Shown here: in pieces, positions 1 to 64,000 of the stretch
How the letters are laid out: every line of letters starts with the position of its first letter
Position numbering within the stretch: the first letter of the stretch is position 1
NCBI RefSeq assembly: GCF_055900595.2
Contig: NZ_CM148325.1
Reading direction: 5' to 3' (one strand)
Length of the DNA stretch: 64,000 nt
Translations under genes and position numbers: made by a program
The notes under the pieces: model-generated
Databases searched by the model: none
What the model saw: only the letters and a program-made list of their open reading frames with translations
What the model was told of the DNA's origin: nothing

Positions 1-254
1 GTAGGATCGCACACCACATGCGTGGATGCCACAGCCATTGGCGTGATGTTAGCGCCAAACAGAAATGCTTCTCCATCACGTAGAAGGACGTAGCTGTCGC
101 TGATATTGGCTTTTCCTGCGCGCAGGGATTTAACCTCCCAGCCTTGCAGGGCAAGTCCCGCTTCGAACTCTTCTTCGATAAAGTATTCGTGACGGGCGCG
201 CTTGTTAAGCGCGATGGTCGCTGAACCAGGTTTATGTGCTTTTTTCTTCGTCAT
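1..254 (-). CDS. smpB: SsrA-binding protein SmpB, partial (N-terminal part only; gene runs off the window start)
   Basis: Minus-strand reading from ATG at 254-252 gives [24 protein letters not shown]..., the SmpB N-terminus; no stop before position 1. Confidence 0.85.
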
Positions 255-385
255 AAGCGTCGTGAATCATCGGTAATCTGAAATCGAAAACACCCCATAT
301 CAATCCTGCGGGGGACAAGGCTCTATCTTAGCATGAACCCGATGTTACCCAGCGCCGGGATAGCGTTTTTTTTACAGCAGGATAA

Positions 386-862
386 ATGATATTATTTGTT
401 GGATTTTTGTTGATGGAAATTGTTATGCCTCAGATTAGCCGGACCGCACTGGTACCCTACAGCGCGGAGCAAATGTATCAGTTAGTGAATGACGTTCAGT
501 CTTATCCTCAGTTTTTGCCGGGTTGTACCGGAAGTCGGATTCTGGAGTCCACTCCTGGGCAGATGACCGCGGCGGTAGATGTCTCTAAGGCTGGGATCAG
601 CAAAACGTTTACTACCCGCAACCAGTTGACCAGTAACCAAAGTATTCTTATGAATCTGGTGGATGGGCCGTTCAAGAAATTGATCGGTGGATGGAAGTTT
701 ACGCCGCTGAGCCAGGAGGCGTGTCGTATCGAGTTTCATCTCGACTTTGAGTTTACCAATAAGTTGATTGAACTCGCCTTTGGCCGCGTGTTTAAAGAGC
801 TGGCGGCTAATATGGTCCAGGCTTTTACGGTTCGTGCGAAAGAGGTTTACAGTGCCAGGTAA
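386..862 (+). CDS. ratA: Ribosome association toxin RatA (SRPBCC/polyketide cyclase-like)
   Basis: ORF track 158 aa matches RatA/YfjG; an alternative internal start (MPQISRT, ~pos 425) is possible. Confidence 0.9.
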
Positions 863-1142
863 AATTGCCGTTGAGGTGGCTTATGCTCTACCTGAGAAGC
901 AGTACCTGCAGCGCGTGACGCTGCAGGAGGGCGCGACGGTTGAAGAAGCTATTCGCACCAGTGGCTTGCTGGAATTGCGTACCGATATCGATTTAACTAA
1001 AAACAAAGTCGGCATTTACAGCCGTCCGGCAAAACTGAGCGATACCGTGCATGATGGCGATCGGGTGGAGATTTATCGTCCTCTCATTGCCGATCCGAAA
1101 GAGCTTCGCAGGCAACGAGCAGAAAAATCAGCGAATAAATAA
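852..1142 (+). CDS. ratB: RatB (YfjF), small protein downstream of ratA
   Basis: In-frame GTG at 852 gives [16 protein letters not shown]... (96 aa); overlaps ratA 3' end by 11 nt; the ORF-track 768 start is an upstream extension. Confidence 0.8.
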
Positions 1143-1203
1143 CAGACAGAAAAAAGGTGCTCATTGAGCACCTTTTTTAACGTCTTTGAGAGCAACTTTA
1201 TTA

Positions 1204-1545
1204 TTAGTTACCACTCAGCGCAGGTTTGTTATCAATGTTGGTCAACACCCCGCTACTGTTAAAGGTCAGCGTCAGCGTTTGCTGCGTTACACCTTCATGA
1301 CCTGGTTGCTGGCGGAAGACATAGAACCAGGTATTCGTACCAAATGGATCGGACATCAGCGGTGTACCCAATGCGTACGCAACTTGTTGTTGCGTCATGC
1401 CAACACGTATTTTGGATACGTCGTTAGCGGTCAGATAGTTCCCCTGGTTGATGTCAGGACGGTAAACCACTCGCTCCAGAGTGGAACAGCCTGCGGTCAA
1501 CATCAATAGTACTGCTGCTGCAGCAGTCAGCGTTTTACAGCGCAT
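1204..1545 (-). CDS. bamE: Outer membrane protein assembly factor BamE (SmpA) lipoprotein
   Basis: 113-aa ORF with lipobox (LTAGC) and BamE sequence. Confidence 0.93.
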
Positions 1546-1693
1546 AGTGATTTGATTCCTTTTCGGGCCCGAGCAGTACGTGGCTCATCTGTAATATGCC
1601 GATGATAATAGACCTTTCATCACTTTAAAACCTTTTGCTTTCCGGTCTTACGGCGTTTTGCTGTTTACTCTGACCGTGAAGCAGGAAAAAAGT

Positions 1694-3355
1694 TTACGCC
1701 GCAAGCAGTTCTTTCGCATTCGCCAGTGTGTTACGTGTGACTTCACTGCCACCAAGCAGGCGCGCCAGCTCTTGTAACCGCGCTTTTTTGTCCAGCGACT
1801 CCATATGCGTTTCTGTCATCGCACCATCGGTTTCTTTGCTGACAAAATAGTGTTGATGACCACATCCCGCGACTTGTGGCAGGTGGGTAACACACATCAC
1901 CTGAGTTGATTCGCCGAGTTGACGCAGCAGTTTGCCGACAACTGCCGCTGTTGGACCGCTAATCCCTACATCCACTTCATCAAAAATCAGTGCCGGGGTT
2001 TCCATTTTACGCGCTGTGATGACCTGAATTGCCAATGCGATGCGGGACAATTCACCACCAGATGCGACTTTGGCAATAGGCTGCATTGGCTGACCTGGGT
2101 TGGTGGTTACCCGAAACTCAATACGATCAGCGCCGTCAGCGCCCAGGTGATGCTCGTCAAATTTAACATCAATCGTAAACTGCCCATGCGGCATAGAGAG
2201 TGCATGCATACTGTCGGTGATCAGCTGTGCCAACTCATTTGCATAATGCTGGCGTTGCTGGTGTAACGCGCGCGCCGTTTCCAGTGCCTGCTGATGATGT
2301 TTCGTTACCGCCAGCGCGAGCGTTTCTTGTGAGTCGGCCTGATCGTCCAGTTGCTGCTGCTCTTCCAGTAGCGACTGGTAATACTGTGGCAATACCTCAG
2401 GGCTGACGTGATGTTTACGTGCCAGCGAAATCTGTTTTGAGATGCGCTGTTCAAGTTCAAACAGTCGGTTGGGATCGAGATCCAGACGATCGCAGTAGTG
2501 GCGCAGTTCGTCGCTGGCTTCAACAATCTGGATGGTAGCTTCTTCCAGCATATCAAGTACGCCGGACAGTTTGCTGTCCATGCCAATCAATTCGCTCACC
2601 AGTTGTTTAGCCGTGTAAAGCTGGCTTTGCAGGTTTGCGTCTTCGCCGTCGGCCATTAATGCCAATGCATTCTGGCTGGTGGTCAGTAATTGACCGCTGT
2701 TCGCCAGACGTTTGTACTCTTCGTCGATTTGCTCAAACTCTCCGGGCTGCGGATTAAATTCGTTAAGTTCTTTTAATTGGTATTGCAGCAGCTCCGCACG
2801 AGCGGCGCGTTCCTGACTTAACTGTTGATGATGAGCGAGGTCGCGGCAGCTTTGATGCCACAACTGATAACGTGCGGTCATTTCCTGAAGCAGAGAGGTT
2901 TCATTAGCATAGCCATCAAGCAGGAATTTTTGGTGCTCGGGTTTGGTGAGTAATTGATGGGCGTGCTGACCATGGATCTGAATGAGCAACTGGCCCAGTT
3001 CGCGCAGTTGTGACAGTGGAACAGCTGTACCGTTGATAAAACCACGAGAGCGACCATCGCTACTGATTACGCGACGAAGCAGGCATTCACGGCCATCTTC
3101 CAGTTGGTTTTCTTCCAGCCAGCGCAGTGCTGCGGGTGTATCTTTCAGAGAAAAACGGGCGCACAGATCTGCGCGAGCAGCTCCGGTACGCACCATGTCG
3201 GCTTCAGCGCGACCGCCGAGACAAAGGCCCAGGGCATCTATTGCAATAGATTTACCCGCGCCAGTCTCGCCGGTGATTACGGTCATGCCGCTGTGAAAAT
3301 CAATCTCAAGCTCACGAACGATAGCAAAGTTGCTGATGGTCAGTTGTGCCAACAT
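1694..3355 (-). CDS. recN: DNA repair protein RecN (SMC-like ATPase)
   Basis: 553-aa ORF, Walker A GETGAGKS at N-terminus, RecN sequence. Confidence 0.95.
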
Positions 3356-3381
3356 AGTTGTTTTCCTGTATGAAAAACCAT

Positions 3382-3423
3382 TACTGTTATTGTGTACAGT
3401 ATAAACTGGTTTTATATACAGTA
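3382..3423 (-). promoter_or_regulatory. Two tandem LexA (SOS) boxes in the recN promoter
   Basis: tactgttattgtgtacagta (3382-3401) and actggttttatatacagta (3405-3423) fit CTGT-N8-ACAG, immediately upstream of recN start. Confidence 0.8.
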
Positions 3424-3440
3424 AAGAGGCTGGCGTAAAA

Positions 3441-5036
<1,596 letters not shown>

Positions 5037-5054
5037 TTTCTGCTTTCGTAATAA

Positions 5055-5085
5055 ATCACGGCCCAGCATGCGAATGCCGGGCCGT
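5055..5085. terminator. Bidirectional hairpin between convergent grpE and yfjD
   Basis: acggcccagcatgcgaatgccgggccgtttt: GC stem with flanking T-run. Confidence 0.6.
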
Positions 5086-5090
5086 TTTCG

Positions 5091-6353
5091 TTACTCCGCC
5101 ACACTCTCACGCAGCGGTTTCACAGGAAAAACTTTTACCTGCTTAATCATATTGTCCTGTACATCGAGAATATCGATATCGTACTCGCCAATACGCACGC
5201 GAGTTCCTGCGACAGGAATTTCTTCCAGTACTTCAAGAATGACGCCATTAACCGTGCGGGCATCATCTTCCGGTAGATGCCAGTTAAAGGCTTTGTTGAT
5301 TTCCCGCACGTTGGCAGTGCCATCGATAATCACCGAACCGTCGTTTTGCGGCGTGACCTCTTCGGCGAGCGTTGGCGACATCGACGTGGTGAAATCACCA
5401 ACAATCTCTTCGAGAATATCTTCGACCGTCACCAGCCCCTGAATGTCTCCATACTCGTTGACGACCAGGCCGACTTTCTTTTTGTTACGCTGAAACTTCA
5501 CCAACTGTGTGCTGAGCGGCGTACCCTCCGGGACAAAATAGATCTCGTCCGCGGCGCGTAGCATGGTTTCTTTGGTGAACTCTTTTTTCTCCGACATGAG
5601 TCGCCAGGCTTCACGCACACGCAGCATACTGATGGCGTCGTCCAGCGAGTCACGGTAGAGCACGATGCGTCCGTGAGGTGAGTGGGAGAGTTGGCGGAGA
5701 ATCGATTTCCAGTCATCGTTGATATCAATACCGATAATTTCACTACGTGGCACCATGATGTCATCGACGGTCATTTTTTCCAGATCGAGTACCGACAACA
5801 GCATATCCTGATTGCGACGGGAAATTTGTGACCGCGATTCGTGCACAATGGTGCGTAATTCTTCTTTGCTTAAAGAGCCACTGACCACGATATCGGTTTT
5901 GATGCCCATCATGCGCATTAACATGCGGGTAATAGCGTTTAGCAACCAGACCAGCGGCATCATCAAAATTTGCAGCGGTGCCAGCAGAAAACTACTTGGA
6001 TAGGCGACTTTTTCCGGGTACAGCGCGGCAATGGTTTTCGGCAATACTTCAGCAAAAACCAGTACGACAAAAGTAAGCACACCAGTCGCAATTGCCACGC
6101 CCGCATCCCCGTACAAACGCATCCCCACAATAGTGCCGAGCGCGGAGGCAAGAATATTGACCAGGTTATTGCCGATTAACACCAGGCTTATCAGGCGGTC
6201 TGGCTTACGCAGCAATTTTTCGACACGTTTGGCCGAGCGATTACCCTGTTTCGCCATATGCCGCAGACGATAGCGGTTGAGGGTCATCATTCCGGTTTCG
6301 GACCCGGAAAAATAGGCTGAAATGACCACCATGATGATCAGAATAATGATCAA
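5091..6353 (-). CDS. yfjD: Inner membrane protein YfjD (DUF21 transmembrane + CBS pair + CorC/HlyC transporter-associated domain)
   Basis: 420-aa ORF, hydrophobic N-terminus, recognised YfjD/CorB-like sequence. Confidence 0.88.
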   Translation of the reverse strand: MIIILIIMVVISAYFSGSETGMMTLNRYRLRHMAKQGNRSAKRVEKLLRKPDRLISLVLIGNNLVNILASALGTIVGMRLYGDAGVAIATGVLTFVVLVFAEVLPKTIAALYPEKVAYPSSFLLAPLQILMMPLVWLLNAITRMLMRMMGIKTDIVVSGSLSKEELRTIVHESRSQISRRNQDMLLSVLDLEKMTVDDIMVPRSEIIGIDINDDWKSILRQLSHSPHGRIVLYRDSLDDAISMLRVREAWRLMSEKKEFTKETMLRAADEIYFVPEGTPLSTQLVKFQRNKKKVGLVVNEYGDIQGLVTVEDILEEIVGDFTTSMSPTLAEEVTPQNDGSVIIDGTANVREINKAFNWHLPEDDARTVNGVILEVLEEIPVAGTRVRIGEYDIDILDVQDNMIKQVKVFPVKPLRESVAE

Positions 6354-6397
6354 CGTGGTAGTAGATATGTGTTCCAGGGGAAACTCCTTTTCTGGGG

Positions 6398-7189
6398 TTA
6401 GCTGATTAACTGCTGGACAATTCGGCTACCGAAGTAGGCCAGTGTCAGAATGACCGCTCCCGCAACGTTAAACCAGACGACGCGGCGTCCACGCCATCCT
6501 TCATGATAATGTCCCCACAGCAGCACAATATAGACAAACCACGCCACGATAGAGAGCACGGCCTTGTCGATATTTTCCATGCTAAATAAGTTGTGCATGT
6601 AGAAGAGACCAGTGCAAAGAGTGAGCGTTAACAGCACCACGCCAATCTGCGTGATGTGGAACATTTTACGCTCGATACTCATCAACGGCGGCATTTCTTG
6701 GTTAAACGCCAGCTTCTTGTTCTTCAGTTGGTAATCAATCCACGCCAGTTGTAATGCATACAGAGCGGCGATAATCAGCGTGGCATAGGAAAAGAGCGAT
6801 AAGCCAATGTGAACCAGCATCCCAGGCGTTGCTTCCAGATGGGTGATGTATTCATTGGGCATAAAGGTGGCCAGCGCCAGGTTGATAAGCGCAAAGGCAT
6901 AGACAATGGGTAGCAGTAACCAGCCACGATTGCGGGAAGCCACGATGGTCATTACCGTACAGATCATCAAACTGACCAGCGAACCAACGTTCAGTAAGCT
7001 GAGGTTTTGTCCGCTATCACCGTCGGGCAAGATACGGGCTTCCAGAGCGATTGCGTGGCAGACCAGCGCGATGACCGCAGAAATAATAGCCATGCGCCGC
7101 CAGCCGCCGTTTTTTTGCAGCAGACCGGGAACAATCAGCGCAAGACTGACGGAGTAGGCGACAAGCGCGAGCAGAGCAAAAACGGGCAT
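6398..7189 (-). CDS. ypjD: Inner membrane protein YpjD (cytochrome c assembly protein-like family)
   Basis: Polytopic membrane ORF; start taken at MPVFALLALV (263 aa); ORF track extends to 7264. Confidence 0.8.
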   Translation of the reverse strand: MPVFALLALVAYSVSLALIVPGLLQKNGGWRRMAIISAVIALVCHAIALEARILPDGDSGQNLSLLNVGSLVSLMICTVMTIVASRNRGWLLLPIVYAFALINLALATFMPNEYITHLEATPGMLVHIGLSLFSYATLIIAALYALQLAWIDYQLKNKKLAFNQEMPPLMSIERKMFHITQIGVVLLTLTLCTGLFYMHNLFSMENIDKAVLSIVAWFVYIVLLWGHYHEGWRGRRVVWFNVAGAVILTLAYFGSRIVQQLIS

Positions 7190-7355
7190 AGTAATGTCGA
7201 CAGTTTGAGCAATAAGAAAGAGAAGCAGTATAGCGTCAGGTGAACGCTGCTCCAACCGTTGCATAACAACAAAGACGCCTTCATGTTATACTGCGGCAAA
7301 ATACTGATGATGTGTCGCGATTGCGGCCAACCGTTTCCACCCCAGGCGAGAGACA

Positions 7356-8717
7356 ATGTTTGATAATTTAACCGATCGTTTGTCGCGCACGCTGCGCAAT
7401 ATCAGTGGCCGTGGACGCCTCACTGAAGACAACGTAAAAGATACGCTGCGCGAAGTGCGCATGGCGCTGCTGGAGGCGGACGTCGCCCTGCCGGTAGTGC
7501 GTGAGTTTATCAATCGCGTAAAAGAGAAAGCGGTTGGTCATGAAGTTAATAAGAGCCTGACGCCGGGGCAGGAGTTCGTCAAAATCGTCCGTAACGAACT
7601 GGTTGCGGCGATGGGCGAAGAGAACCAGACCCTGAATCTGGCTGCGCAACCGCCAGCGGTGGTACTGATGGCGGGCCTGCAAGGTGCCGGTAAAACAACC
7701 AGCGTGGGCAAGCTCGGTAAGTTCCTGCGTGAGAAGCACAAGAAAAAAGTGCTGGTGGTTTCTGCCGACGTTTATCGTCCGGCGGCAATCAAACAGCTGG
7801 AGACGCTGGCAGAGCAGGTGGGCGTTGATTTCTTCCCTTCTGATGTTGGTCAGAAGCCGGTTGATATCGTTAACGCGGCGCTGAAAGAAGCCAAACTGAA
7901 ATTCTACGACGTGCTGCTGGTGGATACCGCCGGTCGTCTGCACGTTGACGAAGCGATGATGGACGAGATCAAACAGGTCCATGCATCGATTAATCCGGTT
8001 GAAACCCTGTTTGTGGTTGATGCCATGACTGGTCAGGATGCGGCCAATACGGCAAAAGCATTCAATGAAGCGTTACCGCTGACCGGTGTGGTACTGACTA
8101 AAGTCGACGGCGATGCTCGTGGCGGTGCGGCGCTCTCGATTCGTCACATCACTGGCAAACCGATCAAATTCCTCGGTGTTGGCGAGAAAACCGAGGCGCT
8201 GGAGCCGTTCCATCCGGACCGCATCGCTTCCCGTATTCTCGGCATGGGCGACGTACTGTCGCTGATCGAAGATATCGAAAGCAAAGTTGACCGCGCGCAG
8301 GCAGAGAAATTAGCCAGCAAGCTGAAAAAAGGTGACGGCTTCGATCTCAACGATTTCCTTGAGCAACTGCGCCAGATGAAAAATATGGGCGGCATGGCTA
8401 GCCTGATGGGCAAACTGCCGGGCATGGGGCAGATCCCGGATAACGTCAAGTCGCAGATGGACGATAAAGTGCTGGTGCGTATGGAAGCCATCATCAACTC
8501 GATGACGATGAAAGAGCGCGCTAAGCCAGAAATCATCAAAGGTTCGCGTAAACGCCGTATCGCTGCCGGTTGCGGTATGCAGGTGCAGGACGTTAACCGT
8601 CTTCTGAAACAGTTCGACGACATGCAGCGCATGATGAAGAAAATGAAGAAGGGCGGGATGGCGAAGATGATGAGAAGTATGAAGGGGATGATGCCGCCGG
8701 GATTTCCTGGTCGCTAA
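7356..8717 (+). CDS. ffh: Signal recognition particle protein Ffh
   Basis: 453 aa, GTPase motifs (GLQGAGKTT, DTAGR, TKVDG) and Met-rich C-terminal M domain. Confidence 0.96.
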   Translation: MFDNLTDRLSRTLRNISGRGRLTEDNVKDTLREVRMALLEADVALPVVREFINRVKEKAVGHEVNKSLTPGQEFVKIVRNELVAAMGEENQTLNLAAQPPAVVLMAGLQGAGKTTSVGKLGKFLREKHKKKVLVVSADVYRPAAIKQLETLAEQVGVDFFPSDVGQKPVDIVNAALKEAKLKFYDVLLVDTAGRLHVDEAMMDEIKQVHASINPVETLFVVDAMTGQDAANTAKAFNEALPLTGVVLTKVDGDARGGAALSIRHITGKPIKFLGVGEKTEALEPFHPDRIASRILGMGDVLSLIEDIESKVDRAQAEKLASKLKKGDGFDLNDFLEQLRQMKNMGGMASLMGKLPGMGQIPDNVKSQMDDKVLVRMEAIINSMTMKERAKPEIIKGSRKRRIAAGCGMQVQDVNRLLKQFDDMQRMMKKMKKGGMAKMMRSMKGMMPPGFPGR

Positions 8718-8775
8718 ATGACCTTATGCGACAGAGTTATTAACTGCTGATTGCATTTTCTCCAGAAATCAGTAA

Positions 8776-9102
<327 letters not shown>

Positions 9103-9120
9103 TCTGTCACGGTGGTCATG

Positions 9121-9669
9121 ATGAGCAAACAACTCACCGCGCAAGCACCTGTTGATCCCATCGTTTTGGGAAAAATGGGTTCGTCTTACGGTATTCGTGG
9201 GTGGCTCAGAGTGTTTTCTTCCACCGAAGACGCCGAAAGCATTTTTGACTATCAGCCCTGGTTTATCCAGAAGGCGGGTCAGTGGCAGCAAGTCCAGCTG
9301 GAAAGCTGGAAGCACCACAATCAGGACATGATCATCAAGCTGAAAGGCGTTGACGATCGTGATGCGGCGAACCTGCTGACGAATTGTGAAATTGTCGTGG
9401 ATTCATCGCAGTTGCCTCAGCTTGAAGAGGGTGACTACTACTGGAAAGACCTGATGGGCTGCCAGGTAGTAACCACTGAAGGCTACGATCTCGGTAAAGT
9501 CGTCGATATGATGGAAACCGGATCTAATGACGTTCTCGTCATTAAGGCAAACCTGAAAGATGCGTTTGGTATCAAGGAACGTCTCGTACCGTTCCTCGAT
9601 GGGCAGGTTATCAAGAAAGTCGATCTCACTACTCGTTCAATCGAAGTAGATTGGGATCCTGGTTTTTAA
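9121..9669 (+). CDS. rimM: Ribosome maturation factor RimM
   Basis: [28 protein letters not shown]... 182 aa. Confidence 0.94.
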
Positions 9670-9699
9670 ACCACCGGATAAACGGTAAAAGACGGCGCT

Positions 9700-10467
9700 A
9701 TGTGGATTGGCATAATTAGCCTGTTTCCTGAAATGTTCCGCGCAATTACCGATTACGGGGTAACTGGCCGGGCAGTTAAAAATGGCCTGCTGAGCATCCA
9801 GAGCTGGAGTCCTCGTGACTTCACGCATGACCGGCACCGTACCGTGGACGATCGTCCTTACGGCGGCGGACCGGGGATGTTAATGATGGTGCAACCTTTA
9901 CGGGACGCCATTCATGCAGCAAAAGCCGCGGCGGGTGAAGGCGCAAAGGTGATTTATCTGTCACCGCAGGGGCGCAAGCTTGATCAAGCAGGCGTCAGCG
10001 AACTGGCAACGAATCAAAAATTGATTCTGGTGTGCGGTCGCTACGAAGGTATAGATGAGCGCGTGATCCAAACCGAAATTGACGAAGAATGGTCAATCGG
10101 CGATTACGTTCTCAGTGGTGGTGAGTTACCAGCAATGACGCTGATTGACTCCGTTTCCCGGTTTATTCCGGGAGTACTGGGACATGAAGCCTCGGCAACG
10201 GAAGATTCCTTTGCTGAAGGATTGCTGGATTGCCCGCACTATACGCGGCCTGAGGTGTTAGAAGGGATGGAAGTTCCGCCAGTGTTACTGTCGGGCAACC
10301 ATGCCGAGATACGTCGCTGGCGTTTGAAACAGTCGCTGGGCCGTACCTGGCTTAGAAGACCTGAACTTCTGGAAAACCTGGCTCTGACTGAAGAGCAAGC
10401 AAGGTTGCTGGCGGAGTTCAAAACGGAACACGCACAACAGCAACATAAACATGATGGGATGGCGTAA
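9700..10467 (+). CDS. trmD: tRNA (guanine37-N1)-methyltransferase TrmD
   Basis: [13 protein letters not shown]... 255 aa. Confidence 0.96.
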
Positions 10468-10505
10468 GCCCCCGAGATATCAGTTTACCCAGGATAAGAG
10501 ATTAA

Positions 10506-10856
<351 letters not shown>

Positions 10857-10884
10857 GATTTCGCTTAAGCGACATCCTGTTAAG

Positions 10885-10916
10885 AAGGGCTGGCCAATTG
10901 GCTGGCCCTTTTTTTA
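10885..10916 (+). terminator. Rho-independent terminator of the rpsP-rimM-trmD-rplS operon
   Basis: gggctggccaattggctggccc hairpin followed by ttttttt. Confidence 0.75.
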
Positions 10917-10932
10917 TCTGTTTGCTCGTGTT

Positions 10933-11415
10933 TTAAGGGGTAGTAATCACTACTGCGACGCGGCGGTTCTCGGCGCGGCCCTGGGCGGTCTTGTTACTGG
11001 CTATGGGATATTTTTTTCCTAAACCCTGTGTGGTGAGGTTGCTGCGCGAAATTTGTCCACCTATAGCCCATGCATCGGCCACAACATTCGCCCGTTTCAA
11101 TGATAAGGCTTCGTTGTAACTGTCTTCACCATAGTTGTCGGTGTGTCCATCCATACGGGCATGCGTTAGCCCTGTCGAGGCCAATTTGGCTGCCATGGTT
11201 TGGATCTGTTGCTGGCTTTCCGGGAGCAATTTGTAGTCATTTTTTGCGAACAGAATGGCATCTGATAATCCCAGCGACCAGTCGCCGGCGGATTCAGTAA
11301 ATCCATAAGATTGCATAGCGGCAACTTGCTCAGGAGTAAACTTTCCCTGAGGGGACTGGCAGCCAGTCAGTACTAGCGAGGTGAAAATCAGGGGTGCTAC
11401 CAGGTGCTTTATCAT
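10933..11415 (-). CDS. yfiB: OmpA-family outer membrane lipoprotein YfiB (activator of DgcN)
   Basis: 160 aa, lipobox LTGC, OmpA-like C-terminal domain (NRRVAVVI). Confidence 0.92.
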   Translation of the reverse strand: MIKHLVAPLIFTSLVLTGCQSPQGKFTPEQVAAMQSYGFTESAGDWSLGLSDAILFAKNDYKLLPESQQQIQTMAAKLASTGLTHARMDGHTDNYGEDSYNEALSLKRANVVADAWAIGGQISRSNLTTQGLGKKYPIASNKTAQGRAENRRVAVVITTP

Positions 11416-11430
11416 ATCGATATATCCTTG

Positions 11431-12657
11431 TTATCTCACCAGCTTTTCGGCACGCTGGTGTTTGGCCTGATACATATTGTGATCGGCCAGCTCTTGTAAT
11501 TTTTCCGCAGAGGCATGCTCAATGGTCATCGCGTAACCAATGCTTAATGTCATGGTGGTCTGATGACCATTATGAAGATCAAACGGGCGATTAAAGATTT
11601 GTGTCAGTGCTGAGCATATCCGCTGCACTTCAGATTCCGACTGTACACCATAGAGCACCATCGCGAATTCATCGCCGCCTATGCGGTATGCTTTATGTTG
11701 CAGCCCGCCAAATTCTGCTAACCGTTTTGCTACCTCAATCAAGACCCGATCGCCCGTCGCATGACCCCAGGTATCGTTGATATATTTAAAATTATCGCCA
11801 TCAAGAAACAGTAACGCCGACGTTTTTCTGGCGTCGGAACTGCTCATCAACGTGTTGATGCCGCTACGAAACGCAGCCCGGTTCGCCAGCCCGGTTAATG
11901 GGTCATGTAGCGCGGTACGTAGCAGCTGCGCATTTTTAGCCTGTAAGCGAAGCTGCCACTCTTCCATTTCATCCAGCAGACTGTTGAAGTCGAGAGCGAA
12001 GCGGTGAAACTCAGCGATACGTTCTTCCGAAACTCGTCGGGAAAAATTGCGGTTGGAACGCACATCATGTACGACATCGGTGATATTTTTCAGCGCTTCC
12101 ACCAGGCCATTGTGCAAATGGCGGGTGAGGGTAATTGCGATGCCTGATGCCAGCAGAATACAACCGGTCAGGACAGCGAGCGAAAACCAGATAAAATGGC
12201 TGATTGAACTGTCGCGAGCGGTTAAGCGTACTTCGCCAATGGTTTCACCATTGTGACGAATCGGCTGAGTGATGGGGGCAGGGAAGAGCCAGTGGCTTAT
12301 GAAATTGCTGAAAGTATCGCCTGGATCCTTACGGGTGTAATGCCAGGATGCCAGAATATTTTGCTGCTTATCACGCACTTCTGCAGTTGAAAATTGCCCT
12401 TGCTTCCCCAGCGCTGCCAGTGTTTGAGTTGCTGCAGGGCCATCGGCAAAAACGACCGCTGCTTCCAGACTGTAAGTCATTGTTGCTGCTGTCAGTGCCA
12501 GGTTTTTTTGCGCGTACTGTTTCAGGGTCAGCACCGAGGTCACGGAAAGCAGCAACCAGATCAGCATCATAGTGATAAATATGCTGGTCATACTGATGTT
12601 GCGTAATGCTCTTTTAAACGTGGGGCGCTTATTAAGAGAATTATCGTTATCCATCAT
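11431..12657 (-). CDS. dgcN: Diguanylate cyclase DgcN (YfiN), membrane-bound, HAMP + GGDEF
   Basis: 408 aa with RIGGDEF active-site motif. Confidence 0.93.
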
Positions 12658-13165
12658 TTTTCTTCCGTGCGAGCATTAAGACATCTGGGTTCACCTTTAC
12701 ACCGCTACGCGATAAGGCATCCAGGTTTACGGCAAATCTGACGTCATTATTGTGGATGATCAGACAAAAGGCGCTGCCAATAATGCACTCGGCATTTTGT
12801 TCGGCAATTAATAATAACGCCTTTGACGGATATTGTTCGGTTAATTCCATCTGGAATGTTGGTGACTCGTTGCCAAAATAAAAACCATTGCAGCCTGATA
12901 TCATCGCCTCTTGTTGAGAGTGAATGATGACAGGCAGATAAGGCAAAGATGTCGCGCCATTCTCTTGTAGGGCGGTACTAAAACGTGAAGATGAAAAGAT
13001 ACATAACTTTGGTAGGCCTGATAGCGCAGGCCAGCGAGTGTAACTGACAATACCGGAAACCATCGTACGCACGTTTTTCGCAACGTCTGAAGGTTCCTGA
13101 GCGAGTATTGGTGCTCCCGTCAGGAGGAGAATCAGCAGTAAGAACAGACGATGAGAAAAACGCAT
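12647..13165 (-). CDS. yfiR: Periplasmic repressor of DgcN, YfiR
   Basis: 172 aa with signal peptide; overlaps dgcN start by 11 nt (operon yfiR-dgcN-yfiB). Confidence 0.9.
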
Positions 13166-13315
13166 TCAGGGATCCTCACCATCTTCGCTTGCAATGCATC
13201 GATAATTTTTCAGAATGCTCATTAAAATATCATTTTTTTATGCAGTCGTCATCAGAGTGGGAAATAAAAAATAATAAGTAAAATCTCATGTTTAATTTAT
13301 TGTTGGGGGGGTTAA

Positions 13316-13681
13316 TTAATTTAATCGTATTGTGCTGGCATTCTCATCAGCCCCTTTTTGCCATACTTCATGCAGTTGGCTGGCATTTTCAACATTGTTG
13401 CAGCTGGCAGGAAAGCTTTTACCGGAAAGTCCTCGGGCATAAGTAAAATCGGTCTGGCAAGTTTTCTTTTGTCCTTCGGCATATCCTTTAAGGTATAGAC
13501 CGCGATCCGCCTGTGAATCGCTAAATGCATCGTCATCTTTTATGGCGTTGCCCGATATCGCATCTTCCATACCAACATCATACCAGTCGGTGCTGGTCAA
13601 GGTTGGCGCGTGAGTATAAGGATCAATCTGACATCCGCTAACCAGTAAAGCCAACAAGGGGGCGATAAACTTTTTCATCAT
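13316..13681 (-). CDS. yfiL: Lipoprotein YfiL
   Basis: MMKKFIAPLLALLVSGC lipobox; start taken at the MM pair (121 aa); ORF track extends to 13720. Confidence 0.8.
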   Translation of the reverse strand: MMKKFIAPLLALLVSGCQIDPYTHAPTLTSTDWYDVGMEDAISGNAIKDDDAFSDSQADRGLYLKGYAEGQKKTCQTDFTYARGLSGKSFPASCNNVENASQLHEVWQKGADENASTIRLN

Positions 13682-13726
13682 TTCTTTCTCCTTTTTCAAA
13701 GCATAGCGGATTGTTTTCAAAGGAGG

Positions 13727-13796
13727 TGTAAATTTATTTATACATAAACAAGGGTTAAAAGCGCGAATAAATTGCCTGTGTAAAGAAAAATGTACG
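13727..13796 (+). promoter_or_regulatory. TyrR boxes in the aroF promoter
   Basis: TGTAAATTTATTTATACA (13727-13744) and TGTAAAGAAAAATGTACG (13779-13796) fit TGTAAA-N6-TTTACA. Confidence 0.7.
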
Positions 13797-13890
13797 ATAT
13801 ATGGATTGAAAACTTTACTTTATGTGTTATCGTTACGTCATCCTCGCTGAGGATCAACTATCGCAAACGAGCATAAACAGGATCGCCATC

Positions 13891-14961
13891 ATGCAAAAAG
13901 ACGCGCTGAATAACGTACATATTACCGACGAACAAGTTTTAATGACTCCGGAACAACTGAAGGCCGCTTTTCCATTAAGCCTGCAACAGGAAGCCCAGAT
14001 TGCTGACTCGCGTAAAACCATTTCAGATATTATCGCCGGGCGGGATCCTCGTCTGTTGGTAGTATGTGGTCCTTGTTCCATTCATGATCCGGAAACTGCT
14101 CTGGAATATGCTCGTCGATTTAAAGCCCTTGCCGCAGAGGTCAGCGATAGCCTCTATCTGGTAATGCGCGTCTATTTTGAAAAACCCCGTACCACTGTCG
14201 GCTGGAAAGGGTTAATTAACGATCCCCATATGGATGGCTCTTTTGATGTAGAAGCCGGGCTGCAGATCGCGCGTAAATTGCTGCTTGAGCTGGTGAATAT
14301 GGGACTGCCACTGGCGACGGAAGCGTTAGATCCAAATAGCCCGCAATACCTGGGCGATCTGTTTAGCTGGTCAGCAATTGGTGCTCGTACAACGGAATCG
14401 CAAACACACCGTGAAATGGCCTCCGGGCTTTCCATGCCGGTTGGTTTTAAAAACGGCACCGACGGCAGCCTTGCAACGGCTATTAACGCTATGCGCGCCG
14501 CCGCCCAGCCGCACCGTTTTGTTGGCATTAACCAGGCAGGGCAGGTTGCGTTGCTACAAACTCAGGGGAATCCGGACGGGCATGTGATCCTGCGCGGTGG
14601 TAAAGCGCCAAACTATAGCCCTGCGGATGTTGCGCAATGTGAAAAAGAGATGGAACAGGCGGGACTGCGCCCGTCTCTGATGGTAGATTGCAGCCACGGT
14701 AATTCCAATAAAGATTATCGCCGTCAGCCTGCGGTGGCAGAATCCGTGGTTGCTCAAATCAAAGATGGCAATCGCTCAATTATTGGTCTGATGATCGAAA
14801 GTAATATCCACGAGGGCAATCAGTCTTCCGAGCAACCGCGCAGTGAAATGAAATACGGTGTATCCGTAACCGATGCCTGCATTAGTTGGGAAATGACCGA
14901 TGCCTTGCTGCGTGAAATTCATCAGGATCTGAACGGGCAGCTGACGGCTCGCGTGGCTTAA
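13891..14961 (+). CDS. aroF: DAHP synthase, Tyr-sensitive (AroF)
   Basis: [30 protein letters not shown]... 356 aa. Confidence 0.95.
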
Positions 14962-14971
14962 GAGGTTTATT

Positions 14972-16093
14972 ATGGTTGCTGAATTGACCGCATTACGCGA
15001 TCAAATTGATGAAGTCGATAAAGCGCTACTGAATTTATTAGCGAAGCGTCTGGAACTGGTTGCTGAAGTTGGCGAGGTGAAAAGCCGCTTTGGACTGCCT
15101 ATTTATGTTCCGGAGCGCGAGGCATCTATGCTGGCCTCGCGGCGTGCAGAGGCGGAAGCTCTGGGTGTACCGCCAGATCTGATTGAGGATGTTTTGCGTC
15201 GGGTGATGCGTGAATCTTACTCCAGTGAAAACGACAAAGGATTTAAAACGCTTTGTCCGTCTCTGCGTCCGGTGGTTATCGTCGGTGGTGGCGGTCAGAT
15301 GGGACGTCTGTTCGAGAAGATGCTGACGCTCTCGGGTTATCAGGTGCGGATTCTGGAGCAACATGACTGGGATCGAGCGGCTGATATTGTTGCCGATGCC
15401 GGAATGGTGATTGTTAGTGTGCCCATTCACGTTACTGAACAAGTTATTGGCAAATTACCGCCTTTACCGAAAGATTGTATTCTGGTCGATCTGGCATCGG
15501 TGAAAAATGGACCATTACAGGCCATGCTGGCGGCGCATGATGGTCCGGTGCTGGGGTTACACCCGATGTTCGGCCCGGACAGCGGTAGCCTGGCAAAGCA
15601 AGTTGTGGTCTGGTGTGATGGACGTAAGCCGGAAGCATACCAATGGTTTCTGGAGCAAATTCAGGTCTGGGGCGCTCGGCTGCATCGTATTAGCGCTGTC
15701 GAGCACGATCAGAATATGGCGTTTATTCAGGCACTGCGCCACTTTGCTACTTTTGCTTATGGGCTGCACCTGGCAGAAGAAAATGTTCAGCTTGAGCAAC
15801 TTCTGGCGCTTTCTTCGCCGATTTACCGCCTTGAGCTGGCGATGGTTGGGCGACTGTTTGCCCAGGATCCGCAACTGTATGCCGACATTATTATGTCGTC
15901 AGAGCGTAATCTGGCGTTAATCAAACGTTACTATAAGCGTTTCGGCGAGGCGATTGAGTTGCTGGAGCAGGGCGATAAGCAGGCGTTTATTGACAGTTTC
16001 CGCAAGGTGGAGCACTGGTTCGGCGATTACGCACAGCGTTTTCAGAGTGAAAGCCGCGTGTTATTGCGTCAGGCGAATGACAGTCGCCAGTAA
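14972..16093 (+). CDS. tyrA: Bifunctional chorismate mutase / prephenate dehydrogenase (T-protein)
   Basis: 373 aa TyrA sequence, 10 nt after aroF stop. Confidence 0.95.
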
Positions 16094-16100
16094 TAATCCA

Positions 16101-16133
16101 GTGCCGGGTGGCGTGTTTCACCCGGCACGATTT
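16101..16133. terminator. Bidirectional terminator between convergent tyrA and pheA
   Basis: gtgccgggtg ... cacccggcac hairpin with flanking T-runs. Confidence 0.75.
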
Positions 16134-16135
16134 CA

Positions 16136-17296
16136 TTATGCCGGATCGACTGGTACCACATTCTCGCTTGGGTAACAGCCCAGGACTTTCATCGAGCGAG
16201 TGATTTCACCTAGCTCTTTCAACGCCTGTTGCATTTCCGCTGATTCCAGATTGGCCTGAATATCCAGATAAAACATCTCTTCCCACGGGTTTCCGTGAAT
16301 CGGGCGTGATTCCAGACGGGTCATAATCAGACTGTGATTGCGCAGTACCAGCAACGCTTCAACCAGTGCACCAGCATGTTGTCCGGTCGCCATTAACAAC
16401 GTCGTTTTCGCCGGAACCTGGTCAGAAACGTTAATGGCTTTACGTGCCAACACCACAAATCGGGTGAAGTTTTGTCGCTGATTCGCTTCAATACGCTCCA
16501 GTACCTGCAAACCGTACAAAGTGCCGCCAGCTTCGCTTCCCAACGCAGCAACATGCGGTGATTTTGCCTGTGCAACCTTTTCCATTGCCGCAGACGTACT
16601 TTCGGTATATTCAATCTTCCAGTGCGGATAACGATTAAGGAATTTGCTGCATTGCTGGAATGGCTGCGGATGGCTGTAGACCGTATTGATGGCGGATAAA
16701 TCAGTAGTGCCGGAGACCAACAAACAATGATCGATAGTTAACGTCATCTCGCCAACAATCGACAAACTGGTATGTTGCAGCAGATCGTAAACGTCGTTTA
16801 TGGCACCGGAGCTGGTATTTTCAATCGGTACGACGGCATAGTCGGCCTGGCCGGTTTCCACCTGATTAAAAATATCGGCAAATTTGGCGCAGCCACTTTC
16901 AATGAATTGCTCAAAGTGACGCGCAGCGTACTGACGAGCGGCAAGATGTGAATAGGAGCCTTTGGGGCCGAGAAAAGCGATGCGTGCTGAGTGCGGATTA
17001 ATTTGATTGAGATGTTGCTGGAGCAGTGCCTGCTGAGTTAATACGGAATCTTCAATGATGAGCTGGAACAGGCGAGTAATGTAATGGGCGTCCAGATGGT
17101 GCGCTTTACCGAGCGTAATTAATCTTTCCAGCAAATCGCGTTCGCGATCAATATCACGTACCGGGCGATGAGAGAGCAGTTTGGCTTTTCCCACCTCGAC
17201 GGCCAGTTCGCGCCGCTCTGCCAGTAATGCTAATAATTTTTCATCCAGCGCGCTGATTTTCTCTCGCAGCGCCAGTAACGGGTTTTCCGATGTCAT
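16136..17296 (-). CDS. pheA: Bifunctional chorismate mutase / prephenate dehydratase (P-protein)
   Basis: [22 protein letters not shown]... 386 aa. Confidence 0.95.
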
Positions 17297-17318
17297 AGTG
17301 TTGCCTTTTTGTTATCAA

Positions 17319-17349
17319 TAAAAAAGGCCCCCCGGTTTGGGAGGCCTTA
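17319..17349 (-). terminator. pheA attenuator terminator
   Basis: Minus-strand RNA AAGGCCTCCCAAACCGGGGGGCCTTTTTT between pheL and pheA. Confidence 0.8.
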
Positions 17350-17394
17350 TTGTTCGTCTTCGCATTCTGTTTCACACGACGAAACGCCTCCCAT

Positions 17395-17442
17395 TCAGGG
17401 GAAGGTAAAAAAGAATGCGAAGAAAAACGGTGTGTGTTTCAT
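17395..17442 (-). CDS. pheL: pheA leader peptide PheL (15 aa, Phe-rich)
   Basis: Minus-strand ATG at 17442 encodes [15 protein letters not shown]; not in ORF track because it is under 60 aa. Confidence 0.85.
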   Translation of the reverse strand: [15 protein letters not shown]

Positions 17443-17497
17443 GTTTGTTTCCTTAAGTGACTTCAGTACAGTACCCGTACTGTTTTCACGCTGTCAA

Positions 17498-17522
17498 CAA
17501 AAAACGCGCCCGAAGGCGCGTT
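17498..17522 (-). terminator. Rho-independent terminator downstream of raiA
   Basis: cgcgcccgaaggcgcg hairpin with U-run on the minus-strand transcript. Confidence 0.7.
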
Positions 17523-17545
17523 GGCGATACACTCAATATAAAGGA

Positions 17546-17941
<396 letters not shown>

Positions 17942-18120
17942 TCAAAATGTGTGATGGAAATCTCATAATTTTGTCACTTTTTGTCAACGAATCTTTTTTG
18001 TGAGAAATCGCAGGAAGAGGTGTTTTTTTACTTGAGGAATATCTCAAAGCGAGCCATATTTGATGAGATCGATAGTGACTAAATCGCTTCAGTTTCACAA
18101 CTAACAGAATAAAAAAACGG

Positions 18121-18133
18121 CAGCTCAAGGCTG
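18121..18133. repeat. Left copy of the direct repeat flanking the IS4 element (putative target-site duplication)
   Basis: cagctcaaggctg here versus cagctcaagggctg at 19655-19668 (one G difference). Confidence 0.6.
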
Positions 18134-18146
18134 TAATGCCAGTCAG

Positions 18147-18858
18147 TTAAGCAACTGACTGGCTCTTTTTCGGGGCTGTGGGGTATTTCCAGGGCCTCTC
18201 CTTTACCACTCTCGGGAAGGCCCTTTCCCTTCTTGTCGGTAATTTCACTGGTTGTCCCATACTTGCAAGATCGCGCATCAGCTCCGGTATACGTCCCGGT
18301 GAAGCGCATGGCGTCCGTCATCGACGTCAGCAGATGGCTGGTCAGTTCCATCTGGCAGACCATTTTGACCTGCGGGTAGAGCGCCGGGTTCTCGGCATGT
18401 GTCTGGCGGGGGAAGGCTGCATCGTTCTCTGGTGTATCCGGTGTGCGCCAGAACACACCATCGATGGCCAGCAGGGTCAGGCCGCACCAGTGCGGATGCA
18501 GCGTGGCGTTATGCCAGAGCTGCGCTGTTTTCGTGAACACGCGTCGGACAGCCTCACTTCCCAGGCGCTGGCGGGCCTGAATAACGGCACTGGGGGCAAC
18601 GAAGGGGCGATTGCCTGGCAGCATGATGTCCAGGCGATTCACAATCTGGTGAAGAGGTTCTTTACGCTCAAGCGCCATGCCAACAATACACCAGACCATC
18701 ATTTCGAGGGGAAGACGGCGCTTGCGTAGCGTTACAGTACCTGATTCGGCAAGGCAACGAGAGATGAGTTCGGGGTCGAGGTAATCCCCCAGAAAAGTCA
18801 GTGGGTTACGCAGAGAATCGTAACGGGATACCAAATCAAGGGCCTGTCCAATGAGCAT
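18147..18858 (-). pseudogene. IS4 transposase (InsG-like) pseudogene: N-terminal ~175 aa intact, then internal deletions and frameshift
   Basis: MLIGQALDLVSRYDSLRNPL...HLLT then jumps to SMTDAMRF and loses frame; 259-aa ORF versus 442 aa for intact IS4 transposase (length recalled from memory). Confidence 0.75.
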
Positions 18859-18894
18859 AAATAAATATCCTCCGGCATAGCCGGAGGTTTTTCA

Positions 18895-19607
18895 AATGCG
18901 CCTGTAAGGCTCTGTTACCAGCCGCGCCCTAACAGGCGCATACGATCTGACATTTGCATTCAACTTCGTTACTTACGGCCCGTAAACGGGCTGCCCGGAT
19001 ATGGAATCGATAACTGCTCCCCCATTTTATCCTCTTCAAGCTGGTGCTTTATGTAGTCCTGTATCTTCGCCGTGTTCTTACCCACCGTATCGACATAGTA
19101 CCCTCGGCACCAGAACTCCCTGTTTCTGTATTTGAATTTCAAATCCCCAAACTGCTCGTAAAGCATCAGACTGCTTTTCCCTTTCAGATATCCCATAAAG
19201 CCGGATACGCTCATTTTGGGTGGGATTTCCACAAGCATATGGATATGATCTGCGCAGCACTCTGCTTCCAGAATCCGTACGCTTTTCCACTCACACAGCT
19301 TTCTCAAAATACTGCCTATCGCCCTACGCTTCTCTCCGTAAAACGCCAGTCTTCGGTATTTCGGCGCAAAAACTATGTGATATTTACAGTTCCAGCGGGT
19401 GTGCGCTAAGCTCTTTTCGTCCCCCATTGGGACCCCCTTTTGATTTCTTGTTTGACACTTGCAGTTGCCAGACCGCAAGGTGTTTTAACAAATCAAAAGG
19501 GGTTTTAATAACTGGCTCAAAGCTGAAAGCTTTCCGGAACCCCCAGCCTAGCTGGGGGTTTTCTGTGCACAAAAAAATCCGGAAACGAGTGAGCGTTTCC
19601 GGATTCT
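18895..19607 (-). mobile_element. IS200-like element (IS200/IS605 family), approx. 0.71 kb, boundaries +/- ~20 bp
   Basis: Contains Y1/HUH transposase tnpA, a terminator-like perfect palindrome near the left end (19577-19603), a 5'-UTR palindrome (19540-19558) and a 10-bp inverted repeat after the stop (18896-18905 / 18932-18941); extent inferred from expected IS4 leader length. Confidence 0.7.
18969..19427 (-). CDS. tnpA: IS200 transposase TnpA (Y1 HUH single-strand transposase)
   Basis: MGDEKSLAHTRWNCKYHIVFAPKYRR...HIHMLVEIPPK... 152 aa; the HxH (HIHML) motif is directly visible; ORF-track start at 19478 is an upstream extension. Confidence 0.9.
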   Translation of the reverse strand: MGDEKSLAHTRWNCKYHIVFAPKYRRLAFYGEKRRAIGSILRKLCEWKSVRILEAECCADHIHMLVEIPPKMSVSGFMGYLKGKSSLMLYEQFGDLKFKYRNREFWCRGYYVDTVGKNTAKIQDYIKHQLEEDKMGEQLSIPYPGSPFTGRK

Positions 19608-19654
19608 TACACAGCCACTGAATCGGTCAACTGATCCTTAACTGATCGGCATTA

Positions 19655-19668
19655 CAGCTCAAGGGCTG
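19655..19668. repeat. Right copy of the direct repeat flanking the IS4 element
   Basis: cagctcaagggctg; with the left copy reconstructs an uninterrupted aaaaaaacggcagctcaagggctgccgttttttt terminator hairpin. Confidence 0.6.
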
Positions 19669-19692
19669 CCGTTTTTTTATTTCAATCTTCTG

Positions 19693-20430
19693 TTATGTAT
19701 TGCTGCTGTTAGCAGCGATAATCTTCGCTACCTTTTCAGCTTGCGCATTCATCTGCATCTGACGGTATGCATTTTCCATCAGCGGCAGCGCATCACGCGT
19801 AGCCTGGGTATCCGGATAGTCGCGCAACATGCCTTCTACGCGGTTAACGACAGCAACCCATGCACCACGTTCTGTATAATACTCGGCAACGGAGTATTCA
19901 TATTTCGCCAGACGATCTTTCAGGAATACCAGACGTTTGGTGGCATCGGTGGTGTACTGACTGTTCGGATAGCCGCGCACCAGTTTGGAAAAGTCACTAA
20001 ACGCAGCTCGTGCATGTTGAGGATCGCGATCGCTACGGTCAACGCCAAAGAACCCTTGCAGCGCACTGTCATCCAGCGCCATATTGGTCAGGCCACGCAT
20101 GTACATGACATAATCGATATTCGGATGGGTCGGGTTAAGGCGAATAAAACGATCGATGGCAGCCTGTGCTAACGGCAAATCGGCGTTTTTATAGTAGGCG
20201 TAGATGAGATCCAGCTGCACCTGCTGCGAATACGGACCAAACGGATAGCGATTATCTAACGCTTCCAGTTGCGTTATTGCCTGTCTCCAGTTACCGTCCT
20301 GCAGCTTTTGTTGTGCAGTCGCGTAAATTTCATTTGGCGGATTATCAGGTACTTCTTCCTTTGACCCCGAGCAACCCGCCAAAAACAGGCTTAGTGTGGC
20401 GGCTGCCACCAGATATTTCATGCGCGTCAT
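19693..20430 (-). CDS. bamD: Outer membrane protein assembly factor BamD (YfiO) lipoprotein
   Basis: [22 protein letters not shown]... 245 aa, TPR-like. Confidence 0.95.
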
Positions 20431-20564
20431 GACGTTTTGACTTTCCTCAAAATGTAATACGGGAGATTCTCTGTTCCTGCTCCCGGTTAAGACCAGCTAC
20501 AATAGCACACTATATTAAACGGCAAAGCCGTAAAACCCCAACGATAAACGAAGAAGCAGTATAT

Positions 20565-21545
20565 ATGGCACAACGAGTACAGCTCACTGCAACGGTGTCC
20601 GAAAACCAACTCGGTCAACGCTTAGATCAGGCTTTGGCCGAAATGTTCCCGGATTATTCACGTTCGCGAATAAAAGAATGGATCCTCGACCAGCGCGTGC
20701 TGGTTAACGGCAAAGTTTGTGATAAGCCGAAAGAAAAAGTATTGGGTGGCGAGCAGGTGGCCATCAACGCTGAGATTGAAGAAGAAGCGCGTTTTGAACC
20801 GCAGGATATCCCGCTGGATATCGTCTATGAAGATGAAGATATCATCGTCATTAATAAACCACGCGACCTGGTGGTACATCCTGGCGCGGGTAACCCGGAT
20901 GGCACGGTACTGAATGCGTTGCTTCATTATTATCCGCCCATTGCCGATGTACCGCGTGCGGGCATCGTCCATCGTCTGGATAAAGACACCACCGGCCTGA
21001 TGGTTGTGGCAAAAACCGTTCCGGCTCAGACGCGTTTAGTCGAATCTTTGCAACGGCGTGAAATTACTCGTGAGTATGAAGCGGTGGCAATTGGTCATAT
21101 GACCGCTGGCGGTACAGTAGATGAACCAATCAGCCGCCACCCGACCAAACGTACTCACATGGCGGTGCATCCGATGGGTAAACCGGCGGTCACTCACTAT
21201 CGCATCATGGAACACTTCCGTGTGCACACGCGTCTGCGGTTGCGTCTGGAAACCGGACGTACGCACCAGATCCGCGTGCATATGGCCCATATCACTCATC
21301 CGCTGGTGGGCGATCCGGTTTATGGCGGCCGTCCGCGTCCGCCAAAAGGTGCTTCGGAAGCGTTTATCTCCACGCTGCGTAAGTTTGACCGCCAGGCGCT
21401 TCATGCAACCATGCTGCGTCTTTATCACCCGATCTCCGGCATCGAAATGGAATGGCATGCGCCTATTCCACAAGATATGGTGGAGCTGATTGAGGTGATG
21501 CGCGCCGATTTCGAAGAGCATAAGGATGAAGTGGACTGGTTATGA
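20565..21545 (+). CDS. rluD: 23S rRNA pseudouridine synthase RluD
   Basis: 326 aa, S4 domain plus HRLDKDTTG catalytic motif. Confidence 0.95.
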   Translation: MAQRVQLTATVSENQLGQRLDQALAEMFPDYSRSRIKEWILDQRVLVNGKVCDKPKEKVLGGEQVAINAEIEEEARFEPQDIPLDIVYEDEDIIVINKPRDLVVHPGAGNPDGTVLNALLHYYPPIADVPRAGIVHRLDKDTTGLMVVAKTVPAQTRLVESLQRREITREYEAVAIGHMTAGGTVDEPISRHPTKRTHMAVHPMGKPAVTHYRIMEHFRVHTRLRLRLETGRTHQIRVHMAHITHPLVGDPVYGGRPRPPKGASEAFISTLRKFDRQALHATMLRLYHPISGIEMEWHAPIPQDMVELIEVMRADFEEHKDEVDWL

Positions 21546-22273
21546 GTAAGCTGATTGTCCCGCAGTGGCCGCTGCCAAAAGGTGTTGCGGCCTGTAGCTC
21601 TACCCGTATCGGCGGCGTGAGCTTGCCGCCGTATGACTCGCTCAACCTCGGTGCCCATTGTGGCGATAACCCGGATCACGTCGAGGAAAATCGTAAGCGA
21701 CTTTTTGCTGCGGGCAATTTGCCTTCAAAACCGGTCTGGCTTGAGCAGGTACACGGCAAAGATGTGCTTAATCTTACTGGCGAACCTTATGCCTCAAAAC
21801 GAGCGGATGCCTCTTATAGCAATACGCCCGGCACGGTTTGCGCCGTGATGACGGCTGACTGCCTCCCTGTGCTGTTTTGCAATCGAGCGGGAACGGAAGT
21901 CGCCGCCGCTCATGCTGGCTGGCGTGGACTGTGCGCAGGCGTGCTGGAAGAGACGGTTTCCTGTTTTGCTGATAATCCCGAAAACATTCTCGCCTGGTTA
22001 GGGCCGGCAATTGGTCCACGCGCGTTTGAAGTGGGAGCGGAGGTTCGCGAGGCGTTTATGGCAGTAGACGCCAAAGCGAGTGCAGCTTTCATTCAGCATG
22101 GAGATAAATATCTGGCGGATATTTATCAGCTTGCCCGGCAGCGTCTGGCGAACGTTGGTGTTGAGCAAATTTTCGGCGGCGACCGTTGTACATATACGGA
22201 AAATGAGACATTCTTCTCTTATCGTCGCGACAAGACCACCGGTCGTATGGCAAGTTTCATTTGGCTGATATAA
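21542..22273 (+). CDS. yfiH: YfiH/PgeF (DUF152, purine nucleoside phosphorylase / peptidoglycan editing factor family)
   Basis: 243 aa; overlaps rluD stop by 4 nt. Confidence 0.9.
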   Translation: MSKLIVPQWPLPKGVAACSSTRIGGVSLPPYDSLNLGAHCGDNPDHVEENRKRLFAAGNLPSKPVWLEQVHGKDVLNLTGEPYASKRADASYSNTPGTVCAVMTADCLPVLFCNRAGTEVAAAHAGWRGLCAGVLEETVSCFADNPENILAWLGPAIGPRAFEVGAEVREAFMAVDAKASAAFIQHGDKYLADIYQLARQRLANVGVEQIFGGDRCTYTENETFFSYRRDKTTGRMASFIWLI

Positions 22274-22334
22274 CCTAAAGAATCAAGACGATCCGGTACG
22301 CGTGATTTTCTTTTCACATTAATCTGGTCAATAA

Positions 22335-22364
22335 CCTTGAATAATTGAGGGATGACCTCATTTA
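22335..22364 (+). promoter_or_regulatory. Sigma-32 promoter of clpB
   Basis: ccttgaa (-35, 22335-22341) and cctcattta (-10, 22356-22364). Confidence 0.75.
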
Positions 22365-22402
22365 ATCTCCAGTAGCAACTTTGATCCGTTATGGGAGGAG
22401 TT

Positions 22403-24976
22403 ATGCGTCTGGATCGTCTTACTAATAAATTCCAGCTTGCTCTTGCCGATGCCCAATCACTTGCACTCGGGCACGACAACCAATTCATCGAACCACTTCA
22501 TTTAATGAGCGCCCTGCTGAATCAGGAAGGGGGTTCGGTTAGTCCTTTATTAACATCCGCCGGCATCAATGCTGGTCAGTTGCGCACAGATATCAATCAG
22601 GCATTAAATCGTTTACCGCAGGTTGAAGGCACTGGCGGCGATGTCCAGCCCTCACAGGATCTGGTGCGCGTTCTTAATCTTTGCGACAAGCTGGCGCAAA
22701 AACGTGGTGATAACTTTATCTCGTCAGAACTGTTCGTTCTGGCGGCACTTGAGTCTCGCGGCACGCTGGCCGACATCCTGAAAGCAGCAGGGGCGACCAC
22801 CGCCAACATTACTCAAGCGATTGAACAAATGCGTGGAGGTGAAAGCGTGAACGATCAAGGAGCTGAAGACCAACGTCAGGCTTTGAAAAAATACACTATC
22901 GACCTCACCGAACGAGCCGAACAAGGCAAACTCGATCCGGTGATTGGCCGTGATGAAGAAATTCGCCGTACCATTCAGGTACTGCAACGTCGTACTAAAA
23001 ATAACCCGGTGCTGATTGGTGAACCAGGCGTTGGTAAAACAGCCATCGTTGAAGGTCTGGCTCAGCGTATTATCAATGGCGAAGTGCCGGAAGGGTTGAA
23101 AGGCCGCCGCGTACTGGCGCTGGATATGGGCGCGCTGGTGGCTGGGGCGAAATATCGCGGTGAGTTTGAAGAGCGTTTAAAAGGCGTGCTTAACGATCTT
23201 GCCAAACAGGAAGGCAACGTCATCCTGTTTATCGACGAATTACATACCATGGTCGGCGCGGGTAAAGCCGATGGCGCAATGGATGCCGGCAACATGCTGA
23301 AACCGGCGCTGGCGCGTGGTGAATTGCACTGCGTAGGTGCCACGACACTGGACGAATATCGCCAGTACATCGAAAAAGATGCTGCGCTGGAACGTCGTTT
23401 CCAGAAAGTGTTTGTTGCCGAGCCAACCGTGGAAGACACCATTGCTATTCTGCGTGGCCTGAAAGAACGTTACGAACTGCACCACCATGTGCAAATTACT
23501 GACCCGGCAATTGTTGCAGCTGCGACATTATCTCATCGCTACATTGCTGACCGTCAGCTGCCGGATAAAGCCATCGACCTGATCGATGAAGCAGCATCCA
23601 GCATTCGTATGCAGATTGACTCAAAACCAGAAGAACTCGACCGACTCGATCGTCGTATCATCCAGCTCAAACTGGAACAACAGGCGTTAATGAAAGAGTC
23701 TGATGAAGCCAGTAAAAAACGCCTGGATATGCTCAACGAAGAACTGAGCGACAAAGAACGTCAGTATTCCGAGTTAGAAGAAGAGTGGAAAGCTGAGAAA
23801 GCGTCGCTTTCTGGTACGCAGACCATTAAAGCGGAACTGGAACAGGCGAAAATCGCCATTGAACAGGCTCGCCGTGTGGGTGATCTGGCGCGGATGTCTG
23901 AACTGCAATATGGCAAAATTCCAGAACTGGAAAAGCAACTGGAAGCCGCAACGCAGCTCGAAGGCAAAACTATGCGTCTCTTGCGTAATAAAGTGACCGA
24001 CGCCGAAATTGCTGAAGTGCTGGCGCGTTGGACGGGGATTCCGGTTTCTCGCATGATGGAAAGCGAGCGCGAAAAACTGCTGCGTATGGAGCAAGAGCTG
24101 CACCATCGCGTTATTGGTCAGAACGAAGCGGTTGATGCGGTATCTAACGCTATTCGTCGTAGCCGTGCGGGGCTTGCTGACCCGAATCGCCCGATTGGTT
24201 CATTCCTGTTCCTCGGCCCAACGGGTGTGGGGAAAACTGAGCTTTGTAAGGCGCTGGCGAACTTTATGTTTGATAGCGACGAGGCGATGGTCCGTATCGA
24301 TATGTCCGAGTTTATGGAGAAACACTCGGTGTCTCGTCTGGTTGGTGCGCCTCCGGGATATGTCGGTTATGAAGAAGGTGGCTACCTGACCGAAGCGGTG
24401 CGTCGTCGTCCGTATTCCGTCATCCTGCTGGATGAAGTGGAAAAAGCGCATCCGGATGTCTTCAACATTCTGTTGCAGGTACTGGATGATGGGCGTCTGA
24501 CTGACGGGCAGGGGAGAACGGTCGACTTCCGTAATACGGTTGTCATTATGACCTCTAACCTCGGTTCCGATTTGATTCAGGAACGCTTCGGTGAACTGGA
24601 TTATGCGCACATGAAAGAGCTGGTACTCGGTGTGGTAAGCCATAACTTCCGTCCGGAATTCATTAACCGTATCGATGAAGTGGTGGTCTTCCATCCGCTG
24701 GGTGAACAGCACATTGCGTCGATTGCGCAGATTCAGTTGAAACGTCTGTACAAACGTCTGGAAGAACGTGGTTATGAAATCCACATTTCTGACGAGGCGC
24801 TGAAACTGCTGAGCGAGAACGGTTACGATCCGGTCTATGGTGCACGTCCTCTGAAACGTGCTATCCAGCAGCAGATCGAAAACCCGCTGGCACAGCAAAT
24901 ACTGTCTGGTGAATTGGTTCCGGGTAAAGTTATTCGCCTGGAAGTTAATGAAGACAGGATTGTCGCCGTCCAGTAA
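22403..24976 (+). CDS. clpB: Chaperone ClpB (Hsp100 disaggregase)
   Basis: [27 protein letters not shown]... 857 aa, two AAA+ modules; ORF-track 22391 start is 4 codons upstream. Confidence 0.96.
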
Positions 24977-24981
24977 TGATA

Positions 24982-25008
24982 AAACGAGTCCTTCGGGGCT
25001 CGTTTTTG
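24982..25008 (+). terminator. clpB terminator
   Basis: aaacgagtccttcggggctcgttttt hairpin plus T-run. Confidence 0.7.
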
Positions 25009-25090
25009 TCTATAAATTAGACGGAAAAGACTATATTCAAGATGTTTTGCCTGAAAAATGAGCGAACGATAAAGTTTTTATATTTTTCGC

Positions 25091-25118
25091 TTGTCAGGCC
25101 GGAATAACTCCCTATAAT
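25091..25118 (+). promoter_or_regulatory. rRNA operon promoter P1
   Basis: ttgtca -N16- tataat followed by GC-rich discriminator gcgccacc; AT-rich UP-element-like sequence upstream. Confidence 0.8.
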
Positions 25119-25208
25119 GCGCCACCACTGACACGGAACAACGGCAAACACGCCGCCGGGTCAGCGAGATTCTCCTGAGAATCTCGACAGAGAAAAGCAA
25201 AAAAATGC

Positions 25209-25236
25209 TTGACTCTGAAGCGGGAAAGCGTATTAT
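25209..25236 (+). promoter_or_regulatory. rRNA operon promoter P2
   Basis: ttgact -N16- tattat followed by GC-rich discriminator. Confidence 0.8.
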
Positions 25237-25273
25237 GCACACCCCGCGCCGCTGAGAAAAAGCGAAGCGGCAC

Positions 25274-25286
25274 TGCTCTTTAACAA
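25274..25286 (+). promoter_or_regulatory. rrn leader boxA antitermination element
   Basis: tgctctttaacaa matches boxA consensus TGCTCTTTAACAA. Confidence 0.8.
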
Positions 25287-25417
25287 TTTATCAGACAATC
25301 TGTGTGGGCACTCGAAGATACGGATTCTTAACGTCGCAAGACGAAAAATGAATACCAAGTCTCAAGAGTGAACACGTAATTCATTACGAAGTTTAATTCT
25401 TTGAGCATCAAACTTTT

Positions 25418-26959
<1,542 letters not shown>

Positions 26960-27044
26960 CCTTAAAGAACTGTTCTTTGCAGTGCTCACACAGATTGTCT
27001 GATAGAAAGTGAAAAGCAAGGCGTCTTGCGAAGCAGACTGATAC

Positions 27045-27120
27045 GTCCCCTTCGTCTAGAGGCCCAGGACACCGCCCTTTCACGGCGGTAACAGGGGTTC
27101 GAATCCCCTAGGGGACGCCA
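27045..27120 (+). tRNA. gltW: tRNA-Glu (UUC) in the 16S-23S spacer
   Basis: GTCCCCTTCGTCTAGAGGCCCAGGACACCGCCCTTTCACGGCGGTAACAGGGGTTCGAATCCCCTAGGGGACGCCA. Confidence 0.97.
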
Positions 27121-27314
27121 CTTGCTGGTTTGTGAGTGAAAGTCGCCGACCTTAATATCGTTAAAGATGACTTACGAGTCATGTTTAAGATATTTGCTCT
27201 TTAAAAATCTGGATCAAGCTGAAAATTGAAACACTGAACAATGAAAGTTGTTCGTGAGTCTCTCAAATTTTCGCAACACGATGATGAATCGAAAGAAACA
27301 TCTTCGGGTTGTGA

Positions 27315-30219
<2,905 letters not shown>

Positions 30220-30312
30220 ACAACGCCGAAGATGTTTTGGCGGATTGAGAGAAGATTTTCAGCCTGATACAGATTAAATCAGAACGCAGAAGCGGTCTGA
30301 TGAAACAGAATT

Positions 30313-30432
30313 TGCCTGGCGGCCTTAGCGCGGTGGTCCCACCTGACCCCATGCCGAACTCAGAAGTGAAACGCCGTAGCGCCGATGGTAGTGTGGGGTC
30401 TCCCCATGCGAGAGTAGGGAACTGCCAGGCAT
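30313..30432 (+). rRNA. rrfG: 5S ribosomal RNA
   Basis: TGCCTGGCGGC...GGAACTGCCAGGCAT, 120 nt. Confidence 0.97.
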
Positions 30433-30446
30433 CAAATTAAGCAGAA

Positions 30447-30474
30447 GGCCCAGTCGGAAGACTGGGCCTTTTTG
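30447..30474 (+). terminator. rRNA operon terminator
   Basis: ggcccagtc ggaa gactgggcc hairpin followed by ttttt. Confidence 0.85.
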
Positions 30475-30492
30475 CATGGTGCAGAAAACCAT

Positions 30493-30528
30493 GCCGGATG
30501 CGACGCTGGTGCGTCTTATCCAGCCTAC
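30493..30528. repeat. REP (repetitive extragenic palindromic) element
   Basis: gccggatgcgacgctggtgcgtcttatccagcctac matches REP consensus GCCGGATGCGGCG...CTTATCCGGCCTAC. Confidence 0.75.
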
Positions 30529-30762
30529 GCTCCCACATAAGCTAGATTCAACAGCGAATACGGCTTCCCCAAATTGCCCACTTAAATACTTCCTCCTTAC
30601 CAGAAATCTATCCTTAAGCTCCTTAATAACCATTTTCCTGCTAACTAAATTCATGGTTAAGGTTGCATAATGATACGCAACAAATGTATAACATTTTCTT
30701 TACCAAAAAATAAACAACAGCGACCGACAAAAGCATCGGATTACGGCAGGAGACATAATGGC

Positions 30763-32061
30763 ATGGCTGAAAGTACTGTAACGGCAGACAGCAAACTGAC
30801 AAGTAGTGATACTCGTCGCCGCATTTGGGCAATTGTGGGGGCCTCTTCAGGTAATTTGGTCGAGTGGTTCGATTTCTATGTCTACTCGTTCTGTTCACTC
30901 TACTTCGCCCACATCTTCTTCCCTTCCGGAAACACGACGACTCAACTACTGCAAACAGCAGGTGTTTTTGCTGCGGGATTTCTGATGCGCCCAATAGGCG
31001 GTTGGCTATTTGGCCGCATAGCCGATAAACATGGTCGCAAAAAATCGATGCTATTATCGGTGTGTATGATGTGTTTCGGCTCACTGGTTATCGCCTGTTT
31101 GCCAGGCTACGAAACAATCGGTACCTGGGCTCCGGCATTATTGCTTCTCGCTCGTTTATTCCAGGGATTATCCGTTGGCGGAGAATATGGCACCAGCGCC
31201 ACCTATATGAGTGAAGTTGCCGTTGAAGGGCGCAAAGGTTTTTACGCATCATTTCAGTATGTGACGTTGATCGGCGGGCAACTGCTAGCTCTACTGGTTG
31301 TCGTGGTTTTACAACACACCATGGAAGACGCTGCACTCAGAGAGTGGGGATGGCGTATTCCTTTCGCGTTAGGAGCTGTGTTAGCTGTTGTGGCGTTGTG
31401 GTTACGTCGTCAGTTAGATGAAACTTCACAACAAGAAACACGCGCTTTAAAAGAAGCTGGATCTCTGAAAGGATTATGGCGCAATCGCCGTGCATTCATC
31501 ATGGTTCTCGGTTTTACCGCTGCGGGCTCCCTTTGTTTCTATACCTTCACCACTTATATGCAGAAGTATCTGGTAAATACTGCGGGAATGCATGCCAACG
31601 TGGCGAGTGGCATTATGACTGCCGCATTGTTTGTATTCATGCTTATTCAACCACTTATTGGCGCGCTGTCGGATAAGATTGGTCGTCGTACCTCAATGTT
31701 ATGTTTCGGTTCTTTGGCAACCATTTTTACCGTTCCTATTCTCTCAGCATTGCAGAACGTATCTTCGCCTTATGCCGCTTTTGGTCTAGTGATGTGCGCC
31801 CTGCTGATAGTGAGTTTTTATACTTCAATCAGTGGAATACTGAAGGCTGAAATGTTCCCGGCCCAGGTTCGCGCATTAGGTGTTGGTCTGTCGTATGCCG
31901 TCGCTAATGCGATATTTGGTGGCTCAGCAGAGTACGTAGCGTTGTCGCTGAAATCAATAGGAATGGAAACAGCCTTCTTCTGGTATGTGACCTTGATGGC
32001 CGTGGTGGCGTTTCTGGTTTCTTTGATGCTACATCGCAAAGGGAAGGGGATGCGCCTTTAA
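30763..32061 (+). CDS. kgtP: Alpha-ketoglutarate permease (MFS transporter)
   Basis: [28 protein letters not shown]... 432 aa; ORF-track 30670 start is an upstream extension. Confidence 0.93.
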
Positions 32062-32381
32062 TTATGCGCCAACTGCCAGACGGTATAGCCAGTAGTTGCA
32101 CCGGCGACATCCCAGGTAAAATCTTTCCAGCTCCAGCCGCTCCCCTCGGGGCGGCTATCCCAAAGTTCTTTTGACGCGCCCAGCCCAACAGAGAACATTA
32201 GCCCGAAAGTGGCACTGCGATCGCGACTCATCCCCTGATGCTGTGAATATTCATTTCCGGCAGCGGAAAGCATCGCCGAGGCGATAAAGTGTTGAGCTTT
32301 ATCCTGCCCGCTCCAGCTATCGTTAGCCATATGGCTGCATCCAGAAAGTAACAATAGCGAACAGACAAAAAGAATACGCAA
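32058..32381 (-). CDS. yfiM: Lipoprotein YfiM
   Basis: [18 protein letters not shown]... 107 aa; 3' end overlaps kgtP stop by 4 nt (convergent). Confidence 0.88.
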
Positions 32382-32425
32382 AACGTGGCCTCCAAAAACA
32401 AACCCCGTACAGGACGGGGTTGTGA

Positions 32426-33781
32426 TTACAGGATGCGGCTAATTAATCGGTCGATGCGGATACGGCGCAAACGGCGAATGAGTTTACGAACCTTCACCGG
32501 ATAATCGGCAATACTTTGCAGATCGCGATAGTGCTTAACGATGGTGGTATGCTCGCGGATCAGCTCCAGTTCTTTCTCTCGCTGTGGCGCAAGCTCCAGT
32601 TGCGGATCGTGAATCAAAATGGCGTTTTCCAGATCCAGACGCCAGGCGCGTGGGTTCAGGTTATTGCCGGTGATCAGCATCCACTTATCATCAACCCACA
32701 TCCCTTTCAGGTGATAGGTGTTGTCGTCGTCTTTCCATAACCGAACCACTAACTGGTCAGTGTTGACGTAATACTGTAAACGGCTCAGGAAACGACGCAG
32801 ATTGATCTCATAGAGATAAGGCAATGCGCCAATTATCTTGAAAGGTTCATCTTCCGGAATGTAGAAGTCATTCGCGGTTTTATCACCAACAATAATTTCG
32901 ACCTTTTTCCCTTCGCGCAGCAACTGGATGATATTGCGCACAAGGATTGCTGGCAGGTTGAAGTATGGCGTACAGATGGTTAGTTTCTGCTCGGCACAAG
33001 GCATAAGGTGGAAAATGGTCTTGTTCAACAGACTCGATTTCCCCAGACCTACCAACGGCGTTACGGAAAGCTGATCGTTGTCAGCATCGCCCTGGAAATG
33101 ATAAGCGGCATCACGCAGCTCCTGGCGGAACAGACGAATATCGTTCTTGATTTCCGGGCTTTTTGGCCGATTAACATCATCCAGACGATTAACGCCGCGG
33201 CCATTCATAATATTCTGTGTAACCCATTCAAACATAATGTCTGACATCTTACGGTTACGGATCAGATGATAACGGTCGTAGCGATATTTATCGTGCTGAT
33301 GCAGGTAAACATCGTTCAGGCTGGCACCGCTATAAAGTACGCTATCGTCGATGATAAAGCCTTTAAAGTGCAGAACACCAAGGGCCTCACGGGTATTGAT
33401 TGGAACGCCATAAACTGGAACATCTACGCCCGGATTTTCCTGTGCCATGCGGCAGTACCAGTCAGCGTTAGTGTTAGATGCCGCAGCGCCAATGCGTCCA
33501 CGTTGTGCACGATGCCAGTCGACCAGCACCCGTACATCCAGTTCCGGACGCTGCCTTTTAGCCTCATACAACGCGTTCAGAATGCCTTTGCCACCGTCAT
33601 CCTGTTCGAGATACAGGGCGACAATGCAAATGCGCTGCTTCGCGCTGGCTATTTTTTCCAGCAGCGTCTCCCGGAAGTCGGCGGGAGCGTAAAAGAAATC
33701 GACATCATCAACTGATTGAGAAATCTTGGGTAGTTGGGCAAGGTGTTGTTGATGTTTATTACGCTTAAATTTTGACAACAT
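32426..33781 (-). CDS. pssA: CDP-diacylglycerol--serine O-phosphatidyltransferase (phosphatidylserine synthase)
   Basis: [19 protein letters not shown]... 451 aa, PLD-like. Confidence 0.94.
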
Positions 33782-33894
33782 CACAGTGCATTTCTTCTCT
33801 GTTCATTGAAGGGTCCTCTGTGCAATGCAGACGACATAAGCGGGCAATAATAACACCAGTCCCGATTAAGTGGTCAACATTTCCAGTACCTTAC

Positions 33895-36555
33895 TCATGA
33901 TTCCTCGCGCTGGGCAAGATTTAGCGTAAGCCCAACGATCCCCTCTTCGAGCTGGATATCAACGTTAAACCCGAGCTTGCGGGCCAGCGCCACCATGCCA
34001 CGATTGTTTGGCATCGTAATACCATTCAGACGTTGCAGTCCGTGATCTCGCGTATAGGTAATCAACTTTTCCATTAAGCGTCGACCTAAGCCTAACCCTT
34101 TGAGATCCGAGCGAACCAGCACGGCAAATTCGGCATCGATGTTATCAGGATCGGAGATCGCACGCGTGACGCCGAGGATCTCTTCCGTTTGATCAATACG
34201 TCGTACCGCTACAAACGCCATTTCCCGATCGTAGTCGATCTGCGTCATGTTGGCTAAATCTTCATGGGTAAATTCGTTGATCTCGCTAAAGTAGCGGTAA
34301 TAAAGATCTTCTTTGGTGACTCGCGAAATGAATTGCTGAAGCTGTGGCTCATCTTCCGGCAAAATCGGGCGGAACAAGCAACGTTCGCCGTTTTTCAATT
34401 CTACCCATTCTTCCAGCTGATGAGGATAAGGGCGCACAGCCAGGCGACTCTCGTTATCGCCTTCAAACGGAGCGATATCCAGCGTGACATCAAGCGCGGT
34501 AAATTCATTGCCGGAAGCCAGCAAAGGATGAATATCCAGCCTCTGAATCTCCGGACAATCAACAATCAAGTTAGAAACCTGCACCAGTAACTGGCTTAAT
34601 CCCGCCACATCCAGCGGGCGTAGCGCACTACGCGCACGAATCTTTTTACTTTTGATCCCCTGAATGACCAGATAACGTGCCAGGTTCATGTTCAGCGGCG
34701 GTAGTGCGACGACGGCTTGATCTTCAGGACGCCACTCCACACCGCCTTCGCCCAGCATGATCAACGGTCCGAAAACCGGATCGTGCTCAACCACTACTCG
34801 CAACTCCTGAGCGCCAGCACGGTTAGCCATACTTTGTACCAGCAGGCCGTGGATACTCGCCTGCGGCCAGGCCATTTTTACGCGATCGAAAATAGCATTT
34901 GCGGCTTGCTGGACTTCATTGGCTGTACGCAAGTAGAGCATGACGCCCTGAACTTCTGATTTATGTGGAATATCCGGCGAGCGTAATTTTAGTGCCACCG
35001 GATAACCAATCTGTTCGGCAATATGCACAGCCTCGGTGCTGTCAGTGGCAATCCAGGTGGGGAGTGTGTTCATGCCGTACGCTTGCAGGATAGGCTGAAC
35101 TTCATGGGTATCGAGCGACGTTGCCCCTTCGACAATGGCCTGTTGCAACAGAAGATGCGCTTCTGCGGTATTAGAGGTCAGATTGCTGGGCAACGCCGGC
35201 GTTTCGCGTAGTTGCTTCTGATTACGCCGGTACTCCACCATATGCATAAAAGCGGTGATGGTTCCTTCCGGGGTGCGGTAGGTCGGCAGCCCGGCTTCGC
35301 TGAATAAACGTCGTGCCTCTTGCGAGGAGTGCTCGCCGCACCAGTTCGTCAGCAGAGAAACATACTTGCTGCGGGGATGATGCTTTACCGCTTCAATTAA
35401 TGCATGTGCGCTTTCTGTTGCGGGGGCAGCGGCGCTGGGCGAATGAATAACCATCAGCGCATCAAAATCCTGACTGTGGAGCAGAATATCCAGCGTTTTA
35501 ATATAATGCTCACTACTGGCGTCATCACGAAGATCGAGCGGGTTAGAGATTGCCACATGTTCTGGCAGTGCATCGCGCAATTTTTGGCAGGTTTCTTCAC
35601 TGAGCGTAGCCAGCTTGCCATTGCGTGACCATAAGGCATCCAGCGCCAGTGCGGCAGGTGCTGCACCGTTGCTGATAATCATCAGCCGCTCTCCACGTAG
35701 CGGGCGCATATGGCTAAGGGTTTCGACTGCCGAAAACAGCTCGTGGGTATCCTGTACTCGCAACAAACCGGCGCGCTGAATAGCTGCATCCCAAGCAGGA
35801 TCCATTCCTGCCGTGGTGTTCAGTAGTCGTTGCGCCGCCGGGCTACGTCCACTTTTAATCACCAGAATCGGTTTATTACGTGAGGCGCTACGTGCAGCCG
35901 AAACAAAACGTCGCGCATCACTTAATTGTTCGAGGTAGAGCAGGATTGCACTGGTTTTGCTGTCGCGCGCCAGATAATCGAGCAATTCATCAACGTCGAT
36001 ATCCAGGCTGTCGCCGAGAGCAATAAAGTAGGAAAAGCCCATTTCCCGCTGTTGTGCCCAGTCGAGGATGGTATTGGAGACGGCGGCAGACTGCGAAATA
36101 AACGCCAGTTTGCCGCGTTTAATCGGTACCGGCGAAAAGCTGGCATTCAGGCCTTGCCAGGGGGCCAGTAATCCCAGACTGTTTGGCCCCAGCAGACGCA
36201 TGTTATGGCGCAGGGCGCAGGCACGGAGATCTTCGTGCTGCGATGCCGGGGCGGAAAGAATAATGCAGGTTTTACAGCCTTTCTCGCCGAGCTCTTCCAG
36301 AAGAGTAAGATTGCGGCTGGCATTGGTACATAAAACCGCAAGATCGGGTGTAAAGGGCAGGCTGGCAATATCCGGCCAGGCCAACACACCCAACACCGCT
36401 TTCCAGGCAGGCGTCACCGGGAGTACCGGCCCGTTAAATCCCCCCGCCAGCAGGTTACGCATCATCAGATAACCTGCGCGATTGGGTTTCATCGATGCGC
36501 CAATTACCGCAATCGATTTTGGTCGCAGTAATGCTTCCAGTCCTCGCTGACTCAT
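33895..36555 (-). CDS. patZ: Protein lysine acetyltransferase PatZ/Pka (YfiQ), CoA-binding + ATP-grasp + GNAT
   Basis: 886-aa ORF with C-terminal GNAT domain. Confidence 0.92.
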   Translation of the reverse strand: MSQRGLEALLRPKSIAVIGASMKPNRAGYLMMRNLLAGGFNGPVLPVTPAWKAVLGVLAWPDIASLPFTPDLAVLCTNASRNLTLLEELGEKGCKTCIILSAPASQHEDLRACALRHNMRLLGPNSLGLLAPWQGLNASFSPVPIKRGKLAFISQSAAVSNTILDWAQQREMGFSYFIALGDSLDIDVDELLDYLARDSKTSAILLYLEQLSDARRFVSAARSASRNKPILVIKSGRSPAAQRLLNTTAGMDPAWDAAIQRAGLLRVQDTHELFSAVETLSHMRPLRGERLMIISNGAAPAALALDALWSRNGKLATLSEETCQKLRDALPEHVAISNPLDLRDDASSEHYIKTLDILLHSQDFDALMVIHSPSAAAPATESAHALIEAVKHHPRSKYVSLLTNWCGEHSSQEARRLFSEAGLPTYRTPEGTITAFMHMVEYRRNQKQLRETPALPSNLTSNTAEAHLLLQQAIVEGATSLDTHEVQPILQAYGMNTLPTWIATDSTEAVHIAEQIGYPVALKLRSPDIPHKSEVQGVMLYLRTANEVQQAANAIFDRVKMAWPQASIHGLLVQSMANRAGAQELRVVVEHDPVFGPLIMLGEGGVEWRPEDQAVVALPPLNMNLARYLVIQGIKSKKIRARSALRPLDVAGLSQLLVQVSNLIVDCPEIQRLDIHPLLASGNEFTALDVTLDIAPFEGDNESRLAVRPYPHQLEEWVELKNGERCLFRPILPEDEPQLQQFISRVTKEDLYYRYFSEINEFTHEDLANMTQIDYDREMAFVAVRRIDQTEEILGVTRAISDPDNIDAEFAVLVRSDLKGLGLGRRLMEKLITYTRDHGLQRLNGITMPNNRGMVALARKLGFNVDIQLEEGIVGLTLNLAQREES

Positions 36556-36586
36556 ATCGGTCTCCCGCAGAAGTGACCGAATGATT

Positions 36587-37285
36587 TTAAACGCTTTCTA
36601 ACTGTTCTGCTGTGATGCTACCCAGATGTTGCGTTTTTCCTGCCAGATAGCGTGTTTTAAAGCGGGTGAAATGCTCGCCTAGACCTGCCGCCGCTTCGGT
36701 ATCGCCGGCCATATCTAACAGTGCGATGGCAACTTCGGCAGTGCAGTATTGGCCTTCAGCCTGGGCTTCACGCAGGCGATAGGCAGATAGCCGGGAAAGA
36801 TCGACGGAAATGACGGGAAGATTATCCAGATAAGGACTTTTACGAAACATCTTGCGAGCTTCCGGCCAGGTACCATCGAGCATGATAAACAGCGGTGGCT
36901 TACCAGCAGGTGGTGTAAAAATCACTTCCCGTTGTTCATTAGCATATGAGGCAGGGAAGACCACCATCGGTTGATAATCCGGGTTTTGTACCAGAGCTAG
37001 CAAATCCTGCGAGGGTTCGGTACGGGACCATTGAAACGCGACGGTATTTGGCAAGATATCGGCAATCAGACGCCCGGTGTTACTGGGCTTCATTGGCTCG
37101 GTGTCGAACATCAGCAAACAAAAGCGACTTTTAGCTTCCGCTGGAGTAATTGTCGAACAGAGACATAATTTCTCTGGCAAAAGACAGCGTTGGCAGCGAC
37201 GAACGCGATTACCGCGGGCAAGAAAAGGACGTGTTGCGCGCGCAATACGCTCGGCGCGTAACTGGAGAACAACGTTTTCGGTCAT
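36587..37285 (-). CDS. yfiP: DTW-domain protein YfiP (tRNA-uridine aminocarboxypropyltransferase family)
   Basis: MTENVVLQLRAERIAR... 232 aa with DGTW motif (FIMLDGTWPEA); ORF track extends to 37351. Confidence 0.85.
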   Translation of the reverse strand: MTENVVLQLRAERIARATRPFLARGNRVRRCQRCLLPEKLCLCSTITPAEAKSRFCLLMFDTEPMKPSNTGRLIADILPNTVAFQWSRTEPSQDLLALVQNPDYQPMVVFPASYANEQREVIFTPPAGKPPLFIMLDGTWPEARKMFRKSPYLDNLPVISVDLSRLSAYRLREAQAEGQYCTAEVAIALLDMAGDTEAAAGLGEHFTRFKTRYLAGKTQHLGSITAEQLESV

Positions 37286-37353
37286 AAGAGAGCGTCGAAA
37301 AAACGCCATTGTCGCAGAGGAGAAAACGGGGCACAAGATGCACCCCGACAAGA

Positions 37354-37773
37354 TTAAAGCGATTCGTTCAGCCAGCTATCGAAAGGTGCTTTTGGTACTG
37401 CGCCATTAAGCATGTCGACAACCTGACCGTTTTTGAAAATCATGATTGTCGGAATGCTACGAATACCAAAGCGGCTGCTTAATTCACGTTCAGCTTCGGT
37501 ATTCACTTTCACAAAGCGCACTTTACCGCTACGCTCTTGCGCAACATCTTCAAAAATTGGTGCGAAATTACGGCAGGGGCCGCACCACGGCGCCCAGAAG
37601 TCGATCACCACAGGCAGATCATCTTTCAGCAATTTGTCGAGCATTTCACCGGTCGCATTAATCACCTCTCCGTCAAACAAGTCGTGACCGCAGCGTCCGC
37701 ATTTTGCCGCATCTTCGAGCCGATCGTCGGGAATGCGATTGATGGCCTGACAATGGGTACAAACGGTATTCAT
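37354..37773 (-). CDS. trxC: Thioredoxin 2 (N-terminal zinc-finger extension + WCGPC active site)
   Basis: [15 protein letters not shown]...CGRCGH...FWAPWCGPC, 139 aa. Confidence 0.95.
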
Positions 37774-37979
37774 AACTAACCTCGGGATGAGTAAGGAGAC
37801 TTATCGGCAACGACGCCGGTATGTTTCTAATATGTTACATATTATCGGGGACATTGTTCCAGACAACAATCTGTTTTATTCAATAGGTATGATAGTCGCA
37901 GGCTTTGGTACGAAATCATGGCGAACCGCGCGCACTTCGGGTAATCTGCGCGCTTCGCGCAGCGCTGGTGGAGAAAAGC

Positions 37980-39017
37980 ATGAACGATGAGATGAAAGGT
38001 AAAAGCGGCAAGGTCAAAGTGATGTATGTCCGCAGTGATGATGATTCTGATAAACGTACCCATAACCCGCGTACCGGGAAAGGGGGCGGGCGTCCAGGAA
38101 AATCTCGTGCCGACGGTGGCCGTCGCCCCGCCCGCGATGACAAACAAAGTCAGCCCCGTGACCGCAAGTGGGAAGAGTCTCCGTGGCGCACGGTTTCCCG
38201 CGCGCCGGGTGATGAGACGCCGGAAAAGGCCGATCACGGTGGCATCAGTGGTAAAAGTTTTATTGATCCGGAAGTTTTGCGTCGTCAGCGTGCGGAAGAA
38301 ACCCGCGTCTACGGCGAAAACGCCTGTCAGGCACTGTTCCAGAGCCGCCCCGAAGCGATTGTTCGCGCTTGGTTTATTCAGAGCGTAACGCCACGTTTTA
38401 AAGAAGCATTGCGCTGGATGGCGGCAAACCGCAAAGCGTATCATGTGGTGGATGAAGCGGAACTGACCAAAGCGTCAGGCACGGAACATCACGGCGGCGT
38501 TTGCTTCCTGATCAAAAAGCGTAACGGTACAACCGTGCAGCAGTGGGTAAGTCAGGCAGGTGCGCAGGATTGTGTACTGGCACTGGAAAACGAATCTAAC
38601 CCGCATAACCTGGGCGGCATGATGCGCAGTTGCGCACACTTCGGCGTGAAAGGCGTTGTGGTGCAGGATGCGGCGTTGCTGGAATCCGGTGCGGCTATCC
38701 GTACCGCAGAAGGCGGTGCAGAGCATGTCCAGCCGATTACTGGCGACAACATTGTTAACGTGCTGGATGACTTCCGTCAGGCGGGTTACACCGTAGTGAC
38801 CACTTCCAGCGAGCAGGGTAAACCGCTGTTCAAAACCAGTCTGCCAGAGAAAATGGTGCTAGTGCTGGGTCAGGAATATGAAGGGTTACCGGATGCCGCA
38901 CGCGATCCGAACGATTTGCGCGTGAAGATTGACGGAACTGGCAATGTTGCCGGGCTGAATATCTCTGTTGCAACCGGCGTTTTGCTTGGCGAATGGTGGC
39001 GTCAGAACAAAGCCTGA
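37980..39017 (+). CDS. yfiF: SpoU/TrmH-family RNA methyltransferase YfiF
   Basis: [26 protein letters not shown]... 345 aa, basic N-terminus then SpoU methylase fold; ORF track begins 25 codons upstream. Confidence 0.88.
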
Positions 39018-39064
39018 TAAATCAGCCGGGTGGCAATTCTGCCATCCGGCGTTTTCCCTCAAAT

Positions 39065-39754
39065 TTACTCACTCTCTGCCGGTAATACTGGCATCCAGTC
39101 AATCGGTTTCTCGCCACGTTGTTCCAGCCACTGATTTGCCAGCACAAAATGATTGCAGCCAAAGAATCCACGATGTGCAGAAAGCGGCGATGGATGCGGC
39201 GCTTTCAGTACGTGATGGCGTTGCTTATCTATAATCGCTCCTTTCTTTTGCGCATGTGATCCCCACAACAAAAACACCACGCCTTCGCGGTGCTGGTTAA
39301 TCAGGCTGATGACTTTGTCGGTGAAGGTCTCCCAACCGAGGCTGGCGTGGGAATGCGCCTGACCTGCGCGAACCGTCAAGACGGTATTGAGCAGCAGAAC
39401 GCCCTGACGCGCCCAGCTTTCAAGATAACCATGATTAGGGCGGGTGAAGCCGGGAATAGTATTTTCGAGCTCTTTATACATATTCAGCAGTGACGGCGGT
39501 GTCGCAATGCCGGGGCGAACGGAAAATGCCAGACCATGCGCCTGTCCCGGTCCGTGATAAGGATCCTGACCGAGGATCACCACTTTAACGTCACCCAACT
39601 CTGTAAAGCGGAAGGCGTTAAAGACATCTTTTTGTGGTGGATAGATAGTGACGCCGGACTGCCGCTCGCTGGCGACGGTCTGAAGGGTATTAAGAAAATA
39701 GGGTTGCTGCTTCTCTTCAGCCAGCACATCATGCCAGGTTAATTCGTTAGCCAT
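39065..39754 (-). CDS. ung: Uracil-DNA glycosylase
   Basis: [20 protein letters not shown]...[18 protein letters not shown], 229 aa. Confidence 0.96.
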
Positions 39755-39884
39755 CTCGCTCTCCTGCGAATCTTCAATCCGCCTAGCTTAACTGCTTCTT
39801 TCTACAGAACAAAACCAAGCTCATTTTTTAGACTTTAATGAGTGCAAAAAAATGTAAATTGGTAAAATTTCACACCCGTATAAG

Positions 39885-39951
39885 TTGATGTAAAACAATA
39901 AAATCCATTTGCGAGCACACTTGATGCGTGGTTTTTATTGATTTAAATCAA
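39885..39951 (+). promoter_or_regulatory. Two FNR/CRP-family binding sites in the grcA (yfiD) promoter
   Basis: ttgatgtaaaacaa (39885-39898) and perfect ttgatttaaatcaa (39938-39951), TTGAT-N4-ATCAA, centres 53 bp apart. Confidence 0.75.
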
Positions 39952-40058
39952 AGAATCAAGGGTGTTTGAGGAGTATATATACACTCAAGCAACAATGGTT
40001 TTACCAATTGGCCGCGACAGGCTAAACAAATCAAATAATTTTGCCGGGGAGGCATCAC

Positions 40059-40442
40059 ATGATTACAGGTATCCAGATTACTAAAGCTGCTAATGACGAT
40101 CTGCTGAACTCTTTCTGGCTGCTGGACAGCGAAAAAGGCGAAGCGCGTTGCATCGTTGCGAAAGCAGGTTTTGCAGAAGACGAAGTGGTTGCAGTAAGCA
40201 AACTGGGTGACATTGAATACCGTGAAGTTCCAGTAGAAGTTAAACCAGAAGTTCGCGTTGAAGGTGGTCAGCACCTGAACGTAAACGTTCTGCGTCGTGA
40301 AACTCTGGAAGATGCAGTTAAGCATCCGGAAAAATATCCGCAGCTGACCATCCGTGTATCCGGTTATGCAGTTCGCTTTAACTCTCTGACTCCGGAACAG
40401 CAGCGCGATGTTATCGCTCGTACCTTTACTGAAAGCCTGTAA
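40059..40442 (+). CDS. grcA: Autonomous glycyl radical cofactor GrcA (YfiD)
   Basis: [28 protein letters not shown]...[13 protein letters not shown], 127 aa; ORF-track start at 40041 is a TTG upstream. Confidence 0.95.
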
Positions 40443-40497
40443 GGTTTAAGTAGCAAGTTACTAAGCGGAAGAGGGCGACCTCTTCCGCTTTTTTTCA

Positions 40498-41085
40498 TTA
40501 ACAGAAAATGCGCACCGCGCAATAGACCAGCAACAACGCCAGCACGATATTTAACTGGCGACCATACTGGCGAAACAATCGCTGAAACAGGTGCCCCGCC
40601 AGCGCCCAGCACACATTGCCAAAGGTCCCAATCATTGCCAGCAAAACGCTGACGCCAATCACCCAGCTTAACGCCTGCGTTTGTGGCAGGACAAATGTCG
40701 ACAGTGCTGTAATGCCGTACAAAATAATTTTGACGTTCACAAACTGCAAAGCAAAGCTGGCCCAAAAGCTGATCGGTTTGGCCTGAAGTCCGTCTTCCTT
40801 GGTTGGACTGGTAGCGATTTTCCACGCCAGCCAGACAATATATGCTGCTCCTGCCCAACTCAAAAGGTGCACCGCTGCCGGGTCGATAACAGCCAGTGAA
40901 AATGAAATTCCTGCACACAGTAACATCACAATCAAAAATCCCAGACTCATCCCTGCCAGCACGCGGGTACTCCGACGAAATCCATGCGACGTGGCAGAGC
41001 TAAGAGCGAGTATATTGTTTGGTCCTGGCGTCAGGGCGGTAATCAGGGTGTAGGTCCAAAAAGCACTTAAAAGGGTCGGTGTCAC
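40498..41085 (-). CDS. eamB: Cysteine/O-acetylserine efflux protein EamB (YfiK), LysE/RhtB family
   Basis: 195-aa polytopic membrane ORF. Confidence 0.9.
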   Translation of the reverse strand: MTPTLLSAFWTYTLITALTPGPNNILALSSATSHGFRRSTRVLAGMSLGFLIVMLLCAGISFSLAVIDPAAVHLLSWAGAAYIVWLAWKIATSPTKEDGLQAKPISFWASFALQFVNVKIILYGITALSTFVLPQTQALSWVIGVSVLLAMIGTFGNVCWALAGHLFQRLFRQYGRQLNIVLALLLVYCAVRIFC

Positions 41086-41187
41086 TTGTTATCTCCTCTG
41101 TTTTGGTAGACAGTACCCGACACGAAACATTTAAAAAAATGAATGTTTTCACATTCTAAATTCGATATTTTCGATAGGTTTGGAGTT

Positions 41188-42069
41188 ATGGATCTGCGCC
41201 GTTTTATTACGCTTAAAACCGTGGTGGAAGAGGGTTCCTTTTTGCGAGCTTCGCAAAAATTGTGTTGCACACAATCGACGGTGACTTTTCATATTCAGCA
41301 GCTTGAACAGGAGTTCTCAGTACAATTGTTTGAGAAAATTGGCCGACGGATGTGCCTCACTCGCGAAGGCAAAAAGTTGCTGCCGCACATCTATGAACTC
41401 ACCAGAGTGATGGATACGCTTCGTGAGGCTGCCAAAAAAGAGTCTGATCCGGACGGAGAACTGCGCGTTGTTTCAGGCGAAACGCTGCTCTCTTACCGAA
41501 TGCCGCAGGTGTTGCAGCGTTTTCGGCAACGTGCACCAAAAGTGCGTTTATCACTGCAGTCGCTGAACTGTTACGTGATCCGTGATGCTCTACTGAATGA
41601 TGAGGCCGATGTCGGTGTTTTTTATCGCGTAGGAAATGATGATGCTCTGAATCGACGAGAATTGGGTGAACAATCGCTGGTGCTGGTGGCTTCACCGCAA
41701 ATTGCAGATGTCGATTTTACTCAGCCTGGAAGACATAACGCCTGTAGCTTTATTATCAACGAACCACAATGTGTCTTCCGGCAGATATTTGAGAGCACGC
41801 TGCGCCAGCGGCGGATCACGGTGGAAAATACCATTGAGCTTATAAGCATTGAAAGCATCAAGCGTTGTGTCGCGGCGAATATCGGGGTCAGTTACCTGCC
41901 GCGCTTTGCAGTGGCAAATGAACTTGCGAGTGGCGAATTAATCGAATTGCCTTTTGGCGAACAGTCGCAGACCATTACGGCAATGTGCGCTCACCATGCC
42001 GGGAAAGCGGTTAGCCCGGCGATGCACACTTTTATTCAGTGTGTTGAAGAGTGTTTTTTGCCGGGATAA
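41188..42069 (+). CDS. yfiE: LysR-family transcriptional regulator YfiE
   Basis: MDLRRFITLKTVVEEGSFLRASQKL... HTH N-terminus, 293 aa; divergent from eamB. Confidence 0.88.
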   Translation: MDLRRFITLKTVVEEGSFLRASQKLCCTQSTVTFHIQQLEQEFSVQLFEKIGRRMCLTREGKKLLPHIYELTRVMDTLREAAKKESDPDGELRVVSGETLLSYRMPQVLQRFRQRAPKVRLSLQSLNCYVIRDALLNDEADVGVFYRVGNDDALNRRELGEQSLVLVASPQIADVDFTQPGRHNACSFIINEPQCVFRQIFESTLRQRRITVENTIELISIESIKRCVAANIGVSYLPRFAVANELASGELIELPFGEQSQTITAMCAHHAGKAVSPAMHTFIQCVEECFLPG

Positions 42070-42075
42070 AAATAA

Positions 42076-42272
42076 TGCCGGGCTTAAACCCGGCACCTAA
42101 CTTGTCGACGAAGTGCGTTTTGTTCATGCCGGATGCGGCGTGAACGCCTTATCCGGCCTACAAGATCGTGCAAATTCAATATATTGCATGAGCCATGTAG
42201 GCCTGATAAGCGTAGAGCATCAGGCAGTTTTGCGTTTGCCAGCACTTTTAATTCCGGGCTTAAACCCGGAAT
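42076..42272. repeat. BIME: two inverted REP elements flanked by near-identical ccgggcttaaacccgg palindromes
   Basis: REP gccggatgcggcgtgaacgccttatccggcctac (42128-42161), inverted REP gtaggcctgataagcgtagagcatcaggc (42197-42225), palindromes at 42078-42093 and 42255-42270. Confidence 0.75.
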
Positions 42273-42277
42273 TAAGA

Positions 42278-43612
42278 TCACTCTTCTGTCGTTTGCGGTG
42301 GCACGCCCGTTCCGCTTGGTTTACGGCGCTTACCAATATTTTTGGTGTCGCGATGGCGTTTTTTCACCCGCGGCTTCTCTTTCTCTTTAGCCTTTTTCTT
42401 CTCGGCGCGTTTTGCCAGTACTTTCTTCGATGGCTTGCCGGTCTGCTTCTCACTTGGCGCACGCGTTTTCGGGCGTAACTCATCAATTACGCGAGCTTTA
42501 ATTGGCTCTTCAATATAACGGCCTACTTTGCCCAGCAGCAGATGGTCATGAGCTTCAACCAGTGAAATCGCGGTTCCCTTACGACCAGCGCGAGCAGTAC
42601 GTCCGATACGGTGTAAATAAGTATCGCCACTGCGTGGCATATCGAAGTTAAAAACATGGCTGACATCCGGAATGTCGATACCGCGCGCGGCAACATCGGT
42701 GGCAACCAGTACGTTTACGCGACCTTCGGTCAGACGTTTAATCGCTTCGTTACGCTTACCTTGTACCATCTCGCCTTCGAGATAGCAGTTGTTGATGCCC
42801 GCTTCGCGCAGCCAGTTTGCCAGCTCATGCACACGCTCACGCTTACGCACAAATACGATTGAGCGAGTCGCTTCCGGCTGTTTTAACAGGTGCACCAGCA
42901 ACGCGGTTTTATGTTCCAGGTCATCGGCGCGGTAATACCACTGATGAATCTTTTTGCGCTCACGGGTGGATGGATTCGCAGAAACTTCCACCGGATCTTC
43001 AAGCAGACGCTCGGCAAAATCCTGAATGGCATCGCCTTCAAGCGTTGCCGAGAAGAGCAGGGTCTGTTTACGCCAGCGCGTTTCGCCTGCAATATGTTCG
43101 ATATCCTGAGCAAAACCCATATCCAGCATACGGTCTGCTTCGTCGAGGATCAGCGTTTCAACCGCGCGGCAATCGAAGTTCTCTTCTTTTATGTATTGCA
43201 GCAGACGTCCGGTCGTGGCAACCACGATATCCTGGTTTTCGCTGAATACTTCCGCGTGGTTCATATAGGCTACGCCGCCGGTGATGGTGGCGATATCCAG
43301 ATGCGTATGTTTCGCCAGTTCGCGGGCATGATCGGCCACCTGCATCGCCAGTTCGCGAGTCGGGGTGAGGATCAAAATACGCGGCGGACCGGATTTCTTA
43401 CGGGGGAAATCGAGCAGGTGCTGCAACGCTGGCAGCAGATACGCCGCCGTTTTACCGGTGCCTGTCGGCGCAGAACCGAGTACATCACGGCCATCGAGCG
43501 CAGGCGGAATGGCGGCAGCCTGAATGGCGGTCGGGCGAGTGAAACCTTTATCCTGGAGGGCTTCCAGCAGGCTTTCGTCGAGTTCAAGTTCGGAAAAAGT
43601 CGTTACAGTCAT
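42278..43612 (-). CDS. srmB: ATP-dependent DEAD-box RNA helicase SrmB
   Basis: 444 aa with [17 protein letters not shown] motifs and basic C-terminal tail. Confidence 0.95.
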
Positions 43613-43743
43613 GTTCTACCTCTGTGTGGGGCGCTGATTATAGACGTTACGGCTGCAATCTTCATCTGTTTGTATGGATATCGCTTCTCGGGTATTGTTC
43701 TCACCCGGTGCTATCGCCGTTTTTCCTGCAAGGTTTTATTTTC

Positions 43744-46130
<2,387 letters not shown>

Positions 46131-46384
46131 TCATGTTGTGCGATTAAACACCTGCTATTTTAATTTTTGTTACAGAGGCTAAACAGACCGAATCACGGCG
46201 ACGAGAAAACGAGAAGTTACTGGCTGGCGAAGGATTATGTGGTGAAATAAAAAGGCCGTTGGGTTACTCTTCAGGCAGTTAAATGGGCATTTCTACACAG
46301 ATAATGCGATGTTCAGATTCTGTAGACTTATAATGATAGATAATGATCCGTCTACAGCATGACAAACAAAAACAGATGCGTTAC

Positions 46385-46412
46385 GGAACTTTACAAAAAC
46401 GAGACACTCTAA
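46385..46412 (+). promoter_or_regulatory. Sigma-E-dependent promoter (rpoE P2, autoregulated)
   Basis: ggaactt (46385-46391) -N16- tctaa (46408-46412) matches sigma-E consensus GGAACTT / TCnAA. Confidence 0.75.
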
Positions 46413-46494
46413 CCCTTTGCTTGCTCAAATTGCAGCTAATGGAGTGGCGTTTCGATAGCGCGTGGAAATTTGGTTTGGGGAGACTTTACCTCGG

Positions 46495-47070
46495 ATGAGC
46501 GAGCAGTTAACGGACCAGGTCCTGGTTGAACGGGTCCAGAAGGGAGATCAGAAAGCCTTTAACTTACTGGTAGTGCGCTATCAGCATAAAGTGGCGAGTC
46601 TGGTTTCCCGCTATGTGCCGTCGGGTGATGTTCCCGATGTGGTACAAGAAGCTTTTATTAAAGCCTATCGTGCGCTGGATTCGTTCCGGGGAGATAGCGC
46701 TTTTTATACATGGCTGTATCGGATTGCTGTAAATACAGCGAAAAATTACCTGGTTGCTCAGGGACGCCGTCCACCTTCCAGTGATGTGGATGCCATTGAA
46801 GCTGAAAACTTCGAAAGTGGCGGCGCGTTGAAAGAAATTTCGAACCCTGAGAACTTAATGTTGTCAGAAGAACTGAGACAGATAGTTTTCCGAACTATTG
46901 AGTCCCTCCCGGAAGATTTACGCATGGCAATAACCTTGCGGGAGCTGGATGGCCTGAGCTATGAAGAGATAGCCGCTATCATGGATTGTCCGGTAGGTAC
47001 GGTGCGTTCACGTATCTTCCGAGCGAGGGAAGCTATTGATAACAAAGTTCAACCGCTTATCAGGCGTTGA
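46495..47070 (+). CDS. rpoE: RNA polymerase sigma-E factor (ECF, sigma-24)
   Basis: MSEQLTDQVLVERVQKGDQKAFNLLVVRYQHKV... 191 aa. Confidence 0.96.
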   Translation: MSEQLTDQVLVERVQKGDQKAFNLLVVRYQHKVASLVSRYVPSGDVPDVVQEAFIKAYRALDSFRGDSAFYTWLYRIAVNTAKNYLVAQGRRPPSSDVDAIEAENFESGGALKEISNPENLMLSEELRQIVFRTIESLPEDLRMAITLRELDGLSYEEIAAIMDCPVGTVRSRIFRAREAIDNKVQPLIRR

Positions 47071-47102
47071 CGATAGCGGGATACTGGATAAGGGTATTAG
47101 GC

Positions 47103-47753
47103 ATGCAGAAAGAACAACTTTCCGCTTTAATGGATGGCGAAACGCTGGATAGTGAGCTGCTTAACGAACTGGCTCATAACCCAGAAATGCAGAAAACCTG
47201 GGAAAGCTATCACTTAATCCGTGACTCAATGCGGGGTGATACTCCCGAGGTGCTCCATTTCGATATCTCTTCACGCGTAATGGCCGCCATTGAAGAAGAG
47301 CCAGTACGTCAACCGGCGACACTGATCCCAGAGGCCCAGCCTGCGCCGCATCAATGGCAGAAAATGCCATTCTGGCAGAAAGTACGTCCATGGGCAGCAC
47401 AGCTTACCCAAATGGGCGTAGCAGCATGCGTATCGCTTGCAGTTATCGTTGGCGTCCAGCACTATAATGGGCAATCTGAAACGTCCCAGCAGCCCGAAAC
47501 GCCAGTATTTAATACACTGCCGATGATGGGTAAAGCCAGCCCGGTTAGCCTGGGAGTACCTTCTGAAGCGACTGCAAATAATGGTCAACAGCAGCAGGTA
47601 CAGGAGCAGCGTCGTCGCATTAATGCAATGTTGCAGGATTACGAACTGCAACGTCGACTCCACTCTGAACAGCTTCAGTTTGAGCAGGCCCAAACACAGC
47701 AAGCCGCTGTACAGGTGCCAGGAATTCAAACTTTAGGAACGCAATCGCAGTAA
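47103..47753 (+). CDS. rseA: Anti-sigma-E factor RseA
   Basis: MQKEQLSALMDGETLDSELL... 216 aa with single transmembrane segment. Confidence 0.95.
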   Translation: MQKEQLSALMDGETLDSELLNELAHNPEMQKTWESYHLIRDSMRGDTPEVLHFDISSRVMAAIEEEPVRQPATLIPEAQPAPHQWQKMPFWQKVRPWAAQLTQMGVAACVSLAVIVGVQHYNGQSETSQQPETPVFNTLPMMGKASPVSLGVPSEATANNGQQQQVQEQRRRINAMLQDYELQRRLHSEQLQFEQAQTQQAAVQVPGIQTLGTQSQ

Positions 47754-48709
47754 TGAAGCAACTTTGGTTTGCCATGTCATTAGTGACAGGTAGCCTGTTA
47801 TTCTCTGCTAACGCCTCGGCCACTCCCGCGTCCGGGGCGTTATTACAGCAGATGAACCTGGCCAGTCAGTCACTGAATTACGAGCTGTCATTCATCAGCA
47901 TCAATAAACAGGGTGTTGAGTCTCTGCGTTATCGACATGCACGCCTCGATAACCGTCCTCTTGCACAATTGTTGCAAATGGATGGCCCGCGCCGGGAAGT
48001 GGTACAGCGCGGCAATGAAATCAGCTACTTTGAACCGGGCCTTGAACCGTTCACGCTTAATGGCGATTACATTGTTGATTCTCTGCCATCGCTCATCTAT
48101 ACCGATTTCAAACGCCTTTCTCCTTACTACGACTTTATCTCCGTGGGACGCACGCGTATTGCTGATCGTCTTTGCGAAGTCATTCGCGTGGTGGCCCGTG
48201 ATGGCACACGCTACAGCTACATCGTGTGGATGGACACCGAATCGAAATTACCGATGCGGGTTGATCTCCTTGATCGCGATGGTGAAACGCTGGAACAATT
48301 TCGCGTGATTGCTTTTAACGTTAATCAGGATATCAGCAGCAGTATGCAGACGCTGGCGAAAGCAAATCTGCCGCCGCTGCTTTCTGTTCCTGTAGGTGAA
48401 AAAGCTAAATTCAGCTGGACGCCAACCTGGTTGCCACAGGGGTTTAGTGAAGTTTCCAGCAGCCGACGTCCGTTACCGACGATGGACAACATGCCTATCG
48501 AATCACGTCTCTATTCCGACGGATTATTCAGCTTCTCGGTAAACGTTAACCGCGCTACGCCATCGAGCACCGATCAGATGTTGCGCACCGGACGCAGAAC
48601 CGTCAGTACAAGCGTACGTGATAACGCCGAAATCACCATTGTCGGCGAACTGCCGCCGCAAACGGCGAAACGCATTGCCGAGAATATTAAGTTCGGGGCA
48701 GCGCAATGA
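47753..48709 (+). CDS. rseB: Sigma-E regulatory protein RseB
   Basis: 318 aa with signal peptide. Confidence 0.95.
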   Translation: MKQLWFAMSLVTGSLLFSANASATPASGALLQQMNLASQSLNYELSFISINKQGVESLRYRHARLDNRPLAQLLQMDGPRREVVQRGNEISYFEPGLEPFTLNGDYIVDSLPSLIYTDFKRLSPYYDFISVGRTRIADRLCEVIRVVARDGTRYSYIVWMDTESKLPMRVDLLDRDGETLEQFRVIAFNVNQDISSSMQTLAKANLPPLLSVPVGEKAKFSWTPTWLPQGFSEVSSSRRPLPTMDNMPIESRLYSDGLFSFSVNVNRATPSSTDQMLRTGRRTVSTSVRDNAEITIVGELPPQTAKRIAENIKFGAAQ

Positions 48710-49185
48710 TCAAAGAGTGGGCTACGGTCGTCTCCTGGCAAAACGGGCAGGCGCTGGTCAGTTGTGATGTTAAAGCCTCATGCAGCAGCTGTGCTTCCCG
48801 TGTCGGTTGCGGTAGCCGCGTGCTGAATAAACTTGGCCCACAAACCACGCATACCATTGTCGTACCCTGTGATGAACCGTTAGTACCGGGGCAAAAAGTG
48901 GAATTAGGAATCACCGAAGGCAGCCTGCTTAGCTCCGCATTACTGGTTTATATGTCGCCGTTGGTGGGATTATTCCTCATCGCTTCGTTATTTCAGCTAC
49001 TCTTTGCTTCAGATCTTGCAGCATTATGCGGTGCGATTCTCGGCGGCGTTGGTGGATTCCTGATTGCACGCAGCTACTCGCGAAAGTTTGCTGCCCGGGC
49101 AGAATGGCAACCGATCATCTTAAGCGTGGCATTGCCGCCAGGCCTTGTGCGATTTGAAACATCTTCGGAAGACGCGAGCCAGTGA
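48706..49185 (+). CDS. rseC: Sigma-E regulatory protein RseC
   Basis: 159 aa membrane protein; overlaps rseB stop by 4 nt. Confidence 0.93.
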   Translation: MIKEWATVVSWQNGQALVSCDVKASCSSCASRVGCGSRVLNKLGPQTTHTIVVPCDEPLVPGQKVELGITEGSLLSSALLVYMSPLVGLFLIASLFQLLFASDLAALCGAILGGVGGFLIARSYSRKFAARAEWQPIILSVALPPGLVRFETSSEDASQ

Positions 49186-49382
49186 TTTCACTGGCTTTGT
49201 TGCATTTTGCATAACAAATGCGAGGACGTTTCCAGATACCACAATCCATACCGTATGAACATTTCCTCGCCTCAATGTTGTAGTGTAGAATGCGGCGTTT
49301 CTATTAATACAGACGTTAAGCTCAGAACAGCGACTTCTAAAAGCCTGGTTAACCGGGCATTAAGGCACAATAATCATACTTT

Positions 49383-51182
<1,800 letters not shown>

Positions 51183-51197
51183 CCCTTAGGAGTTGGC

Positions 51198-52172
51198 ATG
51201 GCGAATATGTTTGCCCTCATTCTGGTGATTGCCACACTGGTGACGGGCATTTTATGGTGCGTGGATAAATTCTTTTTCGCACCTAAGCGACGGGAACGTC
51301 AGGCAGCGGCTCAAGCGGCTGCTGGTGACTCACTGGATAAAGCAACGCTGAAAAAAGTTGCACCGAAGCCAGGTTGGCTGGAAACCGGGGCTTCTGTTTT
51401 TCCAGTGCTGGCTATTGTATTGATTGTGCGTTCGTTTATTTATGAACCGTTCCAGATCCCGTCAGGTTCGATGATGCCGACTCTGTTAATCGGTGACTTT
51501 ATTCTGGTAGAAAAGTTTGCTTACGGCATTAAAGATCCTATCTACCAGAAAACGCTGATCGAAACCGGTCATCCGAAGCGTGGCGATATCGTGGTCTTTA
51601 AATACCCGGAAGATCCAAAGCTTGATTACATCAAGCGTGCGGTGGGTTTACCGGGCGATAAAGTCACTTACGATCCGGTTTCAAAAGAGCTGACGATTCA
51701 GCCGGGATGCAGTTCCGGTCAGGCGTGTGAAAACGCGCTGCCGGTCACCTACTCAAACGTGGAACCGAGCGATTTCGTTCAGACCTTCTCGCGCCGTAAT
51801 GGTGGGGAAGCAACCAGCGGATTCTTTGAAGTGCCGAAAAACGAAACCAAAGAAAATGGAATTCGTCTTTCCGAGCGTAAAGAGACTCTGGGTGATGTGA
51901 CGCACCGTATTTTGACAGTGCCGATTGCGCAGGATCAGGTGGGGATGTATTACCAGCAGCCAGGGCAACAACTGGCAACCTGGATTGTTCCACCGGGCCA
52001 ATACTTCATGATGGGTGACAACCGTGACAACAGCGCGGACAGCCGTTACTGGGGCTTTGTGCCGGAAGCGAATCTGGTAGGTCGGGCAACGGCTATCTGG
52101 ATGAGTTTCGATAAGCAAGAAGGCGAATGGCCGACTGGTGTGCGCTTAAGTCGTATTGGCGGCATCCATTAA
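51198..52172 (+). CDS. lepB: Signal peptidase I
   Basis: 324 aa; catalytic serine (SGSMMPTL) is directly visible. Confidence 0.96.
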   Translation: MANMFALILVIATLVTGILWCVDKFFFAPKRRERQAAAQAAAGDSLDKATLKKVAPKPGWLETGASVFPVLAIVLIVRSFIYEPFQIPSGSMMPTLLIGDFILVEKFAYGIKDPIYQKTLIETGHPKRGDIVVFKYPEDPKLDYIKRAVGLPGDKVTYDPVSKELTIQPGCSSGQACENALPVTYSNVEPSDFVQTFSRRNGGEATSGFFEVPKNETKENGIRLSERKETLGDVTHRILTVPIAQDQVGMYYQQPGQQLATWIVPPGQYFMMGDNRDNSADSRYWGFVPEANLVGRATAIWMSFDKQEGEWPTGVRLSRIGGIH

Positions 52173-52318
52173 TAGCTTATCTTCGTTCACGTTGTCGCCG
52201 TTATGGCGACAACGTGAATTATTTATGAGATAAATCCCCCGTGGCTAACGACATCCCCCGTCGTTGTGTATAGAATATTCCCCCGAAGTTTAAGGTTGGC
52301 ACCTCCAGGTTGCCACGG

Positions 52319-52410
52319 CACACGAAACAGCGTTGGTCCCCATATACCGGTAAACTGAAACTGCAGCGAAGCAGTTAGCAGAGCCATGTATATCAGGTCT
52401 GTTTCGTGTG
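52319..52410 (+). promoter_or_regulatory. rnc leader long stem (RNase III autoregulatory processing structure)
   Basis: 12-bp perfect inverted repeat cacacgaaacag (52319-52330) / ctgtttcgtgtg (52399-52410) in the 5' UTR of rnc. Confidence 0.65.
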
Positions 52411-52414
52411 CTGA

Positions 52415-54027
<1,613 letters not shown>

Positions 54028-54158
54028 TTAGCATACTCTATGACTTTCGAGGTGCAGGAAGGCGGCAAGACCGTGAATCCCTGGGAGCTTACTAAAGTAA
54101 GTGACCAGGGTGAACGGGTGCAGCCAAGGCACCTGCAACTTGAAAGGCGACGAGTATG

Positions 54159-54887
54159 ATGGAAGGCTGGCAGCGCGCATTCGTATTGCATAGTCGCCCG
54201 TGGAGCGAAACCAGCCTGATGCTGGACGTCTTCACGGAGGAATCGGGTCGCGTGCGTCTGGTTGCCAAAGGCGCACGCTCTAAACGCTCTACTCTGAAAG
54301 GTGCATTACAGCCTTTCACCCCTCTCTTGCTACGTTTTGGCGGGCGTGGCGAAGTCAAAACGCTGCGCAGTGCCGAAGCTGTCTCGCTGGCGCTGCCATT
54401 AAGCGGTATCACCCTTTACAGTGGTTTGTACATTAACGAACTTCTCTCCCGCGTGCTGGAATACGAGACGCGCTTCTCTGAACTCTTTTTCGATTACTTG
54501 CACTGCATTCAGTCTCTTGCAGGTGCCACTGGTACGCCAGAACCCGCGCTGCGCCGCTTTGAACTGGCACTGCTCGGTCATCTGGGTTATGGCGTCAATT
54601 TTACCCATTGTGCGGGTAGCGGCGAGCCGGTAGATGACACCATGACGTATCGTTATCGCGAAGAAAAAGGGTTTATCGCAAGCGTCGTTATCGACAATAA
54701 AACGTTCACTGGAAGGCAGTTAAAAGCGTTAAACGCGCGGGAATTTCCTGACGCAGACACACTACGCGCCGCGAAACGCTTTACCCGTATGGCGCTTAAG
54801 CCGTATCTTGGCGGTAAACCATTAAAGAGCAGGGAACTGTTCCGGCAGTTTATGCCTAAGCGAACGGTGAAAACACATTATGAATGA
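54159..54887 (+). CDS. recO: DNA repair protein RecO
   Basis: [38 protein letters not shown]... 242 aa. Confidence 0.95.
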
Positions 54888-54898
54888 TGAGGATTGTC

Positions 54899-55630
54899 AT
54901 GGCTGAATTACTGTTAGGCGTCAACATTGACCATATTGCAACGCTGCGTAACGCACGTGGTACTGCTTACCCGGATCCGGTGCAGGCGGCGTTTATTGCT
55001 GAGCAGGCGGGGGCGGATGGCATTACCGTGCATCTACGTGAAGATCGTCGCCACATTACCGACCGCGACGTGCGCATCCTGCGTCAGACGCTGGATACCC
55101 GCATGAATCTGGAGATGGCGGTGACCGAAGAGATGCTGGCGATCGCCGTTGAAACAAAGCCGCATTTTTGCTGCCTGGTACCGGAAAAGCGTCAGGAAGT
55201 AACAACCGAAGGCGGCCTGGACGTCGCTGGACAGCGTGAAAAAATGCGCGATGCCTGCAAACGTCTGGCGGAGGCCGGGATCCTGGTTTCTCTGTTTATC
55301 GACGCCGATGAAGAGCAGATCAAAGCTGCGGCAGAGGTTGGCGCACCGTTTATCGAGATCCACACCGGTTGCTATGCTGATGCCAAAACTGACGCCGAAC
55401 AGGCGCAAGAGCTGGCGCGTATCGCCAAAGCCGCGGCCTTTGCCGCAAGTCTCGGTCTGAAAGTTAACGCTGGTCACGGTCTGACCTATCACAACGTGAA
55501 AGCCATTGCCGCCATTCCTGAGATGCACGAACTGAATATCGGTCATGCCATTATTGGTCGTGCAGTGATGACCGGACTGAAAGATGCGGTGGCAGAAATG
55601 AAGCGTTTGATGCTGGAAGCGCGTGGCTAA
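54899..55630 (+). CDS. pdxJ: Pyridoxine 5'-phosphate synthase
   Basis: [21 protein letters not shown]... 243 aa. Confidence 0.95.
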
Positions 55631-56010
55631 TGGCAATATTAGGTTTAGGCACGGATATCGTGGAGATCGCTCGCATAGAAGCGGTGATCGCCCGATCCGG
55701 TGAGCGCCTGGCTCGCCGCGTATTAAGCGATAACGAATGGGAAATCTGGAAAACGCACCACCAGCCAGTGCGTTTTCTGGCGAAGCGCTTTGCCGTAAAA
55801 GAAGCCGCAGCAAAAGCGTTTGGCACCGGGATCCGCAATGGTCTGGCGTTTAATCAGTTTGAAGTATTTAACGATGAGCTTGGTAAGCCACGGCTGCGAC
55901 TGTGGGGCGAGGCATTAAAACTGGCGGAAAAGCTCGGCGTTGTAAATATGCATGTAACGCTGGCAGATGAACGCCACTATGCTTGCGCCACGGTAATTAT
56001 CGAAAGTTAA
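55630..56010 (+). CDS. acpS: Holo-[acyl-carrier-protein] synthase
   Basis: [32 protein letters not shown]... 126 aa. Confidence 0.96.
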
Positions 56011-56029
56011 AATAATACCGTTCTCTTTA

Positions 56030-56072
56030 AAAAGTAAAACCCCCGAACTGGTAAGGAACGGGGGTTTTACTT
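56030..56072. terminator. Terminator hairpin downstream of acpS
   Basis: aaaacccccgaactggtaaggaacgggggtttt flanked by A/T runs. Confidence 0.7.
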
Positions 56073-56429
56073 TACAACTTTAATTTTGTGCAGCACACGA
56101 TTCCAACAAAAATGATTATGGATCAATTTAGTTATCCTGTACAAGCAACTTGCAATCTTTAGCATAAAAACTCGAGCCTTTACGAAGAAATCGATATTGA
56201 TGAAAAGATTAACGTGACCGCTTTTTGATAAGTACATTAGAATCGGCGTCGTTATTGGATATTTTGCTGTGTTCTACGCCATGCCACTGAATTCCCCCAT
56301 TGAAACGAGTGGTGTCGTCAAAGCTCTGGTGTGGAGTGCGGCACTCGATTCCAATAACTCGCACGTTCAGTTTTGGGGAGATGTAAGGGCTAATCTGAAC
56401 GGCTGCATTCCTTGTTTAAGGAAAAACGA

Positions 56430-56510
56430 ATGACTGATTGCCGATACCTGATTAAACGGGTCATTAAAGTCGTCATTGCTGTTTTACAGCTGATCCTTCT
56501 GTTCTTGTAA
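56430..56510 (+). CDS. shoB: Type I toxin ShoB (26-aa hydrophobic membrane peptide)
   Basis: atg...taa encodes MTDCRYLIKRVIKVVIAVLQLILLFL*, matching ShoB; absent from ORF track because it is under 60 aa. Confidence 0.8.
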   Translation: MTDCRYLIKRVIKVVIAVLQLILLFL

Positions 56511-56703
56511 CACCAGGAAACGTACTTAAGGCGCGTCAGGTTAACCAGCCAGGCGCGCCTTTAATAATTATAAATAAATGTCTGGGCAGATATTATATAA
56601 ATTCATTTGGTGAATAATTATGCTAATGTCATCAATTAAATAAATATAATGGCGTTAAGGCTTTCCTGTAAAATATTTAATACTCTACTTCCAGAGCAAA
56701 ATA

Positions 56704-57000
<297 letters not shown>

Positions 57001-57019
57001 TTATACGCGCATTCTTTAC

Positions 57020-57114
57020 TCAAACCAGTTTTTTCACCAACGCTTCACTATGACGAATACGTTCTGGTGCCAGCTCCAGATCCTGCTGAATCAGCGCAAT
57101 GAACAGTAAATCCG
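57020..57114 (-). pseudogene. yfhH: Displaced 3' end of yfhH (last ~28 codons) separated from the gene body by IS1
   Basis: Joining minus-strand sequence across the IS1 plus one TSD copy restores an in-frame tail ...LFIALIQQDLELAPERIRHSEALVKKLV*. Confidence 0.7.
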
Positions 57115-57129
57115 GGTAATGACTCCAAC

Positions 57130-57633
57130 TTATTGATAGTGTTTTATGTTCAGATAATGCCCGATGACTTTGTCATGCAGCTCCACCGATTTTGAGAACG
57201 ACAGCGACTTCCGTCCCAGCCGTGCCAGGTGCTGCCTCAGATTCAGGTTATGCCGCTCAATTCGCTGCGTATATCGCTTGCTGATTACGTGCAGCTTTCC
57301 CTTCAGGCGGGATTCATACAGCGGCCAGCCATCCGTCATCCATATCACCACGTCAAAGGGTGACAGCAGGCTCATAAGACGCCCCAGCGTCGCCATAGTG
57401 CGTTCACCGAATACGTGCGCAACAACCGTCTTCCGGAGCCTGTCATACGCGTAAAACAGCCAGCGCTGGCGCGATTTAGCCCCGACATAGCCCCACTGTT
57501 CGTCCATTTCCGCGCAGACGATGACGTCACTGCCCGGCTGTATGCGCGAGGTTACCGACTGCGGCCTGAGTTTTTTAAGTGACGTAAAATCGTGTTGAGG
57601 CCAACGCCCATAATGCGGGCAGTTGCCCGGCAT
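57130..57633 (-). CDS. insB: IS1 InsB reading frame (expressed as InsAB' transposase by -1 frameshift)
   Basis: 167-aa ORF overlapping insA 3' end in the -1 frame. Confidence 0.9.
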
Positions 57634-57827
57634 CCAACGCCATTCATGGCCATATCAATGATTTTCTGGTGCGTACCGGGTTGAGAAGCGGTGTAAGTGA
57701 ACTGCAGTTGCCATGTTTTACGGCAGTGAGAGCAGAGATAGCGCTGATGTCCGGCGGTGCTTTTGCCGTTACGCACCACCCCGTCAGTAGCTGAACAGGA
57801 GGGACAGCTGATAGAAACAGAAGCCAC
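57552..57827 (-). CDS. insA: IS1 protein InsA
   Basis: [43 protein letters not shown]... 91 aa. Confidence 0.93.
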
Positions 57828-57877
57828 TGGAGCACCTCAAAAACACCATCATACACTAAATCAGTAAGTTGGCAGCA

Positions 57878-58645
57878 TCACCGTAAATCCGTTAACATTC
57901 CCTGAGCGTGACAAGCAGAGATTGCAGCACTGTTTGTCGCTTGTTCTTCGGCAATGGTATACAGGCAATGAGAAGCACGCTGTTGCAGGGCATTGGGAGT
58001 AAAGCCGGTAATCGCCAGCACTTTTCCGCCCACTCGCAGCATCTCATCTGCCGCCAGGTTTAACTCGCGTCGTACACCGGTGTAGGAAATGGCTAATAAC
58101 AGATCGTCAGGGGACGACGCCTGTACTGTAGCGAGTAGCGCATGCATATCGCGCACTGCGGCAGCATTGAAGCCAATCTTCATCAGCTTCCAGGCAAAGT
58201 TTTGCGCCACCAGACCCGAAGCGCCAATACCGGTCAGAATTATCCGCCGTGCAGAGCGCAACATTGTTACGCATTCATGCAGTTTCTCTTCACTATTAAC
58301 ATTTAGCGTTGCGTACATAGCGGCAGTATTTTCTTTAATCAGTTTTTCGCCGACCAGCCGTAACGGATCATCACCGCGGATTTGGTTATGAATGGGCACG
58401 GAGGGAGATTCCGGCTGGCTTGCCAGCGCTTCACTCAACGCCAACTTAAGTGCCGGAAAACCTTTATAGCCGAGTTTTTGCGCGAACTTCACGACGCTGG
58501 ACTGACTGACTCCGGCTTCGTTGGCCAGTTGCTGAGAGCTTAAATGGCGCGCCGTATCAGGTTGTAGCAGCAGATAGTCCGCCAGTTTTTTATCACTCTG
58601 GGCAAGCCCCTGGTAACGCTGACGGATACGAAGTAAGCCGTTCAT
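57878..58645 (-). pseudogene. yfhH: RpiR-family (HTH + SIS domain) regulator YfhH, C-terminally truncated by IS1
   Basis: MNGLLRIRQRYQGLAQSDKKLADYLL... reads ...GMLTDL then enters IS1 and stops after one codon (R*). Confidence 0.8.
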
Positions 58646-58853
58646 ATCTTTCCTCGCGATGAAATAGTGGCGACAACAGGCAATATGAGACAAACGCGGG
58701 TGAATTTTATATTCCATTGCCGCTAATTGCCATGAATTAAAAATTCCAGTTAGCCATGATGCGGTCGATTGTTGCCGGAAAAGTGATGATCTATCTGTTA
58801 GGCTATGTAGTAGCGAAAATTAATCAGGATGTTTCAGTCCAGAGGAGTATGGT

Positions 58854-59489
58854 TTGGCAACTCACGAGCGTCGTGTGGTGTTTTTTGACTTAGATGGAAC
58901 ATTGCATCAGCAGGATATGTTCGGCAGTTTTATGCGTTATTTACTGCGTCGCCAACCGCTGAATGCATTACTTGTCCTGCCGTTGTTGCCGGTCATTGCC
59001 ATCGCGTTATTGATAAAAGGTCGTGCAGCACGATGGCCGATGAGTCTGCTTCTTTGGGGATGCACTTTTGGTCACAGTGAAGCGCGTTTACAGGCGTTGC
59101 AGGCCGATTTTGTGCACTGGTTTCGCGACAATGTTACCGCTTTTCCGCTTGTCCAGGAGCGTTTGACTACCTACCTGTTAAGTTCCGATGCGGATATTTG
59201 GTTGATCACAGGCTCTCCGCAGCCGCTGGTTGAAGCGGTTTATTATGATACGCCCTGGTTGCCGCGGGTTAATCTTATTGCCAGTCAGATCCAGCGGGGT
59301 TATGGCGGTTGGATATTGACGATGCGTTGTCTGGGACATGAAAAGGTCGCACAACTGGAGCGCAAAATTGGCACGCCGCTGCGGCTGTACAGTGGCTATA
59401 GCGACAGTAATCAGGACAACCCGCTGCTTTATTTCTGCCAGCATCGCTGGCGGGTAACCCCGCGTGGTGAACTCCAGCAACTGGAATAG
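58854..59489 (+). CDS. pgpC: Phosphatidylglycerophosphatase C (HAD-like), PgpC/YfhB
   Basis: MATHERRVVFFDLDGTLHQQD... HAD motif I, 211 aa. Confidence 0.92.
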   Translation: MATHERRVVFFDLDGTLHQQDMFGSFMRYLLRRQPLNALLVLPLLPVIAIALLIKGRAARWPMSLLLWGCTFGHSEARLQALQADFVHWFRDNVTAFPLVQERLTTYLLSSDADIWLITGSPQPLVEAVYYDTPWLPRVNLIASQIQRGYGGWILTMRCLGHEKVAQLERKIGTPLRLYSGYSDSNQDNPLLYFCQHRWRVTPRGELQQLE

Positions 59490-59501
59490 AGTAAAGCATA
59501 G

Positions 59502-61603
<2,102 letters not shown>

Positions 61604-61768
61604 TTAGTTAATTCTCTGTGTCGTGCGCATCCCAGCTTGAAAAAACGTAATAATAGTGAAAGGTTTACTCATAAATGAGCGGCATTTTGCGTAAACCAGC
61701 GCCAGTTGGCAACTTATTACAGCCATTGGCGGCACGCGTTGCTAATTCACAATGGTGATTTTATTTCC

Positions 61769-61784
61769 ACGCAAACGGTTTCGT
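61769..61784 (+). promoter_or_regulatory. PurR operator (PUR box) upstream of purL
   Basis: acgcaaacggtttcgt matches PurR box consensus ACGCAAACGTTTTCGT; tataat at 61802-61807 downstream. Confidence 0.8.
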
Positions 61785-61860
61785 CAGCGCATCAGATTCT
61801 TTATAATGACGCCCGTTTCCCCCCCTTGGGTACACCGAAAGCTTAGAAGACGAGAGACTT

Positions 61861-64000
61861 ATGATGGAAATTCTGCGTGGTTCGCCTGCATTGTCGGCAT
61901 TCCGAATCAACAAACTGCTGGCACGTTTTCAGGCTGCCAGGCTCCCGGTTCACAATATTTACGCCGAGTATGTCCATTTTGCTGACCTCAATGCGCCGTT
62001 AAACGATGATGAGCACGCACAACTTGAACGCCTGCTGAAATATGGCCCGGCACTCGCCAGCCACGCCCCGCAAGGCAAACTCCTGCTGGTGACTCCGCGT
62101 CCTGGTACCATCTCTCCCTGGTCTTCGAAAGCGACCGATATCGCCCATAACTGCGGGCTGCAACAGGTAAACCGCCTTGAGCGCGGCGTTGCTTACTATA
62201 TAGAAGCCGGTACGCTGACCCATCAACAATGGCAGCAGGTGACCGCTGAACTGCACGACCGCATGATGGAAACGGTCTTTTCTGCTTTAGATGATGCAGA
62301 GCAGCTGTTTGCACACCATCAACCGACTCCGGTCACCAGCGTTGATTTGCTGGGGCAGGGCCGTCAGGCGCTAATCGACGCTAACCTGCGTCTTGGCCTG
62401 GCACTGGCGGAAGATGAAATTGACTATCTGCAGGATGCGTTCACAAAGCTGGGTCGTAACCCGAACGACATCGAGCTGTATATGTTCGCCCAGGCGAATT
62501 CTGAGCACTGCCGCCACAAAATTTTTAACGCCGACTGGATTATCGACGGAGAACAACAGCCGAAATCGCTGTTCAAGATGATCAAAAACACCTTCGAAAC
62601 CACGCCGGATCACGTTCTCTCGGCTTATAAAGATAACGCCGCCGTAATGGAAGGTTCTGAAGTGGGCCGCTACTTTGCTGACCACGAAACGGGCCGCTAC
62701 GATTTCCATCAGGAACCGGCGCACATTCTGATGAAAGTCGAAACCCACAACCACCCAACGGCGATTTCTCCGTGGCCGGGCGCAGCTACCGGTTCCGGCG
62801 GTGAAATTCGCGATGAAGGTGCCACCGGCCGCGGCGCGAAGCCGAAAGCTGGCCTGGTCGGTTTCTCCGTATCCAACCTGCGTATTCCTGGCTTTGAACA
62901 ACCGTGGGAAGAAGATTTCGGTAAGCCTGAGCGCATTGTCACCGCGCTGGACATCATGACAGAAGGTCCGCTGGGCGGCGCGGCATTTAACAACGAATTT
63001 GGTCGTCCGGCACTGAACGGCTACTTCCGTACCTATGAAGAAAAAGTGAACAGCCACAACGGCGAAGAGCTGCGCGGGTATCACAAACCGATCATGCTGG
63101 CGGGTGGGATCGGCAACATTCGCGCCGATCACGTACAAAAAGGTGAGATCAACGTCGGTGCGAAACTGGTCGTTCTCGGCGGCCCGGCAATGAACATCGG
63201 TCTTGGCGGCGGCGCGGCGTCTTCCATGGCGTCTGGTCAGTCTGATGCCGACCTCGACTTTGCTTCCGTACAGCGCGATAACCCGGAGATGGAGCGTCGC
63301 TGTCAGGAAGTGATCGACCGTTGCTGGCAGCTTGGTGATGCTAACCCAATTCTGTTTATCCACGACGTCGGCGCAGGCGGTCTTTCTAACGCGATGCCGG
63401 AACTGGTGAGCGACGGCGGACGCGGCGGTAAATTCGAACTGCGCGATATTCTGAGCGACGAACCGGGCATGAGCCCGCTGGAAATCTGGTGTAACGAATC
63501 CCAGGAACGCTACGTGCTGGCGGTTGCTGCCGATCAGTTACCGCTGTTTGACGAACTGTGTAAGCGTGAACGCGCGCCCTACGCGGTGATTGGTGAAGCG
63601 ACCGAAGAACTGCATCTTTCTCTGCACGATCGTCATTTTGATAATCAGCCGATCGATCTGCCGCTGGACGTCCTGCTTGGTAAAACGCCGAAGATGACCC
63701 GCGATGTGCAAACGCTGAAAGCGAAAGGCGACGCGCTGGCCCGTGAAGGGATCACCATTGCAGACGCGGTGAAACGTGTGCTGCATCTGCCGACTGTGGC
63801 GGAAAAAACCTTCCTGGTGACCATTGGCGACCGCAGCGTAACCGGTATGGTGGCGCGCGATCAGATGGTGGGGCCGTGGCAGGTGCCGGTCGCTAACTGC
63901 GCGGTCACTACCGCCAGCCTCGACAGCTACTACGGCGAAGCGATGGCAATTGGCGAACGTGCGCCGGTTGCACTGCTGGATTTCGCCGCCTCTGCCCGTC
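61861..64000 (+). CDS. purL: Phosphoribosylformylglycinamidine synthase PurL, partial (runs off the window end)
   Basis: [30 protein letters not shown]...; open to the window end so absent from ORF track. Confidence 0.93.

What the first reader, a model, noticed from the sequence alone, without database searches (positions are those of the whole stretch)
19570..19612. IS200 left-end terminator hairpin may replace the disrupted bamD terminator
On the bamD-sense (minus) transcript, the perfect palindrome atccggaaacg-ctcact-cgtttccggat is followed by UUUUUUU, a canonical intrinsic terminator about 90 nt past the bamD stop. Since the native terminator was split, bamD transcripts would probably end here, inside the IS.
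Basis: inference. Interest (0 to 1): 0.35.

Follow-up and report, generated by a model that had tools for sequence, protein, structure and literature searches.

The report
IS4 leader terminator ends bamD transcript
The hairpin-plus-U-run 90 nt after bamD is real and looks like a strong transcription terminator, but it belongs to an old IS4 insertion that split the bamD terminator, not to the IS200 that later landed right next to it; this is an ordinary consequence of insertion sequences carrying their own stop signals.

Summary
Observation confirmed. On the minus strand, AUCCGGAAACG-CUCACU-CGUUUCCGGAU (19604->19577) is followed by U6 (19576-19571), beginning 89 nt past the bamD stop. It is far beyond chance.

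The attribution is wrong. The hairpin is nt 51-78 of IS4, the leader just upstream of the IS4 transposase ATG. It is present in IS4 copies of K-12 and BL21 that carry no IS200. It is also present in sister strains (EC42405, 2020CK-00188) with the same decayed IS4 at bamD and no IS200. IS200 copies elsewhere lack it. The published IS200 left-end terminator (nt 12-34) is the next hairpin, 19560->19538.

IS4, not IS200, split the native bamD terminator. This IS4 insertion is found in 248-591 of 5426 complete E. coli genomes. IS200 (19570->18859) later inserted exactly between the IS4 hairpin-T7 and the IS4 ATG, leaving the U-run intact.

IS4-family relatives at about 38% protein identity keep the same layout (promoter-like site, hairpin, T-run, ATG) with different stems, which argues for a selected anti-read-through terminator.

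That bamD mRNA now ends here is likely (about 0.75) but rests on sequence only; no 3'-end data exist for such a strain. This is an ordinary, known kind of feature: low interest.

The parts
19693..20430 (-). bamD coding sequence (245 aa), stop codon TAA at 19695-19693
   Evidence: ORF list. RefSeq annotation of the 99.9-100% identical strain Z0117EC0005 gives bamD WP_000197686.1, the same protein as in strains without the insertions.
19655..19678 (-). Orphaned 5' half of the native bamD terminator: AAAAAAA-CGGCAGC-CCUUGA-GCUG, cut after 4 nt of the 3' arm. 19655-19668 is one copy of the IS4 target duplication.
   Evidence: The empty site in strain 9000 reads AAAACGGCAGC-CCUUGA-GCUGCCG-UUUUUUU. 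The remnant folds at only -6.8 kcal/mol, z = -0.15, and has no U-run.
19571..19654 (-). IS4 nt 1-84: terminal inverted repeat, promoter-like site, leader hairpin and T-run. In intact IS4 these directly precede the transposase ATG (nt 85).
   Evidence: BLAST to K-12 IS4 (1426 bp): window 19654->19564 matches IS4 nt 1-91 at 96.7%. The same sequence is seen in BL21, K-12 and GPEC606 IS4 copies without IS200.
19603..19630 (-). Sigma-70-like promoter inside IS4: TTGACC, 16 nt, (TG)-AAGAAT. Its -10 overlaps the first two bases of the hairpin's 5' arm, so the predicted start (about 19600-19596) lies inside that arm.
   Evidence: Consensus scan, 9/12 matches plus TG. TTGACC, the 16-nt spacing and a -10-like hexamer abutting the hairpin are kept in ISAeme15 and another IS4-family element at about 38% protein identity. 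No transcription start data.
19577..19604 (-). The hairpin of the finding: AUCCGGAAACG-CUCACU-CGUUUCCGGAU. This is the IS4 leader stem-loop (IS4 nt 51-78).
   Evidence: Canonical IS4 has G.U at the loop-closing pair (-14.6 kcal/mol). This copy, and some other IS4 copies, have G-C (-15.9 kcal/mol).
19571..19576 (-). U-run of the terminator (U6, or U7 with 19577). This is the native IS4 T7 that precedes the IS4 ATG. IS200 begins immediately 3' of it, with up to 3 nt of ambiguity.
   Evidence: Pre-insertion state in EC42405 and 2020CK-00188...CCGGATTTTTTT|ATGCTCATTGG. Window...CCGGATTTTTTT|GTGCACAG...(IS200)...TATTT|ATGCTCATTGG.
18859..19570 (-). IS200 (712 bp), with tnpA on the minus strand at 18969-19427.
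   Evidence: 99.6% identical over 18859-19582 to an IS200 copy between decR and cof in strain 631. Annotated as an IS200/IS605 transposase in Z0117EC0005.
19538..19560 (-). The real IS200 left-end inverted repeat: AACCCCCAGC-UAG-GCUGGGGGUU. This is the published bidirectional terminator (nt 12-34 of IS200), only 10 nt after the IS4 U-run.
   Evidence: The Rfam STnc490 match starts here (19560->19437, 146 bits, E = 3e-31). Literature: PMC4513863 and PMC5435999. Energy -18 kcal/mol. It has a T-run only on the plus strand.
18869..18887 (-). IS200 right-end hairpin, CCUCCGGC-UAU-GCCGGAGG.
   Evidence: Flagged as terminator-like on both strands. Energy -15.9 kcal/mol.
18134..18858 (-). Remainder of IS4 (nt 85-1426), decayed. 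Two internal deletions (about nt 619-940 and 984-1252) and an ATG-CAC to ATG-CTC change. It contains the chimeric 259-aa ORF 18079-18858.
   Evidence: BLAST to K-12 IS4. Annotated as a frameshifted IS4-family pseudogene in sister strains.
18138..18163 (+). Hairpin at the transposase-distal end of IS4: GCCAGTCAGTT-AAGC-AACTGACTGGC, then TCTTTTT. It faces transcription entering IS4 from the other side.
   Evidence: Stringent scan. In K-12 a Term-seq 3' end maps at 4502127(+), right after this hairpin's T-run, in two of three growth conditions (PMC7815308 Supplementary file 1).
18111..18133 (-). Orphaned 3' half of the native bamD terminator (CAG-CCUUGA-GCUGCCG-UUUUUUU). It includes the second copy of the IS4 target duplication, which has lost one G.

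Best explanation
The hairpin plus U-run is the 5' leader terminator of IS4, not of IS200.

1. Shown: IS4 inserted into the native bamD terminator. That site is an AAA-N20-TTT palindrome. The insertion cut the terminator after 4 nt of its 3' arm and left no usable stop signal on the bamD side.
2. Shown: the transposase-proximal end of IS4 faces bamD. It carries, at nt 51-78, an 11-bp stem-loop followed by T7 and then the transposase ATG.
3. Inferred: in IS4 this element stops, and translationally masks, transcripts that read in from outside. IS4's own promoter-like site would start transcripts inside the 5' arm, so those transcripts cannot form the full hairpin.
4. Shown: IS200 later inserted exactly 3' of the T-run, leaving the hairpin and U-run intact. 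IS200 copies almost always sit right after a terminator-like hairpin plus T-run.
5. Inferred: bamD transcripts now run 89 nt past the stop codon, form this hairpin and are released in the U-run at about 19575-19571. Any read-through meets the IS200 left-end terminator 10 nt further on.
For: Identity of the hairpin:
- Window 19654->19571 equals IS4 nt 1-84. The hairpin is nt 51-78 and the ATG is nt 85 in K-12 IS4.
- The same sequence is in the K-12 and BL21 IS4 copies and in IS4 at bamD without IS200.
- EC42405 and 2020CK-00188 carry the same decayed IS4 and the same bamD allele, and read ...CCGGATTTTTTT|ATGCTC. This is the empty site for IS200.
- 25 distinct IS200 left-end flanks from more than 10 genera each have a different upstream hairpin.

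Terminator quality:
- 11-bp stem, -15.9 kcal/mol, z = -6.8.
- 7 of the next 8 nt are U.
- It is one of only 8 such sites in 64 kb, against 0 in simulations.
- It compares well with the native bamD terminator, whose 7-bp core is -12.3 kcal/mol and -17.3 with its A/U extension.

Loss of the native terminator:
- Empty-site comparison and target duplication. The remnant is at z = -0.15 and has no U-run.

Selection on the element:
- ISAeme15 and another IS4-family element, at about 38% protein identity, keep the order IR, TTGACC, 16 nt, -10-like hexamer, hairpin, T-run, ATG, with different stems that still pair (-17.8 and -16.1 kcal/mol).
- Transcripts started at the predicted IS4 start keep only -8.9 to -1.1 kcal/mol of stem, and that stem is separated from the U-run.

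Precedent:
- The other terminal hairpin of IS4 has a Term-seq 3' end in K-12.
- IS-borne 5' terminators that block read-through are a described class (PMC2965389; bioRxiv 10.1101/2025.07.22.666184).
- IS4 at this site is tolerated in 248-591 of 5426 complete E. coli genomes.
Against: - There are no RNA 3'-end or read-through data for any strain carrying this arrangement.
- K-12 Term-seq shows no 3' end at this IS4 hairpin. Nothing reads into it there, because nanX diverges from it, so that dataset is uninformative.
- The same dataset lists no 3' end at the native bamD terminator either.
- The built-in scanner did not call the site; this is explained by its stem-extension rule.
- The base of the stem is A-U/U-A rather than G-C.
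- The IS4 promoter is only a consensus match.
- The 84-nt leader is no better conserved than the rest of IS4 (2 of 84 changes against about 1.7% elsewhere). There is therefore no sign of host selection for it as a bamD terminator.
Confidence: 0.75

Rival explanations
1. One reading: the hairpin is the IS200 left-end terminator, part of IS200 itself.
For: It lies directly next to the IS200 left end. IS200 is known to carry a left-end terminator (PMC4513863).
Against: - The hairpin is present in IS4 copies with no IS200, and in the same locus before IS200 arrived.
- It is absent from the IS200 copy at decR-cof and from 24 other IS200 copies, each of which abuts a different hairpin.
- The published IS200 terminator is nt 12-34, which is 19560->19538.
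Confidence: 0.01
2. The IS4 hairpin mainly masks the IS4 ribosome-binding site, or acts at the DNA level, and terminates poorly. bamD transcripts then read through and end further on: at the IS200 left-end terminator (19560-19538), at the IS200 right-end hairpin (18887-18869), or at the orphaned 3' half of the native terminator (18133-18111).
For: - The stem base is A-U rich.
- The GGA of a weak Shine-Dalgarno sequence lies in the 3' arm.
- The IS200 left-end repeat is reported to stop about 85% of upstream transcripts (PMC5435999).
- Three further hairpins lie downstream on the same strand.
Against: - An 11-bp stem followed directly by U6-7 fits every sequence criterion of an efficient intrinsic terminator.
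- The IS200 left-end hairpin has only two U's after it in this direction.
- The hairpin-plus-T-run pairing, not just the hairpin, is conserved in IS4 relatives.
Confidence: 0.17
3. bamD 3' ends are set by Rho-dependent termination or RNase processing in the 89-nt untranslated stretch or beyond, independently of the hairpin.
For: None specific. Untranslated RNA downstream of a stop codon can recruit Rho.
Against: - Only 89 nt of untranslated RNA precede a strong hairpin.
- The K-12 Rho-region table lists nothing at bamD, although K-12 lacks the insertion.
Confidence: 0.05

Closest known systems
IS200 left-end bidirectional Rho-independent terminator (nt 12-34 of IS200; Beuzon et al. 1999, as cited in PMC4513863 and PMC5435999)
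   Same: A hairpin near the transposase-proximal end of an insertion sequence that protects the transposase gene from impinging transcription. It lies 10 nt downstream of the feature studied here.
   Different: A different sequence (AACCCCCAGCUAGGCUGGGGGUU), a different element and different coordinates (19560->19538). The feature of the finding lies outside IS200.
[quoted passage not shown]
   Same: An intrinsic-terminator-like element between the IS end and the transposase start. It is proposed to prevent IS expression when the element sits in a transcribed region, and it can act on neighbouring host transcripts.
   Different: I did not find IS4 named in those passages. Here the element would act as the 3' terminator of the upstream host gene, not as an attenuator of a downstream one.
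IS10/IS50 protection from external promoters (Davis, Simons & Kleckner 1985, as listed in PMC2965389 reference 59). My knowledge of the mechanism is from memory.
   Same: The element's own promoter lies inside or next to an inverted repeat. Only read-through transcripts carry both arms and form the inhibitory hairpin.
   Different: In IS10 and IS50 the hairpin blocks translation. Here the hairpin is followed by a U-run and should also terminate. The IS4 promoter and start site are predicted, not mapped.
Native bamD intrinsic terminator (AAAACGGCAGC-CCUUGA-GCUGCCG-UUUUUUU)
   Same: Same strand, and a comparable stem energy and U-run. The same presumed job.
   Different: It is destroyed in this strain by IS4. 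The replacement lies about 60 nt further downstream and is of foreign origin.

Membership tests
IS200 left-end terminator | Lies inside IS200, at about nt 12-34 from the left end | tested here: not met
   The IS200 boundary is at 19570 (up to 3 nt ambiguity). The hairpin at 19577-19604 is outside it. Nt 12-34 correspond to 19560-19538.
IS200 left-end terminator | Travels with IS200: present in other copies, absent from the site before insertion | tested here: not met
   It is absent from the decR-cof copy and from 24 other copies. It is present in the IS200-free state of this locus.
IS4 (insG) 5' leader | Contiguous with the IS4 terminal inverted repeat at a fixed distance, directly upstream of the transposase ATG | tested here: met
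   Nt 51-78 of the 1426-bp K-12 IS4, with the ATG at nt 85. The same holds in BL21, GPEC606, STEC17-190, strain 2452 and Klebsiella sp. LY.
IS4 (insG) 5' leader | Structure kept in diverged relatives through changed but still pairing stems | tested here: met
   ISAeme15: AUCCGGAACCA/UGGUUCCGGAU. E. coli plasmid element: AACGGCUUCC/GGGAGCCGUU. Each is followed by a T-run and ATG. Only 3 lineages were compared. Burkholderia and Ralstonia relatives use a hairpin formed by the terminal repeat instead.
Intrinsic (Rho-independent) terminator | Stable G+C-containing stem-loop (5-14 bp, loop 3-8 nt) immediately followed by a U-rich tract | tested here: met
   11 bp with 6 G-C pairs, a 6-nt loop, -15.9 kcal/mol, then UUUUUUGU.
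Intrinsic (Rho-independent) terminator | RNA 3' ends in the U-tract in vivo, or termination in vitro | not testable with these tools
   There are no data for a strain with this locus. K-12 Term-seq is uninformative for this hairpin, though it shows a 3' end at the other IS4 terminal hairpin.
IS10/IS50-type protection from outside transcription | The element's own transcript starts inside the inverted repeat and so escapes the hairpin | tested here: inconclusive
   A promoter-like site at 19630->19603 (9/12 plus TG) has its -10 overlapping the 5' arm. The arrangement is conserved in 3 lineages. Truncated transcripts fold weakly. No transcription start has been mapped.

The most novel reading that the evidence does not exclude
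Two successive terminator-seeking insertions created this locus.

- IS4 chose the bamD terminator, an AAA-N20-TTT palindrome.
- IS200 then chose IS4's own leader terminator.

If IS200 recognises the hairpin-plus-T-run structure itself, then any strong terminator is a landing pad for it, including those inside other insertion sequences. 24 of 25 distinct copies in more than 10 genera abut a different terminator-like hairpin, against 0.26% of control positions. On this reading the IS4 stub would be an exapted bamD terminator, kept in 5-11% of E. coli genomes.
Probability: 0.3. Interest if true: 0.4.

Novelty: new member of a known kind. Interest (0 to 1): 0.2.

Why it matters
The result corrects an annotation-level error: which insertion sequence owns the hairpin, and which one broke the bamD terminator.

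It also gives a concrete, testable case of an insertion sequence's self-protective terminator taking over 3'-end formation of an essential host gene. The arrangement is present in roughly 5-11% of complete E. coli genomes.

The side observation may help explain why IS200 is so silent: IS200 copies sit immediately after intrinsic-terminator-like hairpins in nearly every case examined. None of this changes what is known about terminators or insertion sequences in kind.

Tried and rejected
- **Built-in terminator scan.** It did not flag the site. The cause is stem over-extension into the U-run. I replaced it with my own scan and simulations.
- **K-12 Term-seq tables (PMC7815308).** I looked for a 3' end at the IS4 leader hairpin and at the native bamD terminator. 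Neither is listed. The first is expected, because nanX diverges from IS4 in K-12. Only the distal IS4 hairpin has a 3' end.
- **Papers not held.** I tried to read Mahillon & Chandler 1998, Beuzon et al. 1999 and Thomason et al. 2015 for IS4/IS200 details and insG start sites. None is held.
- **Literature searches on the IS4 hairpin.** They found nothing specific.
- **MAFFT alignment of the five IS4-family leaders.** It shifts register in the 3' arm of the two distant members. I did not run formal pair counting on it and compared the stems by folding each one.
- **Exaptation test.** The IS4 leader at bamD is no better conserved than the rest of the element (2 of 84 changes against about 1.7%). 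The G-C-strengthened variant also occurs in an intact IS4 at this site (STEC17-190). There is therefore no evidence of host selection.
- **Exact IS200 left boundary.** It cannot be fixed to better than 3 nt. IS200's right end also ends in TTT, and the cof T-run length differs between strains (T8 in K-12, T7 in strain 631).

Full report
**1. The observation**

On the minus strand, window 19612->19570 reads GUGUAAGA-AUCCGGAAACG-CUCACU-CGUUUCCGGAU-UUUUUU-G.
- The stem is a perfect 11 bp (19604-19594 pairing with 19587-19577) and the loop is 6 nt.
- Six U's follow (19576-19571), or seven if the closing A-U pair is counted with the run.
- bamD is the 245-aa ORF 20430->19693. The hairpin starts 89 nt after the stop codon, and the last U is 122 nt after it.
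- The hairpin alone folds at -15.9 kcal/mol (z = -6.8; 0 of 200 shuffles as good). With its A/U extension it folds at -22.4 kcal/mol.
- The 28-mer is unique in the window, with 0 matches expected by chance.
- A stringent scan of my own finds 8 such perfect hairpin-plus-T-run sites in 64 kb, this one included, and none in 30 Markov-simulated windows.
- The built-in scan missed it only because it extends the stem through AAGA.UUUU and then finds too few U's left.

**2. Whose hairpin is it?**

A megablast of 17880-19760 against 5426 complete E. coli genomes showed that the region is a mosaic: raiA, IS4 pieces, IS200, an IS4 piece, bamD.

Mapping against the 1426-bp IS4 of K-12 gives:
- window 19654->19571 = IS4 nt 1-84
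- window 18858->18325 = IS4 nt 85-618
- window 18338->18296 = IS4 nt 941-983
- window 18307->18134 = IS4 nt 1253-1426

This is a decayed IS4 with two internal deletions.

In intact IS4 the transposase-proximal end reads: TAATGCC...TTGACCGATCCAGTGGCTGTGTAAGA-ATCCGGAAACG-CTCACT-TGTTTCCGGAT-TTTTTT-ATG CAC ATT GGA (MHIG...). The hairpin is nt 51-78 and the transposase ATG is nt 85. The hairpin and its T-run are therefore native IS4 sequence.

An IS200 copy at an unrelated site (between decR and cof, strain 631) matches the window only over 18859-19577/82. Upstream of it lies a different hairpin, CCGGGCAATTGCCCGG plus T7, which is the cof terminator also present in K-12 without IS200.

The decisive comparison is with strains EC42405 and 2020CK-00188. 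They carry the same decayed IS4, the same ATG-CTC variant and the same bamD-flank allele, but no IS200. They read ...CGTTTCCGGATTTTTTT|ATGCTCATTGG. The window reads ...CGTTTCCGGATTTTTTT|GTGCACAG...(712 bp)...ATATTTATTT|ATGCTCATTGG.

IS200 (19570->18859) was therefore inserted cleanly between the IS4 T-run and the IS4 ATG. There is no duplication, and at most 3 nt of positional ambiguity.

The published IS200 terminator is at nt 12-34 of the 707-bp element (PMC4513863; PMC5435999). That is the next hairpin, AACCCCCAGC-UAG-GCUGGGGGUU at 19560->19538, where the full-length Rfam STnc490 match begins (146 bits).

**3. Who broke the bamD terminator?**

The empty site (strain 9000) has, in the bamD sense, AAAACGGCAGC-CCUUGA-GCUGCCG-UUUUUUU.

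In the window the bamD side keeps AAAAAAACGGCAGCCCUUGAGCUG and then runs straight into the IS4 inverted repeat (19655/19654). The other IS4 end is followed by CAGCCUUGAGCUGCCGUUUUUUU (18133->18111). This is a 13-14-bp target duplication with one G lost.

The remnant next to bamD folds no better than shuffles (-6.8 kcal/mol, z = -0.15) and has no U-run.

The target is AAA-N20-TTT, and so is the K-12 IS4 site. That matches the IS4 target consensus I recall from Mayaux et al. 1984, which I could not verify here.

The IS4/bamD junction is found in 248 genomes with an 86-nt junction query, and in 591 genomes with a 141-nt query, out of 5426. The full IS4::IS200 arrangement is in 58.

**4. What the hairpin is for**

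I searched IS4-transposase relatives on plasmids and read their upstream regions.
- Klebsiella IS4 (96% protein identity), ISAeme15 (38%) and an E. coli plasmid IS4-family element (39%) all keep the same order: inverted repeat, TTGACC, 16 nt, -10-like hexamer, hairpin, T-run, ATG.
- Their stems differ but still pair. ISAeme15 has AUCCGGAACCA/UGGUUCCGGAU at -17.8 kcal/mol. The plasmid element has AACGGCUUCC/GGGAGCCGUU at -16.1 kcal/mol.
- Burkholderia and Ralstonia relatives lack this arrangement. Instead their terminal repeat itself folds into a hairpin plus T-run.

Conservation of structure, but not of sequence, argues for a selected role.

The -10-like hexamer overlaps the first bases of the 5' arm. 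Transcripts started there would keep only -8.9 to -1.1 kcal/mol of stem, and that stem would be detached from the U-run.

My inference is that read-through transcripts form the full terminator, which also buries the GGA of a weak Shine-Dalgarno sequence, while IS4's own transcripts escape. This is the logic known for IS10 and IS50. It also fits the class of IS 5' terminators described by Naville & Gautheret (PMC2965389) and by a recent survey (bioRxiv 10.1101/2025.07.22.666184).

There is experimental precedent within IS4. In K-12 a Term-seq 3' end maps at 4502127(+), one base after the T-run of the hairpin at the other end of IS4 (window equivalent 18138-18163, plus strand). It appears in two of three growth conditions (PMC7815308 Supplementary file 1).

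No 3' end is listed at the leader hairpin in K-12, but nothing is transcribed into it there.

**5. Consequence for bamD**

The native terminator is gone and the IS4 leader faces bamD. bamD transcripts should therefore reach the hairpin 89 nt after the stop codon and end in the U-run. This is inference from sequence.
- For it: canonical geometry and energy, conserved architecture, and wide tolerance of IS4 at this site.
- Against it: no RNA data, and an A-U-rich stem base.

Read-through would meet the IS200 left-end terminator 10 nt later. That terminator is reported to stop about 85% of upstream transcripts (PMC5435999), so bamD and IS200 tnpA are doubly insulated. bamD protein is unchanged.

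**6. Side result: IS200 sits behind terminators**

An exact-match scan for the IS200 left end in one genome per species returned 26 loci from Citrobacter, Brenneria, Kluyvera, Pluralibacter, Mangrovibacter, Entomohabitans, Yersinia, Kosakonia and others.
- Together with the window and the decR-cof copy (strain 631) these give 25 distinct left flanks. In 24 of them a different G+C-rich hairpin followed by a T-rich tail abuts the IS.
- The same test is positive at 0.26% of random positions in the same loci.
- The exception (L009) has an imperfect hairpin.

IS200 therefore treated the IS4 leader like any host terminator. This agrees with the family-level enrichment reported in the 2025-26 preprint, so it is not new in kind.

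**7. Verdict**
- The sequence feature is real.
- The functional idea, that it substitutes for the bamD terminator, is plausible. I put it at about 0.75.
- The ownership (IS200) and the history (terminator split by IS200) are wrong.
- It is a further example of a known kind of element and of low general interest.

Noticed in passing
window 18138-18163 (+): The transposase-distal end of IS4 also folds into a perfect 11-bp hairpin followed by TCTTTTT, facing inward. In K-12 a Term-seq 3' end (4502127, + strand) maps right after its T-run. IS4 therefore appears to be insulated by terminators at both ends.
   Followed up: partly
L007-L032 (IS200 left-end flanks), L004, window 19571-19604: 24 of 25 distinct IS200 copies from more than 10 enterobacterial genera lie immediately 3' of a different terminator-like hairpin plus T-run (control 0.26%). 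IS200 appears to target, or to survive only behind, intrinsic terminators.
   Followed up: partly
window 18111-18133 and 19655-19678; L006 flanks of K-12 IS4: Both IS4 insertion sites examined (the bamD terminator and the K-12 site) fit AAA-N20-TTT, with 12-14-bp target duplications. The copy of the duplication on the raiA side has lost one G.
   Followed up: partly
window 18079-18858 (-): The 259-aa ORF is a chimera produced by two internal IS4 deletions (about nt 619-940 and 984-1252 of IS4), each with overlapping BLAST ends that suggest short repeats at the deletion joints. It is annotated as a frameshifted pseudogene in sister strains.
   Followed up: partly
window 19437-19560 (-): The Rfam STnc490 model matches full-length on the tnpA-sense strand. 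The literature describes STnc490/art200 as antisense to the tnpA 5'UTR. The model's strand may correspond to the 5' tnpA RNA, or to the seed's orientation.
   Followed up: no
window 19603-19630 (-): The IS4 promoter-like site now points into IS200. If it is active, its transcripts would enter IS200 and meet the IS200 left-end terminator about 35-60 nt later.
   Followed up: no
window 17503-17522 (-): The raiA terminator (AACGCGCC-UUCG-GGCGCGUU plus U-run) is intact. It corresponds to the strong K-12 Term-seq 3' end at 2737542.
   Followed up: partly
window 18800-18892 (+): There is a weak Rfam Ysr202 match (29.9 bits against a gathering score of 315). It rests only on the IS200 right-end hairpin resembling that model's terminator, so it is a chance or terminator-only match.
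   Followed up: no
window 19587 (plus-strand G; C on the minus strand): This IS4 copy has a G-C loop-closing pair where canonical IS4 has G.U (-15.9 against -14.6 kcal/mol). The variant also occurs in an intact IS4 at bamD (STEC17-190), so it is not specific to the decayed copy.
   Followed up: yes

Follow-up and report, generated by a model that had tools for sequence, protein, structure and literature searches.

Escherichia coli K-12 reportedly makes its ClpB disaggregase in two forms by dual initiation on clpB, a description credited by later papers to Squires 1991, Park 1993 and Nagy 2010, and the ratio of the short to the long form is said to go up under thermal stress, a result that citing papers attribute to Chow and Baneyx 2005. 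Ribo-RET located a specific initiating-ribosome peak at the internal site of E. coli clpB, and the same study, which cites Park 1993 for clpB, counts this gene together with infB and mrcB as the three in E. coli whose internal starts had been characterised before (bioRxiv 10.1101/520783); Ribo-RET or Western evidence of initiation at this site has already been published for both K-12 and BL21. The internal start of E. coli ClpB has been named as the GUG at Val149 (PMC6168691). The two products, ClpB95 and ClpB80, form hetero-oligomers (mixed hexamers) that act synergistically, reactivating aggregates better than either form alone according to papers citing Nagy 2010. The infB (IF2-alpha/beta) and mrcB (PBP1b) genes resemble clpB in that one mRNA with an in-frame internal start yields an N-terminally shortened isoform, all of them being detected by Ribo-RET. 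The proteins are unrelated, however, and in clpB internal initiation leaves out exactly one structural domain, the boundary falling in a flexible linker.

The ClpB-L/ClpB-S pair of Salmonella Typhimurium, although from another species, depends on the homologous GTG at nt 445 (Val149), as validated there by chromosomal mutagenesis (PMC11005335). Chromosomally tagged Salmonella clpB gave two bands, the lower being about nine-fold weaker, and replacement of GTG-445 by CTT left the long form only, with ClpB-S abolished, whereas both bands remained after mutation of ATG-427 (Met143) (PMC11005335). The isoform ratio in this species has been reported to differ under infection-like conditions. Actual initiation at codon 149 in E. 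coli and Salmonella and the synergy of the hetero-oligomers are thus matters of published record. Mycobacterium tuberculosis, Synechococcus, Leptospira and others are also reported to make an N-terminally shortened ClpB, with an internal start close to the linker that joins the N-terminal domain (NTD) to the first AAA+ module (NBD1); the Leptospira start is an ATG, unlike GTG149 of E. coli, and these distant two-isoform cases may be independent acquisitions or may use other codons.

The window analysed here is a stretch of 64,000 nucleotides in which clpB is an intact 2574-nt ORF of 857 codons, running from ATG to TAA on the + strand (Table 1). The region 22200-25100 occurs in 5425 of 5426 complete genomes, and several E. 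coli chromosomes match it with 100% identity. In the RefSeq annotation of the identical DNA, clpB begins at the position equal to 22403, the same ATG that an earlier sequence-only reading had assumed. Another in-frame ATG lies 12 nt 5' of the annotated start (22391-22393, +), within the primary Shine-Dalgarno sequence (tATGGGAGGAGTTATG), and is the reason why the mechanical ORF list gives 861 aa for clpB; it has no Shine-Dalgarno (SD) sequence of its own and is ignored by annotation.

Class-1 AAA+ disaggregases of the ClpB/Hsp104 type consist, in order, of N-terminal Clp_N repeats, the AAA+ module NBD1, a coiled-coil middle domain/lid, the AAA+ module NBD2 and a C-terminal D2-small domain. The clpB product has this order according to Pfam, with two Clp_N stretches (the best at residues 17-68) followed by AAA (203-336), AAA_lid_9 (342-442), AAA_2 (596-760) and ClpB_D2-small (766-845), all far above the cut-offs. 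E. coli ClpB chains in the PDB (4d2q, 6rn2, 6oax) align over residues 1-857 with 1850-1860 bits. The gene order of the identical E. coli locus (bamD, rluD, yfiH, clpB, ribosomal RNA operon) is the same as in K-12. With respect to dual initiation nothing relevant distinguishes the window from K-12, since it has the same gene, the same GTG149 and an identical SD, spacer and start sequence, although its clpB is a rare allele with ~3% mostly synonymous differences.

Several other features were noted around the gene. Just after the clpB terminator lie two near-consensus sigma-70 promoters on the + strand (TTGTCA-16-TATAAT at 25091-25118 and TTGACT-16-TATTAT at 25209-25236), and downstream of them a complete rrn operon (rRNA genes 25418-30430) with 16S, spacer tRNA, 23S and 5S, the spacer tRNA being tRNA-Glu per the annotation of the identical E. 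coli locus. The two promoters look like the usual tandem arrangement of E. coli rrn operons. On the other side, the annotation of identical genomes has an IS200/IS605-family tnpA and a transposase of the IS4 family just upstream of bamD (about 18600-19600), an arrangement that no more than 15 E. coli genomes share over at least 80% of 18600-21500, and a match to the Rfam family STnc490 (19437-19560, - strand) falls inside this IS stretch.

Table 1. Coordinates of the clpB features and of other Rfam matches in the window.
Feature	Position	Strand	Remarks and basis
Phe leader	17318-17443	-	Rfam gathering-level match
Sigma-32-type promoter-like motif CTTGAA-N14-CCTCATTT	22336..22363	+	Some 40 nt 5' of the clpB ATG
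Primary-start Shine-Dalgarno GGGAGGAG	22393..22400	+	Read from sequence; anti-SD duplex -10.2 kcal/mol
clpB CDS, full-length isoform ClpB95, 857 aa, 95.6 kDa	22403..24976 (stop codon included)	+	ORF and translation
Codons 1-148, N-terminal substrate-binding domain and start of linker, long isoform only	22403..22846	+	
Met143 ATG, rejected alternative internal start	22829..22831	+	Anti-SD duplex -1.4 kcal/mol
Internal Shine-Dalgarno GGAGGTG	22835..22841	+	Codons Arg144-Gly145-Gly146 (CGT GGA GGT); anti-SD duplex -10.6 kcal/mol
Internal GTG start codon	22847..22849	+	Val149 in elongation, fMet when initiating; sequence, conservation and literature
ClpB80 short-isoform frame, 709 aa, 79.9 kDa, N-terminus MNDQGAEDQ	22847..24976	+	Computed from sequence
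Intrinsic terminator, hairpin and T-run	24978..25010	+	Directly 3' of the clpB stop; fold -17.6 kcal/mol
ES036	42162-42204	+	Rfam gathering-level match
AsrC, antisense to rseC	48670-49501	-	Rfam gathering-level match
rncO	52285-52499	+	Rfam gathering-level match
ohsC	56031-56107	-	Rfam gathering-level match

The sequence-only reading had pointed to the E. coli internal start near codon 149 and had proposed to look there for a GTG or ATG with an upstream Shine-Dalgarno sequence. Both are present. Position 22403 + 3 x 148 = 22847 is the first letter of a GTG exactly at codon 149, and a GGAGG at 22835-22839 precedes it with a 7-nt spacer, in the context ATG CGT GGA GGT GAA AGC GTG. GTG 22847 consequently shows what is expected of a functional in-frame internal start, namely a start codon with an SD sequence 5-10 nt upstream. 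When the 17 nt upstream of each start-like codon were scored for pairing with the 3' end of 16S rRNA, GTG149 ranked first among the 50 in-frame ATG/GTG/TTG codons (-10.6 kcal/mol), followed by the annotated start (-10.2 kcal/mol), the next best codon reaching -6.4 kcal/mol. Across all three frames of clpB, the annotated ATG and GTG149 are the only sites at -8 kcal/mol or better. The joint occurrence of GTG149 and SD pairing at codon 149 is more than chance. The site falls in the NTD-NBD1 linker: in a cryo-EM study the NTD ends at residue 142 and NBD1 begins at 161, and delta-N ClpB constructs in the PDB begin at residue 143 or 150. The isoform sizes computed from the two starts agree with the ClpB95/ClpB80 pair of the literature.

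Six codons upstream of GTG149 lies the in-frame ATG of Met143, which could in principle be the true beginning of the short isoform. ATG is the stronger start codon, this one was picked by an automated start-site caller from the Salmonella Ribo-RET data (PMC11005335), and Met143 is kept in 26 of 28 close orthologs. The ATG has essentially no SD sequence, however, the GGAGG being located downstream of it, and the two close orthologs with CTG or TTA at codon 143 retain GTG149. In addition, it is the GTG mutant of Salmonella that loses the short isoform, while the ATG mutant keeps both (PMC11005335). The weak duplex (-1.4 kcal/mol) and this mutagenesis led to the rejection of Met143, which is very unlikely to be the start.

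The explanation proposed for the locus is one clpB mRNA with two in-frame translation starts, and dual initiation at ATG 22403 and GTG 22847 almost certainly gives rise to ClpB95 and ClpB80 from that mRNA. Transcription would probably begin from the sigma-32-type promoter and would end at the hairpin that follows the stop codon, a single heat-inducible mRNA serving both isoforms. Initiation at ATG 22403 would produce full-length ClpB95. Ribosome binding at the internal GGAGG and initiation at GTG 22847 would produce ClpB80, which would be without the 148-residue N-terminal substrate-binding domain and would retain the middle domain together with both AAA+ rings.

A single heat-inducible message carrying two starts is the simplest model because there is a lone sigma-32-type match, a 3' terminator and no internal sigma-70-like promoter on the + strand. 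The pattern CTTGAA-N12-16-CCNCATNT has a single match in the 64-kb window (22336-22363), with 0.04 expected, and this putative promoter agrees with the sigma-32 type, in which a -35 CTTGAA and a -10 resembling CCCCATNT stand about 13-15 nt apart upstream of the gene. We take the CTTGAA-type motif to be the sigma-32 consensus and clpB to belong to the sigma-32 regulon. The terminator was missed by the terminator scanner and was shown by direct folding, in which its fold had z = -6.05 and 0 of 200 shuffles were as stable.

Alternatively, a transcript that begins inside the gene, or proteolysis that clips ClpB95 in the linker, might account for the 80-kDa species, the GTG and its SD sequence being incidental. 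Clipping is made conceivable by the flexible and exposed nature of linker residues 142-161, and an internal transcript has been suggested in the literature for Leptospira clpB. Against the latter, the + strand of clpB yielded no internal sigma-70-like promoter. Both possibilities leave unexplained the invariance of GTG149 and of the SD core at synonymous positions (see below), and neither accords with the abolition of the short form in Salmonella by a single start-codon mutation (PMC11005335). We consider them extremely unlikely, even less probable than a start at Met143.

The promoter region of clpB also gives a gathering-level match to the RyfD (Ysr155) sRNA family of Rfam (125 bits, 22284-22422, + strand), which takes in the yfiH-clpB spacer, the sigma-32-like promoter and the leader of clpB and extends 20 nt into the coding sequence. 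RyfD is described in the literature as an sRNA of unknown function that adjoins clpB and overlaps the 5' end of that gene on the same strand. It may be an attenuated leader of the clpB mRNA, or else an independent transcript that begins upstream of the promoter.

An RNA thermometer, or any other gating of the internal start by RNA structure, was considered and rejected. The local fold at the internal start is no more stable than shuffles (z = -1.02), no conserved RNA structure was found over the site, the alignment fold of 28 orthologs leaving both the SD sequence and the GTG unpaired, and the opening energy declines smoothly with temperature at both starts. In local folds at 37 C the opening cost is 12.2 kcal/mol at the internal site versus 7.7 kcal/mol at the primary one, and this higher predicted cost would fit the lower yield reported for the short form, about nine-fold less in Salmonella.

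Selection on the start itself was assessed from codon choice at the aligned column, with expectations taken from each gene's own codon usage or from synonymous recoding of the same peptide. These tests replaced a count of any start codon plus SD in the linker versus equal-sized windows, because conserved protein motifs encode SD-like strings; that count had shown no enrichment in 95 diverse ClpB genes and is confounded by such motifs. A search of metagenome contigs with a longer (18-residue) protein pattern provided the close-relative set of 119 usable orthologs, at 63-100% protein identity. At 83% protein identity or above, GTG149 is present in all 34 unique orthologs, against 14.1 expected from Val codon usage, and 32 of the 34 have a GGAG/GAGG core 5-18 nt upstream of codon 149, against 9.6 expected from synonymous recoding. 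The SD core is spelled through different codon solutions among these orthologs (cgN-GGA-GGn in most, cGA-GGn or aGA-GGn in others), which indicates selection on the RNA signal and not on the peptide. The recoding p-values per single sequence are modest (median 0.15) because the R-G-G-x-x-V motif already biases the DNA towards G-rich, SD-like strings.

Shared ancestry does not account for the conservation of GTG149, since the 28 unique full-length close orthologs have a mean pairwise synonymous codon difference of 0.45, and only four of the 352 columns with an invariant amino acid of 4-fold or higher degeneracy have an invariant codon (codons 6, 149, 631 and 650). Column 149 is also the only one of the 38 invariant Val columns that is always GTG. 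Taken as codon-choice evidence, these data point to purifying selection on GTG149 and the SD core at synonymous sites in close relatives. Synonymous diversity is somewhat lowered just 3' of codon 149 (0.33-0.36 versus 0.45) and falls further, to about 0.2, after the primary start; no extended synonymous constraint was found upstream of the site, windows from codons 129-140 having average or above-average diversity.

The picture is different outside this group. A broad sample of 120 loci was collected from species-representative genomes with a degenerate pattern for a 10-residue motif located ~30 codons downstream, so that the choice of loci did not depend on the site. Among the 95 ClpB genes that could be used, drawn from many phyla, 64 have Val at column 149 and 27 have Ala, within a conserved R-G-x-x-x-V-T/D motif, and GTG is not enriched there (20 observed versus 26.7 expected from each gene's Val codon usage). 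Enrichment is equally missing among the orthologs below 80% identity (30 GTG of 74 versus 30.3 expected), where SD cores are depleted (8 of 78 versus 19.6 expected). The depletion was seen in the column of 22829-22843 in the gammaproteobacterial-like loci below 80% identity (L125-L244), though their peptide is R-G-G; it is consistent with avoidance of internal SD-like sequence where no internal start is used. Strong sites do exist at column 149 in a few distant sequences, such as L013 (Fundicoccus), L177, L192 and L196, which look like independent occurrences.

These data bear on a third alternative, in which the SD sequence and the GTG simply follow from the conserved R-G-G-x-x-V protein motif and play no part in initiation in this lineage. 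Val at column 149 is indeed a conserved protein feature, GTG is no commoner there in the broad sample than Val codon usage predicts, and Arg-Gly-Gly codons are inherently G-rich. The clade of the window sequence, however, is far from neutral in both GTG and SD core, the same place in distant relatives has fewer SD cores than expected, and for E. coli (bioRxiv 10.1101/520783) and Salmonella (PMC11005335) there is direct experimental evidence. This explanation has a negligible probability, the smallest of the three.

Returning to dual initiation, broad phylogenetic conservation cannot serve as support for the start, because GTG is not enriched at column 149 in the broad sample. Within the samples, Val149 is a conserved protein residue in many bacteria, and codon choice points to start selection only in the close relatives of E. 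coli. We lean, with little more than even confidence, towards an internal start restricted to the clade near E. coli (at least 83% ClpB identity, presumably Enterobacterales), as opposed to the start conserved across bacteria that some papers deduce from protein alignments. On such a reading the R-G-x-x-x-V-T/D motif would act as a pre-adaptation, from which an SD sequence and a GTG would arise by codon choice, repeatedly and independently, and the sporadic strong sites of unrelated taxa (L013, L177, L192 and L196) fit this.

Within E. coli, the clpB allele of the window is rare: over 2.9 kb, only 14 of 5425 genomes match it at 99% identity or more. Three common alleles depart from it by about 35 mostly synonymous changes per 1.1 kb (about 3.3% of sites), one amino-acid difference being seen (Thr342 in the window, Ser in the common alleles). 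Of the 5,424 genomes that match the 71 nt around this start, only 18 reach 99% identity and the other 5,406 stay below it. The only difference from the three aligned common alleles in these 71 nt is a synonymous one at 22861, 12 nt past the GTG, codon 153 reading GGA in the window and GGT in those alleles; the SD sequence, spacer and GTG are identical. The GGA creates an AAGGAG at 22856-22861 (+), 9-14 nt downstream of GTG149, with no ATG, GTG or TTG at SD spacing after it. This AAGGAG is probably without effect, although it could affect ribosomes that have just initiated at the internal start. Between 22651 and 22861 (210 nt) there are zero differences from the common E. coli alleles, with P about 0.013 for a gap that long. 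Constraint as the cause of this invariant stretch was discarded, being unsupported by the synonymous diversity of diverged orthologs, and mosaic ancestry (recombination) or chance is more likely.

The clpB internal start of the window is the already known ClpB95/ClpB80 arrangement, that is, textbook biology and not a novel finding. The present analysis shows the signals in the sequence, that they are unique in clpB, and that purifying selection acts on GTG149 and its SD core among close relatives. We infer that the strain of the window behaves as E. coli and Salmonella do at this site. The sole and modest addition is the comparative result on codon-level selection, which leaves current understanding unchanged. 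It advises caution, since conservation of Val149 in protein alignments is not the same as conservation of a start site in distant bacteria, and the description of the internal-start GTG as 'highly conserved' (PMC6168691) should be read with the caveat that codon selection is seen only in close relatives. For annotation, the one clpB CDS record stands for two proteins, ClpB95 and ClpB80, whose mixture improves disaggregation according to the literature.

What the first reader, a model, noticed from the sequence alone, without database searches (positions are those of the whole stretch)
39885..39951. Two FNR-type sites centred 53 bp apart upstream of grcA
A perfect TTGATTTAAATCAA and a second TTGATGTAAAACAA match the FNR consensus and are positioned about 5 helical turns apart, suggesting one activating and one modulating site for the anaerobically induced glycyl-radical cofactor gene.
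Basis: partly seen in the sequence, partly recalled or inferred. Interest (0 to 1): 0.2.

Follow-up and report, generated by a model that had tools for sequence, protein, structure and literature searches.

The report
Known tandem FNR sites at grcA promoter
The two sequence motifs are real, but they are the well-studied pair of binding sites for the oxygen sensor FNR in the E. coli grcA (yfiD) promoter, described in 1998, so the finding is correct but ordinary.

Summary
TTGATGTAAAACAA lies at 39885-39898 and the perfect TTGATTTAAATCAA at 39938-39951, with centres 53 bp apart, in the ung-grcA spacer of an E. coli chromosome.

They are the only intergenic FNR-type sites in the 64 kb window. Both 14-mers are identical in K-12.

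Published K-12 data map onto them exactly:
- Myers et al. 2013 list both 14-mers under an FNR ChIP-seq peak.
- The transcription start implied by Park et al. 2013 corresponds to window 39985, and sigma-70 ChIP peaks fall within 1 bp of it.
- This places the sites at -40.5 and -93.5, the positions named in Green, Baldwin and Richardson 1998.

According to that literature, FNR at -40.5 activates and FNR at -93.5 down-regulates, so expression peaks under micro-aerobic conditions.

My own comparison adds support. 61 of 65 Enterobacterales species keep the pair at 53 or 52 bp. Both sites carry about 1.8 bits per core position, against 0.57 in the spacer between them. The upstream site's distance to the divergent ung gene varies widely.

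The promoter is already known and the interest is low.

The parts
39885..39898 (+). Upstream FNR site (FNR II, centred at -93.5): TTGATGTAAAACAA, with a degenerate right half-site. It is the down-modulating site.
   Evidence: Sequence. It is identical in K-12, where Myers 2013 Table S6 lists it as TTGTTTTACATCAA at 2714632 with score 13.87. It is conserved at 1.80 bits per core position. It lies 53 or 52 bp from the proximal site in 61 of 65 Enterobacterales. Its function comes from the literature.
39938..39951 (+). Proximal FNR site (FNR I, centred at -40.5): the perfect TTGATTTAAATCAA. It is the class II activating site.
   Evidence: Sequence. Myers 2013 Table S6 lists it at 2714579 with score 17.25, and the main table gives yfiD as -40.5. 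It is conserved at 1.86 bits per core position.
39974..39979 (+). Probable -10 hexamer TATATA (inferred).
   Evidence: Its first base is 29.5 bp from the proximal site centre, which is class II geometry. A TATA-initial hexamer sits at this offset in all 61 Enterobacterales loci that carry the pair, and the block is conserved in the footprint. The strict consensus scan found no promoter, as expected for an activator-dependent promoter.
39985..39985 (+). Transcription start (+1), mapped from the K-12 literature.
   Evidence: Park 2013 give the ArcA site 2714524-2714555 as -10/+22, which implies +1 at 2714545. That maps to window 39985. The sigma-70 ChIP-seq peaks at 2714544 and 2714546 map to 39986 and 39984.
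39975..40006 (+). Published predicted ArcA site of three direct repeats, spanning -10 to +22.
   Evidence: Park 2013 supplement: TGGTAAAACCATTGTTGCTTGAGTGTATATAT at 2714524-2714555, under an ArcA ChIP peak. Coordinates mapped.
39994..40008 (+). PdhR-type box AATGGTTTTACCAAT, about +10 to +24. This is a probable repressor site.
   Evidence: It has 1 mismatch to ATTGGT-N3-ACCAAT and is the only 1-mismatch match in the window. The GGTTTTACC core is conserved in the footprint. PdhR repression of yfiD is published (Wyborn 2002, cited). Assigning this box as the PdhR site is my inference.
40059..40442 (+). grcA (yfiD) coding sequence, 127 aa plus the stop codon.
   Evidence: TIGR04365, E 4e-70. Annotated as grcA in E. 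coli records.
40463..40490 (+). Intrinsic terminator-like hairpin after grcA.
   Evidence: 12-pair stem with 7 G-C pairs, followed by a T run.

Best explanation
This is the E. coli grcA (yfiD) promoter, with its two known FNR sites at -40.5 and -93.5.

Under low oxygen, dimeric [4Fe-4S]-FNR binds the perfect proximal site, which overlaps the -35 region, and activates RNA polymerase as a class II activator. When FNR activity is high (full anaerobiosis), the weaker upstream site also fills. It lies 53 bp away, about five helical turns, so it is on the same face of the DNA. FNR bound there dampens activation by the proximal FNR. As a result, grcA peaks under micro-aerobic conditions, when its product is needed to rescue oxygen-damaged pyruvate formate-lyase. 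ArcA and PdhR add further control over the start region.

Shown here: the sites, their spacing, their identity with K-12, their position relative to the published start, and their conservation. Taken from the literature: FNR occupancy, activation, and down-regulation by the upstream site. Inferred: that this non-K-12 strain behaves the same way.
For: - Sites and spacing.
- The window is an E. coli chromosome. The spacer is present in 5425 of 5426 complete genomes. Both 14-mers are invariant in divergent E. coli. The window differs from K-12 at 10 of 307 spacer positions, none of them in the sites or the -10.
- Myers 2013 (PMC3688515): both 14-mers are listed in Table S6, 53 bp apart. The FNR ChIP peak is at 2714607 (Table S5), yfiD is scored as 'Activated' (Table S8), and the main table gives -40.5.
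- Start site: 2714545 maps to window 39985, from Park 2013, and the sigma-70 peaks lie within 1 bp of it.
[quoted passage not shown] PMC10208419 reports that deleting the upstream site gives stronger fully anaerobic activity, and that the wild-type promoter is most active micro-aerobically. PMC3181329 lists yfiD as FNR (+/-), ArcA (+), PdhR (-).
- Conservation: the pair sits at 53 or 52 bp in 61 of 65 Enterobacterales species, against 0.15% by chance per locus. The sites carry 1.8 bits per core position against 0.57 in the spacer. A TATA hexamer lies at the class II offset in all 61.
- The upstream site's distance to ung ranges from 112.5 to 299.5 bp, while the site-to-site distance is fixed.
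Against: - Nothing substantive.
- I could not read the primary papers (Green 1998, Marshall 2001, Wyborn 2002), so the mechanism rests on how open-access papers summarise them.
- No direct genome-wide start-site table listing grcA was found. The start comes from offsets in Park 2013 and from the sigma-70 ChIP peaks.
- The mapped +1 is a T, which is unusual for a start, so it may be off by 1-2 bp.
- ArcA is called an activator by Wyborn 2002 but scores as a repressor in Park 2013.
- The experiments were done in K-12, not in this strain.
Confidence: 0.95

Rival explanations
1. The upstream site serves the divergent ung promoter rather than grcA. Alternatively, it is shared between the two.
For: The site lies 137.5 bp upstream of the ung start codon, in a shared 304 bp spacer. 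ChIP tables label the peak 'yfiD/ung'.
Against: Across 61 species, the distance from the site to the ung start ranges from 112.5 to 299.5 bp (sd 29), while its distance to the proximal grcA site is 53 or 52 bp in every case. The published mutational work assigns it to yfiD. In the passages I retrieved from the Myers 2013 differential-expression tables, which surround yfiD, ung does not appear. I did not search for ung by name.
Confidence: 0.04
2. The upstream 9-of-10 match is a chance or vestigial motif with no function, and only the perfect proximal site matters.
For: Sites with at most 1 mismatch are not enriched in the window overall: 5 against 2.6 expected. The spacer is AT-rich.
Against: The site is conserved at 1.80 bits per core position, against 0.57 in the flanking spacer. 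It sits at a fixed offset in 61 of 65 species. Published deletion and mutation of the site changes expression.
Confidence: 0.01
3. The upstream site is a second, synergistic activator site, as seen with tandem CRP sites near -90 at some promoters, rather than a down-modulator. Alternatively, the motifs are CRP sites rather than FNR sites.
For: The same-face spacing of about five turns is also used by synergistic tandem CRP promoters. This rests on general knowledge, and on PMC3445967, which discusses both outcomes.
Against: PMC3445967 states that at yfiD the upstream FNR suppresses activation, and removing the site raises anaerobic activity. Both half-site cores read TTGA, the FNR type, not GTGA, the CRP type (the discrimination rule is established knowledge). 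FNR ChIP confirms occupancy.
Confidence: 0.02

Closest known systems
E. coli K-12 yfiD (grcA) promoter with FNR sites at -40.5 and -93.5 (Green, Baldwin and Richardson 1998; Marshall et al. 2001; Wyborn et al. 2002)
   Same: It is the same locus (ung-grcA-eamB-yfiE). Both 14-mers are identical, as are the 53 bp spacing, the -10 region and the distance to the start codon.
   Different: Ten substitutions in the 307 bp spacer, all outside the sites and the -10. The nearest is 39955 A instead of T, 4 bp downstream of the proximal site. The window comes from a less-sampled E. coli lineage: only 11 of 5425 genomes are at least 99% identical in the spacer.
Simple class II FNR-activated promoters with one site near -41.5 (for example narG, dmsA, nirB)
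   Same: A consensus TTGAT-N4-ATCAA overlaps the -35 region, the core promoter is weak, and induction is anaerobic (table).
   Different: grcA has a second, weaker FNR site five turns upstream that lowers activity when FNR is fully active. The result is a micro-aerobic optimum rather than a plain anaerobic switch.
Tandem CRP-dependent promoters, in which upstream CRP enhances or represses depending on position (PMC3445967)
   Same: Two sites for a CRP/FNR-family dimer lie on the same DNA face, and the upstream one modulates the class II one.
   Different: At yfiD the upstream protein is FNR, and its repression is reported not to involve the alpha subunit C-terminal domain (alpha-CTD).

Membership tests
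Class II FNR-activated promoter | A DNA site matching TTGAT-N4-ATCAA | tested here: met
   A 10-of-10 match at 39938-39951. It is the only perfect match in the window, against 0.06 expected.
Class II FNR-activated promoter | Site centred about 41.5 bp (39.5-42.5) upstream of the transcription start, overlapping the -35 region | tested here: met
   The published K-12 start, 2714545, maps to window 39985, so the centre at 39944.5 is at -40.5. The sigma-70 ChIP peaks map to 39984-39986. A conserved TATA hexamer lies 29.5 bp from the centre. The start was not measured in this strain.
Class II FNR-activated promoter | FNR occupies the site in vivo and expression depends on FNR | not testable with these tools
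   Published for K-12, which has identical site sequences: FNR ChIP-seq/chip peak at 2714607, yfiD 'Activated' (Myers 2013 Tables S5 and S8), and a ChIP-chip peak in Grainger 2007.
yfiD/grcA tandem-FNR promoter (-40.5 / -93.5) | A second FNR site 53 bp upstream of the class II site | tested here: met
   Centres at 39891.5 and 39944.5. The same pair is listed for MG1655 at 2714632 and 2714579. It is conserved in 61 of 65 Enterobacterales.
yfiD/grcA tandem-FNR promoter (-40.5 / -93.5) | The upstream site is weaker than the proximal one | tested here: met
   9 of 10 against 10 of 10 consensus matches. Published matrix scores are 13.87 against 17.25. The degenerate right half (AACAA or AACAT) is present in 52 of 61 species. 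Binding affinities were not measured here.
yfiD/grcA tandem-FNR promoter (-40.5 / -93.5) | Occupation of the upstream site lowers FNR-dependent activation, giving a micro-aerobic maximum | not testable with these tools
   Literature only. The primary papers are not held in the library.
Autonomous glycyl radical cofactor GrcA (TIGR04365) | The protein scores above the curated cutoff of the equivalog model over its full length | tested here: met
   233.9 bits against a cutoff of 170. Residues 2-127 align to model positions 1-126 of 126.

The most novel reading that the evidence does not exclude
The promoter itself is not novel. The most novel reading the data still allow concerns its evolution.

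First, the degenerate right half of the upstream site (AACAA or AACAT in 52 of 61 species) may be kept weak by selection, so that the micro-aerobic optimum is a conserved, tuned trait across Enterobacterales.

Second, Pasteurellaceae have rebuilt the grcA promoter. Their two FNR-type sites lie about 42-44 bp apart, at about 35.5 and 77.5 bp from a conserved extended -10 (TGATAAAAT). That layout may give a different oxygen-response logic.
Probability: 0.35. Interest if true: 0.2.

Novelty: already known. Interest (0 to 1): 0.06.

Why it matters
The architecture is a textbook example of how two sites for one oxygen sensor turn a simple on/off switch into a response that peaks at intermediate oxygen. 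It has also been reused as a tool for oxygen-controlled expression in metabolic engineering (PMC10208419).

Finding it again in another E. coli genome adds nothing new. The only modest additions here are:
- the measurement that the 53 bp spacing and the weak upstream half-site are kept across 61 of 65 Enterobacterales species;
- the observation that Pasteurellaceae use a different layout.

Tried and rejected
- **Strict sigma-70 consensus scan of 39700-40550:** it found no promoter. This is not evidence against one, because the scan requires a T at position 6 of the -10 and the promoter is activator-dependent.
- **Rfam scan at permissive E-value:** only two chance-level eukaryotic miRNA matches, 22.7 and 17.7 bits against gathering scores of 100 and 86. 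There is no known RNA element in the leader or spacer.
- **Primary literature:** Green 1998 and Ogasawara 2007 are not held.
- **Literature searches:** one search for a primer-extension report returned nothing, one was rejected for syntax, and one returned mostly irrelevant hits.
- **Genome-wide start-site tables:** the supplements of PMC7815308 and PMC10301672 do not list grcA.
- **Third TTGAT half-site at 39921-39925, between the two sites:** rejected as a site. It has no matching right half, it is TCGAT in a B strain and in another lineage, and that stretch is poorly conserved.
- **Second PdhR-like half-site (ATTGGT at 39858-39863):** rejected. It does not match the full box within 2 mismatches and is poorly conserved.
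- **Other FNR-like matches at 5899, 6672 and 47891:** all lie inside long ORFs and are treated as chance.

Full report
**1. Observation**

Reading the window gives TTGATGTAAAACAA at 39885-39898 and TTGATTTAAATCAA at 39938-39951. The centres are at 39891.5 and 39944.5, 53 bp apart, which is about 5.05 helical turns.

The second site is a perfect match to the FNR consensus TTGAT-N4-ATCAA. It is the only perfect match in 64 kb, against 0.06 expected.

With one mismatch allowed there are five matches against 2.6 expected, so the count alone is unremarkable. The other three lie inside long ORFs. The pair is therefore the only intergenic occurrence.

**2. Context**

The window is an E. coli chromosome. 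The 304 bp spacer is present once in 5425 of 5426 complete E. coli genomes. The flanking genes are:
- ung, 39065-39754, minus strand;
- grcA, 40059-40442, plus strand (TIGR04365, E 4e-70);
- eamB;
- a LysR-family gene, yfiE.

grcA is the current name of yfiD.

**3. Comparison with K-12 and the literature**

Both 14-mers are invariant in divergent E. coli lineages, although the 39 bp between them carries several substitutions. The window differs from MG1655 at 10 of 307 spacer positions. None of these is in either site or in the -10 region.

Myers et al. 2013 (PMC3688515) provide the following:
- Table S6 lists both motifs in MG1655: 2714579 TTGATTTAAATCAA (score 17.25) and 2714632 TTGTTTTACATCAA (score 13.87). 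I verified these coordinates on the K-12 sequence.
- Table S5 reports an FNR ChIP peak at 2714607.
- Table S8 classifies yfiD as FNR-activated.
- The main table places the site at -40.5.

Grainger et al. 2007 also found an FNR ChIP-chip peak at yfiD/ung.

**4. Transcription start**

Park et al. 2013 (PMC3798270) give their ArcA site, 2714524-2714555, as -10/+22 relative to the yfiD start. That fixes +1 at 2714545 in U00096.2, which maps to window 39985.

The proximal site is therefore centred at -40.5 and the distal one at -93.5. These are the numbers in the title of Green, Baldwin and Richardson 1998.

Two further observations agree:
- Sigma-70 ChIP-seq peaks at 2714544 and 2714546 map to window 39986 and 39984.
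- A TATATA hexamer at 39974-39979 starts 29.5 bp from the proximal centre, which is the class II geometry.

I found no direct genome-wide start-site table that lists grcA.

**5. Mechanism (from the literature)**

- PMC10208419 reports that deleting the upstream site gives stronger activity under full anaerobiosis. It also reports that the wild-type promoter is more active micro-aerobically than anaerobically, citing Marshall et al. 2001.

The primary papers are not in the library.

**6. New comparative evidence**

I fetched grcA loci from 80 species.
- Among 65 Enterobacterales, 55 have two FNR-type sites exactly 53 bp apart and 6 have them 52 bp apart. The chance of a site with at most 2 mismatches at that offset is about 0.15% per locus.
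- In a gapless footprint of 56 sequences, the core positions carry 1.80 bits (upstream site) and 1.86 bits (proximal site). The spacer between them carries 0.57 bits.
- The upstream site keeps a degenerate right half, AACAA or AACAT, in 52 of 61 species. This is consistent with a deliberately weaker site.
- A TATA-initial hexamer lies at the class II offset in all 61.
- The distance from the upstream site to the ung start codon ranges from 112.5 to 299.5 bp, while the site-to-site distance is fixed. The upstream site therefore belongs to the grcA promoter and not to ung.

**7. Other elements of the promoter**

- A PdhR-type box, AATGGTTTTACCAAT, lies at 39994-40008, about +10 to +24. Its core is conserved. 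This fits the published PdhR repression of yfiD.
- The predicted ArcA site from Park 2013 maps to 39975-40006.
- A terminator-like hairpin follows grcA at 40463-40490.
- Rfam finds nothing relevant.

**8. Verdict**

The feature is the long-known tandem-FNR promoter of yfiD/grcA, so its novelty is 'already known' and its interest is low.

The only mildly new points are the breadth of conservation of the 53 bp layout and the different layout in Pasteurellaceae.

Noticed in passing
L045-L075 (Pasteurellaceae grcA loci), 200 bp upstream of grcA: Pasteurellaceae do not have the 53 bp layout. Most have two FNR-type sites about 42-44 bp apart, centred about 35.5 and 77.5 bp from a conserved extended -10-like TGATAAAAT. 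These offsets do not fit a standard -41.5 class II position.
   Followed up: partly
L051, L066, L072 (Pantoea) and L078 (Plesiomonas MAG), upstream of grcA: These four Enterobacterales loci lack the pair at 52 or 53 bp. The three Pantoea loci have a single FNR-type site 82-108 bp from the ATG. L078 has one at -83.5 and a weak 2-mismatch match at -39.5.
   Followed up: no
window 39994-40008: A PdhR-type palindrome, AATGGTTTTACCAAT, lies just downstream of the grcA start and has a conserved core. It overlaps the ArcA site predicted by Park 2013 at 39975-40006.
   Followed up: partly
window 39834-39852: A moderately conserved AT-rich block (TTTAATGAGTGCAAAAAAA) lies upstream of the distal FNR site and has no assigned function. 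It could belong to the divergent ung promoter or be an IHF or ArcA site. Myers 2013 Table S6 notes IHF ChIP-chip signal over this region.
   Followed up: no
window 39755-40058: The spacer is at least 99% identical in only 11 of 5425 complete E. coli genomes, and 95-99% identical in most. The window therefore comes from a less-sampled lineage. It is 100% identical to strain Z0117EC0005, isolated from a dog.
   Followed up: no
window 39975-40006 (literature): The sign of ArcA control of yfiD differs between sources. Wyborn 2002 is cited as showing activation, while the Park 2013 supplement scores the effect as negative.
   Followed up: no
window 5899-5912, 6672-6685, 47891-47904: Three further one-mismatch matches to the FNR consensus all lie inside long ORFs and are probably chance.
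   Followed up: partly

What the first reader, a model, noticed from the sequence alone, without database searches (positions are those of the whole stretch)
42076..42272. BIME/REP cluster with twin flanking palindromes between yfiE and srmB
Two oppositely oriented REP sequences form a BIME, bracketed by two near-identical ccgggcttaaacccgg palindromes (42078-42093, 42255-42270). Such structures can bind IHF or gyrase and stabilise upstream mRNA. A further REP follows the rrn terminator at 30493-30528.
Basis: partly seen in the sequence, partly recalled or inferred. Interest (0 to 1): 0.15.

Follow-up and report, generated by a model that had tools for sequence, protein, structure and literature searches.

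The report
BIME-1 insertion that duplicated srmB's terminator
Between yfiE and srmB sits an ordinary E. coli intergenic repeat (a BIME-1), and the "twin palindromes" around it are two copies of the old srmB terminator hairpin, duplicated when the repeat inserted; the same footprint recurs at other BIME-1 sites and bears on the unsolved question of how these repeats spread.

Summary
At 42098-42248 lies a complete 151-nt BIME-1 (RIP/RIB type): left arm, Y REP, 35-nt L linker with an IHF-like site, inverted Z1 REP, right arm. It is orthologous to the K-12 copy, so the element itself is already known.

The twin palindromes (42073-42097 and 42249-42273) are not part of the repeat family. They are a 25-nt direct duplication of the ancestral srmB terminator stem-loop. 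About 2,459 of 5,426 complete E. coli genomes, plus E. albertii, Citrobacter, Salmonella and most of the other 80 species sampled, carry one hairpin and no REPs. About 2,524 E. coli genomes carry hairpin-BIME-hairpin. One Escherichia species carries the 176-nt unit twice in tandem.

The footprint is general. Among 43 distinct BIME-1 loci, 9 have flanking direct repeats above the maximum of a cross-locus null. In seven of these the repeat abuts the element ends, and most repeats are whole stem-loops of 18-34 nt. 21 of 43 loci abut a stem-loop, against 0 of 43 controls. Two further loci have verified single-hairpin empty alleles.

Y1 (RAYT) transposition is described as making no target duplication, so this constrains the unresolved insertion mechanism. 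I could not read the 1990s primary papers, so prior description cannot be excluded.

The parts
41143..42069 (+). yfiE (LysR-family regulator) ORF; stop codon TAA at 42067-42069
   Evidence: ORF list; RefSeq annotation of identical or similar genomes
42073..42097 (.). Left copy of the duplicated target stem-loop, TAATGCCGGGCTTAAACCCGGCAcc. On the - strand it is followed by AUUAUUUUUAUCC, so it is the copy that kept the U-tract and is the likely functional srmB intrinsic terminator.
   Evidence: Direct repeat D2; only terminator-like site found, - strand 42097->42074 with tail ATTTTTATCC; RNA hairpin -17.3 kcal/mol; single copy in empty alleles
42098..42127 (+). BIME-1 left arm (taacttgtcgacgaagtgcgttttgttcat; family consensus CAGATTGCTGACAAAGTGCGCGTTGTTCAT)
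   Evidence: Alignment to paralogues; 43-locus consensus; paralogue matches begin at about window 42102
42128..42161 (+). Y-type REP (palindromic unit)
   Evidence: invariant across paralogues. IS1397 sits in its loop in 158 genomes.
42162..42196 (.). L linker of BIME-1 with IHF-consensus-like ATTCAATATATTG at 42174-42186; matches Rfam ES036/CssrF
   Evidence: Rfam hit 42162-42204, 48.1 bits against gathering score 37.6; conserved core AAATTCAATATATTGCA in 43 loci; IHF pattern with 1 mismatch (not enriched on its own)
42197..42225 (-). Z1-type REP, inverted relative to Y. It has one substitution (GAGC for GCGC) that breaks a stem pair relative to K-12.
   Evidence: IS621 is inserted at CGTAG|GCCTGATAAG in other strains.
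42226..42248 (+). BIME-1 right arm (agttttgcgtttgccagcacttt; consensus AATTTTGCGTTTGTCATCAGTCTCA), an imperfect inverted repeat of the left arm
42249..42273 (.). Right copy of the duplicated target stem-loop, TAATTCCGGGCTTAAACCCGGAATT. It lies 4 nt from the srmB stop and has no U-tract on either strand. Pair 5-22 changed G-C to T-A relative to the ancestral sequence.
   Evidence: RNA hairpin -18.8 kcal/mol, z = -6.1
42278..43612 (-). srmB (DEAD-box RNA helicase), 444 aa; stop TGA (tca on +) at 42278-42280
   Evidence: annotation

Best explanation
This is a BIME-1 (also called RIP or RIB): a non-coding, roughly 150-nt mosaic repeat made of left arm, Y REP, L linker (IHF-site type), inverted Z1 REP and right arm. 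It inserted exactly at the foot of the stem-loop that terminates srmB, and the insertion duplicated the whole 25-nt stem-loop, giving hairpin-BIME-hairpin.

Shown: the empty, single-hairpin state is ancestral. The insert corresponds to one complete family consensus element. The duplicated sequence is locus-specific. The same architecture recurs at other BIME-1 loci.

Inferred: integration was a cut-and-join event whose two cut sites were set by the structure of the target, namely the two feet of an extruded hairpin or cruciform, so the length of the target duplication equals the length of the stem-loop. The enzyme is unknown.

Consequences at this locus, inferred from sequence. srmB transcripts now read through the right hairpin copy and the BIME before reaching the left copy, the only one that kept the U-tract. 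The srmB 3'UTR therefore gained about 176 nt of very stable structure of the kind known to affect 3'-end decay and termination. The linker offers an IHF site. The REPs are landing pads for IS1397 and IS621. The 25-nt direct repeats allow precise loss or tandem amplification by unequal recombination.
For: Anatomy.

Polymorphism: 2,524 genomes with the full region against 2,459 with the single-hairpin junction. Alignment shows one TAATGCCGGGCTTAAACCCGGCATT in empty alleles and two copies flanking 151 nt in occupied alleles.

Polarity: E. albertii has the identical single hairpin, and Citrobacter and Salmonella have one related hairpin. Of 80 species, only two non-coli Escherichia (plus one motif in a Citrobacter) have any REP tail downstream of srmB, and 72 of 80 have a hairpin starting a median of 4 nt after the stop.

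The insert is the whole element: paralogues align to window ~42102-42244 and conservation collapses outside the 153-nt consensus.

The palindrome is unique to this locus: median 1 place per genome and only here in the window.

Recurrence: 9 of 43 loci have flank-to-flank direct repeats scoring >=12 against a cross-locus null maximum of 10.5 (n=252). In seven the repeat abuts the element termini, and most repeats are whole stem-loops. fdnI-yddM has a 34-nt repeat and ccmH-narP a 25-nt repeat; both have empty alleles shorter by exactly the repeat spacing and holding one hairpin. A stem-loop abuts a terminus in 21 of 43 loci against 0 of 43 controls, and loci with repeats are closer to the consensus (0.85 vs 0.79, p=0.013).

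Tandem P-B-P-B-P array in Escherichia sp. E1V33.

Terminator asymmetry.

IS1397 and IS621 inside the element.
Against: No insertion event was observed; everything is comparative. Thirty-one of 43 loci show no clear duplication, although 11 of these have a hairpin on one side only, so duplication is either not obligatory or decays. E. coli empty alleles could in part be secondary precise deletions between the repeats, so occupied/empty counts do not measure insertion frequency. The only enzyme proposed for REP mobility, the Y1 transposase TnpA_REP/RAYT, belongs to a family stated to make no target duplication, and it cleaves at the iREP or linker rather than 25-30 nt outside the REPs, so no known enzyme fits. 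Short (9-bp) palindromes are not expected to extrude readily as cruciforms in duplex DNA (my knowledge). Functional consequences (3'UTR stabilisation, IHF binding) were not tested, and the IHF consensus match is at chance frequency. Covariation in the hairpin copies is only suggestive (45 of 500 shuffles reach the observed value).
Confidence: 0.8

Rival explanations
1. Single-strand (RAYT/Y1-type) insertion with re-copying. A single-stranded BIME-1 intermediate is joined to a nascent strand that has just copied the terminator palindrome. The nascent palindrome folds back, re-exposing the template palindrome, which is copied a second time after restart. This gives P-BIME-P without any staggered double-strand cut.
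For: TnpA_REP cleaves and rejoins single-stranded BIMEs in vitro and can cut hundreds of nt from the BIME; the published models use replication-fork ssDNA and 3'-OH priming. It would explain why the duplicated segment is exactly the foldable part.
Against: The family is described as making no flanking repeats. The element termini defined here lie outside the mapped iREP and linker cleavage sites. I see no microhomology between the element ends and the target flanks that could guide repriming (by eye). Nothing here tests it.
Confidence: 0.25
2. The duplication is unrelated to insertion. The BIME-1 first inserted beside the hairpin without duplication, and the hairpin was duplicated later by slippage or unequal exchange; or the two hairpins are independent terminators of the two convergent genes that happen to be alike.
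For: 11 of 31 loci without a direct repeat have a hairpin on one side only, which could be the un-duplicated precursor state. Unequal exchange clearly operates at this locus (tandem array).
Against: Duplicating a 25-nt segment to a position exactly 151 nt away, precisely at the opposite element terminus, independently at 10 or more loci is not what slippage produces. Empty alleles and outgroups have a single hairpin in a 32-nt intergenic region, not two. Independent terminators would not share 21-25 nt of identity including non-stem bases.
Confidence: 0.07
3. Occupied is the older state within Escherichia, and most E. coli empty alleles are secondary, precise excisions by recombination between the 25-nt repeats. 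On this view the roughly 50/50 polymorphism reflects recurrent loss rather than retained ancestral emptiness.
For: Occupied alleles occur in three species-level Escherichia lineages. Both yfiE-end haplotypes (GTGGCTGG and TTGCCGGG) occur with both states. The tandem array proves unequal exchange, whose reciprocal product is an empty site. According to the secondary citation in Chiapello 2005, Bachellier 1997 reported BIME-1 elements to be either present or absent among natural isolates; its abstract, as I recall it, calls the absences 'excisions of a whole BIME-1'.
Against: All empty alleles read carry the ancestral hairpin sequence, or differ from it only at positions 1 and 11. None carries the derived substitutions of the diverged K-12 or window copies, so they are not recent revertants of those alleles. 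E. albertii and all non-Escherichia genera are empty. This rival concerns history within E. coli and does not change what the structure is.
Confidence: 0.3
4. The palindromes are extra members of the REP/BIME family (additional palindromic units or BIME flanking motifs), so the whole 200 nt is simply a larger mosaic repeat.
For: They are GC-rich hairpins immediately adjacent to the BIME arms. EcoGene-style annotation speaks of RIPs that 'contain a REPt transcription terminator sequence'.
Against: The 85-nt junction containing the palindrome occurs once per genome (median 1 place). Paralogous BIME-1 copies stop aligning at the arms. Each other locus has its own, unrelated hairpin sequence.
Confidence: 0.02

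Closest known systems
BIME-1 / RIP (repetitive IHF-binding palindromic) / RIB elements of E. coli
   Same: [quoted passage not shown] The K-12 chromosome has the orthologous copy.
   Different: Nothing about the element itself. What the descriptions I could read do not mention is that the flanking hairpins are a duplication of the target stem-loop.
REPIN/RAYT systems (REP doublets mobilised by a Y1 HUH transposase)
   Same: Two inverted REPs that can fold into one long hairpin; non-autonomous; slow, vertically inherited population. E. coli has a cognate TnpA_REP according to the literature.
   Different: The unit defined by family conservation and by the duplications includes 23-30-nt arms outside the REPs. 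It is flanked by long, variable-length direct repeats, which Y1 single-strand transposition is stated not to produce.
Bacterial MITEs (miniature inverted-repeat transposable elements)
   Same: About 150 nt, non-coding, imperfect terminal inverted repeats, flanked by target-site duplications, with filled and empty sites in a population.
   Different: MITE duplications are short and of fixed length, set by the transposase. Here the length varies (about 18-34 nt) and equals the whole target stem-loop. No DDE transposase with matching ends is known.
Elements that target terminator or REP hairpins: IS1397, IS621 and other IS110-family elements; group IIC introns (the last from my knowledge)
   Same: Structure-directed choice of extragenic stem-loops as safe insertion sites. 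IS1397 and IS621 themselves land in this very BIME.
   Different: Those elements insert into the loop or at a defined sequence, with duplications of 0-4 bp. None duplicates the entire stem-loop.
REP dimers 'inserted within palindromes' in Anabaena, Thermomicrobium and Halothiobacillus (Di Nocera et al. 2013)
   Same: REP doublets associated with a palindromic target.
   Different: There the palindrome arms are split around the insert (an inverted arrangement), and the targets are themselves repeated families. Here a unique, locus-specific stem-loop is duplicated in direct orientation.

Membership tests
REP / palindromic unit (E. coli Y and Z1 types) | Match to the REP consensus, including the conserved tail CTTATC(C/A)GGCCTAC and an imperfect GC-rich palindrome | tested here: met
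   Both units match CTTATCMGGCCTAC with 0 mismatches. Inverted-repeat arms found. Columns invariant across 5 paralogous loci and >=90% conserved in 43 loci.
BIME-1 (RIP/RIB) | One Y and one Z1 unit in inverted orientation separated by the long conserved L linker | tested here: met
   Y 42128-42161, L 42162-42196 (35 nt), inverted Z1 42197-42225. Definition taken. The L core AAATTCAATATATTGCA is conserved. Rfam ES036 hit on the linker is above its gathering score.
BIME-1 (RIP/RIB) | [quoted passage not shown] | tested here: met
   One unit in the window, between the stops of convergent yfiE and srmB. A related species (E1V33) has two units in tandem.
BIME-1 (RIP/RIB) | The linker binds IHF | not testable with these tools
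   ATTCAATATATTG at 42174-42186 fits WATCAANNNNTTR with 1 mismatch, but that pattern occurs at chance frequency in the window (56 observed, 55 expected). Only homology to the L motif supports it.
BIME-2 / gyrase-binding BIME | Y and Z2 units with short S linkers, in tandem arrays; strong gyrase binding | tested here: not met
   The second unit is the short Z1 type, the linker is the 35-nt L, and there is a single unit. Definitions.
Intrinsic (Rho-independent) terminator | GC-rich stem-loop immediately followed by a U-tract on the transcribed strand | tested here: met
   Left copy, - strand (srmB sense): 10-bp stem plus AUUAUUUUUAUCC. Right copy: stable stem but no U-tract on either strand, so not met for that copy. 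Actual termination was not measured.
MITE | Terminal inverted repeats, target-site duplication, no coding capacity, and a cognate transposase with matching ends | tested here: inconclusive
   Imperfect terminal inverted repeats and flanking duplications are present. However, the duplications are long, variable and structure-defined, and no cognate DDE transposase was looked for or is known.
REPIN mobilised by RAYT (IS200/IS605-like Y1 transposition) | Insertion without target-site duplication; cleavage at or near the REP foot | tested here: not met
   25-nt duplication at this locus, 18-34 nt at others. Termini lie 23-30 nt outside the REPs. The presence of a RAYT gene in this genome was not tested.

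The most novel reading that the evidence does not exclude
BIME-1 elements integrate specifically at the feet of terminator-type stem-loops and duplicate the entire stem-loop. This would be a structure-defined, variable-length target-site duplication that no described transposition mechanism produces (Y1/RAYT makes none; DDE enzymes make short, fixed ones). It implies that REP doublets spread by cut-and-join at an extruded hairpin or four-way junction, or by a fork-coupled re-copying step. As a by-product, the element is placed inside both convergent 3'UTRs, upstream of the terminator copies that keep their U-tracts.
Probability: 0.4. Interest if true: 0.6.

Novelty: already known. Interest (0 to 1): 0.4.

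Why it matters
The element itself is textbook and present in K-12, so as an annotation it is ordinary. What matters is the explanation of the twin palindromes. How REPs and BIMEs get to new sites has been open for about 40 years. The 2012 TnpA_REP study calls the mechanism unknown, and a 2026 preprint still says insertion happens 'by some unknown mechanism'. Filled and empty alleles at three loci, plus a 43-locus survey, show a reproducible footprint: insertion at the foot of a stem-loop with duplication of the whole stem-loop. That footprint gives a concrete, testable target (any terminator hairpin on a trap plasmid) and a diagnostic product. It also argues that the simple IS200/IS605-style model is incomplete. 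It explains why BIME-1s sit inside 3'UTRs ahead of functional terminators, why they are precisely lost or tandemly amplified, and why about half of E. coli strains differ by 176 nt in the srmB 3'UTR.

Tried and rejected
(1) The IHF consensus scan is no better than chance in the window, so I do not use it as evidence.

(2) Covariation in the hairpin copies: two compensated pairs with segregating intermediates, but only 10 distinct alleles and 45 of 500 shuffles reach the observed value. This is suggestive only. Palindrome-templated mutation is an alternative to selection.

(3) A search for tandem (P-B-P-B-P) arrays in E. coli, using the E1V33 junction as query, was too divergent for megablast and uninformative.

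(4) Counting IS621 insertions at this locus failed twice. Gapped alignments of intact alleles, and IS621 copies in other BIME-1 loci, reach the 80% coverage cut-off. Only an upper bound of about 285 genomes follows from the census.

(5) The sub-threshold Rfam hits to naRNA4 and SorY are REP-derived noise.

(6) Template switching guided by microhomology: no shared bases between the element ends and the target flanks beyond 1-2 nt.

(7) Literature: Bachellier et al. 1997 (PMC1207841) and Boccard & Prentki 1993 (PMC413762) are not held. The reviews and later papers I could read do not mention stem-loop duplications. The nearest hints are 'REPt' terminators inside RIPs and REP dimers within palindromes in other phyla.

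Full report
OBSERVATION. The window is E. coli; it is 100% identical over 651 nt to strain Z0117EC0005. yfiE (+) ends at 42069 and srmB (-) ends at 42278, leaving a 208-nt intergenic region.

That region contains a Y-type REP (42128-42161, +) and an inverted Z1-type REP (42197-42225). Both match the REP tail motif CTTATCMGGCCTAC without mismatch; the window has 4 matches against 0.38 expected.

CCGGGCTTAAACCCGG occurs exactly twice, at 42078-42093 and 42254-42269, and nowhere else in 64 kb; 0.02 matches are expected by chance. The repeat actually spans 25 nt (42073-42097 and 42249-42273), in direct orientation, 176 nt apart.

The REP at 30493-30528 is also real. It follows 16S, tRNA, 23S and 5S (5S ends at 30430) and a terminator hairpin.

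WHAT THE ELEMENT IS. Paralogous copies elsewhere in E. coli genomes (fepA-entD, fdnI-yddM, ccmH-narP, gcd-cueO) align to window ~42102-42244 and stop there.

A consensus built from 43 distinct loci recovered by a pattern scan is 153 nt long: CAGATTGCTGACAAAGTGCGCGTTGTTCAT (left arm), Y REP, a 35-nt linker with the core AAATTCAATATATTGCA, inverted Z1 REP, and AATTTTGCGTTTGTCATCAGTCTCA (right arm). Conservation collapses outside these ends. The two arms are imperfect inverted repeats of each other.

This is the published BIME-1 architecture: Y plus Z1 separated by the long L linker that frequently carries an IHF site, occurring as single copies. Even that rests on homology, because the IHF consensus match at 42174-42186 is at chance frequency.

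Rfam's ES036/CssrF model hits the linker above its gathering threshold. K-12 has the orthologous element, so the element is already known.

WHAT THE TWIN PALINDROMES ARE. They are not part of the repeat family. The 85-nt junction that contains the palindrome occurs once per genome, and paralogues do not align to it.

Across 5,426 complete E. coli genomes, 2,524 hold the full region. A further 2,459 hold an "empty" junction in which yfiE and srmB are separated by 32 nt containing a single TAATGCCGGGCTTAAACCCGGCATT. The occupied allele is exactly that 25-mer, then 151 nt of BIME-1, then the 25-mer again.

The remaining ~440 genomes include IS1397 in the loop of the Y REP (158 genomes) and IS621 in the Z1 REP at CGTAG|GCCTGATAAG. 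A clean count for IS621 could not be obtained.

POLARITY. E. albertii has the identical single hairpin. Citrobacter and Salmonella have one related hairpin, and more distant genera have a single bidirectional terminator.

Of 80 species-level srmB loci, only two non-coli Escherichia (plus one motif in a Citrobacter) have any REP tail within 300 nt downstream of srmB. In 72 of 80, a perfect hairpin starts a median of 4 nt after the stop. Empty is therefore ancestral, and the hairpin is the ancient srmB terminator.

Escherichia sp. MOD1-EC7003 has one unit. Escherichia sp. E1V33 has hairpin-BIME-hairpin-BIME-hairpin with exact 176-nt periodicity. This shows that the direct repeats support unequal exchange, whose reciprocal product is an empty site. 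Some E. coli empty alleles may thus be secondary losses. However, every empty allele I read has the ancestral hairpin sequence, or differs from it only at positions 1 and 11. None carries the derived substitutions of the diverged copies in K-12-type or window-type occupied alleles.

THE FOOTPRINT IS GENERAL. Two of four paralogous loci examined first are also bracketed by direct repeats of their own, unrelated hairpins:
- fdnI-yddM: 34 nt, spacing 178.
- ccmH-narP: 25 nt, spacing 176.

Both are polymorphic in E. coli (2,070 and 1,504 occupied genomes). Their empty alleles are shorter by exactly the repeat spacing and contain one hairpin. At ccmH-narP this is a textbook bidirectional terminator, AAAAAGAG-GCCCGATGG...CCATCGGGC-TATTTTTAT.

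A BIME-1-specific pattern scan of metagenome and viral contigs gave 112 usable instances in 43 distinct loci. I scored the best ungapped direct match between the left and right flanks of each locus against a cross-locus null (252 pairs, 99th percentile 10.0, maximum 10.5). Nine loci score >=12. In seven of them the left copy ends 48-51 nt (60 nt at one locus with a gapped repeat) before the Y tail and the right copy starts 38-46 nt after the Z1 tail, which is at the element termini. The junctions read [A-run]-STEMLOOP-cagattg...cagtctc(a)-STEMLOOP-[T-run]. The duplicated segment runs from one foot of the stem to the other (18-34 nt), and the A- and T-runs are not duplicated.

Counting any perfect stem of >=6 bp that abuts a terminus, 21 of 43 loci qualify, against 0 of 43 at control positions 45 nt further out. 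Elements with repeats are closer to the family consensus (0.85 vs 0.79, p = 0.013), as expected if the duplications erode with age.

HOW IT MOST LIKELY WORKS. Shown: a complete BIME-1 was joined into the chromosome exactly at the foot of a terminator stem-loop, and the whole stem-loop is present on both sides afterwards.

Inferred: the two strand breaks were placed at the two feet of the folded target. In an extruded hairpin or cruciform these positions are adjacent. Filling in the resulting single-stranded hairpins then duplicates the stem-loop, so the duplication length is set by the target's structure rather than by the enzyme.

I see no microhomology between the element ends and the target flanks, which argues for cut-and-join rather than template switching.

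The enzyme is unknown. The Y1 transposase TnpA_REP is the only candidate in the literature, but its family is stated to make no flanking repeats, and it cuts at the iREP or linker rather than outside the arms. A fork-coupled variant, in which a single strand is joined to a nascent strand and the folded palindrome is then re-copied, is a live rival.

CONSEQUENCES AT THIS LOCUS (from sequence). On the srmB-sense strand, the right copy is a -18.8 kcal/mol hairpin 4 nt after the stop, with no U-tract. The left copy is -17.3 kcal/mol followed by AUUAUUUUUAUCC, like the ancestral single hairpin (-19.2). srmB transcripts are therefore expected to run through the right copy and the BIME and to end at the left copy. 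The 231-nt 3' region folds at -89.5 kcal/mol against -61.6 +/- 4.3 for shuffles (z = -6.5). REPs in 3'UTRs are reported to act as local regulators of termination and decay. None of this was measured here.

The right copy shows two compensated stem pairs whose uncompensated intermediates still segregate:
- Pair 8-19: G-C, then A.C, then A-T.
- Pair 5-22: G-C, then T.C, then T-A (the window allele).

This is consistent with constraint on the hairpin but is statistically only suggestive.

NOVELTY AND VERDICT. The element is a known BIME-1 at a known locus, and its presence/absence polymorphism is a known phenomenon. The reading of the twin palindromes as a whole-stem-loop target duplication, recurrent across BIME-1 loci, is not in any source I could read. 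The closest hints are "REPt" terminators annotated inside RIPs and REP dimers within palindromes in other phyla.

I therefore put about even odds on prior description in some form. I rate the object "already known" and overall interest 0.4, because the footprint makes the long-open insertion mechanism directly testable.

Noticed in passing
window 42162-42204: Rfam 'sRNA' family ES036/CssrF (RF02751, 43 nt) matches the BIME-1 L linker plus the adjacent REP tails, above its gathering score. The family is in effect a model of the BIME-1 linker and should hit every BIME-1 in E. coli.
   Followed up: partly
window 30493-30528: A single REP (GCCGGATGCGACGCTGGTGCGTCTTATCCAGCCTAC) lies 17 nt after the terminator hairpin (about 30448-30475) that follows the 5S rRNA of the rrn operon (16S 25418-26959, 23S 27315-30219, 5S 30315-30430). 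This is again a REP placed just beyond a terminator stem-loop.
   Followed up: partly
window 13012-13025 (-): REP-tail-like match GCTATCAGGCCTAC (2 mismatches); possibly another REP.
   Followed up: no
L006 (strain MZ1211) 61-1505; L007 (strain STEC313) 1850-3132: This BIME is a natural landing pad. IS1397 sits in the loop of the Y REP (GTGAAC|...|GAACGCC) in 158 complete genomes. IS621, an IS110-family element that inserts at a specific site in REPs, sits at CGTAG|GCCTGATAAG of the Z1 REP in others. More than 1,100 genomes carry IS621 at the equivalent position of some BIME-1.
   Followed up: partly
L011 (Escherichia sp. E1V33), downstream of srmB: Tandem array of two 176-nt units (three hairpins, two BIME-1). 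BIME-1 is described in the literature as single-copy, so the hairpin repeats can drive amplification.
   Followed up: partly
window 41850-42500: The window's yfiE-srmB haplotype is rare. Only 15 of 5,472 records are >=99% identical, and K-12 is 93.6% identical over 651 nt. Its BIME allele (GGCACCtAACTTGTCGACGAAGTGCGTTTT..., right copy TAATTCC...) resembles that of Escherichia sp. MOD1-EC7003 and strain MZ1211. This suggests an old polymorphism or introgression at this spot.
   Followed up: no
hit H177 (strain CE2050), fdnI-yddM locus: An IS200/IS605-family tnpA is annotated between the two matching pieces of the fdnI-yddM BIME-1 locus.
   Followed up: no
window 48670-49501, 52285-52499, 56031-56107, 22284-22422, 19437-19560, 17318-17443: Rfam gathering-level hits elsewhere in the window: AsrC (antisense of rseC), rncO, ohsC, RyfD, STnc490 and the Phe leader. 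These are ordinary K-12-type features.
   Followed up: no

What the first reader, a model, noticed from the sequence alone, without database searches (positions are those of the whole stretch)
46385..46412. Sigma-E promoter upstream of rpoE (autoregulation)
GGAACTT-N16-TCTAA fits the sigma-E consensus and lies ~85 bp upstream of the rpoE start, consistent with the autoregulated promoter of the rpoE-rseABC operon.
Basis: partly seen in the sequence, partly recalled or inferred. Interest (0 to 1): 0.2.

Follow-up and report, generated by a model that had tools for sequence, protein, structure and literature searches.

The report
Known sigma-E autoregulatory promoter of rpoE
This is the well-known promoter through which the E. 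coli envelope-stress sigma factor sigma-E switches on its own gene; the motif is really there and matches the K-12 reference sequence exactly, so it is ordinary.

Summary
GGAACTT (46385-46391), a 16-nt spacer and TCTAA (46408-46412) lie on the + strand, with 82 nt between the -10 element and the rpoE ATG (46495). The 12 specified bases occur once in the 64-kb window and in none of 100 shuffles.

The window is E. coli chromosome (smpB to purL). The rpoE-proximal part of the spacer, about 230 bp from roughly 46262 up to the ATG, is identical to K-12 MG1655. A 76-bp piece around the promoter falls in the >=99% identity band in 5251 of 5425 complete E. coli genomes.

The downstream genes are rpoE, rseA, rseB and rseC. 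The published sigma-E consensus is GGAACTT, a 16-nt spacer, TCAAA, then a purine start 5-6 nt on. That predicts +1 at G46419 and a 76-nt leader.

Published work on K-12 describes this most proximal rpoE promoter (rpoEp2, renamed P6) as sigma-E dependent. The K-12 evidence includes a sigma-E-responsive start site and a holoenzyme binding peak about 100 nt upstream of the ATG.

In 106 rpoE/algU loci from other Proteobacteria, 80 carry GAACTT-N16-TC upstream on the sense strand and none on the antisense strand.

Verdict: already known, low interest.

The parts
46365..46379 (+). A-rich tract (ACAAACAAAAACAGA) at about -54 to -40 relative to the predicted start; possible UP-like element
   Evidence: Sequence. 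Rhodius 2006 reports A/T-rich sequence upstream of the sigma-E -35 element. AAAAACA is kept in most Enterobacteriaceae in the alignment. The function is inferred.
46385..46391 (+). -35 element GGAACTT (7 of 7 to the sigma-E consensus)
   Evidence: GAACTT is invariant in 13 Enterobacterales and present in 80 of 106 rpoE/algU loci.
46392..46407 (+). 16-nt spacer
   Evidence: 16 nt is the strongly preferred spacer length. The spacer sequence varies between species while its length stays fixed.
46408..46412 (+). -10 element TCTAA (consensus TCAAA)
   Evidence: In the 13 Enterobacterales the -10 pentamer is always T-C/T-N-A-A and is TCNAA in 12 of them.
46419..46419 (+). Predicted transcription start (G, 6-nt discriminator CCCTTT); 46418-46420 is the plausible range
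   Evidence: Inferred from the published 5/6-nt discriminator and purine preference. GCTTGCT beginning here is nearly invariant in Enterobacterales. Not measured here.
46419..46494 (+). Predicted 76-nt rpoE leader, including the conserved GGGGAGAC...CCTCGG Shine-Dalgarno region
   Evidence: CsrA binding sites in the rpoE leader are reported in the literature.
46343..46498 (+). rseD, the 51-aa rpoE leader peptide ORF; its stop overlaps the rpoE ATG and it contains the sigma-E promoter
   Evidence: ORF list, RefSeq annotation, NF033697 leader_RseD at 104 bits.
46495..47070 (+). rpoE (sigma-E, 191 aa)
46841..46868 (+). Candidate second sigma-E promoter (rseA P3) inside the rpoE coding region: cGAACcc-N16-TCAGA, predicted start G46875
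   Evidence: Sequence. The predicted start is exactly 228 nt before the rseA ATG (47103), matching the 228-nt UTR reported in PMC8595263. Rhodius 2006 reports a conserved sigma-E promoter upstream of rseA.
47103..49185 (+). rseA (47103-47753), rseB (47753-48709) and rseC (48706-49185), co-transcribed with rpoE

Best explanation
This is the sigma-E-dependent autoregulatory promoter of the rpoE-rseABC operon of E. coli, called rpoEp2 or rpoEP2 in older work and P6 in the Klein/Raina numbering. When envelope stress leads to degradation of the anti-sigma factor RseA, free sigma-E joins core RNA polymerase. Sigma-E region 4 reads GGAACTT at -35 and region 2 reads and melts TCTAA at -10. Transcription should start at about G46419 and run through rpoE, rseA, rseB and rseC. 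This gives positive feedback on sigma-E and, through RseA and RseB, a built-in negative loop. Shown here: the motif, its uniqueness in the window, its identity to K-12, the identity of the downstream genes, and cross-species conservation of both elements and their spacing. Taken from the literature on K-12: sigma-E dependence, start-site evidence and holoenzyme binding.
For: The exact motif is unique in the window, with 0 of 100 shuffles matching. The gene downstream is RpoE, followed by RseA. The rpoE-proximal part of the spacer is identical to MG1655. The 76-bp core falls in the >=99% identity band in 5251 of 5425 E. coli genomes. The published consensus is GGAACTT, a preferred 16-nt spacer, TCAAA, a 5/6-nt discriminator and a purine +1; the same paper states that the operon has a highly conserved sigma-E promoter upstream, so that sigma-E autoregulates (PMC1312014). 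The most proximal promoter, P6 (formerly rpoEP2), is recognised by sigma-E holoenzyme (PMC6358824 and PMC8745692). tagRNA-seq assigned PrpoEp2a as a start site that responds to sigma-E induction (PMC7075262). The genomic-SELEX peak for RpoE holoenzyme lies at 2,708,134 in the rpoE/nadB spacer, which is 100 nt upstream of the ATG, or about window position 46395 (PMC5493296; coordinate conversion is mine). In 13 Enterobacterales GAACTT and the 16-nt spacing are invariant, the -10 is TCNAA in 12 of 13 (TTAAA in one), the spacer sequence varies, and the -10 lies 76-86 nt from the ATG. GAACTT-N16-TC occurs upstream on the sense strand in 80 of 106 rpoE/algU loci, 0 of 106 on the antisense strand and 1 of 97 in a control region. 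PDB entries exist for this exact sigma factor or its domains: 6JBQ, 2H27, 4LUP and 1OR7.
Against: No transcript data exist for this strain, so the start site is predicted rather than measured. The primary papers with the mapped start (Rouviere 1995, Raina 1995, Klein 2016, Yakhnin 2017) are not in the held library. Table 1 of Rhodius 2006 is not held as text, so I could not read the published +1 coordinate. The -10 element differs from the consensus TCAAA at one position. Consensus-level scoring alone does not separate real from chance sites in this window.
Confidence: 0.97

Rival explanations
1. The conserved blocks are kept for another reason, either because they encode part of the RseD leader peptide or because they act as RNA elements (for example a GGA CsrA site) in longer transcripts from upstream promoters. 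On this view they are not a promoter.
For: The motif lies inside the annotated rseD ORF. CsrA is reported to bind the rpoE leader. The -35 element contains a GGA.
Against: The rseD frame is not maintained outside Escherichia and Citrobacter: Superficieibacter and Enterobacter sp. Bisph1 have no ATG, and Pantoea has only 36 nt of open frame. GAACTT-N16-TC persists in all of them. The conservation pattern is two short blocks at a fixed distance with a free spacer, not a codon-like pattern. The same bipartite motif is found upstream of rpoE/algU in distant genera that lack rseD. Holoenzyme binding and a sigma-E-responsive start site are published for K-12.
Confidence: 0.02
2. It is a chance match to a short consensus with no function.
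For: Sigma-E-like matches at relaxed stringency are as common as in shuffled sequence.
Against: The exact 12-base match is unique, with 0 of 100 shuffles matching. It lies in the correct orientation in the 382-bp spacer just upstream of the sigma factor that reads it. It is conserved across the order.
Confidence: 0.005
3. The site is used mainly by another sigma factor (sigma-70, sigma-S or FecI) rather than sigma-E.
For: The rpoE upstream region is reported to hold six promoters read by RpoD, RpoS, RpoN and RpoE.
Against: A sigma-70 consensus scan of 45900-47200 found no site. The hexamers here do not resemble TTGACA/TATAAT. The literature assigns the other promoters to positions further upstream and the most proximal one to sigma-E.
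Confidence: 0.005

Closest known systems
E. coli K-12 rpoE sigma-E-dependent promoter (rpoEp2 / rpoEp2a / rpoEP2, renamed P6)
   Same: The rpoE-proximal part of the spacer is identical in sequence, the downstream operon is the same, and so are the position and orientation.
   Different: Nothing differs in the promoter itself. The nadB-proximal part of the spacer (46143-46245) is a rare allele, about 87% identical to K-12 there. This could affect the distal promoters but not this one.
Pseudomonas algU (algT) autoregulated promoter
   Same: It has the same architecture upstream of the orthologous sigma gene: AGAACTT-N16-TCTAT, 59 nt from the start codon in every Pseudomonas/Stutzerimonas locus where the scan picked the proximal site. 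The autoregulatory logic is my knowledge of the algU literature.
   Different: The first base of the -35 and the last base of the -10 differ, the leader is shorter, and the downstream anti-sigma genes are muc rather than rse.
Other sigma-E regulon promoters in the same window (rseA P3, bamD, bamE)
   Same: They share the GAAC/AAAC core, 16-nt spacer and TC..A -10 architecture: 46841-46868 (+), 20649-20622 (-) and 1696-1669 (-). PrseAp3, PbamDp2 and PbamE are listed as sigma-E start sites in K-12.
   Different: They match the consensus less well (8 to 11 of 12 by my score, against 12 of 12 here) and serve outer-membrane assembly or the negative feedback arm rather than autoregulation.

Membership tests
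Sigma-E (RpoE) dependent promoter, as defined by Rhodius et al. 2006 | -35 element GGAACTT | tested here: met
   7 of 7 at 46385-46391.
Sigma-E (RpoE) dependent promoter, as defined by Rhodius et al. 2006 | Spacer of 15-19 nt between the -35 and -10 elements, with 16 nt strongly preferred | tested here: met
   16 nt. The same length is seen in nearly all orthologous loci.
Sigma-E (RpoE) dependent promoter, as defined by Rhodius et al. 2006 | -10 element TCAAA-like | tested here: met
   TCTAA, 4 of 5 to the consensus. The same pentamer is found in E. albertii, Citrobacter, Superficieibacter and two Enterobacter loci (E. cloacae and Enterobacter sp. Bisph1).
Sigma-E (RpoE) dependent promoter, as defined by Rhodius et al. 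2006 | Purine start site 5-6 nt downstream of the -10 element | tested here: inconclusive
   A G lies 6 nt downstream (46419), which is compatible. The start itself was not measured here. K-12 tagRNA-seq reports PrpoEp2a as a start site, but the coordinate is not readable in the held text.
Sigma-E (RpoE) dependent promoter, as defined by Rhodius et al. 2006 | Transcription depends on sigma-E in vivo and in vitro | not testable with these tools
   Literature for the identical K-12 sequence.
Sigma-E (RpoE) dependent promoter, as defined by Rhodius et al. 2006 | Conserved upstream of orthologous genes in related genomes | tested here: met
   All 13 Enterobacterales carry the motif at 76-86 nt from the ATG. 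80 of 106 loci carry it on the sense strand and 0 of 106 on the antisense strand.
E. coli rpoE P6 (rpoEp2) specifically | Most proximal promoter in the nadB-rpoE spacer, sequence as in K-12 | tested here: met
   Identical to MG1655 over the rpoE-proximal part of the spacer. Described as the most proximal promoter in PMC8745692.
ECF autoregulation module (sigma gene followed by its anti-sigma gene, with a self-recognised promoter) | The sigma gene is immediately followed by its cognate anti-sigma gene in one transcription unit | tested here: met
   rpoE 46495-47070 and rseA 47103-47753 on the same strand, with a 32-nt gap.

The most novel reading that the evidence does not exclude
The predicted sigma-E start (G46419) lies 76 nt downstream of the rseD start codon (46343). 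Transcripts from the autoregulatory promoter therefore cannot encode full-length RseD; at most they encode a 19-aa remnant from the in-frame ATG at 46439. The reported translational coupling of rpoE to rseD would then apply only to mRNAs from the upstream sigma-70, sigma-S and sigma-54 promoters. Stress-induced sigma-E-driven mRNAs would be translated in a different, uncoupled mode, so promoter choice would set translation efficiency as well as transcript level. This may already be discussed in Yakhnin et al. 2017, which I could not read.
Probability: 0.25. Interest if true: 0.3.

Novelty: already known. Interest (0 to 1): 0.05.

Why it matters
It matters only as annotation. It marks the positive-feedback point of the envelope stress response in this strain and shows the promoter is intact and identical to the reference. 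No open question is advanced.

Tried and rejected
A generic sigma-70 promoter scan of 45900-47200 found nothing, so no competing sigma-70 consensus site overlaps the motif.

Relaxed sigma-E matching was no better than shuffled sequence: 2 mismatches, and a 10-of-12 score. I therefore did not use it as evidence. It also under-scores the candidate bamE and rseA P3 sites in this window (9 and 8 of 12).

I tested whether conservation of the motif could be due to rseD coding. I rejected this because the ORF is not kept outside Escherichia and Citrobacter while the motif is.

Rfam found no described RNA family in the nadB-rpoE spacer.

The primary papers Klein 2016 (PMC5087721), Yakhnin 2017 (PMC5686586) and Thomason 2015 (PMC4288677) are not held. 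No supplementary files are held for Rhodius 2006 or Lacoux 2020, and their main-text Tables 1 and 2 are not held as text. The published +1 coordinate could therefore not be read directly. A full-text search for the promoter sequence string found no paper.

Full report
**Observation.** On the + strand, GGAACTT occupies 46385-46391. It is followed by the 16-nt spacer TACAAAAACGAGACAC (46392-46407) and TCTAA (46408-46412). This is the only exact match to GGAACTT-N16-TCTAA on either strand of the 64-kb window, and none of 100 dinucleotide-preserving shuffles produced one. Relaxed matching is uninformative: 4 hits against 3.9 expected at 2 mismatches, and 5 against about 9 in shuffles at a 10-of-12 score. 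The evidence therefore rests on the perfect match in the right place, not on a consensus scan.

**Context.** The window is E. coli chromosome, running from smpB to purL, and is essentially collinear with strain Z0117EC0005. Upstream and divergent is nadB, whose annotated start codon is at 46088 on the - strand. Downstream on the + strand are:
- rseD, 46343-46498 (51 aa; NF033697, 104 bits)
- rpoE, 46495-47070 (TIGR02939 equivalog, 328.7 bits against a cut-off of 236)
- rseA, 47103-47753 (NF008116, 425.7 bits)
- rseB and rseC, then lepA

The spacer from about 46262 to the rpoE ATG is base-for-base identical to K-12 MG1655. A 76-bp piece centred on the promoter (46365-46440) is present once per genome in 5425 of 5426 complete E. 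coli genomes. It falls in the >=99% identity band in 5251 of them.

**Fit to the defined sigma-E promoter.** Rhodius et al. 2006 (PMC1312014) derived the motif from 28 start sites mapped by 5' RACE. It comprises a -35 element GGAACTT(TT), a -10 element (T/C GG)TCAAA(A), a spacer of 15-19 nt with 16 strongly preferred, a 5/6-nt discriminator, a purine +1 and A/T-rich sequence upstream. The site here has 7 of 7 at -35, the preferred 16-nt spacer and 4 of 5 at -10. A G lies 6 nt after the -10 element (46419), and an A-rich tract lies at 46365-46379. The predicted transcript therefore starts at about 46419 with a 76-nt leader. This start is inferred, not measured.

**Published evidence for the identical K-12 sequence.**
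- Klein and Raina's reviews say rpoE is transcribed from six promoters. The autoregulated one, formerly rpoEP2 and now P6, is the most proximal and is recognised by sigma-E holoenzyme.
- tagRNA-seq after controlled sigma-E induction assigned PrpoEp2a (and PrseAp3) as start sites whose initiation frequency rose (PMC7075262).
- Genomic SELEX with RpoE holoenzyme alone gave a peak at 2,708,134 in the rpoE/nadB spacer (PMC5493296). Using the MG1655 v3 coordinates and the v2-to-v3 offset of 1978 at this position (my knowledge), that peak is 100 nt upstream of the ATG. This corresponds to about window position 46395, inside the proposed promoter.
- An rpoEP2-lacZ fusion is used as a sigma-E activity reporter.

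**Independent comparative test.** I fetched 120 loci from genome contigs with a degenerate pattern taken from the rpoE coding region (peptide GDSAFYTWLYRIA). This choice does not bias towards the promoter.
- In 106 loci with a credible start codon and 250 nt of upstream sequence, the best sigma-E score on the sense strand was at least 10 of 12 in 78. The antisense strand and a downstream control region never reached 10.
- The strict pattern GAACTT-N16-TC was present upstream on the sense strand in 80 of 106 loci, on the antisense strand in 0 of 106, and in 1 of 97 control regions.
- In 13 Enterobacterales (Escherichia, Citrobacter, Superficieibacter, Enterobacter, Klebsiella, Rahnella, Pantoea, Moellerella, Photorhabdus), GAACTT and the 16-nt spacing are invariant. 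The -10 pentamer is TCNAA in 12 of the 13 and TTAAA in Photorhabdus caribbeanensis. The spacer sequence is free to vary, and the -10 element ends 76-86 nt from the ATG. A GCTTGCT block starting at the predicted +1 is also nearly invariant.
- Pseudomonas and Stutzerimonas loci carry AGAACTT-N16-TCTAT 59 nt from algU.

This is a textbook phylogenetic footprint of a bipartite promoter. The loci are not phylogenetically independent (there are many Pseudomonas), but the motif recurs across many genera.

**Mechanism.** Free sigma-E, released when RseA is degraded, binds core polymerase. It reads the -35 and -10 elements and transcribes rpoE-rseABC. This raises sigma-E (positive loop) and RseA/RseB (negative loop). 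The window's RpoE matches the PDB chains of the sigma-E/RseA complex (1OR7), the sigma-E initiation complex (6JBQ), region 4 (2H27) and region 2 (2MAO/4LUP). That region 4 contacts GGAACTT and region 2 captures the flipped-out -10 bases is from my own knowledge.

The promoter lies inside rseD, the annotated rpoE leader-peptide ORF whose stop overlaps the rpoE ATG. The predicted +1 is 76 nt downstream of the rseD ATG, so sigma-E-driven mRNA cannot encode full RseD. London et al. 2021 note that the operon's promoters lie upstream of or within rseD. The rseD frame is not preserved beyond Escherichia and Citrobacter, whereas the promoter is. This rules out coding constraint as the reason for conservation of the motif.

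**Rivals.** Three alternatives were considered, and each has a probability of about 2% or less:
- A chance match.
- Conservation for a reason other than promoter function, such as RseD coding or an RNA element.
- Use by another sigma factor; a sigma-70 scan of the region found no site.

**Verdict.** The finding is real, correctly interpreted and already known. Novelty is 'already known' and interest is about 0.05. The only mildly open point is whether transcripts from this promoter escape rseD-dependent translational coupling.

Noticed in passing
window 46343-46498 (+): The annotated rpoE leader peptide ORF rseD contains the sigma-E promoter. The predicted sigma-E start (46419) is downstream of the rseD ATG, so sigma-E-driven mRNA lacks the rseD start. 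The rseD frame is not conserved outside Escherichia and Citrobacter, although the last codons, which overlap the rpoE Shine-Dalgarno region, are.
   Followed up: partly
window 46841-46875 (+), inside rpoE: Candidate rseA P3 sigma-E promoter: cGAACcc-N16-TCAGA with predicted start G46875. This is exactly 228 nt before the rseA ATG (47103), matching the UTR length reported for K-12.
   Followed up: partly
window 20649-20622 (-): GGAACAT-N16-TCTAA, one mismatch from the query motif, lies about 186 nt upstream of the bamD ATG (20430, - strand). It sits inside the first ~28 codons of the divergent rluD gene (ATG 20565, + strand). It is probably the sigma-E promoter bamDp2.
   Followed up: partly
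window 1696-1669 (-): TAAACTT-N16-TCAGA lies just after the recN stop and about 117 nt upstream of the bamE ATG (1545, - strand). It is probably the sigma-E promoter of bamE, which was the strongest responder in published tagRNA-seq.
   Followed up: partly
window 46143-46245: The nadB-proximal third of the nadB-rpoE spacer is hypervariable within E. coli, while the rpoE-proximal ~230 bp are invariant. The window's allele is >=95% identical in only 18 of 5426 complete genomes. It is 90-95% identical in 524, 80-90% identical in 7, and too divergent for megablast in the rest (about 87% identical to MG1655). This could affect nadB or the distal rpoE promoters.
   Followed up: partly
window 48670-49501 (-): Rfam AsrC (antisense RNA of rseC mRNA), 502 bits, full length, spanning the rseC end and the lepA start on the opposite strand.
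   Followed up: no
window 18100-19560: By collinearity with strain Z0117EC0005, an IS200/IS605 tnpA and a frameshifted IS4-family transposase lie between bamD and raiA. An Rfam STnc490 hit (19437-19560, - strand) lies next to the IS200 end. This insertion is not in the K-12 gene order as I recall it.
   Followed up: no
window 52285-52499 (+), 56031-56107 (-), 22284-22422 (+), 42162-42204 (+), 17318-17443 (-), 25418-30430 (+): Other Rfam hits: the rncO leader, the ohsC antitoxin RNA (with shoB), RyfD, ES036, the Phe leader and a complete rrn operon with tRNA-Glu.
   Followed up: no

What the first reader, a model, noticed from the sequence alone, without database searches (positions are those of the whole stretch)
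52319..52410. Long-range perfect inverted repeat in the rnc leader
12-bp perfect arms separated by 68 nt in the 5' UTR of rnc would form a long stem; E. coli RNase III autoregulates by cleaving a stem in its own leader, and this is the likely structure.
Basis: partly seen in the sequence, partly recalled or inferred. Interest (0 to 1): 0.25.

Follow-up and report, generated by a model that had tools for sequence, protein, structure and literature searches.

The report
RNase III self-control hairpin (rncO)
The inverted repeat is the base of the long hairpin in the E. coli rnc mRNA leader that RNase III cuts to limit its own synthesis, a textbook element (rncO, Rfam RF00552), so the finding is real but already known.

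Summary
The repeat exists and is slightly longer than reported. The perfect arms are 13 nt (52318-52330 / 52399-52411), with 68 nt between them. A G·U and a C-G pair extend them to a 15-bp helix (52316-52330 / 52399-52413). Chance is excluded: 0 of 5000 shuffles of the intergenic region give such a repeat.

The window is E. coli (lepA-lepB-rnc-era-recO-pdxJ). Rfam's rncO model matches 52285-52499 over its full length at 255.6 bits (threshold 43). The repeat is the basal helix of its stem-loop II.

Stem II alone folds at -41.2 kcal/mol (z = -5.3). An unconstrained fold of the whole element returns all three rncO hairpins. rncO is above threshold in all 19 Enterobacterales loci scanned. Across 36 representative leaders, stem I, the basal helix and the next helix are together 89.5% paired, against 36-41% when partners are slid. 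Compensatory changes occur in 11 of the 26 pairs.

Published work states that RNase III cleaves this long irregular hairpin and so exposes the mRNA to RNase E. Leader nt 1-129, which end exactly at the 3' arm, suffice for cleavage in vivo.

I could not retrieve the exact mapped cleavage nucleotides. One side observation: the sequence between the arms varies from 16 to 92 nt among genera, while the arms are conserved.

The parts
52248..52276 (+). Promoter-like site of the rnc operon: -35 ACGACA (52248-52253), 17-nt spacer, -10 TAGAAT (52271-52276)
   Evidence: Consensus scan. The TATAGAAT...CCCCCGAAGTTT block recurs in the Enterobacteriaceae leaders printed. Promoter function is inferred, not tested here.
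52285..52499 (+). rncO, the whole post-transcriptional operator: 160-nt 5' UTR plus the first 55 nt of rnc. G52285 is the inferred transcription start.
   Evidence: Rfam RF00552, 255.6 bits (gathering score 43), E 5.8e-61, model 1-214 complete. The UTR length of 160 nt is stated in PMC10037077. 52445 - 160 = 52285, which is model position 1.
52297..52315 (+). Stem-loop I (7 bp with one bulge, loop UCCA)
   Evidence: Rfam consensus structure. It is reproduced in the de novo centroid fold. 5 of its 7 pairs show compensatory changes in 36 Enterobacterales leaders.
52316..52330 (+). 5' arm of the basal helix of stem-loop II (CGGCACACGAAACAG). The finding's left arm is 52319-52330.
   Evidence: Covariation.
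52331..52398 (+). Apical part of stem-loop II. It has a 2x2 internal loop (CG/GU), then a 4-5-bp helix UUGG(U)/(A)UCAG, then a lineage-specific rod-like extension that ends in the GCAG-CGAAGC-CUGC hairpin.
   Evidence: MFE and centroid folds. The length of this segment varies from 16 to 92 nt among 111 Enterobacterales leaders. Long versions fall into sequence-unrelated groups.
52399..52413 (+). 3' arm of the basal helix of stem-loop II (CUGUUUCGUGUGCUG). The finding's right arm is 52399-52410.
   Evidence: G52413 is leader nt 129, the end of the fragment shown to be cleaved in vivo (PMC10037077).
52414..52444 (+). Single-stranded, A/U-rich linker between stem II and the start codon, including the ribosome-binding region. 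It is the presumed entry region for RNase E after cleavage.
   Evidence: Unpaired in the Rfam consensus and essentially unpaired in the centroid fold, which draws one isolated pair here. Nearly invariant in 36 genera-level representatives. The RNase E role comes from the literature and was not tested here.
52445..53125 (+). rnc coding sequence (RNase III, 226 aa), followed by era (53122-54027)
   Evidence: ORF list. The matching E. coli records are annotated 'rnc: ribonuclease III'. K-12 annotation b2567.
52465..52484 (+). Stem-loop III (8 bp, loop AAAG), inside the first codons of rnc
   Evidence: Rfam consensus structure. The centroid fold reproduces 7 of its 8 pairs and leaves the closing U52465·G52484 pair open.

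Best explanation
The inverted repeat is the 15-bp basal helix of stem-loop II of rncO, the cis-acting 'operator' in the leader of the E. coli rnc-era-recO mRNA. Transcription starts at about G52285. The nascent leader folds into stem-loop I (52297-52315), the 98-nt irregular stem-loop II (52316-52413, closed by the repeat) and stem-loop III inside the first codons of rnc. When free RNase III is plentiful, it binds the double-stranded stem II and cleaves it. This removes the structured 5' end and leaves a 5'-monophosphorylated, poorly structured RNA that RNase E degrades quickly. Less RNase III, and less of the co-transcribed Era, is then made. When RNase III is titrated by other substrates such as rRNA precursors, less leader is cut and synthesis rises. 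Shown here: the repeat, its non-random nature, the fold, family membership and evolutionary conservation with compensatory changes. Taken from the literature on the near-identical K-12 sequence: cleavage by RNase III, the resulting decay and the feedback. Inferred only: the exact cleavage nucleotides. Because the basal helix, the 2x2 loop and the 4-bp helix (about 21 stacked positions) are the only double-stranded part conserved in all genera, I expect the cut to lie within or next to the arms.
For: Perfect 13-nt arms, 15 bp with G·U and C-G. 0/5000 shuffles give such a repeat. The arm sequence is unique in the window. Rfam rncO at 255.6 bits over the full model, with the arms at model positions 32-46 / 114-128. 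Stem II at -41.2 kcal/mol, z -5.3. The centroid of an unconstrained fold of 52285-52499 gives stems I, II and III. The region is present once in 5425 of 5426 complete E. coli genomes and is near-identical to K-12. rncO is above the gathering score in 19 of 19 diverse Enterobacterales loci, at 98-231 bits. In 111 unique leaders the 15 basal pairs are 91% canonical, against 28-46% with slid partners. A-U changes to C-G at 52329/52400 (67 vs 36 sequences) and at 52325/52404 (58 vs 9). In the tool count on 36 representatives, 89.5% of cells are paired against 36-41% slid, 11 pairs show changes on both sides, and 0/500 shuffles reach the observed values. G·U pairs and the 255.6 vs 22.9 bit strand asymmetry point to an RNA read from the + strand. 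Literature: RNase III cleaves a long or irregular hairpin in its 5' UTR, creating an RNase E-sensitive 5' end (PMC3867540; PMC10582724; PMC8708148; PMC5371410). UTR nt 1-129 are cleaved in vivo and the UTR is 160 nt long (PMC10037077).
Against: Nothing contradicts it. There are limits. The mapped cleavage coordinates (Bardwell 1989; Matsunaga 1996; Altuvia 2018 Table S2; Hauk 2023) could not be read, so the position of the cut relative to the arms is not verified. Autoregulation has been demonstrated experimentally only for E. coli, and its conservation in other genera is inferred from structure.
Confidence: 0.95

Rival explanations
1. The arms are only the closing clamp of stem II. In this reading RNase III recognises and cuts the upper, E. 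coli-specific extension (52338-52391), and the basal helix mainly serves as part of the 5' stabiliser that protects uncleaved mRNA.
For: The upper part of E. coli stem II adds about two more turns of imperfect helix. The reviews speak of an 'irregular hairpin' without giving the site. The exact site could not be retrieved.
Against: The upper extension is absent, or unrelated in sequence, in most Enterobacterales that keep a high-scoring rncO. There are only 16-22 nt between the arms in Enterobacter, Klebsiella, Kosakonia, Pantoea and Erwinia. In those genera the only substrate-sized duplex is the basal helix plus the 4-bp helix, close to the ~22 bp that RNase III accommodates. The arms are the most conserved and covarying part. 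A cut high in the stem would leave the 15-bp duplex intact rather than the 'unstructured 5' end' described.
Confidence: 0.2
2. The hairpin is an intrinsic terminator or attenuator that stops read-through from lepA-lepB, or transcription from the rnc promoter, before rnc.
For: It is a stable hairpin (-41 kcal/mol) in an intergenic leader.
Against: No U-run follows the 3' arm; the sequence there is CUGAAUUGUUGACGC. The terminator scan finds only the lepB hairpin at 52185-52219 and nothing at stem II. A 98-nt irregular hairpin is unlike intrinsic terminators. The region matches the rncO model over its full length.
Confidence: 0.02
3. It is a DNA-level palindrome: either a protein-binding operator or the terminal inverted repeats of a small mobile or repetitive element.
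For: The perfect arms read the same on both strands. The minus strand gives a weak rncO hit (22.9 bits).
Against: The sequence is single-copy: one place per genome in 5425 E. coli genomes, none on plasmids, and no other copy of the arm in the window. Conservation follows RNA rules, with G·U wobble pairs and compensatory changes. The spacing between the arms varies from 16 to 92 nt, which is incompatible with a fixed protein-binding geometry. The strand asymmetry is strong (255.6 vs 22.9 bits).
Confidence: 0.01

Closest known systems
rncO (Rfam RF00552; Matsunaga, Simons & Simons 1996 RNA 2:1228; Bardwell et al. 1989 EMBO J 8:3401)
   Same: It is the same element. The match is full-length at 255.6 bits, at the same position upstream of and into rnc, with the same three stem-loops. 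The sequence differs from K-12 at one base in stem II and one in the loop of stem III.
   Different: There is no substantive difference. G52383 (A in K-12) changes a U-A pair to U·G in the apical part.
RNase III-processed hairpin in the rpsO-pnp leader (autoregulation of PNPase)
   Same: It has the same logic: a long leader hairpin cut by RNase III, after which the downstream mRNA is rapidly degraded (PMC5371410; PMC8708148).
   Different: The hairpin sequence is unrelated. The regulated protein (PNPase) is not the cutting enzyme. From my own knowledge, PNPase has to remove the small 5' fragment from the cleaved duplex. No sequence or model match was sought or found here.
rne 5' UTR (RNase E autoregulation)
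   Same: A ribonuclease senses a structure in its own leader and adjusts the decay of its own mRNA (PMC3997798).
   Different: The enzyme is different (RNase E, specific for single-stranded RNA), and so are the structure and the Rfam family. That family gave no hit in this window.
Phage T7 R1.1-type RNase III processing signals
   Same: An irregular hairpin of about two helical turns, with an internal loop, recognised by E. coli RNase III (PMC8708148).
   Different: T7 signals are processing sites that mature and often stabilise mRNAs. rncO cleavage destabilises the mRNA. The sequences are not related.

Membership tests
rncO (RF00552) | Covariance-model score at or above the curated gathering score (43 bits) over the whole model | tested here: met
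   255.6 bits, E 5.8e-61, model positions 1-214 of 214, window 52285-52499 on the + strand.
rncO (RF00552) | Location: the 5' untranslated leader of rnc, running into its first codons, first gene of the rnc-era-recO operon | tested here: met
   lepB stops at 52172, rnc ATG at 52445, era at 53122, recO at 54156. The matching E. coli records are annotated rnc.
rncO (RF00552) | Three stem-loops (I, II, III), with II a long irregular hairpin | tested here: met
   The unconstrained centroid fold of 52285-52499 gives I (52297-52315), II (52316-52413) and III (7 of the 8 pairs of 52465-52484). Stem II alone folds at -41.2 kcal/mol, z -5.3.
rncO (RF00552) | Structure maintained in evolution (compensatory changes in the helices) | tested here: met
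   Across 36 representatives, 89.5% of cells are paired against 36-41% slid, 11 of 26 pairs have changes on both sides, and 0/500 shuffles reach the observed values. 111 leaders analysed. rncO is above the gathering score in 19/19 genera.
rncO (RF00552) | Stem-loop II is cleaved by RNase III | not testable with these tools
   This rests on the literature for K-12, which has identical arms. UTR nt 1-129 are cleaved in vivo (PMC10037077), and 'long stem-loop' or 'irregular hairpin' is stated. The exact nucleotides were not retrievable.
rncO (RF00552) | Cleavage destabilises the rnc-era mRNA and lowers RNase III synthesis (negative autoregulation) | not testable with these tools
   Stated in PMC3867540, PMC10582724, PMC8708148, PMC5371410 and PMC10037077. 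No computation here can test it.
Intrinsic (Rho-independent) terminator | G+C-rich hairpin immediately followed by a run of U | tested here: not met
   No T-run follows 52413. The scan reports only the lepB hairpin at 52185-52219.

The most novel reading that the evidence does not exclude
The arms, the adjacent 2x2 internal loop and a 4-bp helix (about 21 stacked positions) may be the ancestral minimal RNase III operator of Enterobacterales. The 68 nt between the arms in E. coli would then be one of several lineage-specific, sequence-unrelated rod-like expansions grown out of the ancestral terminal loop. The segment is 16-22 nt in Enterobacter, Klebsiella and Pantoea, 25-30 nt in Yersinia, Serratia and Photorhabdus, and 63-92 nt in Escherichia, Salmonella, Citrobacter and Raoultella. 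These expansions could tune the set-point of RNase III/Era autoregulation, or add extra cleavage or binding sites, rather than being neutral.
Probability: 0.2. Interest if true: 0.3.

Novelty: already known. Interest (0 to 1): 0.08.

Why it matters
The element sets the cellular level of RNase III and of the essential GTPase Era, which is co-transcribed with it. It is a classic example of a ribonuclease controlling its own mRNA. Recognising it here adds nothing new to biology. It does confirm that the first-stage reader can pick out a functional RNA structure from raw sequence. The comparative data give a compact picture of which part of rncO is conserved (the arms) and which part is free to vary (the segment between them).

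Tried and rejected
1. I tried to obtain the mapped RNase III cleavage nucleotides. Matsunaga 1996 (PMC1369450), Bardwell 1989 (PMC401487), Court 2013 (PMC6311387) and Hauk 2023 (doi 10.1089/crispr.2022.0041) are not held. Altuvia 2018 has no held supplement, and it excluded rnc sites from its final set. The Gordon 2017 supplements contain no rnc/lepB entry. Reviews and other papers give the mechanism but not the coordinates. A free-text search for 'rncO' mostly returned isocyanate chemistry.

2. A terminator reading was rejected: there is no U-run and no scan hit.

3. A repeat-element or DNA-palindrome reading was rejected. The sequence is single-copy, the arm spacing is variable, and the covariation follows RNA rules.

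4. The minus-strand ORFs that overlap the leader (52223-52501, 92 aa; 52290-52427, 45 aa) were disregarded. They are mechanical ORFs lying across a segment with large indels between genera.

5. The weak mir-2001 hit at 52186-52218 (20.1 bits against a gathering score of 74) is the lepB terminator hairpin, not a microRNA.

Full report
**Observation**

The window around the finding reads lepB (stop at 52172), a 272-nt intergenic region, then rnc (ATG 52445, 226 aa), era, recO and pdxJ. The repeat finder reports a perfect inverted repeat: 52318-52330 GCACACGAAACAG and 52399-52411 CTGTTTCGTGTGC, with 68 nt between the arms. Two further pairs, G52317·U52412 and C52316-G52413, extend the helix to 15 bp.

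The repeat is not a chance feature:
- None of 5000 dinucleotide-preserving shuffles of the intergenic region contain a perfect 13-nt inverted repeat with a loop of 3-100 nt.
- The expected number in the whole 64-kb window is 0.08.
- The arm sequence occurs nowhere else in the window.

**Identity**

The 288 bases around the site are 100% identical to many E. coli chromosomes. They are present, once, in 5425 of 5426 complete E. coli genomes. Against K-12 MG1655 the leader differs at one base in stem II (G52383 versus A, turning U-A into U·G), one base in the stem III loop and one base upstream of the promoter.

A scan against Rfam gives a full-length match to RF00552 (rncO) at 52285-52499 on the + strand: 255.6 bits against a gathering score of 43, E = 5.8e-61 (repeated). 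In the model's consensus structure the arms are positions 32-46 and 114-128, which form the basal helix of stem-loop II. The minus strand scores only 22.9 bits, so the element is an RNA read from the + strand.

**Fold**

Stem II alone (52316-52413) folds at -41.2 kcal/mol, z = -5.3, and none of 200 shuffles fold as well.

An unconstrained fold of the whole element (52285-52499) gives, in its centroid, all three hairpins of the Rfam consensus:
- stem I, 52297-52315
- stem II, 52316-52413
- stem III, 52465-52484 (the centroid draws 7 of its 8 pairs)

Stem II is an irregular hairpin rather than one continuous stem. It has the 15-bp basal helix, a 2x2 internal loop (CG/GU), a short UUGG(U)/(A)UCAG helix, and further imperfect helices ending in a GCAG/CUGC hairpin.

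**Comparative evidence**

A plain DNA-pattern scan for the conserved N-terminus of RNase III brought in 120 Enterobacterales loci. rncO scores above its gathering score in 19 of 19 loci chosen for diversity, at 98-231 bits. These include Salmonella, Enterobacter, Klebsiella, Kosakonia, Pantoea, Erwinia, Yersinia, Serratia, Rahnella, Edwardsiella and Photorhabdus.

In a MAFFT alignment of 111 unique leaders, made without structural information, the 15 basal pairs are 91% canonical. With the 3' partner slid by 1-3 columns the figure is 28-46%. Specific patterns include:
- Compensatory changes: A-U (67 sequences) versus C-G (36) at 52329/52400, and A-U (58) versus C-G (9) at 52325/52404.
- Mixed pairs G·U, A-U, U-G and U-A at 52317/52412.
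- Recurring mismatches at 52321/52408 and 52325/52404 in more distant genera such as Yersinia, Serratia, Rahnella and Photorhabdus. The perfect helix is therefore a feature of the Escherichia, Salmonella, Citrobacter, Klebsiella and Enterobacter group.

The tool count on 36 representatives covered stem I, the basal helix and the 4-bp helix. It gives 89.5% paired cells against 36-41% slid, and 11 of 26 pairs with changes on both sides. In the shuffle control, 0/500 shuffles reach the observed value on four of the five measures and 1/500 on the fifth.

**Mechanism**

The following comes from the literature on the near-identical K-12 sequence:
[quoted passage not shown] - Titration of the enzyme by abundant substrates such as rRNA precursors relieves the feedback (PMC3867540; PMC5371410).

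PMC10037077 gives the UTR as nt 1-160. This places the transcription start at 52285, which is exactly model position 1. The same paper shows that nt 1-129 fused to a guide RNA are cleaved by RNase III in vivo, and nt 129 is G52413, the last base of the 3' arm. Within nt 1-129 the only hairpins are the 7-bp stem I and stem II. RNase III accommodates about 22 bp (PMC6212723). The cleavage must therefore lie in 52316-52413, which is within the finding's span plus three bases on each side.

The exact nucleotides could not be read, because none of the primary sources is held. From memory only, Matsunaga et al. 1996 assign the cleavage to stem-loop II and describe the 5' structures as stabilisers of the uncleaved mRNA. 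I mark this as recollection, not as a tool result.

**Rivals**

- A terminator or attenuator is excluded. There is no U-run after the 3' arm, and the scan finds only the lepB terminator at 52185-52219.
- A DNA palindrome or mobile-element end is excluded. The sequence is single-copy, the covariation follows RNA rules, and the arm spacing is variable.
- One open sub-question remains: is the cut inside or next to the arms, or higher in the E. coli-specific extension? I favour the former, for two reasons. In most genera only the basal helix, the internal loop and the 4-bp helix are available, about 21 stacked positions. A cut high in the stem would not give the unstructured 5' end that the literature describes.

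**Side observation**

The segment between the arms is hypervariable in length:

| Length between arms | Genera |
|---|---|
| 16-22 nt | Enterobacter, Klebsiella, most Kosakonia, Kluyvera, Cedecea, Pantoea, Erwinia |
| 25-30 nt | Yersinia, Serratia, Rahnella, Edwardsiella, Photorhabdus |
| 63-92 nt | Escherichia, Salmonella, several Citrobacter, Raoultella, one Kosakonia |

The long versions fold as rods, but they fall into groups without detectable similarity to each other. Alignment z-scores are 5-14 within groups and mostly 0-2 between them, with a few weak links up to about 4, for example Salmonella with C. amalonaticus. This suggests either repeated expansion out of an ancestral terminal loop or very fast divergence under a purely structural constraint. 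Whether it matters functionally is unknown. It is the only part of this locus that might hold something not yet described.

**Verdict**

The element is the well-known rncO operator, so novelty is "already known" and interest is low.

Noticed in passing
window 52331-52398; loci L002-L121: The segment between the arms varies from 16 to 92 nt across Enterobacterales, while the arms stay conserved. Long versions (Escherichia/C. amalonaticus group, C. werkmanii group, Raoultella group, Kosakonia S29, Phytobacter) show little or no detectable sequence similarity to each other, yet all fold as rods.
   Followed up: partly
window 52321/52408 and 52325/52404; e.g. L012, L016, L010, L030, L003: In genera such as Yersinia, Serratia, Rahnella, Edwardsiella and Photorhabdus, the basal helix carries recurring mismatches (A·A, A·G or A·C at the first position, A·C at the second). 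The perfect helix is specific to the Escherichia/Salmonella/Citrobacter/Klebsiella/Enterobacter group.
   Followed up: partly
L010, L111, L078 (aligned to window 52304-52307): The loop of stem I carries insertions of roughly 25-40 nt in Rahnella, Hafnia and one Enterobacterales MAG. Stem I therefore also has a variable apical module in some lineages.
   Followed up: no
window 52414-52444: The single-stranded linker between stem II and the ATG (TTGACGCATT..ATTTATTGGTATCGC) is nearly invariant across genera. This is more conservation than a ribosome-binding site alone would need. It may be the RNase E entry site or a translation signal.
   Followed up: no
window 52235-52290: There are three direct copies of TCCCCCG, starting at 52235, 52254 and 52279. 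In K-12 the first copy reads TCTCCCG. The third copy is the C-rich stretch between the -10 TAGAAT (52271-52276) and the start G52285. It resembles a G+C-rich discriminator, which could relate to the growth-rate control reported for this operon.
   Followed up: no
window 52247-52265: A small inverted repeat, AACGAC-N7-GTCGTT, overlaps the -35 hexamer. The equivalent sequence also folds as a hairpin in the Enterobacter, Klebsiella, Kluyvera and Cedecea leaders.
   Followed up: no
window 52185-52219: A 16-bp perfect hairpin with a 3-nt loop, followed by TATTTAT, lies just after the lepB stop codon. It is terminator-like. It also produced a spurious weak mir-2001 hit.
   Followed up: partly
window 17318-17443, 19437-19560, 22284-22422, 25418-30430, 42162-42204, 48670-49501, 56031-56107: A whole-window Rfam scan finds Phe leader, STnc490, RyfD, an rrn operon (16S, tRNA, 23S, 5S, StyR-44), ES036, AsrC (antisense of rseC) and ohsC. 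These account for the other perfect inverted repeats centred at 17389, 19467 and 56051. The repeats centred at about 1163, 19590 and 40476 were not examined.
   Followed up: no

What the first reader, a model, noticed from the sequence alone, without database searches (positions are those of the whole stretch)
56073..56510. shoB type I toxin is present but invisible to the ORF track; ohsC antitoxin sRNA expected upstream
A 26-codon ORF encodes MTDCRYLIKRVIKVVIAVLQLILLFL, the ShoB membrane toxin (two conservative I-to-V differences from the K-12 peptide as I recall it). In K-12 the divergently transcribed OhsC sRNA lies in the acpS-shoB gap; I cannot place its exact coordinates from sequence alone.
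Basis: partly seen in the sequence, partly recalled or inferred. Interest (0 to 1): 0.4.

Follow-up and report, generated by a model that had tools for sequence, protein, structure and literature searches.

The report
Known ShoB toxin / OhsC antitoxin locus
This is the ordinary, already-described E. coli shoB–ohsC small-toxin/antisense-RNA pair. The one point of interest is that this strain carries a common alternative version in which the RNA and its target site have changed together.

Summary
A 26-codon ORF (56430..56510, +) encodes MTDCRYLIKRVIKVVIAVLQLILLFL, which is ShoB with I14V and I15V relative to K-12. It scores 101.7 bits against Rfam RF02495 (gathering 50). It abuts acpS and shares a bidirectional terminator with it. 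Synteny (pdxJ-acpS-ohsC-shoB-yfhL), both promoters and the sequestered Shine-Dalgarno match K-12, so the locus is already known.

The added value concerns the pairing site. OhsC nt 1-20 and shoB 5'UTR 56336..56355 differ from K-12 at 7 positions in each partner, and 6 of these are matched double changes that keep pairing. In 5,426 complete E. coli genomes:
- 1,689 carry this "type B" pair, including O157:H7 and ST131 strains.
- About 3,700 carry the K-12 "type A" pair.
- One genome carries a mixed pair.

Predicted cognate duplexes are −33 to −41 kcal/mol; non-cognate ones are about −22. A 2024 paper listed retention of shoB-ohsC pairing as unresolved. The locus is a ~690-bp Escherichia-only insert between acpS and yfhL, which abut in other Enterobacterales. 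The repression mechanism (standby-site block plus RNase III) is inferred by analogy and from K-12 literature.

The parts
56430..56510 (+). shoB CDS: 26 codons plus TAA, ShoB toxin MTDCRYLIKRVIKVVIAVLQLILLFL (I14V, I15V vs K-12)
   Evidence: RefSeq annotation in an identical genome; exact peptide named ShoB in public collections
56029..56107 (-). ohsC antitoxin sRNA gene, 79 nt by equivalence to the K-12 annotation b4608 (Rfam match 56031..56107). The 5' end is G at 56107.
   Evidence: Rfam RF02495 101.7 bits vs gathering 50; K-12 annotation and sequence
56088..56107 (-). OhsC nt 1-20 (5'-GUUGGAAUCGUGUGCUGCAC), the region that pairs with shoB mRNA; 'type B' allele
   Evidence: Direct repeat D1 on the + strand, 56088-56109 / 56336-56357, 19/22 identical; duplex -33.5 kcal/mol, z = -7.5 vs 1000 dinucleotide shuffles
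56336..56355 (+). OhsC target in the shoB 5'UTR (GUGCGGCACUCGAUUCCAAU), 75-94 nt upstream of the AUG. Of 20 positions, 17 are Watson-Crick, 2 are G.U and 1 is a U.U mismatch.
56344..56350 (+). Allele-defining block CTCGATT (K-12: TGCACCC). It lies in the predicted unpaired junction between helices P2 and P1 of the full-length mRNA.
56031..56073 (.). Perfect 15-bp inverted repeat with a 13-nt loop. It is a bidirectional intrinsic terminator serving acpS (+) and ohsC (-).
   Evidence: the repeat finder I1; Rfam structure line, and a weaker + strand hit caused by the palindrome
56115..56144 (-). ohsC promoter: -35 TTGTAC (56144..56139), 18-nt spacer, -10 CATAAT (56120..56115)
   Evidence: same elements as reported in PMC11264685 (TTGTAC in 33.1% of strains; CATAAT in 100%)
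56214..56243 (+). shoB promoter: -35 GTGACC (56214-56219), 18-nt spacer, -10 TAGAAT (56238-56243). The -10 is a rare variant of the usual TAAAAT.
   Evidence: PMC11264685 reports TAAAAT in 99.6% of strains
56250..56566 (+). Predicted shoB primary transcript of about 317 nt with a 180-nt 5'UTR. The start is inferred from the -10 element and the end from the terminator.
   Evidence: Inference; length agrees with the ~320-nt full-length shoB mRNA reported for K-12 (PMC5668327)
56408..56423 (+). Hairpin UUCCUU-GUUU-AAGGAA that sequesters the Shine-Dalgarno sequence (AAGGAA 56418-56423). It is invariant in 20 haplotypes.
56528..56561 (+). Predicted shoB terminator hairpin, followed by TTTAATAATT
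   Evidence: MFE fold; not picked up by the simple terminator scan

Best explanation

Shown here: shoB (56430..56510, +) encodes the 26-aa hydrophobic ShoB peptide. It lies at the end of a predicted ~317-nt mRNA with a 180-nt 5'UTR. ohsC (56029..56107, -) is transcribed divergently from a promoter about 70 bp from the shoB promoter and ends at the terminator it shares with acpS. The first 20 nt of OhsC are complementary to shoB mRNA 75-94 nt upstream of the start codon.

Inferred, by analogy with tisB/IstR-1 and zorO/OrzO and from K-12 literature: the full-length mRNA is translationally inert, because the SD is locked in a local hairpin and the OhsC target is held by pairing with the first ~35 nt of the mRNA. 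5' processing to the ~280-nt form activates it. OhsC binding to the upstream site blocks ribosome loading (standby) and creates an RNase III substrate, keeping ShoB off.

Specific to this allele: the centre of the pairing site has been replaced in both partners together (6 matched double changes vs K-12). OhsC-B therefore matches shoB-B and is predicted to pair poorly with shoB-A.
For: Identity:
- Peptide 24/26 identical to K-12 ShoB and 26/26 to ShoB of E. whittamii and other Escherichia.
- Rfam ohsC_RNA at 101.7 bits against a gathering score of 50.
- K-12 and RefSeq annotations in the same synteny.
- Spacer present in 5,425 of 5,426 E. coli genomes.

Pairing:
- 22-nt direct repeat on the + strand, 19/22 identical.
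- Duplex -33.5 kcal/mol against shuffles at -16.3 +/- 2.3, with 0 of 1000 reaching it.

Co-variation:
- 6 of 20 intermolecular pairs changed on both sides. 95.7% of cells are paired, and 0 of 500 shuffles reach the covariation score.
- Haplotype counts: B/B 1,689 genomes; both K-12-type segments 3,114; about 615 further type-A-target genomes whose ohsC seed was not matched by megablast; ohsC-B with shoB-A in 1; ohsC-A1 with shoB-B in 0.
- All 80 metagenome contigs where both sites could be read are concordant.
- Non-cognate duplexes are -21.5 and -22.3 kcal/mol; cognate ones are -33.5 and -41.4.

Structure:
- The RNAalifold consensus over 20 haplotypes has an invariant SD hairpin, helix P2 with wobble-only changes, and one compensatory pair in P1 (GC/GU/AU).

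Literature:
- OhsC abolishes ShoB toxicity. Transcripts of ~320 nt and ~280 nt exist, and only the processed one is translated (PMC5668327).
- An RNase III site lies in the shoB/OhsC duplex (PMC6212723).
- 5'-end pairing of 19 nt in K-12 (PMC3919570).
Against: - No expression or toxicity data exist for this strain.
- The type B duplex has a fixed internal U.U mismatch. This window adds a U.G wobble, so its duplex is predicted to be weaker than K-12's (-33.5 vs -41.4 kcal/mol).
- Structural covariation within the 5'UTR is statistically weak: 49 of 500 shuffles reach the observed score.
- In-silico removal of the first 28-44 nt raises predicted target accessibility only modestly, from 0.27 to about 0.45.
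- The standby-site mechanism has never been demonstrated for shoB.
- One natural strain carries a mismatched pair with an intact shoB, so tight pairing is not essential for viability.
- The near-absence of recombinants could reflect only the 250-bp physical linkage.
- NCBIfam has no ShoB model (0 hits).
Confidence: 0.9

Rival explanations
1. The locus is present but regulation has decayed in this lineage. The U.U mismatch plus the extra U.G wobble, the rare -10 variant (TAGAAT) and the I14V/I15V changes would mean that OhsC no longer controls shoB effectively, or that ShoB is no longer toxic.
For: The duplex is predicted to be 8 kcal/mol weaker than in K-12. The -10 TAGAAT variant belongs to the <0.4% minority. 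A naturally mismatched strain is viable.
Against: The U.U mismatch is fixed in all ~1,690 type B genomes, so it is tolerated. A.U to G.U keeps both the intermolecular pair and the intramolecular P2 pair. I-to-V is conservative, and the VV peptide is the E. whittamii form and widespread. The ORF, SD, SD hairpin and both promoters are intact.
Confidence: 0.06
2. The Rfam hit only reflects the acpS intrinsic terminator, and no separate sRNA is made.
For: About half of the model is the terminator hairpin. The palindrome also gives a 36.7-bit hit on the + strand, and PMC11264685 notes the same self-match.
Against: The minus-strand match is full length (1-77) at twice the gathering score, including the 5' 33 nt. 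A -35/-10 promoter sits at the correct distance from the K-12 5' end. The 5' 20 nt co-vary with the shoB target, which is unexplained if they are not transcribed.
Confidence: 0.02
3. Translation of shoB is controlled hok/mok-style through an upstream ORF rather than a standby site. This is a mechanistic alternative, not an alternative identity. The ORF is 50 codons from ATG 56281, or 54 from GTG 56269. Its TGA stop overlaps the shoB ATG (ATGA), and OhsC acts by cutting or blocking within it.
For: The ORF is open in all 20 distinct haplotypes and ends in an ATGA overlap with shoB. The OhsC target lies inside it.
Against: There is no recognisable SD upstream of either start. Every substitution seen in it is non-synonymous: L/Q, LDS/CTL/RIL, F/V/L, N/S, G/S. 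That pattern fits RNA-level rather than protein-level constraint. Its ATG is buried in predicted helix P2. No such ORF is reported in the shoB literature read here.
Confidence: 0.08

Closest known systems
shoB-ohsC of E. coli K-12 MG1655 (b4687 / b4608; Rfam RF02495)
   Same: Same genomic site (acpS-ohsC-shoB-yfhL), same orientation, 26-aa toxin, 79-nt sRNA with the same terminator, same promoters, same SD hairpin, and the same position of the pairing site.
   Different: - Seven positions in the centre of the pairing site are replaced in both OhsC and the shoB 5'UTR (type B vs type A).
- One internal U.U mismatch and one extra G.U.
- ShoB I14V and I15V.
- shoB -10 is TAGAAT, not TAAAAT; ohsC -35 is TTGTAC, not TTGTAA.
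shoB-ohsC 'type B' allele of E. coli O157:H7, ST131 and about 31% of complete genomes
   Same: Identical OhsC 5' 20 nt, and the same target apart from one base.
   Different: - The window has G instead of A at 56340 (a U.G wobble).
- Its shoB ORF and 3'UTR match E. whittamii (1 difference in 141 nt) rather than other type B strains (13 differences), so the haplotype looks mosaic.
- Only 8 genomes are at least 99% identical over the spacer.
tisB/istR-1, zorO/orzO and dinQ/agrB (divergent type I TA loci of E. coli)
   Same: The antitoxin gene is divergent. There is an 18-21-nt pairing between the sRNA 5' end and a site far upstream of the RBS in a long 5'UTR. The primary transcript is inactive and is activated by 5' processing. 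RNase III cleaves the duplex (PMC4147584, PMC5668327, PMC6212723).
   Different: There is no sequence similarity. The standby-site mechanism has been shown for tisB and zorO but not for shoB. zor-orz discrimination acts between paralogous copies in one genome, whereas the shoB-ohsC types are alleles of a single-copy locus.

Membership tests
ShoB-OhsC type I toxin-antitoxin | 26-aa hydrophobic peptide homologous to K-12 ShoB | tested here: met
   24/26 identical to K-12; 26/26 to public 'ShoB [Escherichia]' entries
ShoB-OhsC type I toxin-antitoxin | OhsC sRNA matching Rfam RF02495 above the gathering score | tested here: met
   101.7 bits vs 50, model 1-77/77, minus strand 56031..56107
ShoB-OhsC type I toxin-antitoxin | Location between acpS and yfhL, with the two genes divergent | tested here: met
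   ORFs and annotations
ShoB-OhsC type I toxin-antitoxin | 5' end of OhsC complementary (~19 nt) to the shoB 5'UTR | tested here: met
   20 positions: 17 Watson-Crick, 2 G.U, 1 U.U; -33.5 kcal/mol, z = -7.5. The helix is interrupted, unlike the 19 contiguous pairs in K-12.
ShoB-OhsC type I toxin-antitoxin | Sigma-70 promoters for both genes as mapped in K-12 | tested here: met
   Sequence elements are present at the expected positions. Transcription itself was not tested.
ShoB-OhsC type I toxin-antitoxin | ShoB overproduction is toxic or depolarising, and OhsC relieves it | not testable with these tools
   Known for K-12 only (PMC5668327)
ShoB-OhsC type I toxin-antitoxin | NCBIfam or Pfam model hit for the toxin | tested here: inconclusive
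   NCBIfam returned 0 families, so no ShoB model exists there. The peptide is too short for the Pfam tool.
Standby-site / 5'-processing controlled type I toxins (tisB-like mechanism) | RBS sequestered in a stable local structure | tested here: met
   Predicted UUCCUU/AAGGAA hairpin, invariant in 20 haplotypes; P(unpaired) of the SD 0.13-0.22. In silico only.
Standby-site / 5'-processing controlled type I toxins (tisB-like mechanism) | Antitoxin site far upstream of the RBS, occluded in the primary transcript and exposed after 5' processing | tested here: inconclusive
   The site is 75-94 nt upstream of the AUG, and both of its flanks pair with nt 2-32 in the consensus fold. However, in-silico truncation raises accessibility only from 0.27 to about 0.45, and covariation support is weak at 49/500.
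Standby-site / 5'-processing controlled type I toxins (tisB-like mechanism) | RNase III cleavage of the toxin mRNA-antitoxin duplex | not testable with these tools
   Reported for K-12 shoB/OhsC (PMC6212723)

The most novel reading that the evidence does not exclude
The shoB-ohsC locus exists in E. coli as two old, co-adapted 'specificity' alleles, A (~69%) and B (~31%). Their sRNA seeds and mRNA targets are mutually non-cognate. On this reading, recombinants that mix them are selected against, with one mixed genome found among 5,426. That would make this single-copy chromosomal type I TA a small recombination-incompatibility module. The allele-defining 7 nt sit in the predicted accessible junction where OhsC would nucleate pairing.
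Probability: 0.35. Interest if true: 0.45.

Novelty: already known. Interest (0 to 1): 0.22.

Why it matters
For annotation, it is a reminder that the 26-codon shoB and its sRNA partner escape ORF-based tracks. Both can be placed exactly here.

Biologically, the modest new point is that the large variation in the shoB-ohsC pairing region, flagged as unresolved in a 2024 survey (PMC11264685), resolves into a few haplotypes. In these, sRNA and target have changed together and pairing is kept. That is comparative evidence that the OhsC-shoB interaction is under selection in nature. It also identifies ready-made natural reagents for testing antitoxin specificity: type A, type B, an A2 wobble form, and one natural mismatch strain.

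Tried and rejected
- **NCBIfam scan of the peptide:** no family. This is uninformative because no ShoB HMM exists.
- **Primary papers:** Fozo 2008 (PMC2597788) and Fozo 2012 are not held, so K-12 facts are taken from later open papers.
- **RNAduplex with full-length OhsC:** it gave inflated energies of -51 to -58 kcal/mol by opening the terminator. I replaced it with the 5' 24-33 nt. The L003 rows are invalid because the anchor failed, and I ignored them.
- **Simple terminator scan:** it found nothing, because the loop is 13 nt. The hairpin is seen with the repeat finder.
- **Structural covariation in the shoB 5'UTR:** it does not reach significance, at 49/500.
- **In-silico 5' truncation:** it does not clearly expose the target.
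- **Upstream ORF:** considered as a mok-like reading frame and judged probably non-coding.
- **ShoB and ohsC in other genera:** no homologues in 77 non-Escherichia Enterobacterales loci by tblastn or blastn.
- **CpxR boxes CB1/CB2:** these could not be placed because the source paper gives them only in a figure.

Full report
**1. What is in the sequence**

The window between acpS (55630..56010, +) and yfhL (56704..56964, −) is a 693-bp spacer. An ATG at 56430 opens 26 codons ending in TAA at 56508-56510. The mechanical ORF list shows it only as a TTG-extended 32-aa ORF.

Aligned to K-12 MG1655, the ORF differs by GTC GTC for ATC ATC (I14V, I15V) plus two synonymous changes. A complete genome that is 100% identical over the spacer (strain Z0117EC0005) has the ORF annotated as 'type I toxin-antitoxin system toxin ShoB'. 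The exact peptide is in public collections as 'ShoB [Escherichia]' on at least 1000 contigs.

**2. Where OhsC is**

Rfam's ohsC_RNA model (RF02495) matches 56031..56107 on the minus strand at 101.7 bits. The gathering score is 50, and the match is full length. The K-12 record annotates ohsC as 79 nt starting at the same G and ending two Ts further on. The equivalent in the window is therefore 56029..56107 (−).

The 3' half of ohsC is a perfect 15-bp hairpin (56031-56045 / 56059-56073) lying 20 nt after the acpS stop. This hairpin is a bidirectional terminator shared by acpS and ohsC, and it explains the weaker + strand Rfam hit.

- ohsC promoter: -35 TTGTAC 56144..56139, -10 CATAAT 56120..56115.
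- shoB promoter: -35 GTGACC 56214-56219, -10 TAGAAT 56238-56243.

Both are present and correspond to the elements tabulated for more than 2,000 E. coli in PMC11264685. The window's shoB -10 (TAGAAT) is the rare form; TAAAAT occurs in 99.6% of strains.

**3. The pairing site and its allelic form**

On the + strand, 56088-56109 (under the OhsC 5' end) and 56336-56357 (shoB 5'UTR) form a 22-nt direct repeat, 19/22 identical. OhsC nt 1-20 is therefore complementary to shoB mRNA 75-94 nt upstream of the AUG. Of the 20 positions, 17 are Watson-Crick, 2 are G.U and 1 is a U.U mismatch.

The duplex of OhsC nt 1-24 with the 180-nt UTR is -33.5 kcal/mol. Dinucleotide shuffles give -16.3 ± 2.3 (z = -7.5; 0 of 1000 reach the observed value).

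Compared with K-12, the window differs in two matching blocks:

| | K-12 | Window |
|---|---|---|
| ohsC | ...GCAGCATGCACCCTCAAC | ...GCAGCACACGATTCCAAC |
| shoB UTR | ...GCAGCATGCACCCTCAAT | ...GCGGCACTCGATTCCAAT |

Seven positions changed in each partner. Six of them are the same change in both, so pairing is kept. The seventh gives the U.U mismatch.

Counted on the seven distinct seed/target haplotypes I found, 6 of 20 pairs have changes on both sides and 95.7% of cells are paired. No shuffle out of 500 reaches the covariation score, and slid registers give 24-48% pairing. The haplotypes are few and related, so the shuffle figure is indicative rather than a probability.

**4. Population picture**

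I used chimeric 94-nt queries, joining an ohsC segment to a shoB-target segment. Megablast needs a 28-mer, so the other allele type does not seed.

| Query | Genomes with any match | Genomes with both segments |
|---|---|---|
| B+B | 1,696 | 1,689 |
| A+A | 3,729 | 3,114 |
| ohsC-B + shoB-A | 5,407 | 1 |
| ohsC-A1 + shoB-B | 4,893 | 0 |

- The B+B matches include O157:H7 and ST131 strains.
- About 615 of the A+A matches hit only the shoB-A segment. The two I inspected (L010, L093) carry an 'A2' ohsC with one T-to-C change, which turns one pair into a G.U wobble.
- 1,696 + 3,729 = 5,425, which equals the number of genomes that have the spacer.
- The single ohsC-B + shoB-A genome is Z1323CEC0015. 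Its sequence is a clean mosaic with a crossover between the two promoters and an intact shoB.
- Eighty metagenome contigs fetched with a conserved UTR 31-mer are all concordant where both sites can be read. One A2 variant has the target T-to-C change that restores a G-C pair.
- The A/B split matches the 66.8% / 33.1% dimorphism of the ohsC -35 reported in PMC11264685.

[quoted passage not shown] The counts above address that point.

Predicted non-cognate duplexes are -21.5 and -22.3 kcal/mol, against -33.5 (window) and -41.4 (K-12) for cognate pairs.

One caution applies. The two sites are 250 bp apart, so the scarcity of recombinants may be plain linkage. The argument for selection on pairing rests on the matched substitutions, not on the linkage.

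**5. mRNA architecture (predicted)**

Taking +1 about 7 nt after the -10 element (56250) and the hairpin 56528-56561 as terminator gives a ~317-nt mRNA. This fits the ~320-nt full-length transcript reported for K-12, alongside a ~280-nt processed form that alone is translated (PMC5668327).

RNAalifold on 20 distinct haplotypes gives three elements:

- **P1**, nt 2-9 with 102-109. Pair 9:102 occurs as G-C in 8 haplotypes, G.U in 8 and A-U in 4.
- **P2**, nt 16-32 with 78-94. It shows five pairs with wobble-preserving one-sided changes and none broken.
- **An invariant hairpin** UUCCUU/AAGGAA that buries the SD.

In this fold the OhsC target (nt 87-106) has both flanks paired to the first ~35 nt of the mRNA. 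The allele-defining 7 nt (56344-56350) form the unpaired junction, which is a plausible nucleation site.

Support for this fold is limited. Only 1 pair is compensatory and 49 of 500 shuffles reach the observed score. In-silico removal of 28-44 nt raises target accessibility only from 0.27 to about 0.45. I therefore present the architecture as a model.

**6. Mechanism**

Shown here:
- Both genes, their promoters and terminators.
- The complementarity and its co-variation.

Taken from K-12 literature:
- ShoB is toxic and depolarising, and OhsC abolishes the toxicity.
- Only the processed mRNA is translated.
- An RNase III site lies in the duplex.
- OhsC pairs through its 5' end.

Inferred by analogy with tisB/IstR-1 and zorO/OrzO:
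- OhsC blocks ribosome standby upstream of a sequestered RBS and triggers cleavage.

An alternative hok/mok-like coupling through an upstream ORF is not excluded but seems unlikely. That ORF starts at ATG 56281 (50 codons) or GTG 56269 (54 codons), and its TGA overlaps the shoB ATG. It is open in all 20 haplotypes. However, it lacks an SD, and every substitution seen in it is non-synonymous.

**7. Distribution**

I fetched loci for 80 species representatives using AcpS.

- shoB and ohsC were found only in E. coli and E. whittamii.
- In E. albertii only the start of the locus was found, because the contig ends inside the ohsC terminator.
- In most other Enterobacterales, acpS and yfhL are convergent and abut or overlap.

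The ~690-bp module is therefore an Escherichia-specific insert, consistent with PMC2887945. E. whittamii has the type A target and the VV peptide.

**8. Verdict**

The exact ohsC coordinates, the allele type and the co-variation analysis are the added content. Interest is low for the finding as posed. It is moderate for the question of whether the two allele types are functionally non-interchangeable.

Noticed in passing
window 57115-57879: An IS1 element (insA/insB ORFs 57130..57827, minus strand) is inserted relative to the otherwise 100% identical strain Z0117EC0005. It interrupts the 3' end of yfhH, the MurR/RpiR regulator next to yfhL. About 12 nt are duplicated at the junction.
   Followed up: partly
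L092 (NZ_CP148423.1, E. coli Z1323CEC0015) 1434-1950: This is the only genome of 5,426 with a mismatched pair: a type B ohsC seed with a type A shoB target. It is a clean mosaic with the crossover between the two promoters, and the ShoB ORF is intact. It is a natural test case for whether OhsC pairing matters.
   Followed up: partly
L015-L091 around locus position 1878-1881: In most non-Escherichia Enterobacterales fetched, convergent acpS and yfhL end at the same position with no spacer. The whole 693-bp ohsC-shoB module, including the terminator used by acpS, is therefore an Escherichia-specific insertion.
   Followed up: partly
window 56269-56433 (+): An upstream ORF in the shoB 5'UTR (54 codons from GTG, 50 from ATG 56281) has a TGA stop overlapping the shoB ATG (ATGA). 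It is open in all 20 haplotypes, but it has no SD and all observed substitutions are non-synonymous. It is probably non-coding.
   Followed up: partly
window 56430-56570 vs L013 (E. whittamii) and L003: The window's shoB ORF and 3'UTR/terminator differ from E. whittamii at 1 of 141 nt, but from other type B E. coli at 13. Its ohsC and 5'UTR are type B. The haplotype looks mosaic, or VV plus this terminator is the ancestral state.
   Followed up: partly
window 56238-56243: The shoB -10 is TAGAAT, whereas 99.6% of surveyed E. coli have TAAAAT (PMC11264685). The effect on promoter strength is unknown.
   Followed up: no
L011 (CP52E) and L094 (EC96): In two E. coli genomes an IS1 has replaced or disrupted shoB while leaving ohsC or part of it. 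These are antitoxin-only loci of the kind mentioned in PMC11264685. Together with the window's own IS1, the acpS-yfhH neighbourhood seems to be a recurrent IS1 target.
   Followed up: no
window 17318-52499: Other Rfam hits above gathering place the window in the K-12 2.70-2.76 Mb region. They are: an rrn operon (16S 25418-26959, tRNA 27045-27117, 23S 27315-30219, 5S 30315-30430), Phe leader 17318-17443, STnc490 19437-19560, RyfD 22284-22422, ES036 42162-42204, AsrC 48670-49501 and rncO 52285-52499.
   Followed up: no
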